The translations under genes were made by a program, and so were the position numbers. DNA of 64,000 bases from Dendrobates tinctorius (Eukaryota). Position 1 is the first letter of the stretch. Every line of letters begins with the position of its first letter. The notes below the pieces were generated by a model. That model saw nothing but the letters and a program-made list of their open reading frames with translations. It was not told the DNA's origin and did no database searches. The DNA lies in the NCBI RefSeq assembly GCF_039654945.1, contig NW_027361679.1:81530001-81594000 (forward strand). The letters are read 5' to 3'. This document shows positions 1 through 64,000 of the stretch, one piece after another.

Positions 1-399
1 ATTGTATCTCAAGTGGTTGGGCTTGTTTGAACTCAGTTTCTTGTAGGTTCTAATAATAACAGTGACAGCAGGAGCGGAGGATGGGAGTATTCATTTGCTG
101 CTCCTGCGCTATTAATACGGTAATTTAAAAAAATGGCGTGGGTTCCCACCTATTTTCGATAGTCAGACAGACAAAACTCACAGCTGGGGGCTGATATAGT
201 CAGGCTGGAAAGCTGGTGGTGGGCTTGATGTCACCGAACAATACAAAAGTGACATCAACCACACAAATTTGAACCCCACTTGCCACTGATACAGGGCAAG
301 TGGGAAGAGCTGGGAAATGCGCCAGCATTGGAGCATCTAATAGATGTGCCTTTTCTGGGCAGCTGCGGGCTATTTTTAAGCTGGGGGGGTCAATATCCA

Positions 400-621
400 T
401 GGCCCCTTGCAAGCCTGCAGGGGTAGGACACGTGACCCTCTTCCCATTGGAAAAAATAAAGTTGGATCCAAAATGGCCGACTTCAAAATGGCCACCATGG
501 TCACCACCCATCTTGAAAAGTTTCCCTCCTCCCATATACTAATGTGCTACAAACAGGAAGTTGATGTCACCAACCATTCCCATTTTATTTAGGTGTATCC
601 ATATAAATGGCCCAACCTGTA
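400..621. mobile_element. Fragment of a Tc1/mariner-type non-autonomous element (one terminus)
   Basis: Ends ...ccatataaatggcccaacctg|TA, a TcMar-like terminus plus TA; the other end is not recognisable. Confidence 0.35.
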
Positions 622-1154
622 GAACTGAATTTAGCAGCAAACAAAGCACAAAAGGTTCGAAAAGTTTTTTTCCCTTGTGTCAGGTAGGATAAAAAATGAA
701 TTTTAGGTATAAATCAGTTGTATCTGGTTTTATACCTAAAAGTATAATATCTTCAGCATGGATATTTGTGGGTTTGTAACTGAGTTTCTTAATAGCGAAA
801 TGTCTAGTGAATGCCAGTTTCCTAAATGCAATCAGGATAAACTCGTTTATAGGTCCTGTGGGCAGAAACCCGAGGTCTTTGTTTAGAATTTGTATCTTGG
901 ACTCCTTAACCCCTTAATCGCTGCCCGCCCGCGCCTATTAACTAGTTAAATCCCGTTGTCAAAGCTGACAGCGGGCATTTAAATAGCACTTCCGGCCGCC
1001 AGGCCGGAGGTGAGCTCATTGCCGACCCCCGTCACGTGATCGGGGGTCGGCGTCATGTTGCCTGTTGTCTATGGTTGTTCCAGGCTGATGGCTTTCAGCG
1101 CCGCCCGGTGGTCGGCGCTGAAAGCACAGGAGTAGATCTGCTACATATGGGCGA

Positions 1155-1668
1155 TCTGAAGGGTGACCACTCTCTACTCATAAGTGCCTTATACTGACAC
1201 TTTTTTCTCCAAGGTAATAAGACCGTTAGATCTCTCCTCTGCTCTGAAAACTCCTGTGTTTTAATAAACTGTACATTAGCGTTTTTTCTTGTTTTTCATT
1301 TTTTTGTTTTTGTTTTGTACAAGACTTAACTGTATGTGACATATTAATTCCTGGTCTATTTTATTGTCCCCCTTTTTTTAACATGTGTTATGTTCCCATT
1401 GCCAGTCTATATTTTCTCTTTTTGTTGGAATCTTTGATGCAATGTCTTTATTTTTATGTATTGTTTTCCTTATTTTATAGTACCCCTTGAGTAAGATCCA
1501 GGAGGATCGAAACGTTGGGTAGCTTACTGGAAAACCTATGTGTATATACTACAATTGAAGTTGTGGCACTATTCTTTGTCTAGACTGGATGTCTTCGTTT
1601 GAATAAAATGTACTTATTTTTTGCAAATCATCAAGTAGTAGTGTGCGGTGGATTATACCTTTTTTTCT
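1155..1668 (+). repeat. PLE 5' pseudo-LTR
   Basis: Near-identical to 16960-17465 (tctgaagggtgaccactctctactc...ggattatacctttttttc). Confidence 0.9.
1481..1521 (+). ncRNA. Minimal type I hammerhead ribozyme variant (PLE-associated)
   Basis: taccc c TTGAGTAA GATCC-agga-GGATC GAAA CG TT gggta: stem I, U3-A8 variant core with one extra nucleotide, stem II, GAAA, palindromic ACGT stem III. Confidence 0.75.
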
Positions 1669-1782
1669 ATATTCAGGGCTTCTTAGTCCAATCCACCAGC
1701 ACCTCCTCCCGTTACAGACCTGAGTGCACACCATCCTTTATCTTTATTCTACGGTTTTTCTGGTGTCTGCACCGGTCTACCA

Positions 1783-2520
1783 GATGTCTATGGACATTTT
1801 TGCCTATGATAATGCTACTTGCTCAAACATTTTATCCCAAGTCTCGAATTCAAGTGATTTTTTGAGAACTACGACACAAGAGCTGAGAACGAGGGACTAC
1901 GAGAAAGAAAGACGCAGGCTATTATCTTATGATCTTCACTGCATTACTTTGGCTGAGTATCATAAACAAGGGAAGATCCCAAGGGGCCTAAGGAGTAACC
2001 TGCGCCCAACACTGTTCAGTGACAATGAGTAATTCTGCGATAAGTATAGAAAAATGTTAAATAAGTGCTCTCTTGATATTATAATTTTGAATATTGAATT
2101 CCTACGGAAAGCCATTATCGACACGAAAGAAAAAATACAAGCTGTGGAGACACAACTCTCATCCACTCTCTCATCAGCAGACTGGTCAAGTTTGAAAGAA
2201 AAAACAGATAAAATTATAACCGAACAGCAAAAATTTCTACAAGAAAGAAAATGTCAAAAATTCCAACGGGACACCGACGACTACACGAACGAGTTTACGA
2301 GTTTACAGATGGAGCGATTCTTCTGGAGTGAATTCATGGCGACGTCAACCAAACCGCAGACCCGGTTCGTTCAGCAGAGAGCGATTCCTCCACAGGCTCA
2401 ACAAGACAGCGTTTTTTATCCAAAAATCGCAGGGGAGGCTTCCAATGCAACGAAAGACGCGAAGATCTAGGAGGAGAAAAAATGACCACCAGATCACAGG
2501 TAAGGCACCATCCAACCTAG
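1783..2520 (+). pseudogene. PLE N-terminal (ORF1-like) helical domain, disrupted
   Basis: MSMDIFAY...LAEYHKQGKIPRGLRSNLRPTLF...NKCSLDIIIL...KFQRDTDDY..RVYRW; stop at 2030-2032 and indel(s) near 2285-2370; a basic tail ending MTTRSQ in one frame. Confidence 0.7.
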
Positions 2521-4791
2521 TGATCAATATCTCCAGTTACATGCTCTCACCTACAAAACTGTCAGTGCTTCAAAAGGGACTTTAATTTTGTCCTACGCCC
2601 AACTGGGATGCATTCCAGCTGGAAAAGGACCGTCAACGATTTTATCGTGCTGTGAGGTTAAAAACTCACTTTGGGAATTTAAAAGGAAATCCCGATATCA
2701 GTGTCCCCAGATGGGTACGTCTCTGTTGCGGAGATTTCCGTGACCAATCAGGGGTTACGTAATCCCAGTTCATTTAATCCTCCACAGACTTTTCATGCTA
2801 CTGAAACTTTCATTTCTTTTGTCGATCGTGAGGTCAAGGAACTTACACATCAACAACGACTAGGTTTTTTTCCTAAACATAACAACCTTACATTGATAGA
2901 GAAACAAGCACTTGATTCATTGCGGAGTAACAAATCCGTTGTCATTAAACCAGCAGATAAGGGCGGGGCCACTGTGATCATGGATCTCTCCATGTATATC
3001 AATGAGATAACAAGACAACTCTCTGACACTCAAACATACGGGATAACCCCACAAGACCCCACTCCAGAGATAAACAAAAAAATCCAAACCTTGATTAATG
3101 ACAACCTGGATAAACATATTATCGACAGTAAAACAGCCAAGTTTTTGTTAAATCCACATCCCATTACTCCAGTTTTTTATATCTTACCAAAGATACATAA
3201 ATCCCTGGTCAACCCACCGGGTAGACCAATTGTGGCATCAACGGACTCCATACTCTCACCACTGTCAGTCTTCCTTGAGAAAATACTATCACCCCTGGTT
3301 AAGACTACTCGCTCATTCCTACTCGATACAGGACATTTCCTCAGAGTAATCAATGACCTTAAAACCATCTCTCCCGATAGCTTATTAGTCACAATGGATG
3401 TGAATAGTCTCTACACATCCATCTCTCACACCATAGGCCTACAAGCCACTAGGTCTCTACTAGAGACTTCGAACATGACAGCTGACTCTATTCAACTGTG
3501 CCTCGACTTACTCACACTAGTACTGTACGAAAATTTATTTTTATTTGAAGACATATACTACGTCCAGCGATGGGGGACTGCCATGGGTTCCAACGTTGCG
3601 CCGGCTTACGCCAGTGCTTTCATGAATTCCTTTGAGGAACAATTTATCTACCCTACTGAAGACATTCGGCTACACATAAAAAGTTACCATCGTTACATTG
3701 ACGATATTTTCTTAATTTGGACTGGATCCACAGATTCTTTGCAGTCATTCTATACCTATCTTAACTCTCAGGACCCACAGTTACAATTCACCATCCATCA
3801 TGACACAGAATCCATTCCATTCTTAGATATTAGAGTAGTTAAAGATCCACAGGGGAACCTTACTACGGATCTATACACTAAGCCAACTGACTGTAACAGC
3901 CTCCTACATTATTCAAGTAGCCACCTTAAACCCACAAAAAATAGCCTTCCAAGATCTCATTTTACACGGATATCCAGAATTGTCACTGATCCTAATTTAC
4001 TACCTGTTCGGTTAGGAGAGATGTCTAATAAATTTAGGGATAGAGCTTATCCAGATAAGTTACTTGAGAAAGAAATGATACAGATCTTTGATCCACCAAC
4101 TTCAGATTTGGCCATTTCTAAACCAGAAAGACTTCCATTCGTACATACATACCATCCCCTAATGCCAAGGGTCCATTCAATCATCCGCAAGCACTGGCTA
4201 CTACTTTCAAGGGCATACCCCAACATTGAGGCTTTTACCACATTCACCCTTATGTGCAATAGGCAAGCTCCAAACATTAAAGACAGATGGGTACGAGCCG
4301 ATGTTGGGAGCAAGGCTACAGGCCCCTTACAACGTCATCTTGCCACTCATTGCAAAGGGACTTTTCCTTGCCTTAGCTGTGCTTCATGCTCCAATATTAT
4401 CAAATCTGACACAGTGACTCACCCACGTACAGGAAAGTAATTTTCCATCCAGGGATACCATACCTGTGACTCAAATTTTGTTGTTTACGTCATTAAATGT
4501 CCTTGTGGCCTCTTATACGTGGGTGAGACGACACAACATGTCAGGGATAGAATTGCGAGCCATAAATCCACCATACGATGTGGCAAGACATGGCTACCAA
4601 TACCAGATCATTTTGCCAAGCAAAAGCATACGGTAGCACAGCTTAAGTACCAGGTCATCGAACAGGTACCAAAACCAAGGAGAGGCGGTAACCATGTTAA
4701 ATTATTAAAAACAAGGGAAACTTTTTGGATTCATAAATTAGATACCCTATCACCAAAAGGCTTGAATAGAGAAATCAATTGGTTACTATAA
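2412..4791 (+). pseudogene. PLE reverse transcriptase + Cys-rich linker + GIY-YIG endonuclease
   Basis: VINIS..LS..LQKGL, IKPADKGG, FYILPKIHK, PGRPIV, DVNSLYT, GTAMGS, RYIDDIF, CLSCASC/HTC linker, VVY..CPC..YVGET, final GLN. In-frame TAA stops at 2583 and 4438 and a frameshift near 2690. Confidence 0.93.
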
Positions 4792-5254
4792 CTTTAATTA
4801 TGTCTATTATTATTTTTTCAGACACGATAATCAATCACCCCTCAGGGTAAGTGTTTCATTACCGATTTTTTATTGATTTTTTATTTTTACCATTTTTTCT
4901 TATTTTCATATTTTTTCTTATTTTATTCTTTTATTTTTTTATTTTTCATTTTGAGATTTTTTCCATTTTTATTATTTTCCTTCTTTATTATAATTTTCCC
5001 CTTTTTTATTCACTCCCCCAGTTTTATTTTTATTTTTATGTTTATCATTCTTATTTTTATTTATTTTTCTCCCTATTTTTATGATTTTTTCTTCATTTTT
5101 TACTTGCCCTTATACAAACCATATTTATGTTTCCCTATATAACCCATTCCAAGCCTTGGCAGTCCGCCTATTTGGCGATCTATGTGGACTATATTTCCAC
5201 CTAGCATGCCACTGTAGCCCTCTAATACTGCCTCCTTCTCTATGTAGATGGTAC

Positions 5255-5445
5255 TCAACCAAGATGGCGGCCGTTACCGCCATCGCGCATGCGCAATTCT
5301 TAATCATGTCCCCAACCAAAATGGTGGCTATAGCCGCTACTGCGCCTGCGCCATCTCATCTGGACGCCGCGTCACTTCCGGTCCGGCGGTGCCGCGTCAC
5401 TTCCGGTCCGGCGGTGCGCGGCGCCCTATTTAAATTCCCTTCAGT
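5255..5445 (+). promoter_or_regulatory. CpG-rich internal promoter of the PLE
   Basis: YY1-like CAAGATGGCGGC (5260), NRF1-like GCGCATGCGC (5285), two ETS/GABP ACTTCCGGT sites (5374, 5399), TATTTAAAT (5427). Confidence 0.65.
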
Positions 5446-6377
5446 GCCCACACTAGCACATCCAGGACACACAGGACAAGGCGCGGGAGCGCCGCCCCGA
5501 CCTCTGGCTCCTATCTTGACCCCGACACCTTCCTAGGTATTTGTCCTTACTTCCTGACCTTGAATCAGACCACCACCCATTTTGGGCTATTTAAGAATCT
5601 GCCACTTGCTCTCCATAGGTCTGCCATTGGAGACACTTTGAACAGTAACCATTCTGCTTCTGCTGCATCCACAAGGTATATAAAGAAAACTCCCTCCTCC
5701 TTCCTTTTTTCTTACTAAATGCCAGCAATAGCACCCTCTAATATTATGCTAATTCTACTATAGGTTCGCCGCTGATAGCGGCCCACAAAATTATTACCTT
5801 ATCCCGACGGGCTATTTAAGGTACAGGCATTTGGGTTATTTTATTCTCTATATACCTGTGAAATATTAAAATTTTTTATCATACTATTATTTATTTACCC
5901 CTCCTTTCTATGCTACTTTGCCTCTCAGGTTCAAAAACCTATATGAGGGATACCACAGCCCCTATTCAAGTTTGATTCTAATTCTAAGGTATATAACAAG
6001 GTCCGTGTCACAACTATTTTACTACTTTTAGGGCGGTTTCACACGTCCAGATATTTCCGGGACCGGTAAACACGGTCCTGGAGCAATCCGTGTCCGTGTG
6101 GACATGTATACCATCCGTGTATCATCCGCTTGCGATCCGTGTGTACGTGTTTCCCATCCGTGTGCTGTCCGTCTGTCATCCGTGTGCTGTCCGTGTGAAT
6201 ACATATCCAAACCTAAGGTTTCTATGTCCAAATGAAGGGTTAAAGTGTCAATTTAATGCTTTAAAATGGGAAAGGTGTGAGCCATTAGTGATGAGTGTTT
6301 CAAAAATTGACAGATGGGTTAATACAATGACATATTAGCTTAGGGTTGTGTGTTATTATTCCTTAGGCCTCACAAAT

Positions 6378-8835
6378 ATGTCTATTTCAAATGAGGCGTT
6401 GTTGTGGTTGGCGTGGCTTGTGTCACGTCGCTTTGGGGTTCGCCAACTTAGGCTTGGTCAGGAACCACGGGGAAAAAAAAGACTATGGATTCACCCTATA
6501 CTATTACTCCGTGGGGCACATGGTCATTTTACCAAGTTGTATGTTGAACTTTGCCAATACCCATTGAAGTTTGTGGCTTTTTGTCGCCTATCCATTTCTG
6601 GATTTGACACAATTCTGGCGTTTTTGCGTCCTTACCTTCTCAGACAAGACACCTGCATGTGACTAAGCATTTCTCCAGAGGAGCGTTTGCTAGTAACCTT
6701 GAGGTAACTTTTGTAACTCACACATTTAACTCAGGCTTTCACATTATATTGTGTAATGTTTGATTTCCCTAGGTTACGCACTAAACATTATTTAAACAGC
6801 CATACATGTCTTGCTTAACATTCTCCTACAACTACAGGCCAAAAAGCAATTTGTCTATGATGTATTACTATTAACCTAATCCGATTACCCTCAACCAAAC
6901 TAGTAACATGCCAAATTTCAAACCTGGCTATTGTAACTTACACCTATGTGCTTCCTTCATGGTTGTTCTTTAGATTTTAATCAACATATGTTATAATTAT
7001 ATGTGCTGTCTGAGCTTCACTATGTTACTATTGTTTTCCTTTCCATCATATTCTGTACCGTTTTAGTATTGCTAGACACCTAAACTTTTGTTTTGTGATC
7101 AGATTCCTGGCTACTGGCAATTATTTTTCTTCCCTCCATTTTGAGTTCCTCCCTGAAACGTCAACCATATCCAGGATTGTGCGCTCAACCTGTGACCTCA
7201 TATGGGACAAGCTGAAGAGCTGATTCATGCCACAGCCAACCACACAAGACTGGGTGACGATTGCCCAGGGGTTCATGGAAGCCACAGAGTTCGCTAATTG
7301 CATAGGTGCCCTTGATGGTAAACACATTCGTGTGAAGAAGCCCCCAAAATCAGGGTCTCGTTACTTTAATTACAAAAAATATTTTTCCGTTGTGCTGCTG
7401 GCGGTAGCAGACAGCAACTACTGCTTTGTAATTGCTGACATTGGGGAATATGGGAGTGCCTCTGATTGTTATGAGCGGTGGAACGCACTAAATAAAATTA
7501 AAATAAAGTGTGTTCACCGCTCGGGGTCCACCGTGCGGTAGATGACAAAACCGCTGCTGAGAGAGGCAGATTACTTAAGGTGGTAATGTGCACAGGTTTT
7601 AGCTGCACCTAGCGCACAAAAAGCAAACTCTGTTACACTCACAGAGCTGCAAGCATGACCATATGCAGAAGCAGACTGTTTCACCCACAGAGCTGCAAGC
7701 ATAAATGCAAAAACAAAACCCTGAGTCTGTTTTAACCTCACAGAACTCAGAGACACAGACGCGGTACAGGCTCCGTCTAGACCTACCGTTTAGACGTCTG
7801 GTACAGTGACGCTGCAACAGCAAACGCACACTGTGCTGCAAGTGCTGCGCGGCAAGAATAGAGCCGGTGGCAAGGCGCTGCAAAAATCACTGGCGCAATG
7901 CAGGACGCTTAGCTGCTGAAGTGGCTGAAGCTTGAGCGCGCTGGCGCTAGCACTGCTCCTGGCTGACCCAAACACTCACACATGCGTAATAACAAAGGAA
8001 GGGGATATTTAATGAGTCAGTCACCAGTCCAAACATCCGTCACCATACACACAGCAGCAGTATGAAATACTAGCGCATGGCGGAACGGCCATGCGCACTT
8101 TTTATAGCGTACGGGACCTGAAATCTCCAGAGCCCTGAGCATAACCAATGGAATCAGGAGCAGGACCTGAGCACCTGACTCCTGAAGTCCAATGGGAGCT
8201 CATCCCATGAGCATGCGCAGAAGAAGGGACGAAGGACTTAGCCTCTGGAGACAAATGTGAGGATCTGTGTTCCTGCATAGGTATTGTAGAAACCAGATTC
8301 CTAACACTGATGCTCGGATCTTTCGATATTCCAGATTAGCTAGGCGACTTGCTGAGAAAAATTTTAATATTCCCCAACCATGTGTGCTTCCTGGAGCCTC
8401 ATCCCCACCTGCACCATTTATTATGGTTGCTGATGAGGGTTTTGCACTGTCCAGGCATGTTCTTCGCCCATTTCCACGTCGATGTTTGGACGCCCGTAGG
8501 TGCATTTTTAACATGCGACTCATGAGAGCACGTCGATTGGTTGAGTGTGCTTTCGGGATCTTTACTAGTAAATGGCGTATCTTTGAAACACAAATCCAGA
8601 TGCATCCAGACAATGTCCAGGCAGTCATAAAGGTAGCAGTGATTTTGCATAATTTTTCAAGAAAACAAGAACCATCCTTGGATGATTTGGATGAGGAGAG
8701 AGTGGTACATTACCAGAGGACGGTCGGCGTGCTACCCAAGTAGCTCAGTCTGGCCTTCAAGTCAGGAATCTTTTTGCTGATTATTTTCTAACACCAGAGG
8801 GTAGTGTGCCATGGCAAACTGAGATGAACAACTAA
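6378..8835 (+). pseudogene. Harbinger DDE transposase; exons 6378-6703 and 7103-8835 (exon 2 split by a solo LTR)
   Basis: WIHP motif; phase-2 intron in TLR|FLATG (GT 6704, AG 7102); GALDGKH, YFNYKKYFS, VADEGF, ARRLVECAFG, LHNF; TGA stops near 6660 and 7221. Confidence 0.9.
7467..8306. mobile_element. Solo LTR inserted in the Harbinger transposase
   Basis: TGTTA...TAACA termini; 5-bp TSD CTGAT (7462-7466, 8307-8311); removing it restores GSASDARIF. Confidence 0.88.
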
Positions 8836-9866
8836 TGTTAGCTTTACATTTGTCTTAATTTTCTAAGTGTCTTTATGAATTTTTTTTGCCATTTGGCTAA
8901 TAATTTTGTTATGGACTCACAAGACAATGAGGACCCTTGATGTTGGTTGCGGCCTTAAATTTTATGTTAGTAACAGATACCTGGCCTTCTCAAAGTCTTA
9001 TGGTTAACTATACCAAATAACTAATACCTCATTTTGGTTAATTTATGTCTTTTGTTAGGCTAATGCTTACTTGTAGGAAAGTATGTTTTGGCAGCAAGAA
9101 ATAATGTGTCTGCAAAAATAAAGACCACCCTGAAGCATTGTGTGTGGTTTGGAATGTTATTGTGACACATGACAATCAGCTTGAACATACATACTGACAT
9201 TGCTCATTTCTATAGAAATTGCCTGTTCCCAAGCTCAATAGTTTTGCAAACTTGAGTCTGTGACATATATATATATCTGCACATTAAAAATATTTGAACT
9301 GTGTGCAAAGCATGTCTTCTATTCTGTCATCTCCTGATGTTCTAGCACCCAACCCGCCAGAAAAATGGTTGCCTTGTGAGTGTAGAAAATATATACATCT
9401 ATGTATGTATAGTGTCAACATATGTTTTATATCAGAAATATATGTATATATACAATACATGCATATATCTCATTGATATTGCAAGCTGTCATTGTGCTTA
9501 CTATCTGCAACACATGATTTGCCACCTTTGACAATGCAATTGGTGTGTCCAATACCAACACCACTCACCTAATGTGTTGGATTGCTGAACTTGTTTAAGC
9601 CAGGGACTTTTATTGTGTCTTGTCATCTTCTTAAAAATTACCCTAGCAGCATGCTGAAACATGTTTTCATTAGTATCCTAAGCCAATGCGAGCTAGCTAA
9701 ATAATAAATTCACACACTATCATTGCTCAATATAGGTGTAAATGCCAATACATTAGGATTTGTGTAGCATTTTACAAGTTGACACTAGTGTGAATGAGCT
9801 GTAACAGTCTGACAAAGTGTGAACAAACTGGGTGCCCATGATTGTACCTTCTTTAATTATAGTATA

Positions 9867-10800
9867 CTAGCTGAAGAGCCCGGCGCTGCCCGGGCATAGT
9901 AACTAACTGTGGTTAGTTATAACAAATTATAATTATCCTCCATCCCATAGTCCCGTGCCCATATACCCATCATACATATCCACCATCCCATAGTCCCGTG
10001 CCCATATACCCATCATACATATTCGCCATCCCATAGTCGAGTGCCCATATACCATCACACATCCTTCATCTCATAGTCCCATGCCCATATATCCATCATA
10101 CATATCCTCCATCCCATAGTCCCGTGCCCATATACCCATCATACATATCCGCCATCCCATAGTCCCATGCCCATATGCCCTTCATACATATCCTCCATCC
10201 CATAGTCCAGTGCCCATATATCCGTCATACATATCCTCCATCCCAGTCCAGTGCCCATATACCCATCATACATATCCTCCATCCCATAGTCCCGTGCCCA
10301 TATACCCATCATACATATCCTCCATCCCATAGTCCAGTGCCCATATACCCATCACAACACATCCTCCATCCCATGGTCAACCATTATGACATCATAATGA
10401 GCGGCGGGGCTTGCAACCTATGATGACATCAGCGTCGCCATGGCAACCATTATGCCATCATAATGAGGGGCGGGGCATGACGCGCACACGCTTTTTCCCC
10501 AATATGTAGATAGGGGCATTATGACATCATAATGAGGGGCGGGGCTTGACGCGCACACACTTTTTCCCCAGTATGTAGACGGGCAAAATTGTTTGGTGAA
10601 TTGGAACACGCGGGGCTAAAATTTCGCCTCACAACATAGCTTAGGACGCTCTCGGGGTCCAGACGTGTGACTGTGCCAAATTTTGTGGCTGTAGCTGCGA
10701 CGGTTCGGATGCCTATCCCGGACATACACACACACATACATACACACACACATACATACATACATACATACATACACACACTTGAGCTTTATATATTAGA
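9867..10800 (-). mobile_element. Non-autonomous Helitron with internal minisatellite and microsatellite
   Basis: On the minus strand it starts TC, ends with a GCCCGG/CCGGGC hairpin then CTAG, and sits between A and T with no TSD. (ACAT)n/(CA)n lies near the 5' end. Confidence 0.85.
9941..10375. repeat. 43-bp minisatellite, ~10 copies, inside the Helitron
   Basis: Unit catcccatagtcccgtgcccatatacccatcatacatatcctc. Confidence 0.9.
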
Positions 10801-11904
10801 TTTCCAGTAATGTATATTGTTGGCCATGTGAACAAAACGTACACACATTTAATAAAGATGCTCGGCTATATCTACATTGTTAGCAATTGTTGTGTGCCAT
10901 TACATTTTAGTTTTTACACAATAAACTATGTACTAAATGTGAATGTATTCATGCCTGTTTGATGTAACAGATTCATTTGTAAAAATAAAAAAAACACATA
11001 GGAACAATTAAACAAATTGTTTATTTTTGGTTCCGACATATGGCTTCAAAATGTGTTTTCCATTCAAAAATGAACAAATAGAAAGCTATGTATGTAGAGC
11101 TTACAATACAACAAGAGTCTCAACTCCAACCTCCCCCCCAAAAGAAAAAAAGTGCAAGCCCACACACACCCAGACATATACCAAACATTTAGGCCGATAT
11201 CAAAACGATTCAAGATAATGAAAGGCTTTACAGGAGCCAAACACTCAATGTTATGGACTATTAACACAAAGCACCTTTATAATTTTTGGGAATGTTATTC
11301 TGGCTGCATTTTTGGAGTCCTCAACATATTTAGCAAGATTATTTACAAATCAACTAAATCACTCTGACTAGAGAAAGGCTCATCACTGGGATTGAGTGTG
11401 CTTTCATGTTCTGGGCTGGCAGAGTGTGTGCCCATTTGACCTTGAGACAATTGGCCCTGGAGTGTTGGTGTTTGATGAGGTGTGGATGTGAACATTGTCG
11501 GGGAAACAGATGGTGATTAAGGTTGTGGTTCCAAAGACACTCCCAAAAAGGATGACTGGACATGTTGTGGGTGAACTGAAGTACTTTCTGACTCATATCT
11601 GGCTGGCATAGGATTGTAATGTAGTATTCTCACCTCTTGTCAAATGGCTGTGTGTAACAAAATGCTCAAACACAGGTGTCTGCTGCCTTGCTGGTAGAGT
11701 ATAGGGCTGTGGATAGGCAAAACTAACAGCACTACTATCACCCACAGAGATGATGGAAGGCACGTTTTGAGATTGTTGGCTGTAGGTGCTGGTGGGGGCA
11801 GACCCTTGGACATAGTGATGTCTGGAGGCACGGGAAGGAGGAACCAAAAAACTGCGAGACCTTTTTGTGAAGAATGTCCTGAGGCAGGAGCTAAAGACCC
11901 AGAA

Positions 11905-12185
11905 GCATGGCCGGCCATTTGGCCATAACATTGGCTAGAGGCAGGAGCAGGGGGGCCAGAATAAGGGCCGGACATTTGGCCATAATATTGGCTTGAGGAT
12001 GGAGCAGGAGGGCCAGAATAAGGACCGGACATTTGGCCATAATATTGGCTTGAGGAAGGAGCAGGAGGGCGAGAATAAGGACCGGACATTTGGCCATAGT
12101 ATTGGCTTGAGGAAGGAGCAGGAGGGTCAGAATAAGGGCTGGACATTGGGCCATAATGTTGTCTAGAGGAAGGAGCTGGAGGCAA
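11905..12185 (-). repeat. 57-bp coding tandem repeat (~5 x PPAPSSSQYYGQMSGPYSG)
   Basis: Visible in ORF 11640-12536. Confidence 0.85.
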
Positions 12186-13566
12186 AGGAATGAAAGCAGC
12201 CATGCTCTCAGCTTGTTGTGTTACTGTGATAGGTTCGGCCCGTAAGGATAGTGTTCCAACATTTGGCACATCTCTGATGTTGGTATCAGATGCCATTTGT
12301 ATGGGAAGCTGGCCAGCTCGCCATTGTTCTATGGGCCCTAGAACATGCTTGGGTTCCTGCTCTTCCTGACATGCAGCAATGAGTGTCAATATAGCAGTCC
12401 GTACATGTTCCTGCCGTTCTTCAGGAACTTTTGCTAGGCTGTGTGAGAGGGACCTACAAAACTGCTCTACTGAATTTTCGGGTGTCAGGGAATTCAGGAT
12501 GCTTAAAACTCGCGCATCAGTCAGCTCAGGCAACATTCGTGTGTCTTCATGTCGCCTGTTTCGTTGATCTCTGAGAGTGCGGGCAAGATAGCGAGGGACA
12601 TTGGCTGTTGATCCTGCCTGTGTTGCTGGGGCTGATGATGTTGATGCTGCCTGTGGCGCTGGGGCTGCTGCTTGTGATGTTGCTTCACCAGATTATTGTG
12701 TGCTTCCCTGAGCAGCATCAGTGGAGGCTTCACCAGCATCAGACACCTGTTCAGGCTGTGTTGGTGGAGTGGGGTCCGCTGGGGGTTCGGTCTCCGAGGC
12801 TGAGGTACATGCCAATGATCTGTCTGGGGTGGGCAAATCATCTGAGTCATCCAGGTTGTCATACGTCCTAGGAGAAAAGACACTGTGGCATCAATATAAA
12901 TAATTGACATCAAACACTAAATCAAATAACTAGTTACATTGTGGTAATTTTGGAAAACATGAAGGTAGGTGTTGACTATGGAAACTCTTCAAATTTTAAC
13001 ATACAGTATACACTTGTGTATGTGTAAAATCTGAACATTCTTAATATTATGGAACTATGGGTCCACAATTTTGGGGGTCCGTTTAAAACATTTCTGTAAG
13101 GAAATTTTAGTAATAAAAACAGTGTTGTTGTAAGGTTATTATGTTTTGGCAAACACACAGAGTCACTTACGGATTTAGCTCCAAGATTGGCCTTAGGAAA
13201 GCTAAATTGCGGTAGTACACATATTGCCTCTTCTTGGAAGCACCGGTAGTGGAGGGGAGGGGATTAAATTCCCACCTGAACTGGTCCCTCGCTGAGCGCC
13301 AACGCCGTTTGACCAAATCAACTGTTGGTAAAGTGTTAAAAATGCAAAAATTACAGAAAGTACAACATTAAAATATTATTTCAAAACCAACATAATATTT
13401 TCAGCTCTGTTGTATTTCCTAATGTTTGGTTTGTGGATCATGATGGCTTAACAAAAATATCAAAACAATAAAAAATCCACTGGCGCTGACCACTACAAGA
13501 GACAGTCTGGTGGTACCTAGACATAATCTGTGCTCAAACTGTCAAAATAAAACATAGATACATTTG

Positions 13567-13981
13567 AAAATAATGTACTGCGCTCCCCAACTGCATACAA
13601 ATTGGGCTCCAAAGGCACAATGTGTTTAGAAGTGAAACTGAAAGTAAATTCAAATCAAATGTCTCACAAAAAGCCTACACTTCTCAGGAGAATGAAGGAG
13701 ATAAGAATCAAACACGCCTGCAATAATACTGGTGCACTGTAACAGGCTACTGCTGCAACACATAGAGGCTTACCCTGACTCTGGCTGAAGAGCAGGTGCC
13801 GTCCTGATCGCAGTAAGTAGGCCACAATGGGGACCAATGGGTGCAGAGCAGGCTGGGGTGAAGAGAAGTGTAGACTTTTTGTGAGACATTTGAAGTGAAT
13901 TTACTTTCAGTTTCACTTCTAAACACATTGTGCCTTTGGAGCCCAATTTGTATGCAGTTGGGGAGCGCGGTACATTATTTT
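13567..13981. repeat. ~120-bp inverted repeat with ~175-bp spacer (foldback/MITE-like)
   Basis: 13567-13685 is the reverse complement of 13863-13981. Confidence 0.8.
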
Positions 13982-14018
13982 CACAAAAATGTCCAAACAC
14001 TTTTGGCCTGGACACTAA

Positions 14019-14427
14019 AGGCCCTTTTACATTTAGCGATGCACCAGCGATCCAACCAGCGATCCGACCCGGTCAGGATCGCTGGTGCATCGCTAAATGA
14101 TCGCTAGTGAGCTTTCATACAGAAAGATCTCACAGCGATGCAGCAGCGACGCAGCGCACGATACTCACCTTTCACACACACAGCGATCCTGACGTCCTCC
14201 CGCCCGCCTCCACGCGTCGCTCGTCGTCACAGCAGGAAGTCTCAGCAGGAAGCGCCCGACGAGAAATGGAGCCGGACATTCTCGCGCGATCAGCAATGGA
14301 CAGCGGGGGAGCCGGTCGGAGGTAAGTATCACACATAGCGATATCGCTAGCAATATCGCTATAACGTCACAAAACCAGTGACGCTTTAGCGATATTGCTA
14401 GCGATATTGCTTAGTGTAAAACCCCCT
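14019..14427. mobile_element. Harbinger/Tourist-like MITE (agcgat-repeat family)
   Basis: TAA/TTA flanks; imperfect TIRs aggcccttttaca / tgtaaaaccccct; related copies at 35020-35400 and 44190-44451. Confidence 0.75.
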
Positions 14428-15520
14428 TTAGACTAAGAAGTGTGTGACCATTTTCATCCATGCTGTGACACAAAATGTGATGTTTTTTCACAATGCCCAT
14501 GTATAAAATCCGCTTAGAAACAACATAGCCTGCCAGACTTGTTGGGTAGAACGACACAAACCTTCACACAAGAAAAAATTAACAGCAGACATATGTAAGG
14601 GCTTGCAGTGTGTAAAATATTTTGTGTGGTGTCTAGATTTCAGTCTAAATCTTCAATTTAGCACACTCAAGACAGAGTCAGTGGTGGGTCAACCAACAAA
14701 TGTGACATACAAACAGTCCAAGTGTGTTATTTTGTTTTTGCAATATGTTGTGTATGGGCGGTTAATAATAGTATGAAGCACATGATGATCCTTACATGTA
14801 AACTAAGTCATAGGCGATCACCTTCTCATTTAAACAACGTAATTTACACTTGCAAGGCTATTTTTTGTTCAATTTGCTCCGGAAATTCACACATTGCTAA
14901 ATATGGCAGTCTAGTTAGGCCAAAGCCCCAAAATGTGAGCCCTCTGTACAGATATGGTTTTATACAGTACAGACTGTTAAATATGATATAACACAATTGT
15001 TAACCCATGGAAGAGTGCAAAAATTCACATTGTTAACACATGTCTGACAAGTAGCCATTGATTTAGCAAGGTAAATGTATTTTTTTACAAATATCCCTAA
15101 AACAAAAGTGTGACAGACATGAAGCTAGTGAGCAACACAAAAATACTGCCACAGACACACACTGCATGTTTTTAAAGTTTTCACAAAGCATGGTTAATGA
15201 TGAATTAGTATCTTAAATAGAGGGATCAGACTATAAACCTAGGACTAAATGTAATATATATGATGTGATTCAAGAGACAAATGCACAAAATATTAAGCTA
15301 ATCTGTGTTTTTGCTACACGTCACCTTGCAAATCTAACCATGTAAAATCTGGTAATATGAAAACATTTTTGAATTTGATTGAGAAAAAGGAACATCTATG
15401 GGGTAACTTACCAAACTTTACCTGCTTGGCTGGTGAATATGTGGCCCAACCAGGTCTGGGGTAGAGCTGTTCAGCTACAGCAAACCAAGCACGTTCTATG
15501 ACCAGCCTGTCATGGTATCC

Positions 15521-16352
15521 TGTTATGAGTTCATTCTCTCCTTCACCTCTGATGTCTGATGAACTCCCTCTGCTGGTAAAAGGAGGTAGTGAAATTGATC
15601 TGGATGGGAAGAACCTGTCATCTGAACAGGTGGAGTGTGATTGGACATCCGGAATTTCTGAGTGGATATAAGGCAGCCGACGCCCTGCAGGGTCGCTGGT
15701 GATCCTTTCTGCTCTGAGCTCTGGCATCCAGTTTAGTTCCCGTCTACTAAAAGCTAAGTTTTTGCTCTGCTGTTTTTCCATGAGATTTTGTCTGTTTACT
15801 TAGTGTTTGTGTTCGGCCTGCCCTGGTTGGGACAGGCTGAACTCCATTTTTGTCTCTGATCAGTTGATCTCTTTGCTCTGTCTTCAGAATATACCTGAGT
15901 GCTGATATAGTGATTTTGAAGTCTAGTGACTTCAGGGCCTTTTCTATCAGACGTGTTGGACATTATTTTTGGCAGGGTTTTTTGCGTGATTGCAGCCAGC
16001 ATCTTTTCTGTCCTTTCCTATCTAGTTAGTTGGGCCCCATCATTTGCTCAGCCTGTCTTTCTGTCTGTGTTTGTGTTTTCATCTGTTTTTTACCGACAAT
16101 ACATGTTGGGGGCTGTCTATTGCTTTGGGGTCTGCTCTGGGGCAGTTTAGATTTCCCCTTTCTTTCTTTAGGCTTATTTAGCTCTCCGGCTGTGACGAGG
16201 GGTCTAGGGCACCGTAGGAACCCCCTCACGGCTACTGTTAGTTGTGGTGAATAGGATCAGGGGTCTGCAATCTGCTAGCTGCCAACCTCTCCGGTTTTCT
16301 GGACTTAGCTTGTGTTTTTGTTTTTTCCTTCTCCGGTGACTCATTCATAACA
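15521..16352. mobile_element. Solo LTR inserted in the MADF exon
   Basis: TGTTATGA...TCATAACA termini; direct repeat GTATCC at 15515-15520 and 16353-16358; removing it restores DGYHDRL. Confidence 0.88.
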
Positions 16353-16959
16353 GTATCCGTCAGATTGAGTGTCCCAAAGTTCGGGATGTTGCTCCACCAG
16401 ACGCATAAGCTGTTCTGTGTCCACACGTTGGGGCCATAATTTTGTGAAAAATGACCAAACTACAAACTTGCAACCACTGTGAGAAGAGTCCAACTTCACC
16501 TCACTCCAAAAACTGTCCAAACTGTGAGCAATGTCTAGACACCTGGCTGGTATTGATACAATTTTTTCAACGTTAACCCTATATTTTGGATAACGCACAC
16601 GGACGGCACACGGTCAGCACATGGACGCCGTCCGTGTGCGGTACGTGTTTACATGGACCCATTGCTTTGTATGGGTCCGTGTGATCCGTGCTGTTGCACA
16701 AAAATGGACATGTCAGCGTATTTTGCACACAGTCCGTGAAAACACGCTGACATCTGCATAGACACATTCATTAGAATGTGTCTACGTATGTCAGTGTCTC
16801 CGATACGTGACAAAACTGTCACTACACGTACCGGAGTCACTGACGTCTGAAACTGGCCTTACACATAGGACCTAATCCTATTAATAATTGTGCCTCTTTT
16901 TAAAGTTTATGCAGCCATAGATGCAACTTGTCCTCACACAATACAGTACCTGGGACTAT

Positions 16960-17465
16960 TCTGAAGGGTGACCACTCTCTACTCATAAGTGCCTTATACT
17001 GACACTTTTTTATCCCAGGTAATAAGACCTTTAGATCTCTCCTCTGCTCTGAAAACTCCTGTGTTTTAATAAACTGTACATTAGCGTTTTTTGTTGTTTT
17101 CCGGTTTTTGTTTTTGTTTTGTACAAGACTTAACTGTATGTGACATATTAAATCCTGGTCTATTTTATTGTCCCCCCTTTTTTTTACATGTGTTATGTTC
17201 CCATTGCCAGTCTATATTTTCTCTTTTTGTTAGAATCTTTGATGCAATGTCTTTATTTTTATGTATTGTTTTCCTTATTTTATAGAACCCCTTGAGTAAG
17301 ATCCGGGAGGATCGAAACGTTGGGTAGCTTACCCTATGTGTATATACTACAATTGAAGTTGTGGCACTATTCTTTGTCTAGACTGGATGTCTTCATTTGA
17401 CTAAAATTTACTTATTTTTTGCAAATCATCAAGTAGTAGTGTGCGGAGGATTATACCTTTTTTTC
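16960..17465 (+). repeat. PLE 3' pseudo-LTR
   Basis: Direct repeat of 1155-1668. Confidence 0.9.
17286..17326 (+). ncRNA. Hammerhead ribozyme variant (second pLTR copy)
   Basis: accc c TTGAGTAA GATCC-ggga-GGATC GAAACGTT gggt; core and stem II arms are identical to the 5' copy. Confidence 0.75.
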
Positions 17466-18488
17466 CCATCACCCATATGTAGCAGAGCCGATTGAGTTGT
17501 GCATGCTTCTAGCCTGCTATGGAGGCTATTGAAGCATGCCAAAAGTAAAAAAAATGTTTAAAAATAAAAAAAAATAAAAAAACCCCTAAAAGTTCAAATC
17601 ACCCCCCTTTCGCCCCAATCAAAATAAAACAGTAAAAAAAAAATCCCACATACACATATTAGGTATCGCCGCGTTCAGAATCGCCCGATCTATCAATAAA
17701 AAAAGCAATAACCTGATCGCTAAACGGCGTAGCGAGAAAAAAAGTCAAAACCCCAGAATTACGTTTTTTTGATCTCTGTGACAATGCATTAAAATGCAAT
17801 AACGGGCGATCAAAAGAACGTGTCTGCATAAAAGTAGTATCATTAAAAACGTCAGCTCGGCACACAAAAAATAAGCCCTCACCCGACCCCAGATCACGAA
17901 AAATGGAGACGCTACGGGTCTAGGAAAATGGTGTTGTTTTATTTTTTTTTTAGCAAACTTTGGATTTTTTTTCACCACTTAGATAAAAAAGAACCTAGAC
18001 ACGTTTGGTGTCTATGAACTCATAATGACCTGGCGAATCATAATGGTGGGTCAGTTTAAGCATTTAGTGAACTAGCAAAAAAGCCAAGCAAAAATCAAGT
18101 GTGGGATTGCACTTTTTTTGCAATTTCACCGCACTTGGAATTTTTTTCCCGTTTTGTAGTACACGACATGGTAAAATCAATGGTGTTGTTCCCGCCAAAA
18201 ATAAGCCCTCACATGGCCATATTGACCAGAAAATAAAAAAGTTACAGCGAAAATAACCCCGGTCCTTAAGGGGTTACGAGATTACTTTGCCAAGCTAAAT
18301 ATGTATTGTTTTGTTCCAATTGGGGAACCTATTACCCTTTCTACACCCTTTGTATTAACTTTCTTTTTTTTTTTTTTTTTTAGCACAACTGGACTGACAA
18401 ATTCTGTGATCTGTGATCTTCGTACTGTGTGTATTGGGTTCTCCCCATTTGGTGTGAATGTTGGAGAGTGTTCTAAACAAAAAAAGAC

Positions 18489-19673
18489 TAAGGCAGTGTG
18501 CACACGATGCAGATTTGCAGCGGTTCCGCAGCGGATTTTTCCGCGCAGAAAAGTTGCATTTCTGCATTGTGATGTACAGTAGCCTTAAAATCAATGTAAA
18601 AAAAAAAAACGCTGTGCAGACGCTGCGGATTTTTCCGCGCAGTTTTCCCGCGGTACAAAATCCGCAGCATGTTACTTCTTTTGTGCGGTTTTCCATCTCC
18701 CCTGTCACCAAATCCGCAGGGGGAAACCGCAGTGGAAAACTGCACAAAAACCGCATGAAAACTGCATCAAAAATGGAAGAAATCCGCAGGAAAAATGTAG
18801 GTAATTTGACCTGCGGATTTCTTCCATTCTGCGCGGAAAAATCCGCAGGGCCAAAAAGTACGTCTGCACTCAGCCTCAGTATTCAATTGAATGGTGCAAT
18901 GGAATACACTAAGGCCCTGTGCACACGGTGCAGATTTTGTGCAGTTCTGCAGCAGATTTGGCCCTGCAGAACTGCAGCAGAACTGCACGTGATGTACAGT
19001 ACCATTTAAGGCTATGTAAAACAAAAAAGGCTGTGCACATGCTGCAGATTTTTCTGCACAGATTTGGTGCAGAATAAGGCTGTGTTCACACACCGTTTTT
19101 TTAGCGGTTTTTACTGCGGTTTTCACTATAAAACCCGCTATAAAACCGCTAAAAATAAGGTGCACAGTCACTTCTATGCATTTTGCACTTTTTGTGCACA
19201 TTGATGCGTTTTTTACCGCGAAAAAAACGCATCGCGGTAAAAACCGCAGCATGCACATTAATTTTGCGTTTTTTCCCGCGGTTTAGGCTTCTCCCATGCT
19301 TTTAGAAACCGCTGCGGTAAAAAACGCATCAAAACCGCGCAAAAAATGCACAAAAACCGCCGCGGAAAAATAGGTGCGGTTTCTGGGAAGGGATTCAGGT
19401 TTTTGTGCAGAAATTTTCTGCAACGTGTGCACTTACCCTAAAAGAAGCAGCATGTCGCTTCTTTTGTGCGGTTTTGCTGCAGTTTTCCACCTGCTACATT
19501 ATAGAAATCTGCACGTGGAAACTGCAGGGGAAATCCGCACAAAAACTGCACTAAATCTGCGATAAATCTGCACTAAAACTGCAGGTAAAACGCAGGTCAT
19601 TTTACCTACAGATTTAGCAAAATCTGCGCGGAAAATTCCACAGCAGAATCCGCACCGTGTGCACATAGCCTTA
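18489..19673. mobile_element. Cluster of tandem/nested Harbinger-type MITEs (ccgc/gcgg-rich)
   Basis: Repeated TAAGG..GTGTGCACAC starts and GTGTGCAC..CCTTA ends at TAA/TTA sites; related copies at 21445-21830 and 58268-58623. Confidence 0.7.
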
Positions 19674-21444
19674 AGGTAAAAGTGAAAGGCAGAGTAGGGG
19701 GGATGAAGATGGAATGACATGTCGATGCTGTGCTGATATAAAATAAGCATAGAGTCATCTCTAATCTACTGTAATCCACAGAGTTATGGCAGACAGCCTA
19801 ATCCTCATTATTATTGTCTGAAGTTGTTTCTGAGACAGTGGCAAAAGTAGTAGGCAGAAAAGACATGGCCATATTGGGGCTGTAATACTGATAAATTGAT
19901 ACCTGTGGTGAAGAAATCTGTGGTTTTTGTTTAATCAGCATTTGAAGATTTCTTGTAATGGCAGTTCAGTGCCCAAGGGCAGGACTGTGGGTAGGGTATT
20001 TTCTTCCTACTCTGGTCCTTCCGTCTGCCTTCTATGTTTGAATGAGTCAGTGACTTTCCTCCTATTGAAAATCTCACACCAGCGCAATCATTGTAGTGGT
20101 CTCCAATAACACAGCAGGTCGCCAAGAAAATGACGCTGTCGGCGGTGCATGCGCAGCCACCTCTATAAGTGACTGCTCCGAGCTCTTATATTATTCATAC
20201 CGAGGTTGCCTTCACTGGCAAGCTATCCAGAACACCAAAGGTATGTCTACCCTCTTCTGCGCACTCCTGTGCTGATTGTCTGGACACAGTGTGTGGCGCA
20301 AACGCAGGTTAAGAATTCAGAGCACTGTATTTTAGAGGCGACTGTGTATGCGCAGTTAGTTTTAGTTAATTTTTGTACAAATTTTGTGACATTTTAGCAA
20401 AACAAAAGACTTTTTGCTCTAAAAAGGTGCAAAAAGATTAAATAAAAATGAGCATTTCTTATTTTGCTCAAAATTCATGAACCGTATGCGCCGTTTTCAA
20501 GAATGTGGCACAATAAAAAGTGAGCAGAACAGATATCACAATACAAAAAAAGAAAAGTCACTTAAGAACACCGCAAATGATGTATCGGGTTTTTCAGCAT
20601 TTTTCTTTGTGTGTCAGTCTACCTGAAAACCAAAATTTGGTAATATAGTTCCATCTATCTTTGTGTCATTCTTTTTTTAACTCACACTGGTGAGTAGCAT
20701 CCGATGAGTCAGATGCAAAATGCAAACGACCCTCGGCTCAAATTCTGCTGCGATCGTGAGACAAGTGTCATTTTACTGGGATCCGATTCTCTCGTGTGAG
20801 AGAATCGCAGTACAGGTGAGGAGGAGATGGAGAAAGTAATTTCTCCATCTCCTCCATTGCCAGCGTCCACTGGGATGACATCCTCGTACAGTCCGATGTT
20901 TCACCTATAGGCTTGTATGGGGGCGTGCAATCCGATTCTTGGATGCATTCGCAGCCTGCTGCGCTTGAGAAAACTGGTGTGAGAAAATAACATGGCTCTG
21001 CAATTGTTTGAAAAGTAAGAAGTGCTTTTTATATACTTTTGATTGCTGAACTCAGTAAAATTATTGAAAAAAATTCCATCACATACAGTTTTTTTCACAA
21101 ACACTGACTACTTAGGCTTTTTTTTGCACCATACCTTGACCCCTTTGCGAAACCTTTTGAGAATGATTTTGGTGTCATTAAATTGGTTAGAAATGAATGG
21201 ACACTGTTCTGCGATTGACTGCTGTGGTCAGAGAAGATTTTCTTAACCCAGCTTCCAAAGGATGTGGTGGTGTCCATAGCATCCGTTCATAGCACATTTC
21301 ATTTTACCTCAGCGGTATAAGAACTGAAAGCTGCACTGTGATTGGCTGATATGGGGAGCAAAGGCAGATTTTCTTTTAGAGAGTTCATGAGACTTGGTGG
21401 GCTTACCGCCAATCCTTTCAGTATTTAGTGGTTGTGGTGAATTA

Positions 21445-21828
21445 GGCTATGTGCACACAGTGCTGATCCTCCCGCGGATTTTTCCGCACAGATTTTACTA
21501 AATCCGCAGGTCAAATGACCTGCATTTTTCCTGCGGATTTCTTCCTTTTTTTGCGGTTTTACTGCGGTTTTTGTGCGGTTTTCCACCTGCGAATTTGTAG
21601 AATGGAGCAGGTGGAAAACTGTAGCAAAACCGCACAAAAGAAGTCACATGCTGCTTTTTTTTCCACACAAAAACCGCGCGGAAATATCCGCAGCATGTGC
21701 ACAGCGGGTTTTTTTTTACATAGGCTATAATGGTACTGTACGTACATCACCTGCAGTTCTGCTGCAGATCCGCAGTGGCAAATCCGCTGCGGATCCGCAG
21801 CAGAATCCGCACCGTGTGCACAGAGCCT
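21445..21828. mobile_element. Harbinger-type MITE
   Basis: TTA|ggctatgtgcacac...gtgtgcacagagcc|TTA. Confidence 0.8.
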
Positions 21829-22019
21829 TAAGCTTCTGTTTCTAACATGATCGAAATGGTTACAAGAGGGTGTCGTAATTCACCCGATAACTTTTGCTAC
21901 ATTCACGGTTGTTTTGTAGTGAAGAAACAGCGATGGAAAATTACAAACTTCGTTAGAAAAGTGTATTGTCTGTACTTTGGTGTAAACCTAGGTGATCAGT
22001 ACAAGTTGTGGGCTCCAGG

Positions 22020-22206
22020 CAGGGCTGTGGAGTCGGAGTCGTCGAGTCTGAGTCGGAGCCCATTTTGAGTCGGAGTTGGAGTCGGTGTCATGGAAATTGA
22101 GGAGTTGGAGTCGGAAGTTTGGCTTACTGACTCCACAGCCCTGGTATGAGGGAGTCGGTATCATGGAAACTGAGGAGTCGGAGGTTTGGCTTACCGACTC
22201 CACAGC
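22020..22206. mobile_element. hAT-like MITE (ggagtc-repeat family), one complete and one partial copy
   Basis: cagggctgtggagtc...gactccacagccctg TIRs, the same termini as 51360-53990. Confidence 0.7.
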
Positions 22207-22724
22207 TCCACGTGTAGTGTGCTCTGTTTGTATAGAAGAGCTACAACAGCCGTCTAAAGGAAAGAAAGAGGGCTTTTTATTTCATGTGCCTATGATCTGG
22301 AGGGAATTGCAAAATCATAGTGATAACTGCTACTTTTGTACGTGCAATGTAGAGGGATTCAACTTTAAAAATAAGAAGGAAATGATGTACTCGGACCTCC
22401 CGTCAGCAATTCGCCCTGTGCCTCATGGTCCCTTCACCTCCAGAGAAACTTGAAGATACATCTAATTCAGAACATGAAAAGCAGGATTCTGAGAAAGACT
22501 TTCACGCCAATCCCAACAAGGCACAGCTTTTTTCACAGCACAAATTAAATGATTTAGTCAGGAAACTGGACCTTCCTAAACATTTTTGCAGAACTTTAAG
22601 GCTCTAGACCAGAAGTGGGGAAATCAGGACGGCATGGTATTCTGTCAGATAATACTTAGTTTCTTCCTGAAAATGATTGCAAACACAAATTCTTTGGTAT
22701 TATTATCTTCATTTAATTTGTCTT

Positions 22725-23182
22725 AGGCTGGAGTCACACACAACCATTAAAAAATCGGTCCGATTTTTACGGTACAAAATCGCACAAAGATTTCTTGTCC
22801 AGGTATCCGTCTGTCATCCGAATTTCCGGCGATGAACCGATTTTATTCGCATCTAAGCATCAAATTGACATCCAATGCCAATGCCTGATGCTCTTTCCTG
22901 CTGACCAGGAGAAGTCTTGCGATTTTATCGCAAGTCACACTTGTGGTCCGTTTGTAATCCGATTTTTAATCGCACCCATAGACTTGCATTGGCGAGTCCG
23001 ATCCGAAAATCGGTGACAATCGCAGCATGCTGCGATTGTCTCAGTCCGAGGAAACGTTCTGAAAAAAAAAAAAAAAAAATCAGATGATGGGAGCTGCCCC
23101 ATAGAATAACATTGAGACAAATGCAATGCGATTTTTTATCGCATTGCATTCGTCCGATTTTTTCGCTAGTGTGACTCCAGCC
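22725..23182. mobile_element. Harbinger-type MITE inside the Tc1 left TIR
   Basis: TTA|ggctggagtcacac...gtgtgactccagcc|TTA. Confidence 0.85.
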
Positions 23183-23706
23183 TTAAATGAAAAAACGCAA
23201 AAGAGAATGAAGCAAAAAGCAAAACATTGATCATTTCACACAGAACTCCAAAAATGGGCCAGACAAAAGTATTGGCACCCTAAGCCTCATACTTGGTTGC
23301 ACAACCTTTAGCCAAAATAACTGTGACCAACCACTTCCGGTAACCATCAATGAGTTTCTTACAATGCTCTGCTGGAATTTTAGACGATTCTTCTTTGGCA
23401 AACTGCTCCAGGTCCCTGATATTTGAAGGGTGCCTTCTCCAAACTGCCATTTTTAGATCTCTCCACAGGTGTTCTATGGGATTCAGGTCTGGACTCATTA
23501 CTGGCCACCTTAGAAGTCTCCAGTGCTTTCTCTCAAACCATTTTCTAGTGCTTTTTGAAGTGTGTTTTGGGTCATTGTCCTGCTGGAAGACCCATGACCT
23601 CTGAGGGAGACCCAGCTTTCTCAGACTGGGCCCTACATTATGCTGCGAAATTTGTTGGTAGTCTTCAGACTTCATTATGCCATGCACACGGTCAAGCAGT
23701 CCAGTG

Positions 23707-25634
23707 TGTCACGCCCGCGCCTTGGCTGAATGGCGCGAGCCGGGGGTTGTGGCCCCACTGTGCCACAGACCAGACACCCTGGAAGGGGCGTGACTGCGAC
23801 AGCTACCTTGGTCTTCACTGGAGCCTCTGATGGTGAGGTCAGGCTTGTGCGGCAGATAGCTGTCGGGTGCCACTCCAGGGTGGTGTCTGGCTGTGGCTGC
23901 TGATCCCACTTGGAGACAAGTCACTTGGACAGATGTGACTGACAGGTAGACTGAGACACAGGGCAAGAAGGTACGACAGATACAGGGCAAGCAGGCGTGG
24001 CTTGGAGACACTGGGCAAACAGACGTGGCTTGGAGACACTGGTTTAGGCGGGCACGGCTTGAGACACAGGACAGGCGGGCACGGCTTGAGACACAGGACA
24101 GGCGAGCAAGGCTTGAGACACAGGACAGGCGGGCACGGCTTGAGACACAGGACAGGCGGGCACGGCTTGAGACACAGGACAGGTAGGGGCCTGTTCACAC
24201 AGCAGGTGCAGGTATGGATGCAGGCAGCAGGAGTGGAATATGAAGGAACAGGTTTGGACCTGTTCACACAGGAGGTGCAGGTATGGATGCAGGCAGGCGT
24301 GGAATATGAAGGAACAGGTCTGGACCTGTTTACACAGGAGCTGCAGGCAGGCAGGAGTGGAATATGAAGGAACAGGTTTGGACCTGTTCACACAGGAGGT
24401 GCAGGTATGGATGCAGGCAGCAGGAGTGGAATATGAAGGAACAGGTTTGGACCTGTTCACACAGGAGGTGCAGGTATGGATGCAGGCAGGCGTGGAATAT
24501 GAAGGAACAGGTCTGGACCTGTTTACACAGGAGCTGCAGGCAGGCAGGAGTGGAATATGAAGGAACAGGTTTGGACCTGTTCACACAGGAGGTGCAGGTA
24601 TGGATGCAGGCAGGCGTGAAATAAGAAGGAACAGGTTTGGGCCTGTTCACACAGGGGGTGCAGGTGAAGGCAGGAGTGGAGAGAGAAGCTGCAGAAAGAG
24701 GTTCTGCAGCGGCAGAAGGAGCCGTGCAGGCAGAGCGGCTGAGGAGCCGAGCAGGCAGAGCTGCGAGAGTGCAGATGCACAGATAGAGCTGCGAGAGTGC
24801 AGATGCACAGATAGAGCTGCGAGAGTGCAGATGCACAGATAGAGCTGCGAGAGTGCAGATGCACAGATAAAGCTGCGAGAGTGCAGATGCACAGATAAAG
24901 CTGTGAGAGTGCAGATGCACAGACAAAGCTGCGAGAGTGCAGATGCACAGACAAAGCTGCGAGAGTGCAGATGCACAGACAAAGCTGCGAGAGTGCAGAT
25001 GCACAAATCTGCGAGAGTGCAGATGCACAGACAGGGAGGACACAAGGAAAGACACAGCAAGGAAGGGAGCCACGGACAAGGAGAAAGGGAGACTGATAGA
25101 CAAAGGTAAGACTGAGTTCAGACAGAGAGACAGGGACAAAGACACAAGGACCAGGATAATCAGCCTCCTGGCAGGCAGGCAGAGAACAGACAAGACACTG
25201 GGAACAAGACTCAAGGACCAGGATATTCTGCCTCCTGGCGGGCGGACAGAGAAATGCTAGGCAACGTACCGGGACACAGGAATACAGACTAAGAGCCTTC
25301 TGAGAAGGCAAGACATAGGACAGGGCCTGGCTAGCTCAGCAGCAAGGAACTAACTGAGTTTAGACATTGCACAGGCAATGTTTCAGTGGGAGTGGCGAAA
25401 CTAAATAGTCAAGGGCTCCAGGTGATTGGTCAGGGACAGATTACACAGGTGCACCCTGACTGCATAAGAACCAGAGAGTTCAGGCGCCGCCCCCCTATAC
25501 ACACAATCTGGAAACATGGAGAGCAGAGGCACAGAGCTGGCAACAGACAGAATTCACAGCATGGCTTGAAGCAGAAAGTAAGTTGGTGTGCAGGGGATGG
25601 GAGGCCATGCAGTGATGCCAGCAAGGTTGTTACA
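23707..25634. mobile_element. 1.9-kb solo LTR with internal tandem arrays
   Basis: TGTCAC...GTTACA termini; TSD CAGTG (23702-23706, 25635-25639); 27-bp, ~60-bp and 28-bp arrays between 24000 and 25030. Confidence 0.85.
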
Positions 25635-27780
25635 CAGTGCCAGAGGCAGCAAGGCAACCCCAAAAACATCAGGGAACTGTAGGGACCTTGTTCTTTTCTT
25701 TGAATGCCTCTTTTTTTCTCCTGTAAACTCTATGTTGATGCCTTTGCCCAAAGAGGTCTACTTTTGTCTCATCTGACCAGAGAACATTCTTCCAAAACGT
25801 TTTAGGCTTTTTCAGGTAAGTTTTGGCAAACTCCAGCCTGGCTTTTTATGTCTCAGTGCAAGAAGTGGGGTCTTCCTGGGTCTCTTACCATACAGTCCCT
25901 TTTCATTCAGACGCTGACGGATAGTACGGGTTGACCCTGTTGTACCCTCGGACTGCAGGGCAGCTTGAACTTGTTTGGATGTTAGTCGAGGTCCTTTATC
26001 CAACATCCGCACAATCTTGCGTTGAAATCTCTTGTCAATTTTTCTTTTCCGTCCACATCTAGGGAGGTTAGCCACAGTGCCATGGGCTTTAAATTTCTTG
26101 ATGACACTGCGCACAGTAGACACAGGAACATTCAGGTCTTTGGAGATGGACTTGTAGCCTTGAGGTTGCTCATGCTTCCTCACAATTTGGTTTCTCAAGT
26201 CCTCAGACAGTTCTTTGGTCTTCTTTCTTTTCTCCATGCTCAATGTGGTACACACAAGGACACAGGACAGAGGTTGAGTCAACTTTAATCCATGTCAACT
26301 GACTGCAAGTGTGATTTAGTTATTGCCAACACCTGTTAGGTGCCACAGGTAAGTTACAGGTGCTGTTAATTACACAAATTAGAGAAGCATCACATGATTT
26401 TTCGAACAGTGCCAATACTTTTGTCCACCCTCTTTTTTATGTTTGGTGTGGAATTATATCCAATTTGGCTTTAGGACAATTCTTTTTGTGTTTTTTCATT
26501 TAAGACAAATTAAATGAAGATAATAATACCAAAGAATTTGTGTTTGCAATCATTTTCAGGAAGAAACTGAGTATTATCTGACAGAATTACAGGGGTGTCA
26601 ATACTTTTGGCCACAACTGTATATTTTCACGATAATCCTGAGAAATACAACAATCTTGCTATGCTTCACAATACTGATCAGGAGATGCTGCGCTGTATAG
26701 ACCTTGACGATCGATTAAAAGCAATGGATCAATAAATCACAGTGAATCCACAGTTTGTTCAGAAGAGCATGGGCTCTTAAGATGACGACTCAGGGAACAA
26801 GCCATCGAGCTATTCTTGAAGGGACGAGGGGACAATTCTGCACCCCCCAACTCCAGAATGTGGATTGTCAGCAATGCAAAACCTTTTATCCGGCTCCTGG
26901 GCAGATTCTTGGGGACCGCATTCTTGGGCAAGGAGCTGTATTTTGATTGCCACCAACTCATTAATTTCTTCTTGCTCTGTGAGCACAAACAGGCATTGTT
27001 CACTACTGAACACTGAAGGGCATGCAATAAAAGATTACGTCCTGACACCAGTGCCAAAGTCAGGATGTACTTTATGGGCGGAGTCGCCGAAGGAGAAAGT
27101 AAGTTCCTTCCATACTTTTCTTACTTTTTTAAAGACTGTTCTAGTATATTGCAGTGATGTTCCTGGGTTGATGGAAAAATGTAACATGGAGTACAATGTG
27201 AGCAAGTGGTGACTATTGATTCATCTGAAAGCTGTGCGACTGCACAATGACAGCAAGTATCCTTCAGTGCCGGCACTGTAGGGTATTCTATACACTTGAA
27301 GGAAACCTTCAATTTAGACTTTATTATTGAGAAAATTTAACTACGAAGATCAAGGATGGTCAATATGTGGCGATAAGACCGCTCTCTATTTGCTCCTTGG
27401 GCAGCAAGGAGAAGATACAAAGTAATCATGCTTTTTGTGTGAATGTGATAGCTGGGATAGTACTCCCCACTGGAGCCAAAAAAGTTGGTCAGCAAGAACA
27501 TCTTTGCAACCAAGACTCAAGAACATCATTGCGGAAAGTTTAGTTGATCCCACTAAAGTTCTCCTGCCACCAATCCACACTAAGCTTGGACTGACGAAGC
27601 AGTTTGTGAAAACTCTACAGAAATAAAGGAAAGTATTTTAAGTACCTGTGTACCAAGTTTCTGGGACTGTCTGAAGCAAAACTGAAGGAAGGCATTTTTT
27701 GTGGGTCCAGAAATTCTAAAACTCTAGAAGTTCAATACAAAAATGAAAACTGCTGAGAAAAAGGCTTGGGATTCTTTTAA

Positions 27781-28825
27781 AGGGAACCTGTCAACAGGAT
27801 TATGCTGAGTAACCTACAAACAGTGACAGGTTGATGCCGTTCTACTGATTAAAATGATACTTTGGGTTGATGAAATCCGTCTTGTAGTTGTTGTGTAATC
27901 TTTATTTGTAGCTTTTAGTTCATGAGATTCTCGTGCTCCTGGGTGGCCTTGGGGTTTAATGTGGTGCTCTGCTTACATATTTATCTGTAAGGCTTATGAC
28001 AGGTCACTGATCCCTTAGTGACCTGACCCGATTTTACATACTGACTATAATATGTTTTAAAAAAGAAAATAATTCACATTCAGCAGGCATCGGTGGCACC
28101 TGCTCTGTAGCATGATCGCATGTATAATGTCCATGTAATTATTTCATTTGGTGATATACAAGTATTCAGAAAAAAAAAAATTCGAGCTCAAAATGGCGCT
28201 GCTGCTGCCATCTTGGTGGAGACAAATTATTATTTTCCGGCAGCAAAATGGGATCGGCAGCGCTTGCACAGTAGCATCTATCAGATCACCAACAGAACAT
28301 ACTGCGCAGGCGTTGCCAGGGCCATCTTGGTGGAGACAAGTTTTTTCCTCTAGCAAAATGGCATCAGCGGCGCCTGCGCAGTGGCATCTATTGGTTTGTT
28401 GATAGATGCTACTGCGCAGGGTCGGCTGGTGTCATTTTGAGACGATTTTTTTTTTCTTCTGAATACATGTATGTCACCAAATAAAATTACATGGACATTA
28501 TAGATGCGATCATGCTACTGCACAGATGCCGCCGCCTGCCTGCTGAATGAGAATGTTTTTTTTTTTTTCAATACATACTAAATATAATATGTAAACTAGA
28601 GGGCAGGTTACTGTCATAAACATATGTAAGCATGTAAGCAGAGCCCCACATAACGATCCCCCTACAGGCTGCCCGGAGCACAAAAATCTCATTAAATGAT
28701 AATAAAGATTAAACAACAACCACAAGACGGATTTCTTCACCCCAGGTATCATTGTAATCAGTATAACGGTGCCGACCTGACACTGTCTGTAGGTTACTGA
28801 GCACAATCTTGCTGACAGGTTCCCT
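27781..28825. mobile_element. Kolobok/T2-type palindromic MITE
   Basis: TTAA|agggaacctgtca...tgacaggttccct|TTAA; the two halves are near reverse complements. Confidence 0.88.
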
Positions 28826-29171
28826 TTAAAGAAGTTGTGAAGAAATTTCTAGGTAACAAGTCTTTCGTGTAGAACATGCTTGAACGTTTCAAAGCCTTGG
28901 GTTGTCTGATGAATTTGTAGTTACATTTTTTACTTTGCCATTTTGACTACTTTCCTGAAAACCTTCTTGATGTTGGCAAAGAGCAAGGAGAAAACATTTC
29001 ATCAGGATATCAAGGTAGATGGAAAATGAACATGATGGGGGGCTACTGCTGGATGATTCATAGAGAAGATCCGCAGGTCTTCTATAAGAGAAAAGCTATC
29101 AAGAGGACCTTTGAAGAAAAAGGCGCAAGAATTAATATCCAATAAAGTTGCAGAATGAATGTTAAAAAATG

Positions 29172-29917
29172 TTTTATATTATTATAGCGCCATTTATTCC
29201 ATGGCGCTTTACGGTACTTGTTTTCTATTATATATACCCCTCCTCACATGTAATCTTAAACAATACAAGTTGCAGCTGGTACAGGAGGAGAGAGGACCCT
29301 GCCCGCGAGGGCTCACAATCTACAAGGGATGGGTGAGGATACAGTAGGTGAGGGTAGAGCTGGTCGGGCAGCGGTTGGGTGGACCGGTGGTTACTGCAGG
29401 TTGTAGGCTTGTCGGAAGAGGTGGGTCTTCAGGCTCTGTTGAAGGTTTTGATGGTAGGTGAGAGTCTGATATGTTGTGGTAGAGAGTTCCAGAGCAGGGG
29501 GATGCACGGAAGAAATCTTGTATGTGATTGTGGGAAGAGGAGACTTAAAGGGTGGAGTAGGAGAGATCTTGTGAGGATCAGAGGTTGCGTGCTGGTAAGT
29601 ACCGGGAGATGAGGTCACAGCTGTGTGGAGGACTCAGGTTGTGGATGGCTTTGTTTGCCATGGTTAGGGTTTTGAACTGGAGTCCTTGGGCAATGGGGAG
29701 CCAGTGCAGGGATTGAGAGAGGGGAGAGGCCAGGGAATAGCGGGGGGACAGGTGAATTAGTCAGGCAGCAGAGTTTATAATAGACTGGAGGGGTGCGAGA
29801 GTGTTAGAGGGGAGGCCACAAAGCAGGAGGTTGCAGTAGTCAAGGCAGGAGATGATCAGGGCATGGACTGGGGTTTTTGCAGCTTGTTGGTTGCGGAAAG
29901 TACAGATCTGGGAAATA
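29172..29917 (-). mobile_element. L2/CR1-clade LINE 3' fragment
   Basis: Minus-strand ORF2 end ...LKTHLFRQAYNL and a 3' UTR hairpin agcgccat...atggcgct. Confidence 0.75.
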
Positions 29918-30399
29918 TTACACTATAGGAATAATAGAGTACATTTTTGGCTACAATAAAGATTTTTCTTGCTCACCTCACCTGTATGTAATTTCACATG
30001 CGTTTTGTGCAAAATCCATACGTGATAGTGAAAAATAGTTTTTTTTTTGCTTTTTTTTTAAAGCGGGGCACAAGAAAACATAAGGATCAGTCACTGGATG
30101 TGGACAATCTTCATAAACCGAAATGTTGCCTTCCTGTGATATCGCACCCCATAAACTCCATCCATGCATCTGACCTAGAACACGTCAATGACAGGCGGAT
30201 GATTTCATCACACAGGCGCTTGCTTGAATAAACCAATAATTGCCACCATTAGTAACAATTTGTTTCCTAAGCCCTGACCCTGCCACCCTCTGGCACCGCC
30301 CGTCTGAGTAATGCCCTAATATTTCCTGGTCTTGGGACAGAAACTTCTGTTTGCAACACTAAGCAGGAAGGCAGCCGGCAAGGAACGGGTTAACCGGGA

Positions 30400-30715
30400 A
30401 TTCAGTCACAAGATTTCGGCGTGGGGCGGGAGCAAGCGGTAACCAGGATTCGGCCTCAAGCGCTCTCCTGATTGGTGAATGAGCTGTCAATCTGCCTGTG
30501 AGCAGGGCATATGCGTCTGTGATTGGTCCGTGGCTTTGTTAGGGGATAAGAACCCGGAATATAGCGCGGCGCTGTAGTGGCAGCCTGGAGATGTACGTCC
30601 CGGCACATAGTGAGACAGACGGTACCGCCGTGGCTGGCTGGGCAGTGCGGAGTATGGCGGCCTGTGTGTGAGAGCAGAGGCTGGAAGCTTGTCCCTCTCA
30701 TCACCGCCCACCGGG
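30400..30715 (+). promoter_or_regulatory. MFSD12 promoter / 5' UTR (CpG-rich)
   Basis: GGGGCGGG GC box near 30423, two inverted CCAAT boxes (GATTGG near 30471 and 30521), high CpG density directly upstream of the ATG. Confidence 0.65.
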
Positions 30716-30977
30716 ATGGCGGACTCTGCGCTGAGCCTGCGCCAGAAGCTGGGCTATGCCACCGGCCACTACCTCAACGACCTCTGCGCCTCCATGTGGT
30801 TCACCTATTTCTTGGTGTACTTTCACTCGGTGCTGGGCTTCGACTCGTTCTACGCCGGGCTCCTCCTGCTGGTTGGGCAGGTGGCCGACGGCGTGTGCAC
30901 CGCCCTGGTCGGCTATGAGTCGGACCGGCACGCTGTCATTCGGTCGTATGGGCGCAGGAAATCCTGGCATCTAATCG
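30716..30977 (+). CDS. MFSD12: MFSD12 coding exon 1 (major facilitator superfamily domain-containing 12, lysosomal/melanosomal cysteine importer)
   Basis: [32 protein letters not shown]...[17 protein letters not shown]...[11 protein letters not shown]; good Kozak context gggATGG; phase-1 donor G|GTAGGT at 30977/30978. Confidence 0.93.
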
Positions 30978-31531
30978 GTAGGTGTGGGGCATGAAGGTGG
31001 GCAGGAATACTGTGTGGCAGCAGCTTGTGGGCACTGTGGGGCTCCTATAGGGCCAGACCATGGGTGACTACTGGCCAGATGTGAAAGTGGCCATACCACC
31101 GTAAGCCCCAAATCTGCCATTCCAGACCCCGCCATGTGTAAGGACCCAACTGGGTTGGGGTCACGCCGTGTAATGCGGGCTGTGGGGCTTATGCGTTCCC
31201 ACATCAGGTATACTACGAGGCGTCATTCCGGCGGCTCACCCGTTTCCTTTACCTGGTCGGTTTGTGGCTTTCATTAGTCACTACTGTCTACAAGAAAAAC
31301 GAATGCTGTTATAGTAAAGATGTAAGTGCTCACTGAGCCGCCAGTGGCTCCCCACTAGTGTGCCCACTGTCTGTTAGATGGCTGTGCCCATTAGCCAGCT
31401 TTTCTGATCATTGTTTCTTGCTGACTTGTGTCTTTGATATAAACTCTTGAGCTGCTTCCAAAAGGAAACTGGAAGGTCACTTATTTTAGCCGCTTCACTG
31501 CTCTCAAAGCCTGACGTGGTTAATAGAAGCT

Positions 31532-32204
31532 TTGAAAAAAGCAGAGATGGAGGGCACCGTCACTAAATACAGGTACATGGGATTAGCCAGAAGCATGTGA
31601 AACTGATGGAATTGCAAAACGAGTAAAGAACATGCTAAAACGGCGATCACCAAATAGAGAATTGACTCAATACATGTATACCTTCAAATAGAGGGCCCAA
31701 TGTGCACCTGAATCACAGTCTACTCTATAATCACTCACCCTGAACAATATAATGTACAGAGAATAAAAGGGGGGGGGGACACTTGAATACTGTCAAAGAA
31801 ATGCCACCCCACAGATAAGGCTGAGTCCGGGGGACAGGTGAGCCAAAAGACCCAAAGTGGAATCTGATGTACATCTGCTGAAGACAAAGCCCTCCTAAGA
31901 TTACCATCCTAATGGGTGAAGGCATCTGCAGCGCTTATTGAGGACGACCAGATCAGGTAATTTGTCAGAGTGCTAAGAGGTCCGAGGGGCATAGAAGCCC
32001 AACTTGTATCGCCACACAAGGTGGCTTCGTCAGGGGAAAGTACTGCTTGACATTTTGGGTCTTTTTGCTCACTTGTCCCCCTGGACTCAGCCTTGTCTGT
32101 GGGATGGCATTTCTTCGACAGCATTCAAGTGTTTCCCTCCCCCCTTTTATTCTCTATATTATATTGTTCAGGGTGAGTGATTATAGAGTGGACTGTTGGA
32201 TTCA
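31532..32204 (-). mobile_element. Non-coding PLE-derived insertion with ~155-bp inverted arms and a hammerhead motif
   Basis: 14-bp TSD GGTTAATAGAAGCT (31518-31531, 32205-32218); 31706-31860 is inverted at 32050-32207. Confidence 0.72.
31998..32036 (-). ncRNA. Degenerate hammerhead ribozyme
   Basis: Minus strand: ccc CTGACGA A GCCAC-cttgt-GTGGC GATA caag TT ggg. Confidence 0.6.
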
Positions 32205-32223
32205 GGTTAATAGAAGCTGAAAT

Positions 32224-32440
32224 GGGCAGCACGGTGGCTCAGTGGTTAGCCGTGGGGTCCTGGGTTCGAATCCCACCAAGGACAACATCTGCAATGAGTT
32301 TGTATGTTCTCCCCGTGTTTGCGTGGGTTTCCTCCCACACTCCAAATACATACTGATAGGGAATTTAAATTGTGAGTCCCATGGGGACAGTGATGATGTG
32401 TGGAAATAATGGCACTACATAAGTGAGTAAATAAAAATAA
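32224..32440 (+). mobile_element. tRNA-derived SINE (V-SINE-like)
   Basis: A box TGGCTCAGTGG, B box GGTTCGAATCC, core gagtttgtatgttctccccgtgtttgcgtgggtttcctcc, A-rich tail. Confidence 0.8.
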
Positions 32441-35019
32441 AGGACTTGCACTTGTATGCAGAAGACTTTAATAGTGTGTTACACATATATTTGCTAGTTT
32501 CATCAATGTTTCGGGTTTTTCTTCTTTCTTCATGGACCCATAGACTTGCATTGGTGAGTTTGAGCCATGACTTGTATGAAAATTGAGTTTGTCTCATATT
32601 TTGGTGCAGACCACTCGGTCCACAAACTATACGGACTCGTGAAGAGATCGGACTGGTACAAGTCCTATATGTGAAACAGACAGAACTTGTGAAAAACTGA
32701 GGTCTGTACGAGTCCCAAAAATGGGTGACAAATTGGATCTGGCATATTTATAACTTGTCTCGTATATGCAAAATAACCCCAAATCACTCCGGAGTCATAA
32801 GGTGGCATTTGCAGGGCAGTGGTGTGCCACACAGTCCTCCAAGAAGTTCTGCAGCAACTGCTGGTGAAGCTTGGATCCATGGCTCCCGGCCACACAGCAC
32901 ACTAATAAATGCCATGTAATAACCCAGCCTAACTGTTATGTAAACTGTTACTAAATATTAGAATTCTGCAACCTATAAAGGAGCATGGTAAAGAGCAGTT
33001 GCGTGTTTTGGACTTGTTGTTTTTCCCTTTGACAAATAGCTGAGAGTACACAAGGATGCAGGACCCAAGAATCGCAGGCTATGTTCACACTGCAGGTTTT
33101 GTCGTCGTTCATTATGTATACTGGGTGAAGTCCCTATCCTAAAGGGAAGTGATGAAGTAATGTGAATATGCCCTTGGTGTGCACACAGGTTTAGGCTAGG
33201 ACTGCACCATGAGATCTCGCATCGCAGTGGCAAACTGCAGCATTGGCTGCACTGACTTCCTATGGTCTCGGATTGTAAGCTGCGGCTGCTGCATGTCTTC
33301 AGATGTGGTGGATTTTGGTCTTCAGTCAATGCAAGCCACATGCAACATTTTTACAGCTAAATCGAAAACCTAAAATTGCTGCACTTTGCACAAATGTTTT
33401 TGGTCACACAATGTGTCCCGGAGCTACTGCTGCCGTGCAACTTATGTTGCCTGTAGCCCCTGCCTTACTGTGTGGTGGGCCTACTGATGCTTTACTGTAG
33501 ATATTGGGGACCACTCGGGACTGGACATGTTTGATTTTTGACTTATGCTAACAAAATACCATGTAATAAAGGGGAAGCAACTTGTCTTCTCCCTATCTGT
33601 TGCATAAACATGCATGGGATAAGGTGGTACGATAGGCTTCTATAGTTCACACAGCTTTTTGTACTAGGAAAAAGGACCAAAATTAGCAATTATCAAGTGT
33701 GCTTCCCTCAGTAAGACCTGCAGCGAGTGCAAAGCACTTTAGATCAAGTTCTTGAAGGGATCCAGTTGAGAATTAGGCCGGGGTTGCAATGCAAGAAACT
33801 TGTGCCTCAATACCCAGCACTCGAGACCGGAGCGCTCAGCTGTATAGAAATACATGCAACCACACATTCCGGTCCCGAGTGCTGGCGACAGTGCCGGGTA
33901 TTGAGGCAAGAGACTCGCAAGTGTGACACTGGCCTTAGTGTTTCTCAACTTTAGTTTTCTAGGTTCCCCCAACAGGTCATGTTTGAGGTTGGATTTCTTT
34001 AGTATTGCACAGGGCTATGGAATTATTGTCGTCATAAATTGCCGTGGGTGTTCTCGTTAGGATTTCTTCAAATCATGACTTGTAGGTGGACTGGCGATGA
34101 GAAACCCTGATTTTTAGTGTTGTGTGTGGGTTTTTTTTTTTTAAATGAAATTGGGGCTAGTGATCTACAGGACCTGCAAACATTAACCAACTTGGTGTAG
34201 AGGTGTTAATTGTCATATGTAACACCAGAGCCACAAGCAGGTGGCGGCAGAGGAAATGTGGCTTTGTAGGGAGGGGGGCATGTTACATGGTTGTCTGCTG
34301 TCGGTTATAAAATAGGAAGCTGACGTGGTATATTGGGCTTTCTATTATGAAACTAGCTCTTGCATGTTTATCTCAGGCGGACAGACATGGGCCTTTGGTA
34401 ATCTTTCATATACCGTATCTGATTCAGTAATAACGATCTGAAGCTTCGTTCGGACCAGATGTTCAGAAGGAAGCGAAAAACAAGTCAAGCATTTCAGCTT
34501 CTGCCACTAGATGTCCAAAATTCAATGCGGTTTTGAAATGAATGCTTGGTGGGGGGGCTAAATGATGCTCAAAATATTTTCTTAATTGGCAGTGATACTG
34601 TATCATTTGGACAGTTTTTCACTCTTCTAATACCATGATATTCCTGGCTGTGTCCTGAAATATCATAGGGCACCTGACATTCTAGAGATCACACCACCAT
34701 CAGCGTGACTAGTAGGCCAGCTGGATGGAGTGCATTAGAGCAGTTGTATGGAGCATGCAGTACAGTTAAAGGGGACCTGTGACCTGGAAAAGTAACACTA
34801 CTTGTAGCTGTGGGGTTAATCTGAAGGTGATTGTTGTGAACCTGCCCGACACTGGCTCTTAGACTCATGCTACTGGGAGGAAACTACTTTATTTTCCCTG
34901 GCAGCATTCCGGTTTGTCACTGGTGCCACTAAATCGTGCCTAATGATGAGCTGGCTGTCGGGTCAGTGCTGGGGAGCGAGGTTACAGCTGCTGCCCTCTA
35001 TACACAAAGCGGTGACTAA

Positions 35020-35400
35020 AGGGCATGTCACACTAAGAGATATCGCTATAACTAGTGACGTTATAGCGATATTGCTAGCGATATCTGTGTCTGATTCTTA
35101 CCTACGACCGGATCCCCGCTGGTTATCGCTGATCGCGTGAGAACGTTCAGGACTGTTTCTCGTCGTCTGCTTCCTGCGGCGCTTCCTGCTGTGAGGACGA
35201 GCGACGCGTGAAGCCGGGTGGGAGGACGCAGGATCGCCTGGTGTGACAGGTAAGTAGCGACCCCCGTCCCCAGCGATGTCACTGGTGAGATCTGCCTGTG
35301 TGGCAGCTCACTAGCGACCACTTAGCGATGTACCAGCGATCCTGACCGCGTCATATCGCTGGTCGGGATCGCTGGTACATCGCTAAGTGTGACAGTACCT
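35020..35400. mobile_element. Harbinger-type MITE (agcgat family), inverted relative to 14019-14427
   Basis: TAA flanks; internal sequence shared with 14019-14427. Confidence 0.7.
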
Positions 35401-35619
35401 TAAGGCTGTGTGCACACAGTGCATTTTTTCTGGGTGGACATGGACCAAAAATGCTATGGAATCCTTATTCGAGCTAATTCAATGACCATTCTGAAGTGTT
35501 GTGCACATGATCAGTATTTTTCCTTAAGTATTTGCATTGTTTTTTGTTTTTTTTCTTTCTGCAGCATGTCAATTCTCTGAGGTTTTTCACCCATTGACTT
35601 CAATTGAGTCAGTCAAATC

Positions 35620-36172
35620 CAGGGCTGTGGAATCGGTATAAAATGGTCTGACTCCTAAAATATATAATAGATTGGGTACAGTAGTTCAATGCAGAATATG
35701 CTGAATATTTTTTCATAGGAATTTGGGAAAGTTATGAAATGTCCTATAAATGGCTGTTCTATTCCTGATCTAAGGCTACATTCACACACAGCGTTTTTCC
35801 TGCGTTTTTGAGGATACGTTTTTCAGCTGCAAAAGCAGATCAGCTTTTTAAAAAAACCGCATCACCTGAAAGGTTTTTGAGCTCATAGATAATGTTTTCA
35901 ATAGCAAAAGCAGATTAGAAATCTTCTCTACCTATCCATTTATCCATATAATATCTGTACCAAAAGGAACGAAAGCCGGACAGCACACACTTTTTTTTTT
36001 TTTTTTTTTTTTTAAGCACCAGTCAGGTACACCTCATAGCTGCCCAAAAGGACGCCCAGGACAGGCATTGCTCGTCTTCAGTAACACATGAACATCAATT
36101 GATAGTTGGAATAAATAGACTGCATTCACCGCATCTTAAGGTGCAGGCTTTATTTTCAAGTGTAGGGGTGTG
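35620..36172. mobile_element. Partial hAT-like non-autonomous element, inverted copy of 53432-53990
   Basis: ~550 bp of reverse-complement identity, starting cagggctgtgga. Confidence 0.8.
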
Positions 36173-37933
36173 CATAGATGACTCTCAATTACTAACCTGT
36201 GAGCTTGAGGTTGCCTGACAATAGAAAGGTGACATTAACCCCACAATTATGAACAACACTTGCCCCCACTACAGGGCAAGTAGGAAGAGCAAGGCTAAGC
36301 ACCAGATTTGGCACAAGTTATATCTCGCACGTTCAGTATTTAGTCAGTATTTTACCTCAGTATTTATAAGCCAAAACCACGAGTGGGAGAAAAATACATA
36401 AGTGGTGACGTGTTTCTAATATACTTTTTCCTCTGTTTTCCTCCAAGTTTTAGCTCACAAATACTGAGGTAAAAATACTGACCAAATAGCATGTGAATGA
36501 GGCCTAGGGGCATGTTTCCACGGTCAGAATTGCTGCGGATTGGACGCTGAGTACAGCTGCAGCATCCAATCCGCAGCTTCCAGATGTTACAGCATAGTGG
36601 AGAGGATTTTATGAAATCCCATCTCCACTATGCGTGCACGGCCACTTCCGGCGTCCCTGTGTAACCAGACATGCGGCACGTCTTTATCGCTTCATTGGGG
36701 GACAGATTACCATGGGGTGTATGCTGCTGCTGCTGGGAGGCTGACACTATGCAAAAAAAGGAAAATTGGCTCCTCCCCGGCCGTATACACCCACCGACAG
36801 GCACCAAGTACCTCAGTTTGTGCTTGGTGTCTGTAGGAGGCGGACCGAGATATCCGCAGATAACTATTCCTTTTTCCCTTTTAGACTTTTAGTTTTGTGT
36901 ATAAACCTTTTTCCCATTTATTTTTCAGATTTAGCTTCAGGAAAGAGGGGGTAAATGTTCACCCTGCTTTCCCTTATCAGACGGCTGAGCGTGCAATGTG
37001 GTGTTGCCCATATCGCAACTCTCAGGACCACAGGCAGGACCTTTTCCCTATCGCCTTCAGATGCTACGGGCTGACAGGTGGCCGGTCCCAGCCGATTCCC
37101 CTCCTCACCCCTCTCCCGGGACAGGGCTGAGAGGAAGACGATGGTCACCGGCGGTGACTTTCCCTTTCTGACAAAGGGTTGGCGCTGTCTTCTGCACTAT
37201 TCAGACATGGTGCAGGCACAGAGGATCTTCATTCCCAGCGGCCTCCCCTCAACGTGGGCCCCTGCGGTCATCCTCTTCAGGGAAGCATGTGGACGTCGGG
37301 TAATAAGTCTGAACGCTCCCACCAGTCCCGTGCTCGCCCCACATGGAAGTCATTGAGGTCGGCACCGCTGATAGCCGACTATGCCCACTTTCCTCTTGAA
37401 ATTCCCTCTCGTTTTTTGCAGGCGCACGCCTCTCAGTGGTTCCCCATCCTCCTACCTGCCTCATTTCTGTGGCGTCACGGGCACCGTGTGCATATCTTGT
37501 GGATGAGAGACTTCGGGGGTGGAAACCGGCACAGCGTTTCTACTTTCACTTAGGGTTTCCCCGCCTGTTCACGCCCCCTGCTTTGCGCGCGCTCTGTTAA
37601 TGCCTTTCTTAGCCCATCACAGAGCTACTTTCTTTTCGTAGCTTTTCAGCTCTCCTTATCCGCGCCCCCCGCAGTCTACAGCCAATCACGCAGCACGTCC
37701 GCTAAGCACCGCCCACCTCTAAGGTCCTGCGCCTCTCTGGGACCTCGTGTGCGACTCTCCACGGATCTCCGCTTGGGGGACACATCTGCTGTCTTCTGCC
37801 CATCAGATTAGCGTGGTCACGGTAGGCTCTTCTCATATTCATGAGGCCCTAATTAGCTTCCCTCGGCAGTACCCTCTCACTCCCTGCATTACTGACTCGG
37901 GTAAGTGCTGCTATAATACTGCAGTCTTTACAT

Positions 37934-39295
37934 ATGCCCAACCCTCCAAGGGCTCCCTTTCCTAGACCTACCGCTACTCACTACGCCTGCACGCGCTGTA
38001 AAAAGTGGGCGTCAGGTCAGTCTTCTCCCTTCTTCCTGTCCTGCAGTCCTTCCACTATGTCTGCACCACAGGAACACCCCGAACGATTACCTCAGCTATC
38101 TACAGCCACCTGTGTGCCGACCGCCTCTCACGGTGAGTCGCCTGCACCTCACCGCGACCTCCAGAGGGACAGACCGGGTAGGAGTTCTAGGAAGCGGGCT
38201 CTTTCTGGCTCTTCTTCCAGCTCGCAAAGTCCTTCCGCTCCGCCCAGGCTACTTGCTTTGTCTCCTTCCTCAGAAGACGACCTTGGGTCAGACAATTATT
38301 CCCAATCGGGATCTGACTCGGAGGCAGACAACATGTCTAAAACACAGGACATGGTAGATGGTCTCATAGCTATTTTCCAAACACGCAAAATAAAGGAAGA
38401 TAAGGCACCCCTTCAGGAATGCTCTGTTCCCTTTAAACGAGCAAAACCTCCCTCCCGAACGTTTCCTAATCACAAGGAGTTCTACTACTTTAACCAAACA
38501 ATGGGAACACCCTGAGAAGCATTTCTCAGGCCGCAGGTACTTAGACATCCTATATCCCTTTGATACAGATCATCTCACAAAATGGACAAAAGCTTCCGAA
38601 GTGGATCCGCCAGTTTCCCATCTTTCCTCTAAGATGGTTCTATCCCTTCCGGACGGGGCATCTCTTAAAGATCCAACAGACAGGCAGAATCGCTGGCTGA
38701 ATCAATTTTTGAGGCATCCGGCGCCTCTCTGCCCTATTTTCGCATCCGCCTGGGTGGCTAAAGTCTTTTCAGCTTGGGCAAAAATTCTTTGCAAAGGCAT
38801 CTTGGCGTCAGCTCCTCAGGACAAGCTGGCAGATTTAGCAGACCAAATTAATGATGCGGGTAAATACCTCTTGGCCGCCTCCTTGGATGCGGCTGGGTGC
38901 GCAGCAAGAGCTAACAGCAACATAGTAGCCATACGCTGTATCCTTTGGTTGAAGGCATGGAGTGCGGACAACACCTCTAAAAGTCTCTCACCAACCTGCC
39001 ATTTCACGGTTCTAGGCTCTTTGGTACCAAGCTGGATTAGATAATTTCTGATGCCACCGGGGGTAAAAGTACCTCTCTTCCCCAGTCTCGGCCTAGACGG
39101 TTTTTCAACAGAAAACCTTCTCTGCCGTTTAGGTCCTTTCGTCCCTTCTCTTCTGCGGAAGGATCATCCCAGCAGGACCGGCCCTCTACCTCTGGTGAAC
39201 GGAGAAAACCATCGTATAAACCCGCACACCGCTGGAGATCAAGAGGCCGACCCTCGAGGTCGTCAGGCTCCCTCTCTGGTAGATTTTCCTCCGTG
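37934..39295 (+). pseudogene. DIRS #1 ORF1 (gag-like), frameshifted
   Basis: CxxC motif, Ser-rich region, VDPPVSHLS..LKDPTDR, LWLKAWSAD. Confidence 0.75.
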
Positions 39296-41030
39296 ACGGG
39301 TCACCCCCACCTGGAAGTTCTACCAGGGTGGGAGGCAGACTTTCTTCTTTCATGGACACGTGGCTGGCTGTTGTCGACGACGCTTGGGTCAGGGAAATCA
39401 TCATATCCGGATACAAAATCGAATTTTCTATTCCCCCCCCCCCCCCCTTCCAGAGAGACGCTTCCTCCTGTCTCGACCTCCAAGACGGCAATCTTGGACC
39501 TCAAGTTGCTCAATCGCCACGTGCGGATCCTCCACTTCAAGATGGAGTCCCTGCGCTTGGCGATCGCCTCAATGGAACCTGGAGAGTTCCTCTGCTCTGT
39601 GGACATACAGGATGCCTATCTTCACATCCCTGTTTGCAACATCAGATTTCTTTGTTTTGCGATTCAGGAGAATCATGATCAATTCACGGCCCTTCCCTTT
39701 GGCCTAGCCTCCGCTCCCCTTGTTTTTATGAAGGTGATGGCAAGTCATGGCCATTCTTCGCTCCAGGGGGATCCTCATTATACCTTATCTGGACGATCTG
39801 TTGATCAAGGGCTCGTCCCGCGAAGACTGTCTTCAAAGTCTCCAGATAACTCTGGACACTCTTGCCTGTCTCGGTTGGATATTCAACAGAGAAGTCCACC
39901 CTGCACCCAACTCAGCGTCTGACTTTCTTGGGCATGGAATTCGACACAAATCGAGCCCGGGTGTTTCTTCCAAAGGACAAATTTTCAGCCCTTTGCAAGG
40001 GAGTCCGATCCCTAAAACGGACAGGGCCCAATCCTCTTCGGTCCTGCATGATGGTCCTGGGGAAGATGATAGCTGCCATGGAAGCAGTGCCCTTCGCACA
40101 ATTTCACACTCATCCCTCCTTTCAGCCTGGGACAAGACTTCTGTTGTTCTGGATCACCCCATACTCCTGCCTCTCAGAGTAAGGCAATCCCTTACTTGGT
40201 GGCCAATGCCTGCGTCAGTCCTGCTGGGGAGGTCCTTTCTCCCGCTTCAGTGGCAAGTCATCACCACCGATGCCAGCCTTCTAGGGTGGGTGGGGAGCGG
40301 TTTTCCATTGGAAAACGGCCCAAGGGCACTGGAACGCCCAGGAGACTCTTCTCCCCATCAACCTTCTGGAAATCAGAGCGATCTTCCTTGCCCTCCTCAG
40401 CTGGCACCCTCTCCTCGTGGGCAAACCAGTCCGCATTCAATCAGACAACGCCACAGCCGTGGCGTACATAAACCACCAGGGCGGTACTCACAGCAGACAA
40501 GTAATGGCAGAAGTGGCAAAGATATTGCGTTGGGCATAGCGTTACGTTCCGGCGATCTCCGCCGTTCACATTCCAGGAGTGGAAAATTGGGCAGCTAACT
40601 TCCTAAGTCACCAGGGCCTAGCGTCAGGCGAATGGTCCCTACACCCCACGATCTTCAGTCAGATATGCCAGCTTTGGGGCACCCCGGATGTCGATCTCAT
40701 GTCGTCTCGGATGAACCACAAAGTTCCTCGCTTCGTAGCCAGGTCCAGGGACCCTCTGGCCGTCGGTTGTGACGCCCTGGTAATTCCGTGGTCCCAGTTC
40801 CAACTTCCTCACCTCTTTACTCCCCTTGCCTTGATCCCAAGGGTGGTCAAGAAAATAAAATCAGAAGGCATCCCAGTAATTCTGGTGGCTCCAGACTGGT
40901 CAAGACGACCTTGGTATGCGGAGCTGGTGAACATGCTCACGGACGTTCCCTGGAGGCTTCCTGACCATCCAGATCTTCTCGCAAGGACCCCTTTACCACC
41001 AGAGTTATCAGTCTGAGTTTAACGGCATGG
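39293..41030 (+). pseudogene. DIRS #1 RT / RNase H / methyltransferase-like ORF, frameshifted
   Basis: FKMESL, VDIQDAYLHIP, LPFGLASAP, PYLDDLLI, TTDASLLGW, SDNATAVAYINHQGG, DVDLM, ILVAPDW. Confidence 0.9.
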
Positions 41031-41039
41031 CTGAGGCCG

Positions 41040-42067
41040 CAATTCTGAGTCAGGTTTTTCCAATCAGGTCATTCAGACCATGATCAGAGCTAGAAAACCA
41101 GCCGCCTCCCGCATTTACCATAGGTACTGGAAGGCTTTTTTCCGTTGGTGCAACGATAACAATGTTTTTCCATTGTCGTTCTCCATTCCATCCATACTTG
41201 GCTTCCTCCAGTCTGGCCTAGATGCGGGCCTGTCCCTCAGTAGTCTAAAAGGCCAGGTCTCGGCTCTGTCGATTCTTTTCCAAAGGGATCTGGCCCCCTT
41301 ACCGCAAGTTAAGACCTTTCTCCAGGGAGTCGCCCACGTGGCTCCTCCTCATCATTCTCCGATAGCTCCGTGGGACCTTAATCTCGTTCTCGGCGCTCTC
41401 CAAAATGCGCCTTTCGAGCCTATTCAGGCCATTCCTTTTTCCCTTCTCTCATGGAAGGTAACTTTTCTGATCACCATTACATCCATTAGGAGAGTTGCTG
41501 AATTGGCGGCTTTAGCCTGTCACTCTCTGTACCTAATCCTCCATCAGGATAAGGTCGTTCTCAGGCCCGTTCCCTCCTTCCCAAAGTGGTGTCCTCTTTC
41601 CACATTAATGAGGATATCGTCCTTCCCTCCTTTTTGTCCTGCGCCTTTTCACCCTCTGGAAAAATCGCTCCACAAACTTGATGTGGTGAGAGTCTTGCGT
41701 GTCTATATCTTGCCAGGACCGTTTCTCTTCGTCAATCAGATTCCCTGCTTGTCATCTCTGAAGGTCGCCGGAAAGGGCTTCCGGCATCCAAATCCACTTT
41801 GCTTGCTGGATTCGTTCTACTATACTGGAAGCTTGCCGCCTTCAGGGGAAACAGACCCCTCCGGGAGTGAAAGCCCACTCCACCCGGGCTGTAGGGGCTT
41901 CTTGGGCTGTCCGACACCAGGCTTTGGCTCTACAGCTTTGCAAGGCTGTGACCTGGTCGTCTTTACACACTTTTGCCAGGTTCTTCAAGGTTCATACCCA
42001 GGCCTTGTCTGATGCAGGCTTAGGTAGGAAGGTTCTGCAGGCGGCGGTAGCACCCCGGGCGACCTAA
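41040..42067 (+). pseudogene. DIRS #1 tyrosine recombinase
   Basis: PWDLNLVL, TSIRRVAEL, AHSTRAVGASWA, WSSLHTF. Confidence 0.9.
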
Positions 42068-42667
42068 GCCCTTCCTCCTTGTTCCTTTATTGCTGTTCCC
42101 ACCCTCGGGACTGCTCTGGGACGTCCCATGGTAATCTGTGTCCCCCAATGAAGTGATAAAAGGGGGATTTTTGGGTTCTTACTGCAAAATCTTTCTTGGA
42201 GCCTTCATTGGGGGACACAGCACCCTCCCTGTTTAAGTTGTACCGTGTGGGTCTACGAGGCCCTTGTTGGGTTGGTACACATTTTAAGTGTGGTGTGTTG
42301 TGTGTTTTTTTTTTTTTTTTTTTTTTTTTTTGTTCTGCTTTCTCACCAACTGAGGTACTTGGTGCCTGTCGATGGGTGTATACTGCCGGCAAGGAGCTAA
42401 TTTTCCTTTTTTGCTTAGTGTAAGCCTCCTAGCAGCAGCATACACCCCATGGTAATCTGTCCCCCAATGAAGGCTTCAAGAAAGGTTTTACGGTAAGAAC
42501 CCAAAAATCCCTCTTTTTAGAACGCATGTCTTTCTCTTGCAGATAAAGGAAAAACACTGTATGCACAACTTCAGAAGGTGCTTAAGTAGGGCCCCACACC
42601 ATACATAAATAATAAAGAAAACTTGGCACTTACCTTTCAGAATATTTTTTAATGCAGCCAGAAAATG

Positions 42668-42704
42668 ATAGAAGTTTCAGCCTCACTGGCCTTCATCAGT
42701 AACT
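42668..42704 (-). ncRNA. Hammerhead core in a probable PLE terminal remnant (~42545-42717)
   Basis: Minus strand CTGATGA A GGCC-agtga-GGCT GAAA CTTC; stems I and III are decayed. Confidence 0.55.
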
Positions 42705-42719
42705 ATAAGTGGAGAAAAA

Positions 42720-42723
<4 letters not shown>

Positions 42724-42776
<53 letters not shown>
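42724..42776. repeat. (TA)n microsatellite
   Basis: Direct observation. Confidence 0.95.
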
Positions 42777-42779
<3 letters not shown>

Positions 42780-45700
42780 TTAAAGTGGTAGGCCTCCTTT
42801 TTCATCTTTTTCACTATACCCTCCAATTTATGTATATTTAGTCTGGTGTTCTTGCCTCCGCTTATTTACCTTTTTAGACTATGGTGTCACTTCTATTATC
42901 GCACTGAATGCAATTAACTACTATACTGCAGTCTGGTATCTTTTTTTTTTTTTTTTTTTTTTTTTTTTATTTTTTTTTTTTTTCTATTATACTCTCCTAT
43001 TTACAATATTTTGTGCAATTTAATGGTAGTTTCATGCCACATTAAGCAAATCTGACTGATCAATTCTGACATGACCTTATGTGTAGATATTACTCTGTCA
43101 TTCTAGATTGCCCAATCCTGTATATACTTCATTTTATATATATATTTTTTTTTTTTCGTTGTAATTTTCATTGATATATTTTCATTGTCAATTGCATTCT
43201 GTATATAGAATTTTTTTTTTTTTTTTTTTAACGGTGGTTTAGTCATAGTCCCTCTGTCTGTTTGTGCACAATGTACTGAGCAGGACATCATAGCTCAGTA
43301 CACTAGTGGCCATTCCTAGGTACTGCAGCTAATGTACAGTTCACTTCAAAAGGAGCTCAACTGCAGGCTCAAGAATGGTTGTCACCAAAATGTATGATCT
43401 GTTGCTGTACACTTGGCCACAGCAGGACCTGATAACTGCTGATGGTTGGGGATGCTGGTTGTGGGACCCGCTGCAGTGTATATTAATGACCTATCCTAAG
43501 ATGGAACATAAATGTAAGCGTCTTGGCCAAAGCCTCTTAGGTGGCAGTTATAGGCCAAAACAAGGTTGAATGCTTTTGCAAAACGTTTAGTAAACTGCTA
43601 TATATTATGCAAAAGTGTTCAAAAATTACTATTGGTAATGATGGTTTGACAGTTCAGCTTTTCCTTTCCATGCAATGCTTTGAACACTCAGCAGCAGATG
43701 TCTGTAACACCCTCACCAATGAAGGGAGATGTTTTGGAGCTAGCAGCCGAGGTCGCCAGGCTGAGTGCCACGTAGAATTGTCCACACTGCGTTACTTCGG
43801 CGCTCACTTGCTGCATTCAACTTCCCAGAAATGCCGACAACCTCCCCCTCCTGTAGAATAAACCCCTCGGACAGTACTGACCTTTGCCTAGAGCTTTTGT
43901 GCTAAAATATCTAACTGGGGTTTATTTTTTCTGGTCTTGCATTCTAGTGAAATCCCCCCCCCCCCCCGAATCACATTGTAAGTCTTGTAATATAAAAATG
44001 GAGCTTCTGCTTTCACATTCCTGCTAAAGAAAACTTGGCACTAGATTTGGGCAGCATAAATCAAATCAATGCCTCACTGCATCATTGCACCCAGGTATGT
44101 TCTAGTGTGAAAAGCCAGCAAGAGATTATAGGGAGAGTCCTGACCAGCCTTACTCAGCACTTGCCTAGCTCCTTTCTCCTTATGGACATTAAGTTGCCAC
44201 ACAGGCAGATCTCACCAGTGACATAGCAGGGGTCGGGAGTCGCTACTTACCTGTCAGACGCAGAGATCCTGACGTCGGCGCCACAGGAAGCCCAGAAGGA
44301 AGTGGCTGACGAGAAATGATCCAGGACCTTCTCGCGCGACCAGCGATGAGCCACTGGTCGGAGGTAAGTATCAGACATGGCGATATCGCTGCTACGTCAC
44401 AGTGACGTTACAGCGATATTGCTAGCGATATTGCTATGTGTAACGGGGGCTTAACAGGTAGTACCTCAGCGTGTTAATTGCACATTTGATGGCCAAGTAC
44501 TCATTATCTACAATCACATAGTCCTTTTCACAGAAGCGTTTCCTATAGAACTGGATGTTCACCCCCATCTATTTCCTGAGACAATACAGCTCCCAAACTG
44601 ACCTCGGAGGCGTCCATCTGGACCACAACTTCCTTAGTGAAGTTGGGTGCCACCAAGACCGGCTGTTTGCATAGGGTGAGCTTCCACTCCTGGAACGCCA
44701 CCTTTGCTTCAAAGGACCATTTGGCCATCGATATCTTTGTGCCCTTAAGGTCAGGTGGGAGGCTATCATGGTAAAATTCGGGATATTTTTCCTATTGTAT
44801 CCCACAATTCCCATTAACAACCAAATAGGTTTTCTTGGAGACAGGTTGCAGCCAATTTTGCCTCAATGTTATTTACTTGCAGTTTTGTTTTGCCCCTTTC
44901 TGACGATGTAGCCCAAGTATTTTGCCTCTTCTTTCCCCATGGCGCACATTGGTTTATGATAAACCATGCCTTCCTCAGTACCGCCTGGACTTTCAGCAGG
45001 TGACTTCCCCAATCTGGGCTGAAGATAACTGTTGTCCAGATAAGGCCTATTTTTCCATGGTACATGACGGCACCACGAGAGAGGGGATCCGCCCTACGAG
45101 GACAGGAAACCTTCAAGATAAAAAGGGCGGCTCCTCTCTCCGCATCAGTTGGTTTCCTGTCCTCGATGGGGAACCCTCAAGATGAAAACCTCTTGATGGA
45201 AGAAAGAAGAGGATGCCTGGGTCGGGTGATTAGTGGCAGGCATGGGTCTGCTACACCCGACACCGGGTACCGGTAGTCGCCTCGGGGGCCATATACACCT
45301 ATGCCCCCCCTGAGCGAGAGCATGGCCACAGCCGGGCACATACCCAGGCGAACGGAGGTCAGCGAGGAGGTCCAGGGAGGGCACTGATAGTGTCCCTCCC
45401 TGTTGACATATAGTGGCCATGCAGCCCGGGAGGCACATCAGTGCCCGGGCAGAAGAGCTCCTCGGAGGCCACAGATTGTGTACCCTCCCTGTGAGCACCA
45501 GACACCGGACCCCGCAGCGGAGGTCGTTCCGCACATACCTGCGCCAGAGCAGGGAGATGGGGTCCACCATGCAGGTAAGAGGTGTCCGGGGCTCCCGAAA
45601 TGCAGACGCTCACTTGGCCGGGACGCACCGGGAGGCGCGCGCACTGAGAGCGCGCATCATGGCCAACGAACCGGAAGTGGTGCGGCGACCCGGAAGTAGA

Positions 45701-46340
45701 GCGGCGCGCACGACACCACGGGGCCTGGGAGAAGCAGAAGGTGTGCACGGTCCCGGGAGGGGCACGGAGCACGCATGTGCGCGCACGCACGTCCACACAG
45801 AGGCGCGGCAGGTGCAAGACCAGTTGGTCTAAAAAAAAAAAAAAAAAAAAGGGGCTATTTAAGTTCGCCAGAGAAGGCGAGCAGGCGTCACAGCACCAAT
45901 TTGGAGCAGAAGTAACTGCTTGCAGCATAAGCAGCGTAATGGAGAGCCCTTCGCCAGAGCATTTGCTACCACGCCAGGAAGCGCGCTCGGAGGAGAAAGC
46001 ACGTCGCAGCAGTAGTGTGAGCCACTCGGGCAGCGCACGGGCGGGTCGTCACCGCAGGAAAGAGGGGTCCGTAGTCTCGTTGGGAGACAGTGAAAGGACC
46101 AGCCAACCTCCAGATCCGGTACCCGTTCTATGAAGCGTCCGAGTGGTGAGTGAGCTTCGAGAAAGTCCAGTTATCTAATATCTGTTCTCTTTCTCCTTTT
46201 CTTTCTCCCTCTCCTCCTCCTCCTCTTATATACATTGGCGGGGTGGAGTATAGGACGTCCCTAAGAAATATAGAGGGAAGTCGAAGAATAAGGAATGTGC
46301 CTTATGTAAAAACCCGACAGATGCAGCCTGGAACAAAAAG

Positions 46341-47501
46341 TTGTGCCAGGAATGCATTAACAAAACCATAGCGGAGGAGACACCATCATTTTCGGCTAGT
46401 CTGAGGACCATAATTCAGACAGAAGTTTCAAAATCAGTAAGAGCTTTACAACCTGTAGATACAGAAGGGAAAAATAGGAGAGCAAGCCCCTCAGGGGTCT
46501 CTCAGCAAGACTCTACAGAGTCAGAGGACGACTCAAATAAGTCCCAGTATGTAGGAAGTAGCTCGGACGGGGAAGATACATTTCCAGTAGAAACTACGGA
46601 TGAGCTCATTAAAGCAGTTAGATCTACCATGGGACTAGTAGAAGAACAGACAAAAAAGACAGCCCAAGATCTCATGTTCAGCGGATTGCAAAAGAAAAAA
46701 CGTAAAGCCTTCCCTGTTAACGAGCAACTAAAAGCACTAATAAAACGCGAATGGGAAAAGCCAGAAAGGAAGTCCCAGATAACGAATTCCCTAAAGAGGA
46801 GATACCCCTTTGAGGAGGAAGCATCCTCGTCCTGGGATAGGGCCCCCAAAATTGATGTGGCGATATCAAAGGTCGCCAGAAAATCTTCCCTACCCTTTGA
46901 GGACCTGGGGTTCCTAAAAGAGCCACTGGACCGAAAGGTCGACAATTGCCTTAAATCAGCCTGGGAAACCTCGGCTGGCGCACTAAGACCCGCCATCGCA
47001 GCCACTTGTGTGGCTAGGTCCCTAAAGATATGGACAGACAACTTGGAAGATCAGTTAGAACAAGGAGTTCCCAGGGACATGATTCTGGAATCATTACCGG
47101 CTATTAGAGCGGCGGCGGGCTTTCTTGCAGAGGCGTCAGCAGATTCGGCCAGACTAGCGTCAAAATCAGCAGCCTTAACAAATGTAGGACGGCGGGCGGT
47201 ATGGCTCAAGTGCTGGCCGGGGGACACACAAGCAAAACTGAAGCTTTGTTCTCTACCATGTGAGGGAAATTTCTTATTCGGTCCAGCACTGGATGAAGTA
47301 TTGGAAAAAGCGAGTGACACAAAAAAGAATTTTCCGAAACAACCGTTTCAGGCCTTTCGGCTCTCCTTTCAGAGGGGCCGGAAGTTTAGAAGGCAACAGT
47401 TCAAAGAACGTGACAGAAATAATTCTGACAGACGATACAGAGGAGGGAGAGGCTTCTATTTTAGTAAGCCCCCTAGAGAAGCCAAAAAACCCGGCCAGTG
47501 A
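46341..47501 (+). CDS. DIRS #2 ORF1 (gag-like), 386-aa open frame
   Basis: CxxC knuckles, REWEKP, PKIDVAI, EPLDRKVD, RRAVWLKCW, LFGPALD, basic tail. Confidence 0.8.
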   Translation: MCQECINKTIAEETPSFSASLRTIIQTEVSKSVRALQPVDTEGKNRRASPSGVSQQDSTESEDDSNKSQYVGSSSDGEDTFPVETTDELIKAVRSTMGLVEEQTKKTAQDLMFSGLQKKKRKAFPVNEQLKALIKREWEKPERKSQITNSLKRRYPFEEEASSSWDRAPKIDVAISKVARKSSLPFEDLGFLKEPLDRKVDNCLKSAWETSAGALRPAIAATCVARSLKIWTDNLEDQLEQGVPRDMILESLPAIRAAAGFLAEASADSARLASKSAALTNVGRRAVWLKCWPGDTQAKLKLCSLPCEGNFLFGPALDEVLEKASDTKKNFPKQPFQAFRLSFQRGRKFRRQQFKERDRNNSDRRYRGGRGFYFSKPPREAKKPGQ

Positions 47502-49390
47502 CGGTCCCTCTCAGGTGGGGGGAAGGCTCTCACTTCCTCCCAGCCTGGGAAAGGATCTCATCCAGTACCTGGATCCGACAGATAGTAGGGTCAGGTCTGG
47601 AGTTAAAATTCCACCACTGGCCACCACAAAAATTCATCCAAACTCCGGTACAATCATCCCAAGAAAGACAAGAGTTTAGAGGGGGAGGTGTTATCGCTTA
47701 TACAAAAGCGCGTACTGGAAGAAGTTCCAGAAGGGGAAAAGAGAGAAGGTTTTTACTCCCCCCTATTTCTGATAAAGAAACCAGACGATTCCTGGAGGAC
47801 GATTGTAAACCTGAAAGGCCTCAACAAGTATCTAGTAGTCCCATCGTTCAAAATGGAAACGATAAGGTCTACGGTGAAACTCCTCTTCCCTCGGTGTTAC
47901 ATGTCGGTCCTGGATCTCAAGGACGCTTACTATCATGTCCCGATCCGGCAGCAAGACCGCAAATTTCTCAGGGTGGCAGTCCAGATAAACTCTGTGGCAT
48001 CATTTTCAATACAAGGCTCTGCCCTTTGGGGTAGCAACAGCCCCCCGGGTCTTTACGAAGTTAATTGCGGAGGTCACGGCACATCTCAGAGAAAAAGATG
48101 CTCTAGTAATACCATATCTGGACGACTTCTTGATAGTGGGGAAGGATTTCGCTCACTGTCAGGAACAAGTCAAGACAGTAATAGAGACTCTTCAGACTCT
48201 GGGTTGGCAACTGAACTTCAAAAAATCCAGGTTGGAGCCAACGATGGTCCAGAATTTTTTGGGCCTAACAATAGACTCTGTAATGCAGGAGTGTCGCCTC
48301 CCAGAGGAGAAAGAAGAGAAAATCAAAAACCTAATCAGAACAACGTTAGGAAAGCCAACAATGACGCTGAGGAAAGCCATGTCAGTGTTGGGGTCCCTAA
48401 CCTCCTGCATACCAGCGGTAAAATGGGCCCAACTTCACACAAGGGAACTTCAGTGGTGTGTGTTACAAAACGATCTGACGCTTCAGGGGCAATTGGAACA
48501 GAAGCTTACCATCCCGGATCCTGTACTCCAGTCGCTAAAGTGGTGGCTACAGATAGAGTCCTCTCCGAGGGGAGTACCCTGGACATATGCAGCCTCCAGA
48601 GTAGTCACGACAGATGCCAGTCCCTGGGGCTGGGGAGCCCATCTAGACACCCTGTGGCTTCAAGACCCTTGGGCGCGGGGGGAAAAAGATCTATCCTCAA
48701 ACGAGTGGGAACTACTAGCCATCGAAAGAGCGCTGGAAAGATTACTGACACACCTAAGAGGACATCATGTGAAAGTCCTATCAGACAATCGTACGGCGGT
48801 TGCATACGTAAACCATCAAGGGGGCACTCGTTCTCGGTCTTTGATGGAAATAGCGAAAAGAATCTTGACTCTGGCGGAGCATCAGTTCCTTTCATTATCG
48901 GCCCTGCATATCCGAGGCGCGGACAACCTGAAGGCGGACTTTCTGAGCAGGAACCACTTAGGCACCATTCTCCTTGCTTTAAGAGTCCATTTTTCAGCAA
49001 GTTGTGCAGAGGTGGGGAAAACCCATAATAGATCTCTTCGCCTCAAAAACCAACAGGAAAGTTCAAAAATTCTGCTCCCTAAGACCAGCAGACATGCCAC
49101 TGGCAGTAGACGCCTTCAGAATAAGATGGACATCAGGTCTCCTATACGCCTTCCCTCCAATATGCCTCATTCCATTAGTCCTGAAAAAAATCAGGGAGGA
49201 TCAAGCCAGAGTAATTATGATAGCTCCCTTTTGGCCAAAAAGGCCGTGGTTCTATTGGCTGAGGGTGATGTCAGTGACAGACCCATGGGTGCTCCCAGAG
49301 GATCACGACCTCCTAACACAGGGTCCCTTCAATCATCCTCCGAATTCCAGGCTGCATTTGACAGCCTGGAATTTGAAAGGTCACTGTTAG
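47498..49390 (+). pseudogene. DIRS #2 RT / RNase H / methyltransferase-like ORF with a few frameshifts
   Basis: GFYSPLFLIKK, FKMET, DLKDAYYHVP, PYLDDFLI, TTDASPWGWGA, SDNRTAVAYVNHQGG, IDLFAS, YAFPP. Confidence 0.92.
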
Positions 49391-50413
49391 AGAAGAAAGG
49401 CTTTTCAGCAAGATTGATTTCCACCCTAATTAGTAGCGGAAAGCCAGTGACCACAAAAATGTATGGGAGGATATGGAGAAAATTTTCGTCCACCTCAGGC
49501 CCAATACAGGAGGGGGAAGTGCCTGTGAGGGCGGTACTAGAATTCCTACAAAAGGGTTTGGACCTGGGCTTAGCAGTCAGCACCCTGAAAGTACACGTTT
49601 CAGCCCTGGCAGCATTATTTAATTATGACCTGGCAAGCGATAGATGGGTCGTCAGATTTATCCGGGCCTGTGCTAGAGCTGACTCTGTCCCATCTCCTAA
49701 ACCTCCTCCCTGGGATCTAAATTTAGTCCTATCATCCCTAACGGAAAGTCCATTTGAACCAATAGACGCAACATCAGAAAGTGGTAACTTTAAAAACAGC
49801 CCTGTTAGTGGCGCTCACATCGGCACGTAGGGTTGGGGACTTACACGCACTATCAGCAGATCCACCATACACTCAGGTTATGGACGATAGAGTCGTGTTG
49901 AGATTAGATCCAGCATACCTCCCTAAGGTAGTGTCAAAATTCCACAGAGCCCAGGAAATAATCTTGCCATCCTTTTGTCCTAACCCAGGTAACAAAAAAG
50001 AGAAATTACATTGCTTAGACGTTAGATGTATCCTACAGTATTTAGAGGTGACAAAACCATGGAGGAAACAGAGGGCCTTATTTGTCTCGTATCAAGGAGC
50101 AAGGAAAGGCCTTAAAGCCTCTAAGCAAACTATAGCTAGATGGGTGAGAGAGGCCATCATACTAGCATATAGTAGTGCAGGTAGGGCTGTTCCAGAGGGC
50201 CTAAAAGCCCACTCCACGAGGGCCATGGCAACGTCCTGGGCGGAGAAAGCGGACGCCTCCATCGACCAAATCTGTAAGGCGGCCACTTGGTCCTCTCCAT
50301 CTACCTTTTTCAGACATTACAGATTAGACCTATCTGCCACCTCTGATCTCACATTTGGGAGAAGAGTGTTACAGGCAGTGATCCCCCCCCTAAAAGAGAA
50401 TACAAATCTCTAA
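49380..50413 (+). pseudogene. DIRS #2 tyrosine recombinase (one frameshift near 49780)
   Basis: PPWDLNLVL, TSARRVGDL, AHSTRAMATSWA, TFFRHY. Confidence 0.92.
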
Positions 50414-51359
50414 CTCTCTCGTGGTGCCGTCATGTACCATGGAAAAACACGGGTATTACATACCTGGTAATAAGCTTTTTCATGAGACATGACGGCACCC
50501 TTATATTCCCGCCCTATCACGTCATTAGTTGGGTGTTTCGTTAGTATTATACACTCCCTTGGTGTTGGAAATTTAGCAGTGTAAAATATGTATTGTTCAT
50601 GTGTGAACTAACCTGCGGAGTTCCTCTCGTGCTCTGTAAAACAACTGATGCGGAGAGAGGAGCCGTCCTTTTTATCTTGAAGGTTTCCTGTCCTCGTAGG
50701 GCGGATCCCCTCTCTTGTGGTGCCGTCATGTCCCATGAAAAAACACATTACCAGGTATGTAATACCCGTGTTTCACACATCCGTTTTTGGCATTCGCCTG
50801 CATCCGTCAGTGTGAAAAAAACAGATCCGTTTTGCCGCAAACGGATCCGTTTTTTTTTACGGATCCACGGTAGCCCCTAATGGAAGTCTATGGGACAAAA
50901 AAATGGATCCTCAAAAATGGTGGATCCGTTTTTTAACAGAAAACGACGGATTTTAAAAAACGGAAGTGTGATCCAGGCCTAAGCGGTGGATCCATGGCTC
51001 TCTGGAAGGTATCTGGACCTCCCTGCAGACTAAATGGCATCCTGGTGTATTGAAATCACCCGTCACGTGTAGAGAAGGCAGTCCTCTCCTTGTCACTTGT
51101 GGACATGAGAATTTGCCAGTACTTTTTTTTTTTTTTTTTTTTTGTTCTAGGTTGGTGATATATCTGGCTGACCCTAACCTCTCAATGAGATCATCGACCT
51201 GGGGCATTGGATATACATCAAATTTGGACACCTCATTTACCTTCCTGTAGTCATTACAGAAACTCCACTCTCCAACGTGCGATGGGGCTAGAGGAGCCAC
51301 TCTTTTACTGATCTGACACCCAGGCTCAACATTCTCCTCACCGCACGGTGGGCTACGGG

Positions 51360-53227
51360 CAGGGCTGTGGAGTCGGTAAGCCAAACCTGCAACTCCGACT
51401 CCTCAATTTCCCTTACACCGACTCCCACATATATTGCTTATATTTAAGTGAAAAATGTATTGTAGTACAATATGAACATCAGACATTTAATAATTTCTAT
51501 GATCCAATAATCAAGATATTTAGATAGAACATAATATCTATTTATTGGAATACAACTTTAGAACACTGTAATAAATTGTAAATATGTAATACCGTGTACA
51601 TGTATATGGTACAGACCAAAGTTTGGACACACCTTCTCATTCAAAGAGTTTTCTATATTTTCAAGACTATGAAAATTGAAGATTCATTCTGAAGGCATCA
51701 AAACAATGAATTAACACATGTGGAATTATATAATTAAAGTGTGAAACAACTGAAAATATGTCTTGTATTCTAGATTCTTCAAAGTAGCCACCTTTTGTTT
51801 TAATTACTGCTTTGCACACTCTTGGCATTCTCTTGATGAGCTTCAAGTGGTAGTCACCAGAAATGGTCTTCCATCAGTCTTGAAGAAGTTCCCAGAGATG
51901 CTAAGCACTTGTTGGCCCTTTTGCCTTCACTCTGCGGTCCAGCTCACCCCAAACCATCTCGATTGAGTTCAGGTCTGGTGACTGTGGAGGCCAGGTCATC
52001 AGGCGTAGCACCCCATCACTCTCTCCTTCTTGGTCAAATAGCCCTTACACAGCCTGGAGGTGTGTTTGAGGCCATTGTCCTGTTGAAAAATAAATGATGG
52101 TCCAACTAAACACAAACCGGATGGAATAGCATGCCGCTGCAAGATGCTGTGGTAGCCATGCTGGTTCAGTATGCCTTCAATTTTGAATAAATCCCCAAGA
52201 GTGTCACCAGCAAAGCACCCCCACACCATCACACCTCCTCCTCCATGCTTCACGGTGGGAACCAGGCATGTAGAGTCCATCCGTTCACCTTTTATGCGTC
52301 GCACAAAGACACGGTGATTGGAACCAAAGATCTCAAATTTGGACTCATCAGACCAAAGCACAGATTTCCACCGGTCTCAAGTCCATTCCTTGTGTTCTCT
52401 AGCCCAAACAAGTCTCTTCTGCTTGTTGCCTGTCCTTAGCAGTGGTTTCCTAGCAGCTATTTTACCATGAAGGCCTGCTGCACAAAGTCTCCTCTTAACA
52501 GTTGTTGTAGAGATGTGTCTGCTGCTAGAACTCTGTGTGGCATTGACCTGGTCTCTATTCTGAGCTGCTGTTAACCTGCGATTTATGAGGCTGATGACTA
52601 GGATGAACTTATCCTCCGCAGCAGAGGTGACTCTTGGTCTTCCTTTCCTGGGGCGGTCCTCATGTGAGCCAGTTTCTTTGTAGCGCTTGATGGTTTTTGC
52701 CAATGCACTTGGGGACACGTTCAAAGTTTTCCCAATTTTTCAGACTGACGAACCTTCATTTCTTAAAGTAATGATGGCCACTCGTTTTTCTTAGCTGCTT
52801 TTTTCTTGCCATAATACAAATTCTAACAGTCTATTCAGTAGGACTATCAGCTGTGTATCCACCAGACTTCTGCACAACACAACTGATGGTCCCAACCTCA
52901 TTTATAAGGCAAGAAATCCCACTTATTAAACCTGACAGGGCACACCTGTGAAGTGAAAACCATTTCCGGTGACTTCCTCTTGAAGCTCATCAAGAGAATG
53001 CCAAGAGTGTGCAAAGCAGAAATCAAAGCAAAAGGTGGCTACTTTGAAGAACCTAGAATAGACATACAGTATTTTCAGTTGTTTCACACTTTTTTGTTAT
53101 ATAATTCCACATGTGTTAATTCGTAGTATTGATGCCTTCAGAGTGATTCTACAATTTTCATAGTCATGAAAATAAAGAAAACTCTTTGAGAAGGTGTGTC
53201 CAAACTTTTGGTGTGTGTATATATGTG

Positions 53228-53264
<37 letters not shown>

Positions 53265-53990
53265 CTCTGTATCTCACTATGACTTATCTCGGCTAAGATA
53301 AAGCCTAGATCCTCAGGCTACATTCACACTATGGGCGTAGCCAGGATCAAACCTATGGGGGGGGCAGAATCTCATACTGTTCTGCAGAATTTCATACTGC
53401 ACACCTCAGCTGCTGCAGAGCCTCATACTTCACACCCCTACACTTGAAAATAAAGCCTGCACCTTAAGAAGATGTGGTGATGAATGCAGTCTATTTATTC
53501 CAACTATCTGATGTTACTGAAGACTAGCAATGCCTGTCCTGGGCGTCCTTTTGGGCAGCTATGAGGTGTACCTGACTGGTGCTAAAAAAAAAAAAAGTGT
53601 GTGCTGTCCGGCTTTCGTTCTTTTTGGTACAGATATTATATGGATAAATGGATAGGTAGAGAAGATTTCTAATCTGCTTTTGCTATTGAAAACATTATCT
53701 ATGAGCTCAAAAACCTTTCAGGTGATGGGGTTTTTTTTAAAAAGCTGATCTGCTTTTGCAACTGAAAGTATCCTCAAAAAATGCAGGAAAAATGCTGTGT
53801 GTGAATGTAGCCTTAGATCAGGAATAGAACAGCCATTTATAGGACATTTCATAACTTTCCCAAATTCCTATGAAAAAATATTCAGCATATTCTGCATTGA
53901 ACTACTGTACCCAATTTATATATTTTAGGAGTCTGAGTCGGTCCATTTTATTCTGACTCCACCAAAATGAGCTCCGACTCCACAGCCCTG
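51360..53990. mobile_element. hAT-like non-autonomous element with a nested Tc1
   Basis: TIR cagggctgtggagtcgg / ccgactccacagccctg; 8-bp TSD gctacggg / gctacagg. Confidence 0.85.
51606..53218 (-). mobile_element. Tc1 transposon; transposase ~52812-51770, frameshifted
   Basis: WSDESKF, KHGGGGVMVWGCF, FQQDN; ~200-bp TIRs. Confidence 0.92.
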
Positions 53991-54513
53991 GCTACAGGGA
54001 TTCGATATGGCATCTGATTCACCCGCACATGCGGGTCCGTCAAAATCTCATGCTCGACATCCAACGTATGTTGTGGCAACACGAAAACTGTCACTCATGT
54101 GCTTTCCAGGGATTAACTAGTGGGGGAGTGTGGCCCTTACCAGGGTTGCCAAACTGTCTGAGTTTCGACACCAGTACTTCATTTATTGTTACTTCGGGAC
54201 ATGCCTGAGGCCCCTCACCGGGCTAAGGGTGAGTGTACACAGTGCGGATTTGCATGTAAAATGACCTGGGGATATGCACTGCGGTTTTTAAAAACCATTG
54301 GCTAATATAGTTCTGTACATTGCTTGCGGATCCGCAGCAAAATCCGCACCGTGTGCACATACCCTGATAGTCCACACTGCAGGCAGGGTAGATATAGTAC
54401 GAACAGCACCTCCTTTTTAAGGGTAGGTTAATTTAACATCGGGAAAGAATATCAAAAATAAAATCGAGAAAATCATTGTATAAATGTCTGCATTTTGCAG
54501 TGAGAAATATGTA

Positions 54514-55982
54514 CACTGCTTAAAAAAGGGAACACTTAAACAACAGAATATAACTCCAAGTAAATCAAACTTCTGTGAAATCTATCATTTTCACATGCTG
54601 TTGTGCAAATGGAATAGACAACAGATGGAAATTATTGGCAATTATCAAGACACCCTCAAAGGAGTGGTTCTGCAGGTGGGGACCACATCTCAGTACCAAT
54701 ACTTTCTGGCTGATGTTTTGGTCACTTGAATGTTGGTTGTGCTTTCACACTCGTGGTAGCATGAGACTGACTCTACAACCCACACAAGTGGCTCAGGTAG
54801 TGCAGCTCATCCAGAATGGCACAACAATGCGAGCTGTGGCAAGAAGGTTTGCTGTGTCTGTCAGCGTTGTGTCCAGAGGCTGGGTCGCTACCAGGAGATG
54901 TGGAGGGAGCCGTAGGAGGGAAACAACCAAGCAGCTTGACCGCTACCTCTGCCTTTGTGCAAGGAGGAACAGGAGGAGCACTGCCAGAGCCCTGCAAAAT
55001 GACTACCAGTAGGCCACAAATGTGCATGTGTCTGCACAAACTGTAAGAAACCGACTCCATGAGCATGGTCTAAGTGCCCAACGTCCACAGATGGGGGTTG
55101 TGCTCACAGCCCACCACCGTGCAGGATGCTTGACACTTGCCATAGAACACCAGGATTGGCAAATTCGCCACTGGCGCACTGTGCTCTTTACAGATGTAAG
55201 CAGGTTCATATTGAGCAAATGTGACAGTCTGGAGACACCGTGGAGAGCAATCTGCTGCCTGCAACATCCTTCAGCATGACCGGTTTGGCAGTGGGTCAGC
55301 AATGGTGTGGGGTGGCATCTCTTTGGAGGGCTGCACAGCCCTCCATGTGCTCGCCAGAGGTAGCCTGACTGCCATTAGGTACCGAAATGAGATCCTCAGA
55401 CTCCTTGCAAAACCATATGCTGGTGCAGTTGGCCATGGGTTCCTCCTAATGCAGGACAATGCCAGACCTCATGTGGCTGGAGTGTCAGGAGTTCCTGCAA
55501 GATGAAGGCATTGAAGCTACGGACTGGCCCGCCCATTCCCCACACCTGAATCCGATTTGAGCACATCTGGGACATCATGTCTCGCTCCATCCACCAACGT
55601 CGTGTTGCACCACAGACTGTCCAGAAGATGGAGGATGCTTTTAATCCAGTTCTGGGAGGAGATTCCTCATGAGACCATCTGCTGCTTCGTCAGGAGCATG
55701 CCCAGGCGTTGTAGAGAGGTCATACAGGCACGTGGAGGCCACACACTACTGAGCATCTTTTCCTTGTCATGAGGCATTTCCACTGAAGTTGGATCAGCCT
55801 GTAATTTGATTTTAAGTATCATTCCAAATCCAGACCTGCATGGGATATTCATTTTGATTTACATTGATAATTGTTTTCTGAACACCTTCTACTATGCAAT
55901 GAATAAAAATTTGCAACTGGAATATTTCATTCAGAGATATCTAGGATGTGGTATTTTAGTGTTCCCTTTATTTTGAGCAGTG
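54514..55982 (+). mobile_element. Tc1 transposon; transposase ~54761-55751, decayed, nested in another Tc1's TIR
   Basis: TA|cactgc...gcagtg|TA; VLFTD.SRF, MVWGGI, LMQDNARPH. Confidence 0.9.
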
Positions 55983-55984
55983 TA

Positions 55985-56935
55985 TTTGAGCCCTCTGACA
56001 AACAAGAGTTAATACTTGGTGGCAAAATCCTTGTTTGCAAGCAGAGCAGTCAATGTTTTTTGTAGTTGATGAGGTTTGTGCACATTTTAGGAGGAATTTT
56101 GGTCCACTCCGCCTTGCAGATCATCTCTAAAACATTAAGATTTTGAGGATGTCGCCTGGCAAATCGGAGCCTCAACTCCCTCCATACGTTTTCTAGGAGA
56201 TTAAGGTCTGGAGACTGGCTAGGCCACTCCATGACCTTAATGTGCTTCTTTTTAAGCCATTCCTTTGTTGCCTTTCTGGAAGACTCAGCCACAACCCATT
56301 TTTAATGTCCTGGCGGAGGGAAGGAGGTTGTCACTCAGGATTTTACGGTACATGGCTCCATCCATTGTCCCATTGATGCGGTAAAGTAGTCCTGTGCCCT
56401 TGGCAGAAAAACACCCCCAAAGCATAATGTTTCCACCTCCATGCTTGATAGTGGGGACAATGTATTTGGGTCATAGGCAGCATTTCTCTCCCTCCAAACC
56501 CGGCAAGTTGAGGTAATGCCAAAGAGCTCAATTTTTCTCATCTGACCACAGCACCTTCGCCTAATCATTCAACTGAATCATCCAGGTATTAATTGGCAAA
56601 CTTCAGATGGGCCTGCACTGGTGCCGCCTTGCACAGGGGGACCTTGCGGGCACTGCAGGATTTTAAACCTTTACGGCATAATGTTACCATTGGTTTTCTT
56701 GGTGACTGTGGTCCCAGCTGCCTGGATTATTAACATGTTCCCCTCGTGTCATTTTAGGCTGATCTCTCACCTTCCTCATGATCAAGGATACCCCACAAGG
56801 TGAGACTGCATCGTGCCCCAGATCGATGCCTGTTGACAGTTATTTTGTATCTCTTCCATTTTCTTGCTATTGCACCAATAGTTGTCTCCTTCTCACCCAG
56901 CATCTTGCTTATGGTTTTGTTGCCCATTCCAGCTA
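55985..56935 (-). mobile_element. Tc1 transposase fragment (its TIR continues at ~54470-54511)
   Basis: [16 protein letters not shown]; HTH region [19 protein letters not shown]. Confidence 0.85.
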
Positions 56936-56975
56936 CAAAATTTCGTGTCACTAGCATTGCAGTGCATTATATCTA

Positions 56976-57920
56976 CAGTGGGTATGGAAAGTATTCAGAC
57001 CTTTAAATTTTTCACTGTTTCATTGCAGCCAATTGGTAAATTAAAAAAGGTCATTTTTTTCTCAATGTACACTCTGCACCCCATCCTGACTGAAAAAAAA
57101 AAAAAAAATGTAGAAATTTTTGCTAATGTATTAAAAAAAAGCTGATATCACATGGTAAGTATTCAGACCCTTTTCTCACACTCATATAAGTCACGTGCTG
57201 TCTATTTCCTTGTGATCCTCCTTGAGATGGTTCTACTCCTTCATTGGAGTCCAGCTGTGTTTAATTATACTGATTTGAACTTGATTTGTAAAGGCACACA
57301 CCTGTCTATATAAGACCTCACAGTGCTTGTCATACCAAATGAGAATCATGAGGTCAAAGGAACTGGTCAAGAAGCTCAGTGACAGAGATCTGGCCAAGGT
57401 TACAAAAGAATTTCTGCAGCACTCAAGGTTCCTAAGGGCACATTGGGCTCCATAATTCTTAAATGGAAGAAGTCTTCCTAGACTTGGCCGTCCAGCCAAA
57501 CTGGGCAATCGTGGGAGAAGAGCCTTGGTGAGAGAGGTAAAGAAGATTCCCAAGATCACTGTGGCTGAGCTCCATAGATGCAGTAGGGAGAGAGAAAGTT
57601 CCACAAAGTCAACTATGACTGAAGCACTCCACTAGTCAGGCCTTTATGGCAGAGTGGCCCGACAGTAGCATCTCCTCAGTGCCAGACATATGAAAGCCTG
57701 CATAGAGTTTGCTAAACACATGAAGGACTCCCAGACTGAGAAATAAGATTCTGTGGTCTGATAAGACAAAGATAGACCTTTTTGGTGATGATGCTAAGCT
57801 ATATGTGGAGAGAACCAGGCACTGCTCATCACCTGCCCAATACAATCCCAACAGTGAAATGTGGTGGTGGTGGTAGCATCATGCTATTCAGGTGTTTTTC
57901 AGCTGTAGGGACAGGACTGG
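56976..57920 (+). mobile_element. 5' part of a Tc1 transposon
   Basis: TA|cagtgggtatggaaagtattcagacc; MRSKEL start at 57348; ILWSD.TK; GGGSIM. Confidence 0.85.
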
Positions 57921-58849
57921 TTTAACCCCTTAATGACCAATGTTTTTTTTACTGATCTGAGATGTAAGAGAATGGCATACTCCGACAGGAAACAATCCAG
58001 AAGCTATCGGCTGTACGCTATAGCTGACGACTTGCTACATTATCCGTGTTGGCACCGTCAACATCTGTTTAACCCTTTAGCTGCTGCTTGCAATAGTGAC
58101 TGCATCATATAAATGGTTAACAGCATGTGGGGGTTTCTTCTCTTTATCCCCATCGGCACCCTGAGATCATGATTTGTGTGGTCCTGATGTTTGCTATGGC
58201 AATTCAAGACCAAATGGTGGCCTTGGTCTGCCAGCTATAGTGGCCTGTTCAGAAGTTAGCGACACTTAAGGGTATGTGCACACGCTGCGGATTCCGCTGC
58301 GTTTCCGCAGCGGTTTTGGCCGCTGCGGACCCGCAGCAGTTTTAGCTGCGGTGTACAGTACCATTCAAATGAATGGTAAAAAAAAACGCTGTGTAGACGT
58401 TGCGGAAAAATCCGCTCGGATTTGCTGCGGTTTTGAAACTGCAGAAAGAAGTGACATGTCAATTCTTTCTGCGGAATCTGCATCTCCACCATTGTGGAGA
58501 TGGTGAATCCGCAGGACCAAACCGCAGGCAAAACCGCAGATAATCCGCAGGTCTTTTGACCTGCAGTTTATCTGCGGTTTTTGCAAAATCCGTGCGGATT
58601 CCGCAGAGTCTGCACACACCCTTAGTGGTAAAATACTTTCATTCCTGATATGCCACTTTGCATTAATTCCTGAAAATCACCTGAAGAGTTAATAAATAGC
58701 ATGAGGGCAATTTTTGATGTCAGGGGGTGCTTTTTAAAATGGTATCACTTTTGGGGATTATCTCTAATCTTTATCATGTTCCACAAAAAAAAAATTCTCG
58801 ATCACCTTGGATTTGTTAAAGCGTTCCAGAGTCATTACCACAAGGCTGG

Positions 58850-59235
58850 CAGTGTCTCCGGTATGTGTGGTGAGTTTTCTCACGTACCAGAGACACTGAC
58901 ACACGTAGATTCATTCAAATGAATGGGTCTATTTACATGTCAGCGTGTTTTCACGGTCCGTGTGCAAAACACGCTGACAACTCAGTTTTTGAGTGACAGC
59001 ACGGAACACATGGACCCATACAAGTCAATTGGTCTTTGTAAACACACAGCGCACACGGATGGCATCTGTGTGCTTTTTAAGTCATAGGGGTAACATTGAA
59101 ACAAATTGTTTCAATACACGGACAGCACACGAATGTGACAAATTGACACACGGACACAGATATCTCCGATACTGGTTTTTTTTTTTTTTTTTTTTTTTTT
59201 TTCCCCATTACTGGAAGTACCAGCACATGTGAATT
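58850..59235. mobile_element. Harbinger-type MITE resembling the ends of the 6031-16858 element
   Basis: Approximate reverse complement of ~16600-16845 subterminal sequence. Confidence 0.55.
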
Positions 59236-59289
59236 TGATCAGATTCAAAAAATTTGGCCTGGTCACTGGGGGGGTTAAAGGCTCATTCC

Positions 59290-59775
59290 ATTTAGGCTGT
59301 CAACCTCCTGGGTGGAGGAAGTGGATGTCTCTATAGAACAGATTTGTAAGGTCTTCTACATTCTATAGATTGATGTGAGACCGGCAGAACTTGTATTTGG
59401 TGGAAGGGTGCTCCAGGCTGTGATCAGTACTTAAAATATTTTAGAATATTTTTCAATCTCTGTAATTCTTTAATGGTGCTGTCGTGGTTGATCTATACTT
59501 TGTTACTTACCAGTAACAAATTTGTCAGAATCCAACTCCCTCTTGTCATGTGTGGGTGACCACTAAATATTTTTTTTTTTTTAAGTAAAAAAAATCCCCA
59601 CTTATGTGTTATGATGTTTTAATAACCATTGGAGACCCTCTCATGCTCTGTAATCCAACTGATGCAGGAGAGGTGCTGCCCTTTTTAATCTGTAGGTTTC
59701 CTGTCCTTGGTGAGCAGATCTCCTTCACTCATGGTGCTGTCATAGGTTCTGAAAAATCCTGTTACCAGTAAGTAC
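59290..59775 (+). mobile_element. DIRS 3' remnant related to DIRS #2
   Basis: FYRLDV..FGGRVLQAV recombinase end and a diverged right ITR (caactgatgcaggagagg...ggtttcctgtcc...). Confidence 0.65.
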
Positions 59776-60109
59776 TGTATATACTTGAGTATAAGCCGAG
59801 GCACCTAATCTTGCCATGGAAAGCTTGGTAAGCTTATTGATTTGATTATAAGCTGGGTATGCATTGTCCCCCATCCCATGGTTGTATTCATGGCTCACAC
59901 AACCCTCCCTCGCGCTGTCGCTGCATCTGTTGCATCGGCAGCTTTTCCTGTGCTGAGTGGTCATGTGGTACTGCTCATTAAGGTATTGAATATGTGCTCC
60001 AGGACTATGGGAGTGAATCCTCCACAGCATCCCCTCACCCCAAGGTGAGGATACATCAATACCAGCAACATTATCTTAAGGTAATGAGGCACGAGCACTT
60101 TATTACGAA

Positions 60110-60895
60110 CTAGCTGAAGAGCCCGGCGCTGCCCGGGCATAGTAACGAACTACGGTTAGTTATAACAAATTATAATGAATATAATATATATTCTGAGTGT
60201 AGAGCCCTGCCCATTCCACATAGCCACGTTTGCTATTGTATCTCACATCCCGTCAGCCAGTGCTACCGGACTACTACCCATAATATCCCACATCGTCCCA
60301 TCAGCCAGAGCCACCGAACTACTACCACTAATATCCCACATCATCCAGTCAGCCTGGAGTCAGAACCAGAGCGCTGAGTGGAACGGTCCTAACTTCCATA
60401 CTGGGGATCCCTTTAAGAGAGGCTTGGCATCAGAACCAGAGGGCTGAGTGGATTTGCCCTGACTTCCATACCAATGATCCCTTTAATAGAAGCCTGGGGT
60501 GAGAATCAGAGCACTGAGGGATTTACTCTAACTTCCATATGGGAGATCTCTAAGAGGCCTGGGGTCAGTACCAAAGCACAGAGTGGATTTTCCCTCACTT
60601 CTGTACCGAGGATCCCTTTAAGAGGGGACTTGGGTCAGAACCAGAGTGCTGAGTGGATTTGCCCTGACTTGCATTCCAATGATCCCTTTAATAGAACCTT
60701 GGGGTCAATCAGCGCGCCAAGGGATTTGCCCTAACTTCCAATCAGGAGATCCTTTAAGAGAGCATGGGGTCAGTACCAGAGCATTTGAAGGCAATTGCCC
60801 TGACTGCCATACCAGGGATCACTTTAAGAAAGGCCTGGGGTCAGTACCAAAGTCGAGTGGATTTGCCCTAAATTCCATACCAATGATCCCTCTAA
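60110..60895 (-). mobile_element. Helitron 3' portion with a ~69-bp minisatellite (60376-60895)
   Basis: About 65 bp at 60110-60176 nearly identical to 9867-9933 (CTAG plus hairpin). Confidence 0.75.
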
Positions 60896-63800
60896 CCCCT
60901 TACTGCCATGTGACGTACTATCCCGTCCATGTGCCCTGGGACTGAATTCCCAGGGACGGGATAGTACGTCACAGCGCCGCTGATCACGGCCGGGTGTCAG
61001 CTGATTATCACAGCTGACACCCGGCACAATGTGTCAGGGGCGGTCACGGACCGCCCCCGACACGTTAACCCCTTGCACACCGCGATCAAACACGATTGCG
61101 GTGTACCGGGGGTTAAAGGGAAGCATCGGCAGGGAGAGGGGGCTCCCTCCGTGCTTCCCTGAGCCCCCCACAGCAGCGCAATGTGCAGCGCTGCTGCGGG
61201 GGGCTCCATCCCTTCAGGTCCCCGAATCCAAGATGGCGACAGGGGCCTGCAGGGAGCTGGCTTCTTCATGCCTGCAAAGCGCAGGCAAGGAGGAAGCCTT
61301 GTGCAGTGCCTGTGACAGATCGCTGATCTGTCAGTGATCTGTGATGTGACAGATCAGCGATCTGTCACAGGACAGTGATGTCCCACCTGGGACAATGTAA
61401 TAAAGTTAAAAAAAGTGTAAAAAATCGCTAAAAAAATAAAATTCCCTAATTCATTTTTTGGAAATTAAAAAAAAAAAACAGTACACATTTGGTATCACCG
61501 CGTCCGTAACGACCCGCCCTATAAAACTGTACCATTAGTTAACCCCTTTAGCGAACCCCTTAAAAATTAAAAAATGAAGCAAAAAATGATTTATCCTACC
61601 GCCGAACAAAGTGCAATAACACGCATATAAATATGCATGGTGCCTCTGAAAACGTCATCTTGTACCGCAAAAAAAACGAGCCGCCATATAGCGTCATCAG
61701 TGAAAAAATAAGTTATAACTCGCGGAATAAAGCGATGCAAGAATAATTTTTTATATAAAATTGTTTTCATTGCATAAAAGCGCCAAAACATAAAAACCTA
61801 AATGAGGTATCGCTGTAACCGTACTGACCCGAAGAATAAAAGGGCTTTATCAATTTTACCGCACGCGGAACAGTGTAAACGCACCCCCCAAAAGAAATTC
61901 ATGAAATGCTGTTTTTTGTTCATTCTGCGTCCCAAAAATCGGAATAAAAAGCAATCTAAAGATGTCAGGTGCCCGAACATGATACCAATAAAAGCGTCAA
62001 CTCGTCCTGCAAAAAATAAGACCTCACATGACTCAGTGGGTCAAAATACGGAAAAATTATAGCTCTCAATATGTGGTGATGCAAAAAACTATTTTTACAA
62101 TAAAAAGCGTCTTTTAGCGTGTGACAGCTGCCAAACATGAAAACCGCCATAAATTGTAACTCGCCCCCCCCCCGTGTTATCACCCCCTTAGTTAGGGAAA
62201 AATAATAGGGCTAGGGCTGAGATCAGGGTTAGGGGTGTGTTGGGGTTATGGTTGGAGTTAGAATTGGGGGGTTTCCACTGTTTGGGCACATCAGGTGCTC
62301 TCCAAATGCAACATGGCGTCTGATCTCAATTCCAGCCAATTCTGCGTTGAAAAAGTCAAATGGTGCTCCTTCCCTTCCAAGCTCTGCCATGCGCCCGAAC
62401 AGTGTTTTACCCCCACATATAGGGTATCGGCGTACTCGGGACAAATTGCAAAACAACTTTTGGGGTCCAATTTCTCCTGTTACCCTTTAGCAAAATAAAA
62501 AATTGGGTGCAAAAATATCATTTTTGTGGAAAAAATGTTTTGTTTTTTTTATTATCACGCCCGGGCGTTATAAACTTCTGTGAAGCACCTGGGGGTTCAA
62601 AGTGCTCACCACACATCTAGATAAGTTCCTTGGGGGGTCTAGTGTCCAAAATGGGGTCACTTGTGGGGAGTTTCAATAGTTTAGGTACATCAGGGGCTCT
62701 CCAAATGCACATGACACCCGCAGACCATTCCATCAGTCTGCATTCCAAAACATCACTACTTCCCTTCTGAGCCCCGACATGTGCCCATACAGTAGTTTTC
62801 TCCCACATATGGGGTATCGGCGTACTCAGGACAAACTGGACAAAAACTTTTGGGGTCCAATTTCTCCTAGTACCTTTGGGAAAATAAAAAAAAAAAATTG
62901 GTGACTAAAAGATCATGTTTGTGGAAAAAATACGATTTTTTTTTTTTTTACGCCCGGTCGTTATAAACTTCTATGAAGCACTTGGGGGTTCAAAGTGCTC
63001 ACCACACATCTAGATAAGTTCCTTGGGAGGTCTAGTTTCCAAAATGCTGTACCTAAACAGTGGAAACCCCCCACGAATGACATCTGGGGCTCTCCAAACG
63101 TGACATGGCGTCAGATCTGAATTCTAGCCAATTTTGCATTGAAAAAGTCAAACGGCGCTCCTTCCCTTCTGAGCTCTGCCTGCAACAATGGTTCTCCCCC
63201 ACATATCAGGTATCAGCGTACTCGGGACAAACTGCACAATAACTTTTGCAGTCCAACTTCTCCTGTTACCCTTGGTAAAGTAAAGTAAAAAAAATTGAAC
63301 ATGAAGTATTTTTTTTTTTTTTTTTGTGAAAAAAAGTTAAATGTTCGTTTTCTTTTTTTTTTTTAATCAAAAAATTCCTGTGAAGCACCTGAAGGGTTAA
63401 TGAACTTCTTGAATGTGGTTTTGAGCACCTTTAGGGGTGCAGTTTTTAGAGTGGTGTCACTTTTGGGTATTTTCTATCATATAGACCCCTCAAATTGGCT
63501 TCAAATGTGATGTGGTCCCTAAAAATAAAATGGTGTTGCAAAAATGAGAAATCGCTGGTCAACTTTTAACCCTTATAACTTCCAAAAAAAAAAAAAATTT
63601 TGGTTCCAAAATTGTGCTGATGTAAAGTAAACATGTGGGAAATGTTACTTACTGAGTTTTTTGGGTGCTATATCTGTGATTTAAGGGCATAAAAATGCAA
63701 AGTTGGAAAATTGCGAAATTTTCGCCAAACACAAGTTATATGAATGAAATTTTACCACTAGCATGAAGTACAATGTCACGAGAAAACATTGTCAGAATCG

Positions 63801-63904
63801 CCAGGATCCATGGAAGCGTTCCAGAGTTATTACCTCATAAAGGGACAGTGGTCAGAATGTATAAATTGGCCCGGTCATGAACGTGCAAACCACCCTTGGG
63901 GGTT
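60896..63904. mobile_element. piggyBac/T2-type long non-autonomous element with ~400-bp internal tandem units
   Basis: Starts (C)TAA|CCCCTT; repeats of ccccacatat..ggtatc.gcgtactc.ggacaaa at ~62411, 62802 and 63197; the right end is uncertain. Confidence 0.6.
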
Positions 63905-64000
63905 GAGTTCTCACGTGGCATTTTTTCACGTTTCCGCGGCGGTTTTAGCCGCACGATTTTGCTGCGAAAGGCGAGAAATAAGCATCCCATGCATTCCTAT

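Follow-up and report, generated by a model that had tools for sequence, protein, structure and literature searches.

A conserved intron predicted to remove the reverse transcriptase region from RNA of frog Penelope-like retrotransposons

Layout and class of the element

We analyzed a stretch of 64,000 nt from Dendrobates tinctorius (NW_027361679.1, positions 81,530,001 to 81,594,000; hereafter the window, to which all coordinates below refer, on the + strand) and asked whether nearly all of the reverse transcriptase (RT) and endonuclease (EN) coding region of a retrotransposon lies there inside a spliceosomal intron, and what splicing of such an intron would supply to the element. The relevant features are as follows.

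1784..2508, + strand: ORF1 remnant, with a helical domain and an Arg/Gly-rich tail ending in ...MTTRSQ
2309..4791, + strand: ORF2 remnant, with RT, Cys-rich linker and GIY-YIG endonuclease, overlapping ORF1 in the –1 frame
2412..2418, + strand: U UUU UUA heptamer, candidate –1 frameshift site in the ORF1 frame, 81 nt 5΄ of the donor
2497..2505, + strand: 5΄ splice site CAG/GTAAGG, junction 2499/2500, phase 0 in the ORF1 frame
2500..4821, + strand: predicted spliceosomal intron of 2322 nt, enclosing nearly all of ORF2 (RT-EN)
4802..4821, + strand: pyrimidine tract and CAG acceptor (ttattttttcAG), ending 30 nt past the ORF2 stop
4822..4846, + strand: mini-exon of 25 nt, starting ACA CGA TAA, which gives Thr-Arg-stop after ...TRSQ
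4847..4852, + strand: GTAAGT, a second donor at which the next intron, in the 3΄ tail (pseudo-LTR leader), would begin

Judged from its sequence, the element is a dead copy of a frog Penelope-like element (PLE), assigned to the Neptune type on its CX2-5CxxC linker motif alone. A Pfam search matched RVT_1 to positions 2701–4437 (E = 2.5e-6; 27.8 bits, just below the 29.6-bit cut-off) and GIY-YIG (PF01541) to positions 4441–4788 (23.0 bits against a cut-off of 22.6); with just these two families returned, none of the hallmarks of LTR elements (gag-pol polyprotein, protease, integrase) was found by Pfam. Over 98% of its length, the RT region shares 65% identity with frog proteins that contain PF00078, DUF8422 and HTH_animal, and frog PLE proteins of 828–838 aa match the window ORF2 with E values down to 1e-244. 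The zinc-finger-like linker lies just 5΄ of the GIY-YIG domain in the translation (...GTFPCLSCASCSNI...) and recurs in the proteins P0001, P0009, P0011 and P0017; such a linker between RT and EN separates Neptune and Nematis from Penelope/Poseidon (PMC8557442). Tandem arrangements occur among the relatives, namely a partial tandem copy upstream of L002 with a period of 5118 nt and three tandem units in L009; no second copy of the element tail was found in the window. Searches with Rfam, in which minimal PLE hammerheads are poorly covered, detected no hammerhead ribozyme in positions 1–9000 of the window at E values up to 1, and none in the RT-less contigs described below. Weak Rfam rows for HepC_CRE and Atu_C9 were far under the gathering thresholds and were taken as chance.

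The decay of the window copy was traced with the intact ORFs of L002 as tblastn queries. The ORF1 remnant was recovered in three pieces (1784–2287, 2289–2396 and 2371–2508), each in a different frame, and together with a three-frame translation these placed a stop at 2030–2032 and frame changes near 2288–2298 and near 2371–2400. The ORF2 remnant was likewise recovered in pieces in three frames (about 2309–2380, 2379–2672 and 2731–4782), with stops at 2583–2585 and 4438–4440 and frame changes near 2380–2400 and 2672–2731, and the true RT-EN stop of this copy is the TAA at 4789–4791. In total, the copy contains three in-frame stops and three frame changes and, as it reads, cannot give rise to an intact ORF1. 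Since the copy is decayed, the evidence presented here is silent on function at the window locus itself.

Intact relatives carry two overlapping ORFs

In intact relatives, an ORF1 of ~245 aa is followed in the –1 frame by an ORF2 (RT-EN) of ~828 aa, the start of which overlaps the last ~210 nt of ORF1. The intact element L002, for example, has ORF1 at 3480–4217 and ORF2 at 4001–6487, overlapping in the –1 frame, and its ORF1 end reads ...ATRSQ with GTG (Val) as the next codon. Correspondingly, the MTTRSQ codons of the window (ATG at 2482–2484, then ACC ACC AGA TCA CAG up to 2499, as read directly from the sequence) are not an ORF start: in the intact relatives they form the C-terminal end of ORF1. 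Our initial reading, in which the splice-like motifs were taken as chance with the GT inside the ORF2 frame and the ATG of MTTRSQ out of it, was dropped because the intact relatives show MTTRSQ as the in-frame end of ORF1.

The ORF1 product consists of a helical domain followed by a disordered Arg/Gly-rich tail. It was assigned to no Pfam family, its structural model had zero Foldseek matches in the PDB at E values up to 0.001, and the best result of a profile search of PDB sequences had an E value of only 0.33; a Pfam row for EAD9 in the window (21 bits, below the 25-bit cut-off) was taken as coiled-coil noise. Genes of about 240 aa labelled ‘uncharacterized LOC’ are numerous in frog annotations. 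One 975-aa model (P0003) fuses ORF1 to the RT across an 80-nt non-canonical ‘intron’, which we attribute to the annotation having to accommodate the –1 frame change rather than to true splicing.

In all 11 loci compared, that of Xenopus laevis included, the candidate frameshift heptamer lies in the ORF1 frame 69–96 nt 5΄ of the donor; one copy carries the variant U UUU UUU. RNAalifold, which is blind to pseudoknots, found no consensus pairs between heptamer and donor in nine loci, an interval that aligns poorly.

Splice sites and their conservation

Within the window, the GTAAGG of the donor (2500–2505) lies inside the ORF2 codons ACA-GGT-AAG. Scored with a rough vertebrate donor matrix, this donor ranked at the top of the 122 GT sites in 1700–4900 (11.6 bits), and that of the mini-exon at 4846 ranked second in the same interval (10.2 bits). 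Of all 3596 + strand GT sites in the window, only 6 scored at least as high as the former. By a crude pyrimidine count, the acceptor ties with several other sites. The earlier note had described a phase 0 donor directly after MTTRSQ, an acceptor 30 nt past the RT-EN stop and a joined product ending in TRSQ-T-R-stop with a short exon closed by a GTAAGT donor; all of these read in the sequence as it had given them, and the first is the best-scoring GT in the element.

We compared the sites among eight copies from five species with 50–67% identity of the ORF2 protein. The donor was kept in all eight copies, and the unspliced ORF1 tail beyond it was variable in both sequence and length. In the ORF2 frame, the T of the donor GT occupies the third position of a Gly codon, which was T in 8/8 copies; GGT makes up 31% of the Gly codons in the compared ORFs, and in a control set of 48 columns of conserved four-fold-degenerate residues (seven copies) the third base was invariant in none. 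The conservation of this T thus exceeds what coding constraint would be expected to maintain, as a synonymous position would otherwise have drifted. A pyrimidine tract with AG was present at the homologous place in L001–L004 and L008–L010, two codons and a stop directly followed the acceptor in 8/8 copies, and a mini-exon donor of the GTGAGT or GTAAA type was located 16–53 nt past the acceptor in L001–L004 and L008; the acceptor, the two codons with their stop and the next donor are all conserved within non-coding DNA. The conservation in relatives that the earlier note had proposed as a check was therefore observed for donor and acceptor alike, both being kept in 8/8 copies. A TRSQ-like motif is present in 72 ORF1 homologues, of which 33 terminate exactly two residues beyond it and 18 continue with Val (GTN). 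The two residues that follow the motif differ among subfamilies (TR, TH, MH, AR, NR and others).

Annotated introns and RT-less molecules

RefSeq models of five other frogs, Ranitomeya variabilis, Rhinoderma darwinii, Bufo gargarizans, Bufo bufo and Hyla sarda, contain the homologous intron, with annotated lengths of 2321, 2388, 2334, 2345 and 2340 nt. These ORF1-only models, which include XP_075681737-40 and XP_077117122-3, have two exons joined from a CAG/GT donor to a pyrimidine-rich AG acceptor, and the terminal exon consists of two codons and a stop; in the relatives, the donor is in phase 0 and lies 5–8 codons upstream of the ORF1 stop. In Rhinoderma darwinii, three loci have the intron model, enclosing an intact 829-aa ORF2, and the intact ORF2s within annotated introns measure 829 and 816 aa in L004 and L010. 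Since a terminal exon of two codons is unlike the output of protein-homology or ab initio prediction, we consider it likely that the RefSeq models have transcript support. At the Xenopus laevis locus (L011), ORF1 is annotated as unspliced and the aligned GT stands in the weak context GTACGC, so that the intron may be confined to lineages of hyloid frogs. For Dendrobates tinctorius itself, the three small sequencing runs that were found contained none of the stretch.

Eight runs of a single SRA series, in the range SRR5149374 to SRR5149543, yielded Logan contigs, representing either RNA or DNA, that join ORF1 to the tail (CACAG/GCCACCTAG) and contain no RT. This putative junction matches the expected splice junction; an alignment of one such contig (L007) with the genomic loci gave no gapped match, the sequences being too diverged. 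One of the RT-less contigs is a closed ORF1-plus-tail unit of 1057 nt, 89% identical to a second RT-less form, and a 5΄-truncated RT-less copy fused to unrelated sequence occurs in three runs. The closed unit and the truncated fused copy hint that the spliced RNA might itself have been copied back into the genome and have founded non-autonomous ORF1-plus-tail lineages dependent on RT in trans, a rather doubtful idea at present; if it were true, such lineages would link autonomous PLEs to short tail-only retrozyme-like repeats.

Explanations of the intron

The best explanation, to which we give a probability of about 0.78, is that a conserved intron deletes ORF2 from part of the RNA, so that a spliced ORF1-only pool exists beside an unspliced pool. 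The intron would run from a CAG/GTRAG donor a few codons 5΄ of the ORF1 stop to an acceptor just past the ORF2 stop, and with the sites so placed, splicing would remove ORF2 and the mini-exon would complete ORF1 with two codons and a stop. Unspliced RNA would serve as the template for transposition and as an ORF1 message and would also yield an ORF1-ORF2 fusion, probably via –1 frameshifting at the conserved U UUU UUA; the spliced RNA of about 1 kb would code for ORF1 only and raise the ORF1:ORF2 ratio. The proposal of the earlier note that removal of 2322 nt yields an ORF1-only mRNA gains support from the same intron in the models of five frog species, the conservation of the sites and the RT-less molecules. 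We infer that active copies in the Dendrobates tinctorius genome are spliced in the same way and that the spliced RNA is translated; the balance between the RNA pools might be regulated, as in a switch, or be a constitutive split. Any benefit of splicing is deduced by analogy, since the unspliced RNA already allows ORF1 to be translated.

It seems hardly credible that no splicing takes place and that the motifs of a dead transposon resemble splice sites by chance or through coding constraint. The GT is indeed part of a coding region, where the ORF2 frame reads ITGKAPSNLV, and that frame has a conserved Gly with Lys, Glu or Arg as the next residue, which favours G-G-N-R-A-G. The window copy is also degenerate, and its acceptor is not unique by the crude pyrimidine measure. 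However, coding constraint of this kind does not account for a Gly third base that is T in every copy against none of the control columns, nor for an acceptor, two codons with a stop and a next donor conserved in non-coding DNA, and the intron is used by five independent genome annotations and RT-less molecules with the junction exist. The last of these observations also allows the annotated introns to be read as mapping artefacts, in which RNA of RT-deleted genomic copies was aligned across full-length copies, since RT-less copies may exist as DNA. We regard this as very unlikely: across five species and several divergent subfamilies, the ends of the deletion coincide with a CAG/GT donor and a pyrimidine-tract AG, which implies that it originated by splicing, and an artefact would leave the selection on the GT in intact copies unexplained.

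An intron that is real and has a role other than ORF1 supply, such as attenuation by destruction of the RT message, RNA export or stability, or the origin of RT-less non-autonomous copies, appears unlikely. It would agree with the fact that ORF1 is encoded by the unspliced RNA, so that splicing gives no new protein, and both the closed 1057-nt unit and the 5΄-truncated fused copy resemble genomic insertions. However, the stop is fixed two codons past the junction in diverged subfamilies while the residues themselves vary, a pattern that suggests selection for the spliced message to be translated, and the sites are kept in autonomous, intact copies.

Comparison with known systems and implications

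Supply of ORF1 by a spliced message has its closest counterpart in the spliced, gag-only subgenomic RNA of Ty1/copia elements, known from Drosophila copia, barley BARE (PMC3735527) and Arabidopsis Ty1/Copia (PMC5580714). In both cases, the intron takes out the polymerase region and leaves a short message for the structural or RNA-binding protein only, and the unspliced RNA is the polymerase carrier and the template for copying, with the first protein in excess. However, Ty1/copia elements belong to the LTR class and combine one gag-pol ORF with virus-like particles, whereas the frog PLE has overlapping ORF1 and ORF2, a GIY-YIG endonuclease, a candidate –1 site 5΄ of the donor and a two-codon terminal exon; the two are unrelated in sequence and resemble each other only in function. 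Of the two analogies drawn by the earlier note, that with the spliced gag of copia accordingly fits better than that with P-element regulation.

The arrangement also recalls the retroviruses, which produce env and accessory mRNAs by subgenomic splicing and gag-pol by –1 frameshifting: their donor lies towards the end of the first gene and their acceptor after pol, and the two give a balance of spliced and unspliced RNA. In retroviruses, splicing makes a downstream gene accessible, whereas in the frog PLE it would expose nothing new and just terminate ORF1.

Among PLEs themselves, Penelope of Drosophila virilis has a 75-nt intron in its 5΄ UTR and pseudo-LTR (Arkhipova et al. 2003), and Chlamys-3_cRei has 5΄ UTR introns, with both isoforms retaining complete EN and RT (PMC8557442). 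These introns belong to the same class of element, are spliceosomal and retained in genomic copies, and their optional splicing gives alternative isoforms; unlike the frog intron of ~2.3 kb, which encloses RT-EN, they are short and lie in the leader or interrupt an ORF without deletion of the RT. According to the legend of Fig. 1 in PMC8557442, some PLEs have an ORF1 separated from the RT ORF by a frameshift, and the frog elements resemble them, to the extent that this source describes them, in a coiled-coil-type ORF1 upstream and a probable frameshift link to the RT ORF. A splice that bypasses ORF2 is not mentioned in PMC8557442 or the other literature examined.

Splicing of the gag-only type is thus known for copia-type elements, and we found no report of it for Penelope-like elements. 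PLEs are usually presented as elements with one ORF, whose small introns have no known purpose. The present results suggest that a large frog PLE lineage has a gag-pol-like layout of overlapping ORFs, a slippery heptamer and a polymerase-removing intron. If this is true, PLEs independently share the copia-type and retroviral solution to the problem of the ratio of structural protein to enzyme, and the retention of introns in PLEs would gain a function. The frog genes of ~240 aa annotated as uncharacterized would then be explained, and splicing would provide a route to RT-less derivatives.

Splice signals and decay of the window copy

Three-frame translation, Pfam matches (RVT_1 and GIY-YIG) and a protein search identified the window copy as a Penelope-like element (PLE); the search returned more than 1500 frog proteins, of which the best was 65% identical and came from dendrobatid frogs. 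The linker between the RT and the endonuclease contains a Cys-rich pattern characteristic of the Neptune and Nematis clades (PMC8557442). This copy is dead. When an intact relative was used as a tblastn query, remnants were split over three frames both for ORF1, the small first protein (1784-2287, 2289-2396 and 2371-2508, with a stop at 2030-2032), and for ORF2, the RT-endonuclease protein (RT-EN; approximately 2309-2380, 2379-2672 and 2731-4782, with stops at 2583-2585 and 4438-4440). At the position where the ORF1 remnant shifts frame, 8 nt are exactly duplicated in tandem (2290-2297 = 2298-2305). No second copy of the element was found within the 64-kb window. A 167-nt stretch directly 5' of the element (1501-1667) is repeated at 17306-17465, 15.6 kb apart and with 93% identity; since window positions 1599-1734 are also similar to both flanks of the element at L001, a Ranitomeya variabilis locus, the upstream stretch probably belongs to a pseudo-LTR, and its repeat at 17306-17465 is probably a solo fragment from a different copy.

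An earlier note had predicted that an intron (2500-4821) encloses nearly the whole RT-EN coding region, and direct reading of the sequence found all of the letters that it cited in place:

2482-2499, + strand, ATG at 2482 followed by ACC ACC AGA TCA CAG (MTTRSQ)
2500-2505, + strand, donor GTAAGG
4789-4791, + strand, RT-EN stop TAA
end at 4821, + strand, acceptor ttattttttcAG
4822-4846, + strand, exon starting ACA CGA TAA
from 4847, + strand, second donor GTAAGT

Donors were scored with an approximate vertebrate matrix, which yields rough bit values. By this matrix, the donors at 2499 and 4846 ranked first and second among the 122 GT sites in 1700-4900, and, of the 3596 + strand GT sites in the whole window, only 6 scored at least as high as the former. 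The acceptor at 4821 was unremarkable in a simple pyrimidine count. Positions 4907-4962, 85 nt 3' of the predicted intron, are part of a T-rich low-complexity tail. Farther downstream, a CpG-rich stretch (5250-5460) contains a duplicated block of approximately 22 nt (gtcacttccggtccggcggtg), AAGATGGCGGC-like motifs and one TATTTAAAT box, and leads into short segments, each with AG/GTA at its end; this arrangement would be consistent with an internal promoter and an exon ladder.

Two-ORF layout and the candidate frameshift site

The splice signals were initially read as a chance occurrence, as the GT lies inside the ORF2 frame (...ITGKAPSNLVINIS...) and the ATG of MTTRSQ is out of that frame. 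This reading was dropped because an intact R. variabilis element (L002) places the motif in frame at the end of ORF1, and because L001 and L002 keep the same sites. L002 contains two overlapping ORFs: ORF1 (3480-4217, 245 aa) terminates in ...ERMATRSQ-VSHRTWY-stop, and ORF2 (4001-6487, 828 aa; P0001) is in the -1 frame. This identifies MTTRSQ as the conserved C-terminus of ORF1, and the ORF1 frame of L002 confirmed that the donor falls in phase 0 directly after it. DNA identity to the window is only approximately 65% for L001 and L002, and both keep CAG/GTGAG at the donor position, a pyrimidine-tract acceptor 3' of the ORF2 stop followed by ACN CGN TRA, and a GTGAGT donor shortly downstream.

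Head-to-tail tandems with partly truncated copies were observed in L002 (590-1366 and 4001-8315; period 5118 nt) and in the Bufo bufo locus L009 (three genes, 4482 nt apart); such a pseudo-LTR architecture is usual for PLEs. The L002 gene range reaches 1.8 kb beyond the ORF2 stop, which suggests more isoforms or spliced tail exons. In L001, a 975-aa RefSeq model (P0003) fuses ORF1 to RT-EN via an 80-nt "intron" (4691-4771), which covers the slippery site to the N-terminal-motif region. This interval is non-canonical (GC-AG at best) and was probably annotated to get around the -1 frame change; it does not look like a real splice.

A candidate -1 frameshift heptamer, U UUU UUA, is present in the ORF1 frame 69-96 nt 5' of the donor at all 11 loci, the Xenopus laevis element (L011) among them; the single variant is U UUU UUU in L002.

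Heptamer positions in the window and in related loci and contigs
Window, 2412-2418
L001, 4633
L002, 4109
L003, 3630
L004, 3630
L008, 3624
L009, 3624
L010, 3633
L011, 3654
L007, 648
L015, 955

This recurrence strongly supports a putative -1 frameshift that joins ORF1 to RT-EN, and implies that ORF2 would be translated from unspliced RNA as a fusion with ORF1. Conserved islands are formed by the heptamer and by the donor, with a highly variable interval between them, in which RNAalifold found no consensus structure 3' of the heptamer. An AlphaFold model of ORF1, built on an alignment of 56 sequences (mean pLDDT 80), contains a confident helical domain (residues 10-168) and a disordered Arg/Gly-rich tail (179-240). 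PDB searches found no relative, and our guess from composition is a nucleic-acid-binding or chaperone protein.

Conservation of the splice sites

Both splice sites are kept in position across diverged copies. The compared copies share 50-67% identity in the ORF2 protein, and silent sites are therefore saturated. Read in the ORF2 frame, the donor is NCA-GGT-RAG, and the T of its GT occupies the third position of a conserved Gly codon; this T is identical in 8 of 8 copies, and GGT accounts for 31% of the Gly codons in the compared ORFs. As a control, we took the 48 alignment columns in which seven copies share one four-fold-degenerate residue, and the third base was identical in all seven at none of them. 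Read in the ORF1 frame, the same T falls at the second position of the codon that opens the unspliced tail, the rest of which is unconserved in both sequence and length. Non-coding DNA contains the acceptor, the two codons with their stop and the donor after them, and these are also kept. The stop is held two codons past the junction across subfamilies while the two residues vary, a pattern that suggests translation of the spliced message.

Annotated use of the intron in other frogs

The L002 ORF1 query matched 118 proteins, many of them RefSeq "uncharacterized LOC" products of 238-252 aa. Among these homologues, 33 stop exactly two residues past the TRSQ-like motif (TR, TH, MH, AR, NR and others), 18 have Val (= GTN) after it and 20 have other short tails. 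We retrieved the loci of five two-residue models and rebuilt their exons; every one has a two-exon CDS.

Two-exon ORF1 models (locus, species, intron, donor, terminal exon)
L003, Ranitomeya variabilis, 2321 nt, CAG/GTAAGC, ACC CGC TGA
L004-L006, Rhinoderma darwinii, 2388 nt, CAG/GTAGGA, ACA CGC TAG
L008, Bufo gargarizans, 2334 nt, CAG/GTAAGG, ACC CGC TGA
L009, Bufo bufo, 2345 nt, CAG/GTAAGG, ATG CAC TAA
L010, Hyla sarda, 2340 nt, CAG/GTATGC, GCC CGC TAA

The predicted intron of the window measures 2322 nt, compared with 2321-2388 nt for these. An intact ORF2 of 829 aa lies inside the intron in L004 (P0017), and one of 816 aa in L010. We infer that the models are backed by transcripts, since a two-codon last exon is an unlikely product of homology-based or ab initio prediction; a single protein is common to several XP accessions, which fits several transcript isoforms. 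The proposal that splicing yields an ORF1-only mRNA thereby gains a homologous intron annotated in five frog species, while splicing in the D. tinctorius genome itself stays a prediction. L011 has both ORFs and the heptamer, but its ORF1 is annotated as unspliced and the aligned GT is in a weak context; the intron may therefore be confined to hyloid frogs, or stronger in them.

Molecules lacking the RT

Eight runs that belong to a single SRA series (SRR5149374, -400, -413, -459, -479, -508, -533 and -543) yielded RT-less Logan contigs of 0.9-1.4 kb. In these contigs an ORF1, either complete or truncated at its 5' end, terminates in ...VTRSQ-A-T-stop and is directly joined to a tail of approximately 320 nt; the intron interval is absent from them, whether they are RNA or DNA. 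No unspliced relative close enough for alignment to an RT-less contig was present among the genomic loci compared. The starts of two contigs are no more than 2 nt apart and lie approximately 25-30 nt past a TATA-like box, a placement that looks like a transcription start. L015 (1-1087) is 89% identical to the other RT-less contigs and forms a closed path in the k=31 graph, with the same 30 nt at both ends, to give a 1057-nt ORF1-plus-tail unit; such closure would be expected of an element whose tail is identical to its upstream pseudo-LTR. In three contigs from three runs (L016-L018), a 5'-truncated RT-less copy is joined to approximately 550 nt of unrelated sequence. L015 and these three may be genomic non-autonomous derivatives of spliced RNA.

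Comparison with known systems and proposed mechanism

The spliced gag-only RNAs of copia, BARE (PMC3735527) and Arabidopsis Ty1/Copia elements (PMC5580714) are a functional match to the frog PLE, which does not belong to those families. The introns known from PLEs are short and located in the leader or within an ORF. Chlamys PLE isoforms retain RT and EN (PMC8557442), and the Fig. 1 legend of the same paper refers, for some PLEs, to conserved introns and an ORF1 set apart by frameshift. The earlier note was aware of no RT-enclosing intron in a PLE, and the literature searched, which included few subscription journals, likewise yielded none; an earlier description may exist. Gag-only splicing is known from copia-type elements, and such an intron around a PLE RT is apparently new.

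The splice sites, their conservation, their annotated use in five species and the RT-less molecules are observed; building on these, we propose that in this element family one transcript would supply two RNA pools, with an ORF1:ORF2 ratio that may be regulated. Unspliced RNA would serve as the template and as the message for ORF1 and, by frameshifting, for ORF1-ORF2, while spliced RNA would be an ORF1-only message, whose translation would raise the ratio of ORF1 to ORF2.
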